Source: a virus (taxonomy: Duplodnaviria; Caudoviricetes). From it: a stretch of 24,227 nt of DNA. The first letter of the stretch is position 1; each line of letters begins with the position of its first letter. A program made the translations under genes and the position numbers. The notes beneath the pieces were generated by a model, which saw only the letters and a list, made by a program, of their open reading frames with translations, ran no database searches and was not told the DNA's origin. The DNA lies in the IMG/VR virus record IMGVR_UViG_3300032290_001595, positions 1-24,227 of that record; one strand, 5' to 3'. Positions 1 through 24,227 of the stretch are shown piece after piece.

Positions 1-117
1 GGTTGTACTGGTTGTACTGGTTGTACTGGTTGTACTGGTTGTACTGGTTGTACTGGTTGTACTGGTTGTACTGGTTGTACTGGTTGTACTGGTTGTACTG
101 GTTGTACTGGTTGTACT
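1..117 (-). repeat. Perfect 9-bp tandem repeat (GGTTGTACT x13, open at the edge) encoding (Pro-Val-Gln)n
   Basis: 13 identical copies start at 1, 10, ... 109. In the frame of the 1..4916 ORF the unit reads CCA GTA CAA and is preceded by Pro-rich EPMIPGPGTPPSSPPS. Confidence 0.97.
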
Positions 118-3100
118 GATGGTGGTGAAGATGGAGGTGTTCCTGGACCAGGAATCATTGGTTCATCTTGAGGAACTTCTAGTCTAATTGTTCTAGAAAC
201 AATAACGTTTTCCTGAACTGTATTTATCTTGCCTTCGGAAACATACTTTTCTTCAGCACTAGTTGTATATGTACCAAATATTAATGAATTAGTATTACTG
301 CTAGTTAATCTAAAAGTTTTACTACCACATTCAAATTTAGGATTAACATCTACATTTGGATTTGGAATAAAGAAAGAACCAAGAACCGCACCAGTGTCGT
401 CAGTTATTAATTTAATATCTACAATAGTTGCTTCTGCTTGGCTTGTTTGTCCTCTTAATTTCATTCCAATTGAAATATATCCACTAAATTGTCCTTGTGG
501 TTGATTAGATAAACTATATGTATCAATATTAAGAATAGATGATGTTGACGAATATGATTGAGAAATATTAGTGGTAGAATTATATGGATTTATTGTATAA
601 ACATCAGAAGGACTATTATATGTTCCATACTTATGATTTTGCTGGGCAACTCTAAAAGTTATTTTTGGTAATACTTCATTAGGCGAATCAAAACTACCTA
701 TAACAGTTTCTCCTACCTGAAAAACACCACTAATCATAGTAATTTCAAGTAATTTTGGTACAATATACTTATTAACATCGATACCGCCAAAGAAAGTATA
801 AATTTTTGTTAATGGTTTTAGTCTTTTGGCAATAAATTCAATATTTCTAGATCTCATATAAGGTATTAATCCAGTATTAAGAACTACATCTCCAAAAGAA
901 GTTCTTTTTTCTGAGACTGTCCAAGTATTTGTTGCTGAATCCCAAGTAGCTCCAGCAAACCCCGTTTGTGGATCAGACTGAAGAATTTTTTGTAATTCCG
1001 ATTCTTCTCTATCAACAAAAACAGTATTTCCGGTAGATCTAACTTGATCTACCCAAACATCAGATGATGGTTGTAGGAAAATAGTTCCTGTATAAAAATC
1101 AGTAGTATATGGATTTACATTTACTGATCTTGATGCATATGGTTGATCAATAATTATAGACTCTGTGTAATCTAATGTTATAAGTTGTCCAGTTCTTTTT
1201 ACTCCACTTCCAATTAAACTAGTATCTGTTCTTGCGTCTGCTAAAGGATTTGCTTCTGCTCCTAATCCAATAGAAGAATTTGTTCCAAGTAATAGATCAA
1301 CTGATGTTGTAAAATGAGTTGGTCTTAATTCTAAATTATTTGGATCAATAGAATTTTTATAAACCGTCAATCTGTCTTGAGCATCGTTTGAAGTAAAATT
1401 ATCAACAAAAAATCCACATTTAAATCGGTTACGTTGATTATTATCTAATACTGGAAAATTAGATGCATTAACCTCAAGTAAAGAAAGTGAGGTATAATAT
1501 TCTAAATTTTCAATTCTATCTTCTAACTTACCAATATCTGACATCCTATATCTTTTATGTTCTTTTAATTCAATATTAATTTCATTTACATTAATAAGAT
1601 ATGATGGTAAATATGTAGTAGCAATTTCTAAAACGTCTTCATTGATAATTGGTGGTTGTGGAGTTTCTGCAGGAATTCCTATTTTTAATTGAAATCTACC
1701 AGTTTTATCGATAAGAATTTTATCAATTCTTGGAAGATAGAACGAATATGATAAAAGAATCGATTCATCTGATGCTAAAATATTGGAAGCAGAATTTCCA
1801 GAAGATGTAAAATTCCTTGCTAAAAATTCAAATGGAGATCTTGAATTTAAAGATGGTGAAATAGGAGAAACTCTTGGTCTAATATCTAGAATATCTGAGT
1901 TTCTTAAGGTATCGTAAATACTTGGTATATTAGAATAATTAAATTGCTCATAAGAATTTACCGTTGTTATATCACCCGTGTCCGATGCGGAAAAACTTGC
2001 AGATTCATAAACAATTTTTAATTTTCTTATGGGTTCTTTTGAGTTACTGTTTCTAACAAGTTTTGAATAATCATAAATTGTTTCAGTTTGATTTGACTCA
2101 AAATCAAAAGAAGAACTAATATCTTTATCTCCGGAATTTATAACAGAAATAAATGCAGTAATTCCAGATTCTCCAAACGTTACTTTTTCACCTTCAATAA
2201 AACTATTTGAATTTAAATTTACAAATCCTATCTGTAAATCATTAATTTTTTCTGCATATACTCCTATAGATTGACTGCGTTCTCCAATAAAAGATTCTCC
2301 AATTAAAAGATCTCCAGTTTTATTAGTTGGACCATTTATAAAAGTTAAAACAATAGATGGAACGTTAGGATCGGTTACATCACTTGATTCAAATACACCA
2401 TAAACGCCCGTTACATCAGATTCAAGTAAACAAATTTCTTCATCTTGCACTCTAGTACCATATGGATAATTTCCATACATAAGTCCGTCATTTAAGGTAG
2501 TTGCACCAACTCCAGATGCAGAATATATTGATTTATCAATAACTATAGATTTTATTCTATTTCTATTTTTAATTTTTGATTTTACGTTGTTTTTTCTAAG
2601 GGTGGCAATTAATTTTGCGGGTCCACTTCCGGAAATACCATTGATAGTTAATGAACTGGATCCAGAACCAAAAGAAAATTTATCTTCAGTTAATGTTTCT
2701 GTTTGACCACTACTCATTATTAAAACATATCGTTCTTCATCAAATGGCAAAAATGTCTCATTTGTTCCGGCATTAATCACTCCAGTAGAACTAGATGTAA
2801 TAGTAACATCAAACTGTTTTCTTATTGTTAAACTAGAATTGGTTAAATCGACATTTGATACATATTGTTTTGGAAGAACGGTGTATAAAGAATTATCCTC
2901 CGATGATTGTAATGTCGTAGTTATGATTTTAAAATCTGAAGGATTAATCTCAACTGTCGGAAGATTACCGTTACAAACACCGACGACTGATGTAACACTA
3001 CTAATTTCTAATTTTCTATCAGATACTGAGGTAATTTTGGCGTAACTAATTGTAGAGATTCCGGGATTAGAAAATGCTACTAGATTTCCTGCAGTTACAA

Positions 3101-4916
3101 TTCCGGTAAAAATTATATTAGAAGAAGTTACTGTACTGATTCCACCAGATTCTGCAGTTATCTTCACCTGCCCAATAAGTGCAGAAGAACTCTGAATCGT
3201 ATCTGCATTAAAGGTATATGCAGTTCCAACTACACCATAAATTGATTTTACATCATTTATTCCATATTCTTTTATTAATTTAGTTACTCTAGTATTCTCT
3301 ACACCATCAAATATAAGTTTTTCTCCCAATGAAAATTTGCCGCTAGAATTATAAACTGTAATTGCTGTTCCTGCCGAAACATCATATCTAAGAAAACCTA
3401 CAGCACCACTTTGTTTTCCTTTAATATGAGTGGGAGTGTTTAAAGTTATTGGTTCATTTAATTGAATAGTTGTATATGGTTGTATATCATACAGAGTAAT
3501 ATCCCATTGATTTTCTTGTCGATTTGATGTAGTGTATGAACCAGATTCTAAAGCAAAATCATACACTCTAGCAAGACCAATCTCATTTCCTGATACAATA
3601 TGTGAAGATATTCCTACTCTAGAGTCTCTTAAACTAACATAATAAGTAGTAGCAATGCTAACTATTGGAGAACCATAAACTCTGTTGAGTGTAATTGTTG
3701 ATCCTGTAAAATAATTTATACTTTGATTTTCTAAAGTTTTTGTATTTCTTGGTTTAGGAAAATCTAAAAATGTTGGACTAATAGTTTCAATTTCAAATCC
3801 TCTTACATATGCTTTAAGTGGAGATATATTATAAGTTCCAAGATCTTCACTTGGAGTATTATTATTATATGTTAATTGATTTGAATTGAAGACACCATTA
3901 TTGCCTATAAAATTGTTAAGAGTTTCTTGTGCCTTTACAATTGGTGAATTTACATAATAATCTCCAGATTCATCAAACGTTCTTCTTGCAAATTCTTGTG
4001 CTAGTATATTATATTCTGGTTTGTCTAAAATATTAACAAGTTTACCTGCATTAATTTCTAATAATTGTACAAAATTATTAGAATCAATTGAGTCTAACGG
4101 TATTTGTTCTAATATTGCAAAAATCGAAAATCTATCTGCTCCAGGTGCTCCATAATTTGAGAATCCTTGAGAGTTATCATATAAAGAATCATCATCATAT
4201 GATGTTTTAATTTCCTCAATTATTCTAAGACCAACTTTAGCACTTGGAACATTTGAATATGGGTCTAAGTATAAAATACTTGTAGGAACATTTACAAAGT
4301 GTCCTCTTAGAAAATATATTCCTTCTTCCAAATAAACTGCAGATCCTATGGTTGTACTATTTTGTGAAATTGTAGTTGCAAATCCTTCTCCCACTCTAAT
4401 TAAAATTTCTGAGGGTTCCTCGTCATCTATAGTATTTGGATCTAATACTAAAACGTCTTGATCTAATAATAAGTTTTCACCATCTATAAAAGTTTTTTGT
4501 GAATTATCTTCGTTCCCTGAGGTTAAATATTTTACAAATAAAGTATTTTTACTTACACTGTTGCCCGATGTTAAATAACTTTCAATCGTAGCAGTAACAC
4601 CACTTTGTTGACCTTTTATTTTTGTTCCTAATAAACTTTCGAGATAGATATTAGAAGGAAGTCCTTGATAATAATCATCTAAAATTACACTATTAAGATC
4701 GTTTTTATAAACTATGTTTCCAGGAACAACTACAGAACCCTCTTTAAAAATATGATTTCCAAATTGTTCAATTTGATTTTGTAATATAGATTGTAATGTA
4801 GTTAATTCTCTTGCCTGGACTGGATATCCTGGTTTAAAAAGAACTTTATAATAATCATTTCTAAAATCAAAGTCATCAAAATAAGGAGAGACATTAAGAT
4901 TTGTTTCTTGTGGCAT
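1..4916 (-). CDS. Large virion structural protein, VrlC/DUF4815-like (3' end truncated by the window edge; at least 1638 aa)
   Basis: Absent from the ORF track because it has no stop in the window. ATG at 4914-4916, 12 nt after the gp8 stop. I translate the N-terminus as MPQETNLNVSPYFDDFDFRNDYYKVLFKPGYPVQARELTTLQSILQNQIEQFGNHIFKEGSVVVPG, the typical start of the large structural protein that follows gp8 in T4-like cyanophages. Spot checks give the same frame further on (FLQPSSDVWVDQVR near 1040-1080; EGKINTVQENVIV near 200-240), and IPYMRSRNIEF reads near 835-870. Not every codon was checked. Confidence 0.88.
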   Translation of the reverse strand, partial: MPQETNLNVSPYFDDFDFRNDYYKVLFKPGYPVQARELTTLQSILQNQIEQFGNHIFKEGSVVVPGNIVYKNDLNSVILDDYYQGLPSNIYLESLLGTKIKGQQSGVTATIESYLTSGNSVSKNTLFVKYLTSGNEDNSQKTFIDGENLLLDQDVLVLDPNTIDDEEPSEILIRVGEGFATTISQNSTTIGSAVYLEEGIYFLRGHFVNVPTSILYLDPYSNVPSAKVGLRIIEEIKTSYDDDSLYDNSQGFSNYGAPGADRFSIFAILEQIPLDSIDSNNFVQLLEINAGKLVNILDKPEYNILAQEFARRTFDESGDYYVNSPIVKAQETLNNFIGNNGVFNSNQLTYNNNTPSEDLGTYNISPLKAYVRGFEIETISPTFLDFPKPRNTKTLENQSINYFTGSTITLNRVYGSPIVSIATTYYVSLRDSRVGISSHIVSGNEIGLARVYDFALESGSYTTSNRQENQWDITLYDIQPYTTIQLNEPITLNTPTHIKGKQSGAVGFLRYDVSAGTAITVYNSSGKFSLGEKLIFDGVENTRVTKLIKEYGINDVKSIYGVVGTAYTFNADTIQSSSALIGQVKITAESGGISTVTSSNIIFTGIVTAGNLVAFSNPGISTISYAKITSVSDRKLEISSVTSVVGVCNGNLPTVEINPSDFKIITTTLQSSEDNSLYTVLPKQYVSNVDLTNSSLTIRKQFDVTITSSSTGVINAGTNETFLPFDEERYVLIMSSGQTETLTEDKFSFGSGSSSLTINGISGSGPAKLIATLRKNNVKSKIKNRNRIKSIVIDKSIYSASGVGATTLNDGLMYGNYPYGTRVQDEEICLLESDVTGVYGVFESSDVTDPNVPSIVLTFINGPTNKTGDLLIGESFIGERSQSIGVYAEKINDLQIGFVNLNSNSFIEGEKVTFGESGITAFISVINSGDKDISSSFDFESNQTETIYDYSKLVRNSNSKEPIRKLKIVYESASFSASDTGDITTVNSYEQFNYSNIPSIYDTLRNSDILDIRPRVSPISPSLNSRSPFEFLARNFTSSGNSASNILASDESILLSYSFYLPRIDKILIDKTGRFQLKIGIPAETPQPPIINEDVLEIATTYLPSYLINVNEINIELKEHKRYRMSDIGKLEDRIENLEYYTSLSLLEVNASNFPVLDNNQRNRFKCGFFVDNFTSNDAQDRLTVYKNSIDPNNLELRPTHFTTSVDLLLGTNSSIGLGAEANPLADARTDTSLIGSGVKRTGQLITLDYTESIIIDQPYASRSVNVNPYTTDFYTGTIFLQPSSDVWVDQVRSTGNTVFVDREESELQKILQSDPQTGFAGATWDSATNTWTVSEKRTSFGDVVLNTGLIPYMRSRNIEFIAKRLKPLTKIYTFFGGIDVNKYIVPKLLEITMISGVFQVGETVIGSFDSPNEVLPKITFRVAQQNHKYGTYNSPSDVYTINPYNSTTNISQSYSSTSSILNIDTYSLSNQPQGQFSGYISIGMKLRGQTSQAEATIVDIKLITDDTGAVLGSFFIPNPNVDVNPKFECGSKTFRLTSSNTNSLIFGTYTTSAEEKYVSEGKINTVQENVIVSRTIRLEVPQDEPMIPGPGTPPSSPPSVQPVQPVQPVQPVQPVQPVQPVQPVQPVQPVQPVQPVQ

Positions 4917-4928
4917 GGTGTTTAATCT

Positions 4929-6482
4929 TTAAAATTGCAAAATAACTTTGATATCTTCTCTTTGATTTGTAGACCTAGTTATTGATGGTCTATGATCAAC
5001 GTAAATTATATTTCCCGAATATTTTTTAACCTCAGGATTTGATATTCCTCTGGTGAAGGATTGTCCAAGATAGTATGTTCTACTATTTATTGAAGTGGAT
5101 TCACCACTAAAGGAAGTATCTATTCCCAAAACTACACTTCCACCAGTAATATTTAATGATCCTCCTGTTGAAGGAGAAGAAGTAAATCTATTTAAATTAA
5201 ATCCATAAGTTGGAGAAGAATTTTGCGTTCCATCACTATTAAATCCAACTAAAGATTTATCTTGCCAATATTTTAGAATACCAGTATTCTTATCATAAGA
5301 AATTACTCTACCGACAGCAGTAGATGCAGTTCCAATAGTTTGTGTAATTCTAGAATCCGCATTAAAAGTTGCAGAATCATATCCATTTCCCGATAACTTA
5401 AGTGCATAAACTGCACTTGCTTTATTTTCTGCCAATAGAGAAGATGCTCCATATACTTCGGGATTTTCAACAATTCCAATTCTAGAAATTTGATTTCCTG
5501 TTATAAAATCAGGATTTTCTGAATCATTTTCAATTCTAGAAAAAATTAAAACATTTTTTGCTCCTAATTCTCTATAAATATCTGCTCCATGACCACCTTT
5601 TGGTGGAATAATCACATCAAAAGATGGCGTTGTAGACCCAGTAGGAACTCCACCAGAAACCAAATCAACTGTTCCATAAGTATATCCAGATCCACCCTTA
5701 GAAACAGTAATTGAATCTATTTTTGAGTCATTATTGACAATTATTGTAACCTCAGCTCCAGATCCATCACCTACAATAGGAACTTTTACATATGATCTAT
5801 TAGGAGGTCCAACTTCAACTCCACGATTTGTAATTGTCACTATTTTTATTTGTCCACTAGTTGATGCATTATCTCTTACTGGAGCATTGTCATCACTAGT
5901 TTCCCAATTTTTTGGAACAGGTATAAAATTAGTAGAATCAAATTTTATAATTTCACTAGGTTTAATTGTATACAAATATTTCCAAATATACCCGTCTCCA
6001 CTATCTCCTGCGATTTTTGGTTCCAGATCTGTAAATGTAGGTTGATCTAAAGATGTCCTTCCTTCAGGGTTGTCTGGATCAGTTCCATTTTGGAGACAAA
6101 TATAAACTCTATAATCTTCATTTATTACATAATAGTTTGCAGAATATAAACTAGTTGCTCCTGATGGGTTTGATGTATTAGTTCTACTAATATCATGACG
6201 GTACATGTCATATATTGTACCTGATGTCCAAACATTCTTTTTTACAACTTGATTTATATCACTAGGATAGATTTTTTTTAATCCAACCATTGTGTCCCAA
6301 TAATCATTCTCTTGATCAAAACTATCTTTAGGTGCTGGTGGATTAAAATCCCAATTTGAATCATAATCAGTAGGATTTGTTAGACCAACAAAGCAATAAT
6401 AAGAATTTGTAGTAGAAGTTGCGGTCGCTACAAAGTTTTTTGCATTTAAAATTCTAAGTTGATCAGTTATTATTGCAGACAT
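4929..6482 (-). CDS. gp8: Baseplate wedge subunit, T4 gp8-like
   Basis: 517 aa. MSAIITDQLRILNAKNF start, WTSGTIYDMYRHD, YRVYICLQNG, GDGYIWKYLYTI, GHGADIYRELGA, and C-terminal SGNIIYVDHRPSITRSTNQREDIKVILQF are characteristic of gp8-family proteins. Position after gp6/gp7 fits. Confidence 0.92.
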   Translation of the reverse strand: MSAIITDQLRILNAKNFVATATSTTNSYYCFVGLTNPTDYDSNWDFNPPAPKDSFDQENDYWDTMVGLKKIYPSDINQVVKKNVWTSGTIYDMYRHDISRTNTSNPSGATSLYSANYYVINEDYRVYICLQNGTDPDNPEGRTSLDQPTFTDLEPKIAGDSGDGYIWKYLYTIKPSEIIKFDSTNFIPVPKNWETSDDNAPVRDNASTSGQIKIVTITNRGVEVGPPNRSYVKVPIVGDGSGAEVTIIVNNDSKIDSITVSKGGSGYTYGTVDLVSGGVPTGSTTPSFDVIIPPKGGHGADIYRELGAKNVLIFSRIENDSENPDFITGNQISRIGIVENPEVYGASSLLAENKASAVYALKLSGNGYDSATFNADSRITQTIGTASTAVGRVISYDKNTGILKYWQDKSLVGFNSDGTQNSSPTYGFNLNRFTSSPSTGGSLNITGGSVVLGIDTSFSGESTSINSRTYYLGQSFTRGISNPEVKKYSGNIIYVDHRPSITRSTNQREDIKVILQF

Positions 6483-6494
6483 TTTGTAGTTTTT

Positions 6495-6505
6495 TATTTA
6501 TTTAT
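6495..6505 (-). promoter_or_regulatory. Candidate T4-type late promoter (two overlapping ATAAATA)
   Basis: Minus strand reads TAATAAATAAATAAAAAACTACAAAATG. ATAAATA matches the T4/cyanophage late (gp55 sigma) -10 element and lies 12 nt before the gp8 ATG. The AT-rich background lowers specificity. Confidence 0.65.
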
Positions 6506-9500
6506 TAGATATATTTTGAATAATTAAGAGGATTATATCTTTCTACGATTGGTGACGTTGAAATTCCAACTAAACCATTATTATAAAATTCAAAATCTTT
6601 TGGATTTGATCTAAATGGAGCAGAAATTCTTCCCCAACTAAATTCTCCAAAAAATTCACTATGACCAGTTCCAACAAGACCATTATAATTTCTAACACTT
6701 ACTGTGACTTTAGCAACATGCGTAACTCCTAACCCAGGAACACTTGTTTGGGCAATTGAAACTGCGGCAACTTGATATACATTATCTAAGAAAGAATTTC
6801 CAATTGAAACTATTGATCCATTTGATCTTAAAGAAGTAACGCCATATCCAATATTTGAATTATATACAACAAAATAATATCCTGTTTGAATTCCACTTAC
6901 CGTTATTGCAGTGCCAACTATTGAAGAATCTCTTAGGAAGGAATCTTTGGGTATAACAAGATCAAATACAATTCCTGTAGATGCAACTCCTACAGACACT
7001 GTTGAAACTCCAGAAATAATTCCAAAATCTCCAGTATATGTAACTAATGAAATGTCTTCTACATAATCTGAAATTTTAGGACTTTCAATAATAACTATTG
7101 GAGGATTAGTTGAAGTATACCCAAATCCTGGATTTGTTATTCTAATTGAAGTAACAATTCCAGATGTAATCGATGATGTTGCAGTAGCTTTTTTATAATT
7201 TCTTATGAATTCAAAAATTGTAGTTGCTATTCCAACATTAGTAGTTGTAGTTCCAAGACCAACTCGACTAGGACCTAAAGAAACAACAGAAGTTCCAGTA
7301 GGAACATATTCATTTTGAACAATCAATCCTGTAGTTATTCCTACTGTGTTTATTCCTGTAATAATATTTGTACTTATACCAATAGTGCCTATAGTAGATG
7401 CAATGGAAACAAAATCTCCAATATTTATTGGGTCAGCAAAAATAACTGTTGGAGCAGATATATAACCATTACCATCGTTTGTAATAGATATTGAAGTTAT
7501 TGTGCCAGCAGTAGATACTATTGCAGTAGCAGAAGCTCCAACAAGATTGTCTTGAGATACTATTTTAATCTTATTTTGTTTTGAAGAATTTTCTTTTGCA
7601 CTATCAAAAAATGTTTTTACACTTTCAACAAAAATAACTGTGGATCCTATACCAACCGATTGTATAATTTTTGTATTTGGATAAATTAAAGGTTCATACC
7701 AAATTCTATCCTTTGTAATCGGTTTTCCATCGATAAACAAATCATCAGTTTGTTTGCACCAAATTAACGGTCTAGTATAATTTGTATCAACATTTATTCC
7801 GGGTCCGGGATATGAATTGGTATCAATACTATCAATAGAGTTAACTGACATTACAATTCTCTCTTCTTCACTATAAGCAAAGTTATCATCATTTAATCTT
7901 ACATTATCTCCAGGTTTAATCGTCTCCAGAACATCAACATCAATAACGTCAACAGACGAAGTTCCCTGATAAAAAAGTATTTTTGAGGTATCTCCTGGTT
8001 TTGGAGCTTCTGTAAATGTAATATAACTTCCACCATTAAACGTATATCCTTTACCCGGAACTTGTAATATATCATTTATGAATATTAATAGAGTTGCTTG
8101 TATATCAATATTAGAACCTTTTTTAGACTTAATTGACCTGGGAGATCCATTTAACTTAATCTGAAATGATGTTGAATTTCCATCAAATAACTCATCAAAA
8201 GCATCAAGAACTAAAAGGCTTCCTAAAGACCAACCAGAAAAACTATCCGAATATGTTCTATCAACAGTAATTTGGAATTCATTAAATGTAATTCCAAATG
8301 AAGTAGGAATACCAACAGTTCCACCAACACCAACTGTTAAAATTTCTCCAGATTTGTATCCATATCCAGTATTTTGAATTTCAAAATCAATTATACTAGA
8401 TCCTTGCCCAACAACTATATTAATTGTAGCTTCAGTACCAATTCCAGCAATAGAGGAAGAACTATATTTCAGAGGAATGTTAGAATAACTTAATGGAGAA
8501 TCAAATACAACTATAGGTGGATTTGTAAAAGTATATCCAACTCCAGGATTTGTAATTGCAACACTTACTATGTTTCCATTTAGAACTGAAGCAATACCAA
8601 TATATGTAATATTAGTATCTTCTAGATCTTCTGTTTTAACACCAACTCTAACAGATTGAAGACCAGAACGATATCCAGATCCACTATTTCCAATAGAAAT
8701 TGAAGAAACTGTCCCTAATCCAGAAATAATTGCTGTTCCTCCAGCAGAAACTAATGGTTGATATCCAAGACCTGGAGTAGAAGCAACTGAAATTATTACT
8801 CCACCTGAAGGAACATTAGCAGTATTAATATCATAGGATGTTGATGAAATTGACCCAGTAAATAGAATACTAGTAATTCCTACATTTTCTTTAAGAGTAT
8901 AATCTCCAATAACGTTAACCGGAAAATTAAGTCCTTGTGGACCTTGAAAAATTTGATTAACTAATATTACAGAGTTATCTGATGAAATATCAGTTACATT
9001 GTTTCCATTTGATTTTAATGTAAATGAGGTTGAATAACCACTAAATCCCAATGAAATATCATCAAAAATATAGTTTTTGCTGTAAGGTTCTTCACTTGTA
9101 TTTGGAATTGCTGATCTTATAAATGATCTTCCACTAAAAATAGAAGATGTACTAATTCCGCTATAATCTACCTCATCTGGAGACACTGTTGAATATTCAA
9201 CTGGTTTTAGACCATACGGGGCGGTTCTAAAATTAATCGCACTATTCGTGATGTTATAATCGCCTTTAATTTTTGTAATTAATGATCCAGTAGAGTGTGA
9301 AGAACCTACTGTTCCCATCGTTGTCCTTCTTACTAAAAAGGCATTAGTTGCTCCATACCCAACAGAATCTAGAATCATTATTTCATCATTAATTTTTATC
9401 AAATCACCGTTAAAAAATGAATTTGTGTCGGAAACAAAAAATAAATTTTGAAGTCTAGTAATTTGATTTATAAGTGATGATGTAATTGCAGTTGAAACAA

Positions 9501-9975
9501 TAGGAGATTGTATTACATTATCAATACTAATTAAAACTCTAGAATTTTCATTTTTTGATGTAAGTGAATGAGAAGTTCCTATTCCAACTGAAGAAATAGT
9601 TAAAGGAACTGGTATAAATTTGAGAGCATTTTCAACACTTGATGCAAATCTAATACTAGATTCACTAACTTTAATTGCATAAACACTTTTTGGAAGTTTA
9701 TCCGTTAAACCTATTCCAGCAATAGATGTTGTAGCAATACCAATAGATTCCGATGTTCCTACCCCAAGATTACTGTAAATTAATTCCTCACCTGTAGTAA
9801 AAAAATGCCCAGGAATTTTAATTAAATTTTTAGTTGAATCTACTATTAAAGAATTACTTCCATCAAAAGTTTGTTTAAATATTGGAATATTTTTATGATT
9901 TAATGGAAATTGATTTTTAATGGTTGAGAAAGTCCCATCATAGGTTGAAAAAGTGCTGTTAATTTGCGCTCCCAT
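6505..9975 (-). CDS. Virion/baseplate structural protein resembling the C-terminal part of cyanophage gp7-like giant proteins
   Basis: 1156 aa, rich in Gly/Ser/Thr/Ile. Contains HFFTTGEELIY and several GxGYxxxPxV modules like those in the upstream 3001-aa ORF, plus LLIFINDILQVPG and a C-terminal FGEFSWGRI. Lies between the gp7-like ORF and gp8. Confidence 0.8.
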   Translation of the reverse strand: MGAQINSTFSTYDGTFSTIKNQFPLNHKNIPIFKQTFDGSNSLIVDSTKNLIKIPGHFFTTGEELIYSNLGVGTSESIGIATTSIAGIGLTDKLPKSVYAIKVSESSIRFASSVENALKFIPVPLTISSVGIGTSHSLTSKNENSRVLISIDNVIQSPIVSTAITSSLINQITRLQNLFFVSDTNSFFNGDLIKINDEIMILDSVGYGATNAFLVRRTTMGTVGSSHSTGSLITKIKGDYNITNSAINFRTAPYGLKPVEYSTVSPDEVDYSGISTSSIFSGRSFIRSAIPNTSEEPYSKNYIFDDISLGFSGYSTSFTLKSNGNNVTDISSDNSVILVNQIFQGPQGLNFPVNVIGDYTLKENVGITSILFTGSISSTSYDINTANVPSGGVIISVASTPGLGYQPLVSAGGTAIISGLGTVSSISIGNSGSGYRSGLQSVRVGVKTEDLEDTNITYIGIASVLNGNIVSVAITNPGVGYTFTNPPIVVFDSPLSYSNIPLKYSSSSIAGIGTEATINIVVGQGSSIIDFEIQNTGYGYKSGEILTVGVGGTVGIPTSFGITFNEFQITVDRTYSDSFSGWSLGSLLVLDAFDELFDGNSTSFQIKLNGSPRSIKSKKGSNIDIQATLLIFINDILQVPGKGYTFNGGSYITFTEAPKPGDTSKILFYQGTSSVDVIDVDVLETIKPGDNVRLNDDNFAYSEEERIVMSVNSIDSIDTNSYPGPGINVDTNYTRPLIWCKQTDDLFIDGKPITKDRIWYEPLIYPNTKIIQSVGIGSTVIFVESVKTFFDSAKENSSKQNKIKIVSQDNLVGASATAIVSTAGTITSISITNDGNGYISAPTVIFADPINIGDFVSIASTIGTIGISTNIITGINTVGITTGLIVQNEYVPTGTSVVSLGPSRVGLGTTTTNVGIATTIFEFIRNYKKATATSSITSGIVTSIRITNPGFGYTSTNPPIVIIESPKISDYVEDISLVTYTGDFGIISGVSTVSVGVASTGIVFDLVIPKDSFLRDSSIVGTAITVSGIQTGYYFVVYNSNIGYGVTSLRSNGSIVSIGNSFLDNVYQVAAVSIAQTSVPGLGVTHVAKVTVSVRNYNGLVGTGHSEFFGEFSWGRISAPFRSNPKDFEFYNNGLVGISTSPIVERYNPLNYSKYI

Positions 9976-10001
9976 ACTACTTACATCTCTATTGAATTAG
10001 G

Positions 10002-13000
10002 TTAAATTGTATTTAAAAGTTTTAAAGAATTTTGAAATACTCTCACTTGAACATCTACATTTGGTATTGGAGTAAATGTAAGTTGAGTTGTTCCTCCAGA
10101 AATTGTCGCGCCAAAAACACCAATACTAGATCCAGTCTGCAAAACTCCAAATTGAGATAAAAATGCAGTTTCTCCGTCATCAGATAAAGCAATTTCCGAT
10201 ACTTCATGTTGATTATTTGTAGTATCCTCTATGCTAACAATATAATACGCACCAGAATATTTATTTGAATATTCACATACAACATTTGCTGTTGGAGATG
10301 CACTCGACCCAATTAATGTTAATTTAGATTCCAAATTTGCTGAATCTAAACTTGTTGTTCCTATTCCAATAGATGAAGTATTAGCTATTGAAATCTGAAT
10401 AGTATCAATATAATAACCAACTTCTAGTTCTGTATTAGGTATAAGATCAATTTTTAATTGCGATCCAGATATGTAAGCATTGTATGTTCCTATTCCAATA
10501 CTTCCCACCGAATCTAAAATATCTGTAGACAATTGACCATATTCTAATAATTCTACATTAGATCCATCATGTAAAACAGTCAATTCATCATATTCAAAAT
10601 ATGATTTATCCATTGCTGCATATTGAACTAAAATTTTAGATGTTCTATATGTTGAAGCAATTCCAACTATTGTTGTAGATCCATATCCTATTGGTAGTAT
10701 AGTGCTATTGCTAGAAATCTTTACGGTATCTCCTAAATTTATTGTTCCAATACCAGAAACATTTTCCATCATATCATAGGAAAGAATGTTTATTGTATAA
10801 TCATTGGTTTCAAATTTAGTTGGATAGAACAAAAACTCTCCGGTAGAAAAATAAGTGTTAAACTCAAAAGATCCAAGATCTCCTACTGTTTCAACCCTAC
10901 CATATTGATTTAAAAATCCAAAAATATCATTATGGATTATTGTTACAATAAGAATTTGTCTTTCTTCTGTGAATTTTCTATCCATAACATAACTTATATA
11001 TTTTTTGGATCTTGCAGAATTTAAATCGAAAGAATCTATTAAACTATATGATGTAGATCTTGGTTCATCATCAAACTGACTAGTAATATCATCAATGATT
11101 AATACTCTATTACCAACAGACTCAAAATAATCTTGCAATGTTACATTTTCTAATATTATTTCGTTAGAAATAATATTAGAGTTTATAGAAAGAGTTATTT
11201 CATTTGCGAGATCAAAATCATTGTAACAATTTAGACCGATTACATTTGTATAATCAATGATAATAGACGCATCTCCAAAATTTTGTTCCGTTGATATTCC
11301 AGAAAGTTCATTTGATTCTATAATTAAATTAGAAAATTTCTTAAATCCAACTGTATGATTTAATGCATTTACGGGATCTTTCCAATCCTCATATGGTACT
11401 TTTGATTTTATATCATATGAAAAATATTGATAATAATCGCTGTCGTGCAATCTTTGAAAATTATTATTTAAAAATCCAGATTCTAGTTTCCATCCTTTTC
11501 TTACAATTGAGGAATTAGATACCTCATAAGACTCATCATAATCATAATTTGATAAAGAATATTCAATAATGGCTTTAGAATTTGAAGAGGATCCTACAAT
11601 TGTGTCTCTGTTTTTAAAAATTCCAGATGATGTTAAAGACAATATTTCATTAGACGAATCCCATGAATTAACTATTCCACTAGAAATTGAACTATATATT
11701 AATTCATCAATAAAAAACTGATTTTTCTTTAAAGATATGTCAAATATTGGAAAGAATTTTTGTGGCGTTATTCTTCCGGCAGAATATACTGAAGAAAATG
11801 TACCAGGTTCTTCTCCAGATTCTAAGTAATTTTCAAGACTATAAGTTACTGTTCCATTTGCACCGCCAATATTTGGATCTACTGAAGTCAATGTAAATAA
11901 AGCATAACCATAAGAAGATGAGTTATATCCCTTTGGTATACTTGATACACCATCATCTACTGTATTATTAGTAACAGAGGTGTTCTCAATAAGAACTTTA
12001 TCTCCAATTGCAAATGGATAATCAGAAATAAAACTATAACTTACTCCAAGACCTACAGTAACTTCTTTGGTAGTACTATTAAATGTAATAGAATTGATAC
12101 TAATTCCATTTGAATTATTTGTTGGAATAATTCTAGGAGTTACATTACTAATACCTTGTGTATTTTTAAGAATAGTAACTTCTTTGTCGCCAAGTTCATA
12201 ATCTAAATCGATATCACTAACAACATTGTTTGTAATTCCATCAAGCACAATTAAATTTGGAGCAATATTATAGTTTTTACCCAAAGAAGAAATTTCTATT
12301 TTTTCAAAAGAATAAAGTGATGATAATTTTAAAATTTTAGGTGTTTTAGCAGTTGGGCGTAATGTTTTATCTGCAGAGTATTCAAAACCAATATCTTGAA
12401 TTTCAGTTGTAATTACATTTCCAATATCGGAACTAAATGGTTCTAATACTGCTCCATATCCATTTATTGATAAAACTGTTGTAATTCCTGGAAGATTTTT
12501 ATACTCATTTCCTTTATATGTGATATTGATATTTGCAATTTCACCAAAAGCGGTTAGAGAATCTGTTGTATATGAAATAGTTGATTCGGAAGAACCATAA
12601 GATAATTTTTCTGGTTTTTTCTCTAAATTATATTTGAAAGTATAAGTACTAATTCCAGATACTCTGTGATTTCCACTGTAAATACTGTTTTCTATTAAAA
12701 TTGAATTATTACCTAAAACATTTTCGGAATCAGAAATAATTTCCAGTTTTGTTTGATCATTTTCATCATAGTTTATTGGTTCTAGTTTATAGTACAGTGT
12801 TTTTGGAACAGAATCACTTAACCTAAGAGTTACTGTTGCATTAGTATCAATACCGACCTTTCCTACTCGCGTAATATGATACGAGTTAGTATCAATTTTA
12901 GAATTAAAAATATTATTAAATAACGAATCTATATAAAAATTAAATTTAAAAGCAGAATAATCTGTAGAATTTCTACTATAAGACAAAGAATTATCGGATA

Positions 13001-16000
13001 AATCAAAAATAATATTTTGATTTTTTTTCAAAGTAATTTGAGGATTTACTAAAGATATAAATCCAGAAGAAGCACTGGTAATATTAACACATATTGGGTT
13101 ATCTAAAATAGAGTTATAATATGTCTCAGATAGTTTAAACTTATCATTATCAATCTTTACGATAAAATAAATCTCATTAATCTTTAGTCCTCCAGATGCA
13201 GTTGATGCAGTGTGAATAACTTTTTGTCCTGTAGTAAACCCATGTTGTGTTATATTGATAGTATCTTTTGTGGTATCAACATCACCGGATGAGAAAGATT
13301 TAGGATTTATAACTAATCTTCTATGATAATCATTATATTGAATTCTATAATTTGTGGATATTCCAGATAAACAAGATATCGAAACATTATCTCCAACATC
13401 TAATCCATGAGATGATGCTGTTGAAACAGTAACTAGATTTTTATTTACTTGACCAGTAATTACATTTTCATAATTTGTAGTAAAACTATGAATTTCACCA
13501 GATCCAATGTTAGTGAAATAGAGAATACTAGTATTAATAGAACTGTTAATACCGACAAAGGATCCTGTAGATCCAAGACCTACTTTATAAGTTGCAATTC
13601 CAATTAAATCATTATTAATTTTAGCCGCATAAACAACTTGATTATTTGTAAGTTGGAATGAAGAAGATCCAGAAGTAGAAACTGATATTGGAGTTCCTCC
13701 ATTGGAAGAATATATCAGTTCATCACCTGTTATTAAATTATGATTTGGTAAATATATTGATTTTGTTGGTATAAAAAGTGACGTAATTCCAGTTCCTGGA
13801 TTTGAAAATGATAATGTCACTCCAATACCAATTCCAAATGATGTTCCAATCCCAACAGATTCCTTAGGGTCAAAATATAATTGTCTATTAAGATTGTAAT
13901 AAAGTTGATTTGATTTTATTTTAGAGTTAAAATAAAATTTTCTAGGATTATCAGTAAGAATAGATGATGCTGTGTGTGAAGATCCTACAGATCCTTCTTG
14001 CTCTCTTATAACTCTTATTCTAGAGGATTGAGAATCTATATTTAAAACTTTAACTTTTTCTGAATTAATTTGTAAAATATCATTCTCTCTAATTGTGGGA
14101 TATGTTAATTTACCAACAACATCAAAATAAGTAACAATTCCAGTTACTGCAGGTGTGTCAATATCAGTAAGAAGAATAAAGAATTCTGATCTTACACCAA
14201 TATTATTATGAATTCCATTTAAATTAGATGCAAAAGTATTAAGTCCTACTATAGATATTGTATCTAAATTTAATAGATTATGAGGAGAACTTGCAAACCC
14301 AACAAAAGAATTTCCACCAAGCGCAGGAAAAAATTCAACGTTATCAATAGATATACTTTCACACGTAATTTGGTCTACATTTTTTCCTTTTACTAATCCT
14401 ACTTTAGCAGATGCTCCTTGACCACCAGAATTATTATTATTAAAAATAACTCTATCTTTAACTTGATAGTTAAATCCTCCACTCTTAATTCCAATATTGT
14501 CAATATTTCCAGATTTAACTTTTTTAACTAAAGAATATTGATTTTTTATTTTGTTTGGGTCAATAACAAAATCATATCCACTATTTTTATTAATTAAATT
14601 ATAAGGTGTAGTATTTCTGAAAAATGTAGTCTGATTCAAATCAATATCATCTTGATTTGAGGACGATAGAATATTATATTCATTAGGTTTTGATTTAAAT
14701 TTGTCTCCAATAAAATAAGGAAAAACTGGTCTTCTAAAATTATAAAATTTTGAATATATATCAGCATCTATAACGTAATCAATAGTTGCAAAATACGCAT
14801 AAATGCCATTAGGAAAATCTGGCGTTATGCAAAATCTTCCATTGTACTCATCAAGATCACCTTTTCCTTGATAATCATAATCTTCTATAAAAAATCCTAA
14901 TCCATAGAGTGAAATAGGTGGTCTATTTTCTTTCAATACCTTAGAATATCCAGACTCCAATAATTTTATTTCTTCACCAGTTACGGATTCATAACCGTAT
15001 GGACCATAAATTGGATTTCCATCATATGACCATCCTATAATAGGAGAATGTGAATTTGATAGTGTTTCTTTATTGGCAGAATCTTTAATTAAATCTGGAG
15101 AATATATCTGTTGTCCATTTCTAATTTTTTTAGAGTAAACGATCTGTCTTAGTTTTCTTGGTGCGTAAAGGTGTGTATATTGTAGTCCATAATCGGAATT
15201 AATGCCTTTATCAATAAATCCATCGTCATCAGTAATTTGATTTGAATTAATATTTCTTTCAACTAAATTAATTGTCCATTTAGTTACATCAGACTTGAAA
15301 TCTACACCAGAACCAGCAGAAACTACCTTAATAGATGTTTTTTTCGATTCATATCCAATTCCACCATAAATTACTTTTACTTCAGATAAAGAACCATTAG
15401 AAATAATTGGTGTTAGAACTGCATTAGATCCGGGTCCAGAAATTATAAAGGATGGTGGTGAGTTATATCCAAACCCAGATTTTATAACTAAAACTTCTGT
15501 TATTTTTCCATTTGAAATAATTGGTAATACCTCAGCACCTTGCCCATTCTGAATAGTAACTGATGGTTGTCTGTTAAAATTAATAATTTCTGAAGATCCA
15601 TATCCAACACCATTATCTTCTAAGTATATGGATTTAATTTCTCCTCTTACTACTGGTTGTAAAATGGCATTAAAGTTTTGATTTGTTCTTGTTGAAATTC
15701 CAATTATACCGTCTACAGACAGTTTAATTGGCAGATGATTAAAACTATGATATCCAGTACCAATAGAAGTAAAATCTACATATTGTTTTGTTTTAAAGTA
15801 AAAATCTGAAAGAGTAGAAATTCCTACTATTGCAGATCCAATACCAATAGTAGTTGAAGTTCCAACTACAGATAACTTAAAAGAATCTTCATCAACAGAT
15901 GTTACATAATATGATTTTTCAGTAGACAACCCACCTACTATTGAACCTGTGGTAGAATAATTAATAATATCTCCAGTTTTATACCTATGATTTTTTGCAA

Positions 16001-19000
16001 TAATGGTATTTGAAAACGTGTTGATACCCGATGATGTTACTGAAATTTTTCTATTTCTATATCCAGATCCTTTATCCTGAAGAATAATGGAAGAAATCTT
16101 TTTCTTTAAATTGAAAGATAAAATTCTTTGAGATCCTACTCCATAGGAAGACAAATTTATTGTATTAATTCCAGAAAGTGCATCATCATAATTTTCATGT
16201 AATTTTATGTTTAATGAATCTTTAACAAATGCATAGTAAACAGAATCTGTTGACAAACCACCTATTACTTGTTGTCCGTCTGGTTTGTATATTATTTTTT
16301 CACCATCTCTAAATTTATGATATGAAGAAAATCCTATTATATTATTTGTTAAATCTACTTGTCCAGATGCGCTAAAAGAAACATGATGCTCAAAGTTAAA
16401 AAGTTGAGCATTTGCTTTAGCGCCGAATCCATTTCCACCAGTTATTGTAATAACCGGATCTGTTATATAGTCAAATCCACCATCAACAATTCTAATTTCT
16501 TCAAATTGACCTTCAACTTCGCAATATCCAGTAGCACCAGATCCTACAGGATCTGAAATCGAAAGAACGGGTGGATTTATAATATCATAATTCGAACCAC
16601 CAGATACAACATCAATTTTCTCTAGTTGTCCATAAAAAATTGTATCTTTTGATTTATAGTTTAAAACTTCAACTCCATTCACTAAAATTCCAATTGGACC
16701 TGGAGAAGTTTCTTGTGGATTTTCGACGCTTTCTGGTAAAGAAATATTTCTTATTAACTTTTGATTATCTAATGTTTTATTGGCAAAATCATTTAAAACT
16801 ATTATGTTATTTGATACTGTGCAATCAAAAGAAATAAATTTCTGATAGTAAATATTATTTCTACTTCTTGATAATTTTATAGAGTACTCATTGATTCTTT
16901 TTACATAATATATTCCTCTTTGAATTCCCAAAGTATTTGAAGGTGACTGTGGAGTGTAATAAACAGCATCTCCAGTATAAAATCCATGTTCACCTACATT
17001 AATAGTAGTTCCTTCATCTAAATTTAAATCATTATCAGGAGTTAAAGTTCCAGAAATAATTGAAATATTATTTTTGATATTTAACTGTTGATTCAAATAA
17101 CTAGGTAAAGATGATGAAGTTACATAAAATGATCCTTTTGAGTCTTGATAAGTATTTTGAACATCTGTACTAAATTTACTGGATTCCGGAAAATTTAAAG
17201 CATTTGTTTTTTCTATTACTTTTTGAATTTTATAATTTTTAGATTCATCTATTTGACCTTGACCGGTAATTATAAATGATTTTTTATTTAAAATTGCAGA
17301 AATAGAAGAAATTACCTCAGTACTATCAGTAAAAAACAATTTTACTTTATTTCCTAAAACAAAATTATTTTCATCAATAGTAGATACTTGATACGAATAA
17401 TTTGATCTATCAACAAGATTTATTGTATCAATATTATAATGTGTTGCAATATTGAAAATCCAATTATTTGCTTTAATCTCGTCAAAATATTTTCCGAGAG
17501 TTTGTACTTCTATTTTTTCGTTTTCTTTATAAAATTTTGTATTTGGATCAATTTTGAGATCAGAAAGAACTCCAGTAACTCTAAGTTTAACTACATTTCC
17601 TGTTCCAATCCCAGAATATCCATACGCATATGAATTAATTCTTAAATTTTGACCTGCTTCTAAATCTTGATCAATTCCAGAACATCCATAAAATTGAGTA
17701 TATGATTTTGAAGAATAATCAATAGTTACAGAAGTTCCATTATCAAGATCGGCAATTAATGTTCCAGAATTTGGAAATCCTACTGTAGAGTCAACATCGA
17801 TAGTTGTTTCTCCAATTGTAACTGATGTAATTAACTTTGTTTGTGAATGAATTGAAAAATTTCCAAATAGTGAACCTTCTACATTAATGTCTTTATTGTA
17901 ATCAAAATCCAGACTAATTACATAATATTCACTATTATTTCTTATAATTTTTTCAACACCACTAATTGATGCATATGCTTTTGGAAAATTATCATCTTCA
18001 TCTTGATATAAAGTTCTATTAATTAAATCTAATGGATCACCTTCAAGTGCTTTAACTACTAAATCTTTAGAAATACGATATTGTGCATTTGAAGGAATAA
18101 AAAGATAATCACTAGGTTTAATTACTTGTACATCTTCTCCATATAAAGATCTAAAAAGAATTTCAAATGACTGATCTGTTCCCTTTGATGTATAAAAATC
18201 TTTTGATTGTTTAATGAATAAATTTTCATTTAAGTTGGAATAAAAACTTCTATCTTCAAATCCTGGAACAAATTGTCTTTTAACTTTTTTATAGAATTCT
18301 TTCAAAAAAAGAACACTTAAATTTTGTACTAAAGATTCACTTAAATGCTCTTCAGATGTTGATTCTGTAAATACTAATTGATCCGGTTTTGTTTGACTTT
18401 TATAAGAAGTGACTCCACTAAATCCTCTTATACAACCAGTAAATTGTGGGTTGTCTATTGTAAATTTATATGTATCATCTTCAGAATATCCATCTAGAGG
18501 ATCATTACTCTTTATTGGAGTCTCTGAAAGAATAATAAAAGTAGGATATACCGAGACTATGGTTGGAACTATTTTTACGTTATCAATATTAAAGGGTCTA
18601 TTTTGGTATTCTTCTCCAATTCCAGAAACATGTGCAATTGTAGATCCTATGGAAATTTGACAAGATCTAGAAATTAAATTTTGTTCTTTTCCTGTATAAG
18701 TAATAACCTCTGATCCAATTTGCAATAATCCATAAGATTCCGGAAATCCAGATGTTGAATAAACACTAATAGTATTGTCACTAAAACTAATGTCTGCTGT
18801 TAAAGTGGTAGACTCTGTAAGATTTGTAAGTTGTTCTAATTTTATGTACTGGTCAATATTTTGCAGAATATCCAGTACTCCGCCTTTAGATTCTAAAGAT
18901 GTATAATACTGAGATAAAAATTCCTTTACAAGAGGAAATTCTTCTCTAATAAAACTAGGAAGTTGGTTTTCAATAATTGAACTAATCTTAACTCTAGTAT

Positions 19001-19007
19001 CTACCAT
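10002..19007 (-). CDS. gp7: Baseplate wedge initiator gp7-like giant structural protein (N-terminal and main part)
   Basis: 3001 aa. The N-terminus (IIENQLPSFIREEFP...FLSQYY; IKQSKDFYTSKGTDQSFEILFRSLYGEDV) and LHDSDYYQYFSYDIKSKVPYEDWKDPVNALNHTVGFKKF match motifs of cyanophage gp7-annotated proteins. It starts 4 nt after the gp6 stop. Confidence 0.8.
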   Translation of the reverse strand: MVDTRVKISSIIENQLPSFIREEFPLVKEFLSQYYTSLESKGGVLDILQNIDQYIKLEQLTNLTESTTLTADISFSDNTISVYSTSGFPESYGLLQIGSEVITYTGKEQNLISRSCQISIGSTIAHVSGIGEEYQNRPFNIDNVKIVPTIVSVYPTFIILSETPIKSNDPLDGYSEDDTYKFTIDNPQFTGCIRGFSGVTSYKSQTKPDQLVFTESTSEEHLSESLVQNLSVLFLKEFYKKVKRQFVPGFEDRSFYSNLNENLFIKQSKDFYTSKGTDQSFEILFRSLYGEDVQVIKPSDYLFIPSNAQYRISKDLVVKALEGDPLDLINRTLYQDEDDNFPKAYASISGVEKIIRNNSEYYVISLDFDYNKDINVEGSLFGNFSIHSQTKLITSVTIGETTIDVDSTVGFPNSGTLIADLDNGTSVTIDYSSKSYTQFYGCSGIDQDLEAGQNLRINSYAYGYSGIGTGNVVKLRVTGVLSDLKIDPNTKFYKENEKIEVQTLGKYFDEIKANNWIFNIATHYNIDTINLVDRSNYSYQVSTIDENNFVLGNKVKLFFTDSTEVISSISAILNKKSFIITGQGQIDESKNYKIQKVIEKTNALNFPESSKFSTDVQNTYQDSKGSFYVTSSSLPSYLNQQLNIKNNISIISGTLTPDNDLNLDEGTTINVGEHGFYTGDAVYYTPQSPSNTLGIQRGIYYVKRINEYSIKLSRSRNNIYYQKFISFDCTVSNNIIVLNDFANKTLDNQKLIRNISLPESVENPQETSPGPIGILVNGVEVLNYKSKDTIFYGQLEKIDVVSGGSNYDIINPPVLSISDPVGSGATGYCEVEGQFEEIRIVDGGFDYITDPVITITGGNGFGAKANAQLFNFEHHVSFSASGQVDLTNNIIGFSSYHKFRDGEKIIYKPDGQQVIGGLSTDSVYYAFVKDSLNIKLHENYDDALSGINTINLSSYGVGSQRILSFNLKKKISSIILQDKGSGYRNRKISVTSSGINTFSNTIIAKNHRYKTGDIINYSTTGSIVGGLSTEKSYYVTSVDEDSFKLSVVGTSTTIGIGSAIVGISTLSDFYFKTKQYVDFTSIGTGYHSFNHLPIKLSVDGIIGISTRTNQNFNAILQPVVRGEIKSIYLEDNGVGYGSSEIINFNRQPSVTIQNGQGAEVLPIISNGKITEVLVIKSGFGYNSPPSFIISGPGSNAVLTPIISNGSLSEVKVIYGGIGYESKKTSIKVVSAGSGVDFKSDVTKWTINLVERNINSNQITDDDGFIDKGINSDYGLQYTHLYAPRKLRQIVYSKKIRNGQQIYSPDLIKDSANKETLSNSHSPIIGWSYDGNPIYGPYGYESVTGEEIKLLESGYSKVLKENRPPISLYGLGFFIEDYDYQGKGDLDEYNGRFCITPDFPNGIYAYFATIDYVIDADIYSKFYNFRRPVFPYFIGDKFKSKPNEYNILSSSNQDDIDLNQTTFFRNTTPYNLINKNSGYDFVIDPNKIKNQYSLVKKVKSGNIDNIGIKSGGFNYQVKDRVIFNNNNSGGQGASAKVGLVKGKNVDQITCESISIDNVEFFPALGGNSFVGFASSPHNLLNLDTISIVGLNTFASNLNGIHNNIGVRSEFFILLTDIDTPAVTGIVTYFDVVGKLTYPTIRENDILQINSEKVKVLNIDSQSSRIRVIREQEGSVGSSHTASSILTDNPRKFYFNSKIKSNQLYYNLNRQLYFDPKESVGIGTSFGIGIGVTLSFSNPGTGITSLFIPTKSIYLPNHNLITGDELIYSSNGGTPISVSTSGSSSFQLTNNQVVYAAKINNDLIGIATYKVGLGSTGSFVGINSSINTSILYFTNIGSGEIHSFTTNYENVITGQVNKNLVTVSTASSHGLDVGDNVSISCLSGISTNYRIQYNDYHRRLVINPKSFSSGDVDTTKDTINITQHGFTTGQKVIHTASTASGGLKINEIYFIVKIDNDKFKLSETYYNSILDNPICVNITSASSGFISLVNPQITLKKNQNIIFDLSDNSLSYSRNSTDYSAFKFNFYIDSLFNNIFNSKIDTNSYHITRVGKVGIDTNATVTLRLSDSVPKTLYYKLEPINYDENDQTKLEIISDSENVLGNNSILIENSIYSGNHRVSGISTYTFKYNLEKKPEKLSYGSSESTISYTTDSLTAFGEIANINITYKGNEYKNLPGITTVLSINGYGAVLEPFSSDIGNVITTEIQDIGFEYSADKTLRPTAKTPKILKLSSLYSFEKIEISSLGKNYNIAPNLIVLDGITNNVVSDIDLDYELGDKEVTILKNTQGISNVTPRIIPTNNSNGISINSITFNSTTKEVTVGLGVSYSFISDYPFAIGDKVLIENTSVTNNTVDDGVSSIPKGYNSSSYGYALFTLTSVDPNIGGANGTVTYSLENYLESGEEPGTFSSVYSAGRITPQKFFPIFDISLKKNQFFIDELIYSSISSGIVNSWDSSNEILSLTSSGIFKNRDTIVGSSSNSKAIIEYSLSNYDYDESYEVSNSSIVRKGWKLESGFLNNNFQRLHDSDYYQYFSYDIKSKVPYEDWKDPVNALNHTVGFKKFSNLIIESNELSGISTEQNFGDASIIIDYTNVIGLNCYNDFDLANEITLSINSNIISNEIILENVTLQDYFESVGNRVLIIDDITSQFDDEPRSTSYSLIDSFDLNSARSKKYISYVMDRKFTEERQILIVTIIHNDIFGFLNQYGRVETVGDLGSFEFNTYFSTGEFLFYPTKFETNDYTINILSYDMMENVSGIGTINLGDTVKISSNSTILPIGYGSTTIVGIASTYRTSKILVQYAAMDKSYFEYDELTVLHDGSNVELLEYGQLSTDILDSVGSIGIGTYNAYISGSQLKIDLIPNTELEVGYYIDTIQISIANTSSIGIGTTSLDSANLESKLTLIGSSASPTANVVCEYSNKYSGAYYIVSIEDTTNNQHEVSEIALSDDGETAFLSQFGVLQTGSSIGVFGATISGGTTQLTFTPIPNVDVQVRVFQNSLKLLNTI

Positions 19008-19011
19008 TTTT

Positions 19012-20928
19012 TTATTGTCTTATGCGAAGTCCATTAGTATAACTTGAAGTAACATCATATAGTGATGCCGAAACATCCGCGCCAGATGATACATCATCCG
19101 GTTTCATATTTAAAATACTCTTATTAATATCTAGTTGCAAATAAAGATCCTGTTTTCCGATAACATCATTCGAAACCGGAACAACCGCAATTTCAATAAT
19201 GGATTCTCCACCAACAGATTTAGATGTTGAAGTTATATTAATATCATTTAATAAAATTTCACCTTTTTCATAATCAATAGTTCCAACGTTAGATTTTTTA
19301 ACTGTTGGATTTGAAAAATCGGGGTTTGAAAACAAAAATAAAATTCCAGTTTTTTTATTGCTATTTGGAAGGTCTGCTAAGTAAACTGTTTCTGTAATAC
19401 CATTAACAGTAAATCCAGATGATTTAATGTTATAACCTTCCATAGTTTTAATATGAAAAGCATTTCCATAACAAATTTCATATTTGGCAAATTGATTTAG
19501 AGCAGCCCTTAAATCTCTTCTAATTTGAATTTTTGTAATATTAGATGTAACAGATTCGTGACTATCATCTACAATTTTTTGAAATTTACTATATTTAAAT
19601 CTAGATCCGTTTTTATTTAATTCAGTAGAATTAGCATATGAATTTATATTATTTGATATTAATGTTCTTACGAATTCTGAGTTAGGAGCAAGATTTGAAT
19701 TATAGTATGCAGTTATATCTACTTCCACATACAAATATTTTAAGTCTATAATTTCGGGTATAATTCCGGCAACAGCATATTTTCTTAATTCAGTTTTTAA
19801 ATTATCTTTTACAGAATTTGGAACAAATGGACCAAAAAATGGTTTAATACTAATAAAAACTTTTCCATACTGCGGAGGATTTAATTCTTCTCCACCGTAT
19901 ACGGATACTGATTGCGCCTCTGGATATATTTTTGGAATTAATGTAACATAATCAGAAGATGTAACCGCTCTATTTTGTGTTGAATAAAATGATGTAGCAT
20001 ATTTTTTTATTGAATCTACAGATTCAATTTCATTTCCACCTTGAGATGTGACATTTGTAGTTATCAGTGAAATACCAGTCGTTACTAAATTATTATTATT
20101 GTCTACGATTCTTCCATTAAAATTAAACGAGGAAATTCCATTACCATTTTCTCCATTAGTGGCAATGTATGAAACATCAATGTAATTTAAAGATTGAAGT
20201 TTTTCGCCAAATATTCCGTCACCAAAAATTAATTCATATCGTTGATCTTCGACTTCTTGTAAAAAGAAGACCCTTGACGATGAAGTAACATTAAACAAAC
20301 TATTAGAAAGAATAAACTTTCTTGAAGAAGTGCTCGATTGAGTATCCTTTATTGATACTGAAATCGTTGAAGTGTCAATATTAGCATTTTCAAGAATATA
20401 TCTTTGCGGTGGAGCAGGATTTTCTGACTGAACAATAAAATTTGCGGTTAAAAATGTTCCTTCATATATGACAACATTTTCAAAAAAAGCAATATTATTT
20501 ACTACAGGAACTGTTACATCACTTGGAATTGCAAAAGTATAACTTTCAGATCCAAAAACACTTGATGAAGTACAAACTAAACCTTTTTTAAGTGTTAATG
20601 TAAGTGGATTTGTTAGAAAATCTGTAGTATCTACAAAAAAAGAAATGGTTGCTCTTGCAGATGTTCTTGATCTTGGAATATATCCAACATTTCTAGCGAG
20701 AGATACTACGTTTTCTCTTAAAGTTGCACTATCAATGAATACCTCATTGCTAATCATATTAGCATTATATGAGGAAATGTATGTATTATATGCTAATACC
20801 TCAATTATTGTTGAAAGATTGGAACCTTCGAAATCATAATCAGTAAAATTCGAATTCGATCTAAGGTAATCCTTTATCGAAGTCTTAATTTGATCGAAAT
20901 CTAAGTTGGTAAAATTAACTAATGCCAT
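19012..20928 (-). CDS. gp6: Baseplate wedge subunit, T4 gp6-like
   Basis: 638 aa. NLDFDQIKTSIKDYLR, FTDYDFEGSNLS, NEVFIDSATLRENVVSLARNVGYIPRS, YELIFGDG, QNRAVTSSDY, PPQYGKVFISIKP and GTIDYEKGEI are hallmark gp6 motifs. TAATG stop/start overlap with gp25. Confidence 0.95.
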   Translation of the reverse strand: MALVNFTNLDFDQIKTSIKDYLRSNSNFTDYDFEGSNLSTIIEVLAYNTYISSYNANMISNEVFIDSATLRENVVSLARNVGYIPRSRTSARATISFFVDTTDFLTNPLTLTLKKGLVCTSSSVFGSESYTFAIPSDVTVPVVNNIAFFENVVIYEGTFLTANFIVQSENPAPPQRYILENANIDTSTISVSIKDTQSSTSSRKFILSNSLFNVTSSSRVFFLQEVEDQRYELIFGDGIFGEKLQSLNYIDVSYIATNGENGNGISSFNFNGRIVDNNNNLVTTGISLITTNVTSQGGNEIESVDSIKKYATSFYSTQNRAVTSSDYVTLIPKIYPEAQSVSVYGGEELNPPQYGKVFISIKPFFGPFVPNSVKDNLKTELRKYAVAGIIPEIIDLKYLYVEVDITAYYNSNLAPNSEFVRTLISNNINSYANSTELNKNGSRFKYSKFQKIVDDSHESVTSNITKIQIRRDLRAALNQFAKYEICYGNAFHIKTMEGYNIKSSGFTVNGITETVYLADLPNSNKKTGILFLFSNPDFSNPTVKKSNVGTIDYEKGEILLNDINITSTSKSVGGESIIEIAVVPVSNDVIGKQDLYLQLDINKSILNMKPDDVSSGADVSASLYDVTSSYTNGLRIRQ

Positions 20929-21329
20929 TATCGTGTTGGCTGTAGTGCAAATGATAATTGTTGAGGAAGTGCATCAATTCCTACTATAAAATAATTTACG
21001 GTAACATTAAAATTATTGTTATCATAATCTGGATCAATAATTACATCAATTAAATCTACTCTTGGTTCATAGTTTCTAATAGTATTTTCTATTTCATCTT
21101 TAATAACAGAAGCAGAAATATCATCAATATTTTCAAAAAGAGAGCGACCTACTTTAGAACCCAAATTTTGATTAAAAAATCTCTCTCCGGGAGAAGTAAG
21201 AACTAAATTACGAACAGAGCGGGCAATAGCATTTTCATTTTTTAACCCAATAATATCATAGTTAATTGGATTAACCTGAAATGACATACTTATGTCTTTA
21301 AATGCTTTACTTACCCGCTCTAGAGGCAT
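20928..21329 (-). CDS. gp25: Baseplate wedge subunit, T4 gp25-like (GPW/gp25 family)
   Basis: 133 aa. FKDISMSF, AIARSVRNLVLTSPGERFF, LFEN and IRNYEPRV are gp25-family motifs. Directly upstream of gp6. Confidence 0.95.
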   Translation of the reverse strand: MPLERVSKAFKDISMSFQVNPINYDIIGLKNENAIARSVRNLVLTSPGERFFNQNLGSKVGRSLFENIDDISASVIKDEIENTIRNYEPRVDLIDVIIDPDYDNNNFNVTVNYFIVGIDALPQQLSFALQPTR

Positions 21330-21348
21330 AAATTTTATAAAATCTATA

Positions 21349-21609
21349 TTATTTATTCGGGTTTTTTAATTCGTACAGAGGTTCTGTTCCATATTCCCAA
21401 TCATCATAGTCATCATCATTACGAATTTGTGAATGAATCTCATTTTGAACATGAAAATCGTGTTTTTTTGGTGTCAAATCGTCATTTGTAATCTCACGAA
21501 GCATTTTTTGCTTGTCAACTTTGGATTCCCAACCATATTCACTAGACAAATACTGAGTTCCCCACTCATTTTTCATAAAATTTTGGTCTTTATCGACTTG
21601 TTTGGTCAT
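21349..21609 (-). CDS. Hypothetical acidic protein (cyanophage-type, upstream of gp25)
   Basis: 86 aa. Good SD (AGGAG, 21616-21620) 6 nt before the ATG. Acidic C-terminal DDDYDDWEYGTEP. Same strand as its neighbours. Confidence 0.8.
   Translation of the reverse strand: MTKQVDKDQNFMKNEWGTQYLSSEYGWESKVDKQKMLREITNDDLTPKKHDFHVQNEIHSQIRNDDDYDDWEYGTEPLYELKNPNK
21350..21356 (-). promoter_or_regulatory. Candidate late promoter ATAAATA upstream of gp25
   Basis: ATAAATA on the minus strand overlaps the stop codon of the 86-aa ORF and lies 20 nt before the gp25 ATG, the expected place for a late promoter of the baseplate operon. Confidence 0.65.
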
Positions 21610-22285
21610 TGTTTGCTCCTGATCCGTTAAAATCAGAACTTTTTACGGGGTTGCTATCCCGAATCTTCGTGATTTCGTACATAAAATCATCTGATGTTTC
21701 GATTTTGCGACGATTTTCGACTGAATATTCGGTTAAATCTATTTCATATCCAGGATTTTTAGTAATTCTATTCTTAGTCCATGCATCATCATACCATAAT
21801 ATTTTATTATTTGGATATGCATAGAAATTTCCATTATCCATCTTGAAAAAATGAGCACATTTATGCTCTGGTGTTTCACTAGAATTAGTATTTAATGTAG
21901 ATTTTGACTCCCATGACCAATCAAGAGTGAATAGATAGGTTCCTTCATTCTTTTCTCCGCGATAATTGATGAGTTCAGCACGTAAGTTAGACAATCTTGA
22001 ACGAACTTGAACATCAATATAAGGAGAAAAACAATCCCACCACATACACTCCTCTAATTCAGGAACTGGTGCATCGGGTTTCCAACAAAATGCATGTATT
22101 GGTCTACGAGTCCAATTCACACCATTCTCTAGGAACGCCTCAAAGAGTGGTACGTGCTTCTCCAAGGACGCTACAGAGTGTACGTCACATAAAGTTACCT
22201 CACCATGACCTTTTTTATGATTGTAAAGGAATTCATTACGAATATAACAAGTAATCGTTGGAAGATTATGATTTAAATATGCCAT
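21590..22285 (-). CDS. Conserved phage hypothetical protein
   Basis: 231 aa. The motifs MAYLNHNLP..CYIRNEFLY, WWDCFS, YLFTLDW and EHKCAH...DNGNFYAYPNNKILW resemble a family I recognise from aquatic phages. Function unknown. The last ~24 codons run through the RNA-like element and overlap the next ORF by 20 nt. Confidence 0.85.
   Translation of the reverse strand: MAYLNHNLPTITCYIRNEFLYNHKKGHGEVTLCDVHSVASLEKHVPLFEAFLENGVNWTRRPIHAFCWKPDAPVPELEECMWWDCFSPYIDVQVRSRLSNLRAELINYRGEKNEGTYLFTLDWSWESKSTLNTNSSETPEHKCAHFFKMDNGNFYAYPNNKILWYDDAWTKNRITKNPGYEIDLTEYSVENRRKIETSDDFMYEITKIRDSNPVKSSDFNGSGANNDQTSR
21615..21661 (-). ncRNA. Candidate cis-regulatory RNA structure in the leader of the 86-aa ORF
   Basis: Minus strand: CGGG-AUAGCAAC-CCCG-UAAAAA-GUUCUGAUUU-UAAC-GGAUCAGGAGC-AAACA-AUG. 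A GC hairpin, an A-rich linker, then a second hairpin whose 3' arm contains the SD. Folded by eye only. Confidence 0.45.
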
Positions 22286-22296
22286 AAGTTGATAAT

Positions 22297-22321
22297 AAAA
22301 AAGCAGGAATTTCTTCCTGCT
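22297..22321 (-). terminator. Rho-independent terminator
   Basis: Minus strand AGCAGGAA-GAAA-TTCCTGCT-TTTTT: a perfect 8-bp stem, a GNRA tetraloop and a U-tract, 9 nt after the stop of the 46-aa ORF. Confidence 0.85.
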
Positions 22322-22330
22322 CTATCTATA

Positions 22331-22471
22331 TTATTTACCTTGTCCCCTATACTTCTTCTTACGTCCATTACGAGAAGTTGCACTCAACAATGTACGAGGA
22401 GAACGTCCTTGACGAGTTTTCTTAGGTGCTCCTGGTTCAAACAGCACTTTATTACTTCCACCTTTTGCCAT
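22331..22471 (-). CDS. Small highly basic protein (46 aa), putative nucleic-acid binding
   Basis: Not in the track. My translation: MAKGGSNKVLFEPGAPKKTRQGRSPRTLLSATSRNGRKKKYRGQGK. Strong SD (GGAGG) upstream, ATG directly after the previous stop (TAAATG), and a terminator follows. Confidence 0.85.
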   Translation of the reverse strand: MAKGGSNKVLFEPGAPKKTRQGRSPRTLLSATSRNGRKKKYRGQGK

Positions 22472-22624
22472 TTAAATTTCCTCCATTTCAATTAAATTAG
22501 GATCAATATCTTCATCCGAGTAATAACGCTCAGATAGTTCTTGAAGAATCTCAGCACAGTCTTCCATACTAAGATTCATATAAATTTTACGACCTTTGTA
22601 TAAAAGATTGTAAGTTTTTTCCAT
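22472..22624 (-). CDS. Small hypothetical protein (50 aa)
   Basis: Not in the track. My translation: MEKTYNLLYKGRKIYMNLSMEDCAEILQELSERYYSDEDIDPNLIEMEEI. TGATG overlap with the glycosyltransferase stop, and it exactly fills the gap to the next ORF. Confidence 0.8.
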   Translation of the reverse strand: MEKTYNLLYKGRKIYMNLSMEDCAEILQELSERYYSDEDIDPNLIEMEEI

Positions 22625-23391
22625 CAGATAATACGAGTTTTCTCATGACCAACTCTAATACGAGGATCGCACCAGATTTCAAAACCTGCCTCTTTTGCAT
22701 CAAGACAGAATGAAACATCCTCTCCACACATATCTTGGACCGCACCAGATTCAAATTGTTGCATTTTAGGAGCAAACCAAGGATATTCGAGATTTTCAAA
22801 TACTCCATTCTTAATCAAAACCCAGCCAAAACCAGTATAGTCAACAGTAAAAGGTTTACGACGCTTTGAGATAGATTCTACGGTTTCATGATTCATAACT
22901 CCACCATTCTTACGGAAGTCATCTTCTTCCAACCAGTGTGCGACAGAAGTTGTGTGACCATCTTCAGTTGCATACCATCCAGCGACAACTTCTCGCTCAG
23001 TTCCATCTTCAGAAAGAGCTAAATCACAAAGTTGCCAGAACTTGTTAGAATCAAAAACAATATCAGAGTCAATCCAGAGTTGATAATCATATTGTAGTTT
23101 TCCGTCCCAAGGAATTTGTTTAGGACCACGAAGAACATTCGCTCCAAGACACTTACATCGTGCAAAGTTTACCATCGATGAATAATCTTGAGAAATCTGA
23201 ATACTCATTCCATTTTGTACAAGATCAAAACAAAGTTGTACAAATGCTTTTAGAAAAATAAAAGAGCATCCGCGCCCTGGAAGACAGAAGACAATTGATT
23301 TGCCTCGCATTCTTTCTTTAATTGCATCAATATCCCATTCTTGGTCTTTGGGTCTTGGTGCCGCCGCTTTAACTGTAAATCCTTTTGCCAT
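22624..23391 (-). CDS. Putative glycosyltransferase, GT-A fold (GT2-like), conserved in T4-like cyanophages
   Basis: 255 aa. N-terminal strand IVFCLPG, NFAR, DxD motif in YQLWIDSDIVF, YTGFGWVLIK..VFE, GEDVSFC and C-terminal DPRIRVGHEK follow the order of GT-A signature motifs. Substrate unknown. Confidence 0.8.
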   Translation of the reverse strand: MAKGFTVKAAAPRPKDQEWDIDAIKERMRGKSIVFCLPGRGCSFIFLKAFVQLCFDLVQNGMSIQISQDYSSMVNFARCKCLGANVLRGPKQIPWDGKLQYDYQLWIDSDIVFDSNKFWQLCDLALSEDGTEREVVAGWYATEDGHTTSVAHWLEEDDFRKNGGVMNHETVESISKRRKPFTVDYTGFGWVLIKNGVFENLEYPWFAPKMQQFESGAVQDMCGEDVSFCLDAKEAGFEIWCDPRIRVGHEKTRII

Positions 23392-23414
23392 AAGTTTAAA
23401 TAGCGTTCAGTTCA

Positions 23415-23443
23415 ATTTTATCGTTCTATTTAGTATTTGTCAA
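23415..23443 (-). promoter_or_regulatory. Sigma70-type promoter with a nested late-promoter motif
   Basis: Minus strand TTGACA (23438-23443) - 17 nt - TAAAAT (23415-23420), 23 nt before the glycosyltransferase ATG. The spacer contains CTAAATA (23427-23433). Confidence 0.75.
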
Positions 23444-23640
23444 TGTGATGAATTCAATGCCACCTCTTTATTTGCTGTTAGTTCTTCATATTGTAAATCA
23501 TGTTTTTGAAAATTACTATCAAGCAAATCAACCATTCTGTGTAACATATCCCAAGTCTCAGAGAATTTGCTCTCTGATAAGTTGTGATATATGCACTGAC
23601 CCTTTGCGTATATGTGATATATTTTTTCGTTTTTTTGCAT
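23440..23640 (-). CDS. Small hypothetical protein (66 aa)
   Basis: In the ORF track, same strand and tightly packed with its neighbours. The N-terminus resembles the 50-aa ORF at 22472..22624. Confidence 0.8.
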   Translation of the reverse strand: MQKNEKIYHIYAKGQCIYHNLSESKFSETWDMLHRMVDLLDSNFQKHDLQYEELTANKEVALNSSH

Positions 23641-23645
23641 AACTT

Positions 23646-23789
23646 TTATTTTGTCAATGCATTATATATCACTACTATTAAAATTCCAAGAGGAACGCCA
23701 ATAAAACAAAACATTTTTCCCGGATAGCGTATCATCCACCCTGCAAAAACAACCTTCCAGAAATTCCAATAGGGTGCTCTTCTTTTCAT
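23646..23789 (-). CDS. Small putative membrane protein (47 aa)
   Basis: Not in the track. My translation: MKRRAPYWNFWKVVFAGWMIRYPGKMFCFIGVPLGILIVVIYNALTK. Basic/aromatic N-terminus and a C-terminal hydrophobic stretch. ATGA overlap with the upstream ORF; stop 5 nt before the next ATG. Confidence 0.7.
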   Translation of the reverse strand: MKRRAPYWNFWKVVFAGWMIRYPGKMFCFIGVPLGILIVVIYNALTK

Positions 23790-23896
23790 TTTTTCTTTCT
23801 TTTACGATTTCCGTTTGCCTTTGCTTGCGTTTTGCATCCTTTACAACGTTTATCAGGGCGCGACTTACCGTTTTTATGAATCCATCTTGTGAGCAT
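23786..23896 (-). CDS. Very small basic protein (36 aa) with CxxC
   Basis: Not in the track. My translation: MLTRWIHKNGKSRPDKRCKGCKTQAKANGNRKRKKK. ATGA-coupled to the next ORF. Short, so less certain. Confidence 0.55.
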   Translation of the reverse strand: MLTRWIHKNGKSRPDKRCKGCKTQAKANGNRKRKKK

Positions 23897-24125
23897 TTTT
23901 TTCTTCCGGAATTTTTTGATTGATTTTTATTATAATCGCACTTTTTGATTTATGGAGATTTTCTGTGACACTTTGAAAACTGGTGAACTCTCCGGAAAAA
24001 TTTTATGAGATTGATAGTTCTCTCTCGATTTGTCACCTCTGTAGGTTAGGGTAGTTTGGGTTTTTATAAACGCAACGCCCGATATAAACAATAACAAATC
24101 AATCGCAAATACTGCCTATTCACGA

Positions 24126-24227
24126 CACTGACAATTCACGAATACACGTATAAACAATCACTGACAATTCACGAATACACGTATAAACAATCACTGACAA
24201 TTCACGAATACACGTATAAACAATCAC
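24126..24227. repeat. Perfect 33-bp tandem repeat, 3 full copies plus a partial copy, open at the edge
   Basis: Unit CACTGACAATTCACGAATACACGTATAAACAAT at 24126, 24159 and 24192, then CAC to the end of the window. No spacers between copies. Confidence 0.97.

Follow-up and report, generated by a model that had tools for sequence, protein, structure and literature searches.

Does a short stretch of leader RNA ahead of a small cyanophage gene work as a genetic switch, and what would set it? The question was raised by a sequence-only reading of one DNA stretch of 24,227 nucleotides (IMG/VR record IMGVR_UViG_3300032290_001595; here, the window), which had pointed to an H-type pseudoknot competing with a hairpin that buries a ribosome-binding site (RBS). 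The fragment originates from a T4-like cyanophage, with a gene set that includes gp25 and a PHROG 3704 gene, and its closest cultured match is Synechococcus phage DSL-LC02 (84.5%).

A pseudoknot candidate ahead of a small acidic ORF

The features of the window described here lie on the minus strand. The likely regulated gene is an 86-amino-acid (aa) acidic ORF (21349 to 21609) with relatives in PHROG 1414, a family of unknown function. It is followed by the baseplate wedge gene gp25 (20928 to 21329), which is the usual neighbor of the element and probably not its target. Upstream lies a 231-aa ORF of PHROG 3704 (21590 to 22285), one of many genes that occupy this position; as originally proposed, its frame runs through the element, and its stop codon falls 17 nt beyond the ATG of the small ORF. 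GenBank records call members of this family PurM, or phosphoribosylaminoimidazole synthetase, and PHROG 3704 calls them "ferredoxin"; neither Pfam nor NCBIfam yielded a match for the family, and both labels look unreliable. Farther upstream, a 46-aa Arg/Lys-rich ORF ending in YRGQGK (22331 to 22471), here called the basic-protein gene, encodes a candidate nucleic-acid-binding protein that matched nothing in Pfam or NCBIfam and whose gene precedes gp25 in HTVC008M and in the majority of the cyanophages examined. A late-promoter-like TAAATA sits at the end of the basic-protein gene (22332 to 22337), and a terminator-like hairpin with a U-run (22300 to 22323) separates it from the 231-aa ORF, an odd layout in which the promoter motif is followed by the hairpin within ∼10 nt (22300 to 22337). 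Two repeats mark the ends of the window: a VQP-repeat tract at the open end of its first ORF (3 to 130) and a short tandem repeat at its right end (24120 to 24227).

The candidate element, present as a single copy in the window, is a 28-nt pseudoknot core (21634 to 21661) and a putative aptamer. Stem P1 pairs CGGG (21661 to 21658) with CCCG (21649 to 21646) around the 8-nt loop AUAGCAAC (21657 to 21650), in which an A at 21657 forms L1 and a C at 21653 forms a variable or deletable bulge. The A-rich 6-nt loop L3 (UAAAAA, 21645 to 21640), whose last four A residues are invariant, leads to GUUCUG (21639 to 21634), the 3′ strand of helix P2. This is the switching strand, common to the knot and to the alternative fold: GUUCUG is complementary to the UAG plus AAC of the P1 loop, and it also takes part in an alternative hairpin (21639 to 21615), the predicted OFF state, which buries the AGGAG Shine-Dalgarno (SD) sequence (21620 to 21616) located 7 nt before the ATG at 21609. 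When the coordinates were rechecked, the stem, the loop, UAAAAA, GUUCUG, and both pairings all lay where they had first been placed.

ViennaRNA folds the window leader as P1 plus the SD hairpin at -12.9 kcal/mol (z score of -2.2; -2.9 for the hairpin alone). Eleven sites in the window fit this pairing geometry (6 on the plus and 5 on the minus strand), versus 1.65 per strand in mononucleotide shuffles. On this one sequence the knot is thus not beyond chance, and the sequence by itself proves little. We judge the element to be real because it is conserved and covaries in relatives.

Conservation of the core and linkage to the small gene

Loci were gathered through three versions of the downstream protein, taking the best 80 each of 596, 315, and 234 confirmed stretches. 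This yielded 238 distinct protein-anchored loci, of which four were incomplete at an edge and were left out. An 18-nt core, GAUAG-N(0,1)-AACC-N5-AAAAGUUCU, was found with 0 mismatches in 214 of the 234 usable loci. The remaining 20, which have the small gene without the motif, carry at least 5 mismatches to the core, and there are no intermediates; conservation among protein-anchored loci is all-or-none. The core is unchanged between marine and freshwater genera. The consensus of the full element reads N-G-N-G-A-U-R-G-N(0-1)-A-A-C-C-N-C-N-N-W-A-A-A-A-G-U-U-C-Y-R, and the window copy scores 50.6 bits against a model built from relatives. One decayed copy, in which P1 and the loop are kept and the 3′ strand is altered, precedes the same gene family.

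Twelve cultured phages opened from BLAST matches contain the motif, and in 11 of them the order is element, small ORF, and gp25. The exception is S-SCSM1, whose element, together with an unannotated ORF copy, sits in a metabolic-gene island among pstS, petE, PTOX, and gnd. Ten more phages, picked by gp25 alone, comprised three with both element and ORF, one with the ORF only, and six with neither. The S-SCSM1 layout and the gp25-anchored phages lead us to regard the element and the small ORF as a travelling unit. They also speak against the initial proposal that the element controls a baseplate operon, as does a second late-promoter-like TAAATA in front of gp25 (21350 to 21355), a motif that gp25 also has to itself in cultured phages.

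Beyond these loci, ∼3,200 stored IMG/VR stretches fit a loose form of the pattern, about nine in ten of them real in a sample. A pattern scan of GTDB gave 105 matches, of which 10 were real, all ahead of the same small ORF; these 10 lie on contigs of 0.6 to 42 kb in assemblies from unrelated taxa, and we tentatively take them to be mis-binned phage sequence. When 151 picocyanobacterial family genomes were searched with a model, with 48 candidates scored per genome, only two of these contigs and four weak matches lacking the core came up. Among the genomes searched, host chromosomes gave no credible copy of the element. One 200-kb record contains two modules of basic-protein gene, element, ORF, and gp25 with different platforms. 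This may be a duplication or a chimeric assembly, and we did not count it as multicopy because gp25 follows both copies and a chimera is possible.

Stem P1 covaries and helix P2 is probable

Protein-anchored, pattern-anchored, and cultured loci were pooled into 215 distinct leaders (338 instances). The second pair of P1 is Watson-Crick in every one of them (G-C 170, A-U 30, C-G 9, U-A 6), the closing G-C pair is invariant, and the fourth pair is intact in 195. Across 111 distinct cores, three of the four P1 pairs change on both sides and 97.7% of cells are paired; the covariation score of 0.213, versus 0.084 after shuffling (0 of 500 shuffles), is a comparison that the relatedness of the sequences inflates. 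Slid registers scored at most 0.068. The check for covariation suggested at the outset thus came out in favor of stem P1.

Helix P2 is a different case. In the 111-row alignment, five of the six pairs are constant; the search pattern had fixed P2 in about half of the rows, and the unbiased protein-anchored set agrees. Invariant pairs carry no covariation signal, so this constancy says nothing about pairing. The sole free position of the loop is the predicted bulge (C in 88 of 113, A in 12, G in 6, U in 5, and deleted in 2). A scan with P2 left free returned 120 matches, 108 of them motif-like, with the inner pair as A-U in 101, A·C in 4, G-C in 2, and G·U in 1. A targeted scan for G variants returned 103, of which 97 were gene-linked (G·U 85, G-C 10, other 2), the G-C forms stemming from about five distinct leader types. 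In a matched comparison, the partner base was C for 10 of 96 sequences with G and for 4 of 105 with A (Fisher P = 0.09, the sequences being related), a modest signal of compensation at the variable inner pair. Nine of the 215 leaders have a broken outer U-R pair. Targeted scans for junction-pair variants gave seven metagenome matches, all without the gene, and a viral scan gave four, of which the one real match was a bulge-less form with an extra base. In every direct count, 16 positions are invariant. The variation at the bulge, a geometry like that of the CPK-1 knot discussed below, and the A-U, G·U, and G-C states of the inner pair together support P2, a helix that, from sequence comparison, is probable rather than proven.

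A variable platform is predicted to compete with the knot

Folding predictions pair the P2 3′ strand with the platform downstream, at a probability of >0.5, in 213 of the 215 leaders; the mean pairing is 0.80, versus 0.51 with shuffled platforms. The platform sequence varies between leaders, and its complementarity is kept. Three types can be distinguished: a short hairpin over the SD sequence, as in the window; a stem closing just before the AUG; and a long hairpin that takes up the P1 3′ strand too (37 of 215 leaders). The long form covers 23 of the 30 leaders with an A-U second P1 pair, in which the P1 3′ strand reads as an anti-SD sequence. At least 5 U residues lie within 13 nt of the ATG in 21 of 215 leaders; the bulged long hairpin of S-CAM3, the one leader run through a terminator scanner, was not called.

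Freeing the knot strands is predicted to cost 7.5 kcal/mol on average (4.9 in the window), versus 3.6 for dinucleotide-shuffled platforms; the native cost exceeds the mean of the shuffles in 210 of 215 leaders and all 12 shuffles in 127. ViennaRNA handles no pseudoknots, and the ON state was approximated by constraints: opening the ribosome footprint takes 9.9 kcal/mol in the free ensemble versus 4.2 with the knot strands held apart, a drop that exceeds 1.4 kcal/mol in 214 of 215 leaders. In these models the default state of the leader is OFF, and we infer that the knot frees the RBS, giving ON polarity. As a duplex alone, P2 contributes a predicted -0.7 to -4.3 kcal/mol and is weak, so that something must stabilize the knot.

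By computation, a conserved candidate aptamer overlaps a variable and mutually exclusive expression platform. The competition first proposed, between an H-type knot and an RBS-burying hairpin, gains support from conservation, from P1 covariation, and from platform pairing in relatives, with both folds and their energies being model predictions. We consider it very probable that the element is a two-state RNA switch as such, whatever its trigger.

Promoter motif and upstream genes

The cyanophage late promoter has been described, in the part of the source available to us, as NATAAATA with TAAATA as its core (PMC2984593). Among 205 leaders with sufficient flanking sequence, 93 have TAAATA no more than 25 nt upstream of P1, versus 2 of 410 background windows; the spacing is 4 to 10 nt in 92, most commonly 6 nt. 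In the window, the motif lies 670 nt farther upstream, at the end of the basic-protein gene. This gene is directly upstream in 30 of 190 classified leaders, and TAAATA follows it in 25 of the 67 promoter-less leaders that show it; a scenario of gene insertion between promoter and element finds only partial support. In other phages, unrelated GC-rich hairpins with an A-run directly follow TAAATA, possibly as a general 5′-end hairpin of late transcripts. One metatranscriptome contains a 311-nt contig of a relative that spans the element at a depth of 5, too weak to use.

The genes that abut the element are diverse. With frames assigned automatically by the longest open frame, the upstream ORF ends ahead of P1 in 93 of the 205 leaders, ends within the core in 52, and reads through in 45; 15 leaders have none. 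The upstream peptides fall into 25 clusters and occupy all three frames. The element might be thought to stimulate frameshifting or read-through of the upstream ORF, or its conservation to be imposed by the overlapping protein, as the 231-aa ORF and the 45 relatives do read through in the only open frame. The upstream ORF fails to reach the element in 108 of 205 leaders, however, no slippery heptamer precedes the element in the window, and a one-base deletion in the loop is tolerated. The overlapping protein frame, raised earlier as a way in which the conservation could be explained away, does not account for it, since the upstream gene and frame vary freely. Such readings are already largely refuted, and we give them next to no credence.

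The fixed distance to TAAATA and the many different genes that abut the element would also suit a DNA element, that is, an operator or recombination site over the late-promoter start at which the hairpins are incidental. Against this, covariation of the P1 arms runs through four pair types, G·U is tolerated only on this strand, and several unrelated platform sequences keep complementarity; moreover, the element is always in sense orientation to the ORF, and in 214 of 215 leaders it lies 21 to 30 nt upstream of the ATG. We regard a DNA element as very unlikely.

A role for the RNA without any specific ligand deserves somewhat more weight and is still improbable. The knot could be a transient cotranscriptional fold or a protector of the late transcript's 5′ end, with the hairpin damping translation and temperature, Mg2+, or upstream ribosomes setting the balance. 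The 92 of 205 leaders with P1 4 to 10 nt after TAAATA would place the element at the RNA 5′ end, and upstream ribosomes enter the core in 97 of 205. T4 itself times late genes by ligand-free RBS hairpins, and those of e, soc, 49, and I-TevI likewise have a late promoter beside an SD-sequestering hairpin (PMC3014915, as far as its available sections go). There, however, the 5′ arm of the hairpin is missing from the late transcript, whereas here the promoter motif lies upstream of the complete hairpin and of an invariant knot. A structural role should also let P2 covary as P1 does; instead, 16 positions are invariant, and two junction positions resisted the targeted variant scans.

The small ORF and a picocyanobacterial microprotein

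Thirty-nine of 42 aligned members of the small-ORF family match PHROG 1414; the window's own protein falls below the threshold. The family forms 237 clusters at 50% identity, and the best 150 listed are 43 to 121 aa long. Behind the element, 93 ORFs combine an N-module with a CGG-GFDD tail and 85 combine it with an RND-DYDDWEYGTEP tail; 26 have the N-module only, 10 have the RND-DYDDWEYGTEP tail only, and 1 is incomplete. No single module is common to all motif-bearing ORFs, which makes autoregulation by the ORF product unlikely. Searches of Pfam, NCBIfam, and PDB gave no match for the protein, and its AlphaFold model, of low confidence (pLDDT 66, pTM 0.33), matched cyanophage homologues only.

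Residues 50 to 77 of the 86-aa ORF (21379 to 21462) form a host-like peptide that is near-identical to a picocyanobacterial microprotein; the window protein shares 23 of 30 residues with a Cyanobium copy. The peptide is encoded behind ∼44% of leaders, the window included. A profile search found a counterpart of the RND-DYDDWEYGTEP tail in 116 of 201 picocyanobacterial family genomes, once each with one exception, and all 12 host loci read encode a protein of 55 to 85 aa with the same peptide. The host gene is mostly convergent with an MFS gene and directly follows ychF in 4 of the 12 (names from translations); named homologues occur in Cyanobium, Vulcanococcus, and Synechococcus. A phylum-wide sample of 301 genomes gave five strong matches, all in genomes already in the family sample. 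The knot was not seen in the host microprotein leaders read, and the other C-terminal type had no host match in 101 genomes. The host microprotein has the core HDF..QKELH.KIRNDPDYDDWEYGTEPLP and is conserved, unannotated, and single-copy; we found no family, structure, or paper for it.

Comparison with known RNA elements

The element had been likened to preQ1 class I (preQ1-I) aptamers. Like preQ1-I RNAs of types I to III, described as H-type knots of ∼30 nt at the RBS (PMC11625349), it has a G closing P1, AC before the P1 3′ strand, and an A-rich L3; G5, A12, and C13 are invariant in all 111 cores. This likeness, with features as in types II and III according to the same source, would fit a divergent preQ1-I riboswitch or a variant binding another guanine derivative at the C before P1. 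The residues that read the ligand are missing, however. The base after P1, in L1, is A in 113 of 113 sequences and not the U6 that accessible accounts give for preQ1-I, and GUU rather than an L3 adenine precedes the P2 cytosine, so that no adenine adjoins P2. The would-be specificity C faces an invariant cis G of the tail, whose GUU, complementary to AAC, would fill the pocket; L1 is 1 to 2 nt long; and the logic predicted here is ON, in place of the OFF logic of preQ1-I. In the Rfam check recommended earlier, no preQ1 family matched at E values up to 10 for the window region or up to 5 for 10 related loci, and no other relevant match to the element appeared. QueC and TGT were found in 0 of 5 motif-bearing phages, and the downstream gene belongs to PHROG 1414 and is not a queuosine gene. 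We rejected the preQ1-I class on the missing U and A, the missing queuosine genes, and the Rfam result; even a divergent variant is hardly credible.

The element is closer in geometry to the CPK-1 knot, which is described as having an S2 of 6 to 7 bp, an L1 of 1 to 2 nt, and no interhelix loop (PMC3835772, in part): it has six possible P2 pairs with one bulge, its L1 is a single A, and AAC abuts P1. Stacked stems and a place in the leader of a T4-type phage gene are shared with CPK-1 and with the T2-T4 gene 32 operator (PMC3835772 and PMC3014915, available sections), without any sequence tie to CPK-1. The parallel to T4 gene 32, also drawn at the outset, does not carry over to regulation. The gp32 operators of T4 and RB69 are reported to diverge in sequence, whereas the cyanophage core keeps its sequence (PMC535899, in part); the downstream gene here is an unrelated small gene and not one for a protein that binds single-stranded DNA (SSB); and the RBS of gene 32 lies under an unstructured A+U tract, unlike the structured RBS with a competing hairpin here. 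The polarity is opposite as well, in that the gene 32 operator represses and the knot here is predicted to free the RBS.

The HMP-PP (thiS) element, to judge from the consulted portion of PMC6478431, is likewise an ON switch with a small, possibly knotted aptamer overlapping a repressing stem, and the long-hairpin, U-run variants of the present element would share its terminator-embedded layout. It differs in that no Rfam sequence match and no thiamin genes accompany our element, and most leaders here look translational. Cyanophages are also reported to carry glnA, wcaG, and manA RNAs (PMC9964418, in part), which resemble our element as structured cis elements in T4-like cyanophages; S-CREM1 has all three and this motif. 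Those RNAs are Rfam families at other S-CREM1 positions, whereas our element has no host copy in the genomes searched. The available part of the S-CREM1 paper (PMC9964418) lists four other RNAs at other coordinates, and the motif is absent from its table.

Candidate triggers and a proposed mechanism

If the leader is a two-state switch, its trigger could be a small molecule or a protein. The constancy of the core across genera favors a ligand that does not evolve, for example an ion, a metabolite, or a highly conserved host factor; with a co-evolving phage protein the RNA should drift, as the T4 and RB69 gp32 operators do. The gene context of the element yields no clue to the ligand. A metabolite riboswitch class without host-chromosome copies is unusual, and the phage-only distribution of the element counts against a metabolite and fits a phage protein.

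The same two-state RNA could accordingly be set by a protein, with a phage late or conserved host protein as translational activator or antiterminator. T4-type phages do control leaders with proteins, including a gp32-bound pseudoknot (PMC3014915, in part). One candidate is the Arg/Lys-rich product of 22331 to 22471, whose gene is the immediate upstream neighbor in the 30 of 190 leaders noted above; yet the same protein occurs in the motif-less phages S-RIM12, S-RIM2, S-CAM22, and HTVC008M. The core shows no clade-specific drift, unlike gp32 operators (PMC535899, in part), the gene 32 precedent represses where the knot here would activate, and the downstream protein offers no module that all motif-bearing ORFs possess. 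We rate a protein trigger as doubtful, though a serious alternative.

Our leading and still tentative explanation, held at somewhat less than even confidence, is a riboswitch-like ON switch triggered by a small host molecule or ion; both the dependence on a ligand and its type are inferred. Unbound, the P2 3′ strand would pair downstream and hide the RBS of the small gene. Binding of the trigger, most likely a small host molecule, would lock the compact pseudoknot and free the RBS. Transcription from a late promoter would, in many phages, begin at P1 or immediately upstream of it, and in minority lineages, where the OFF hairpin is long and carries a U-run, the same knot may block termination too. 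In the window, where a gene lies between promoter motif and element, ribosomes reading through may reset the fold at each passage. The output would be the small acidic protein, the host-like peptide version of which would probably compete for a host target, or tune it, in late infection.

Novelty and significance

The element is not catalogued in Rfam 15. Full-text searches with the motif letters (as DNA and RNA) and with the peptide returned nothing relevant, and topic searches found no description of it, in both cases in the literature outside subscription journals. It may be among the 8,495 unnamed candidates that Fremin et al. (2023) predicted from IMG/VR, as stated in the accessible part of their report (PMC10690425). 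We regard it as a real, uncatalogued, phage-restricted switch candidate.

Phage riboswitches have been described as rare, and the reported ones belong to bacterial classes such as glnA (PMC9004378); the element described here is abundant and very small. It is possible, and we put it no higher, that it represents a phage-confined riboswitch class, in which a 28-nt knot at the beginning of a late transcript reads a host metabolite or ion, works with interchangeable translational and termination platforms, and releases a host-mimicking microprotein. Cultured carriers with growable hosts (S-CREM1, S-CAM3, S-RSM4, Syn30, and S-SCSM1) make ligand hunting directly feasible, and the identity of the trigger would reveal which aspect of its host a lytic cyanophage tracks in late infection. 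Through the regulated gene, a phage family whose function is unknown is also linked to a single-copy microprotein, so far unstudied, of Synechococcus and Cyanobium.
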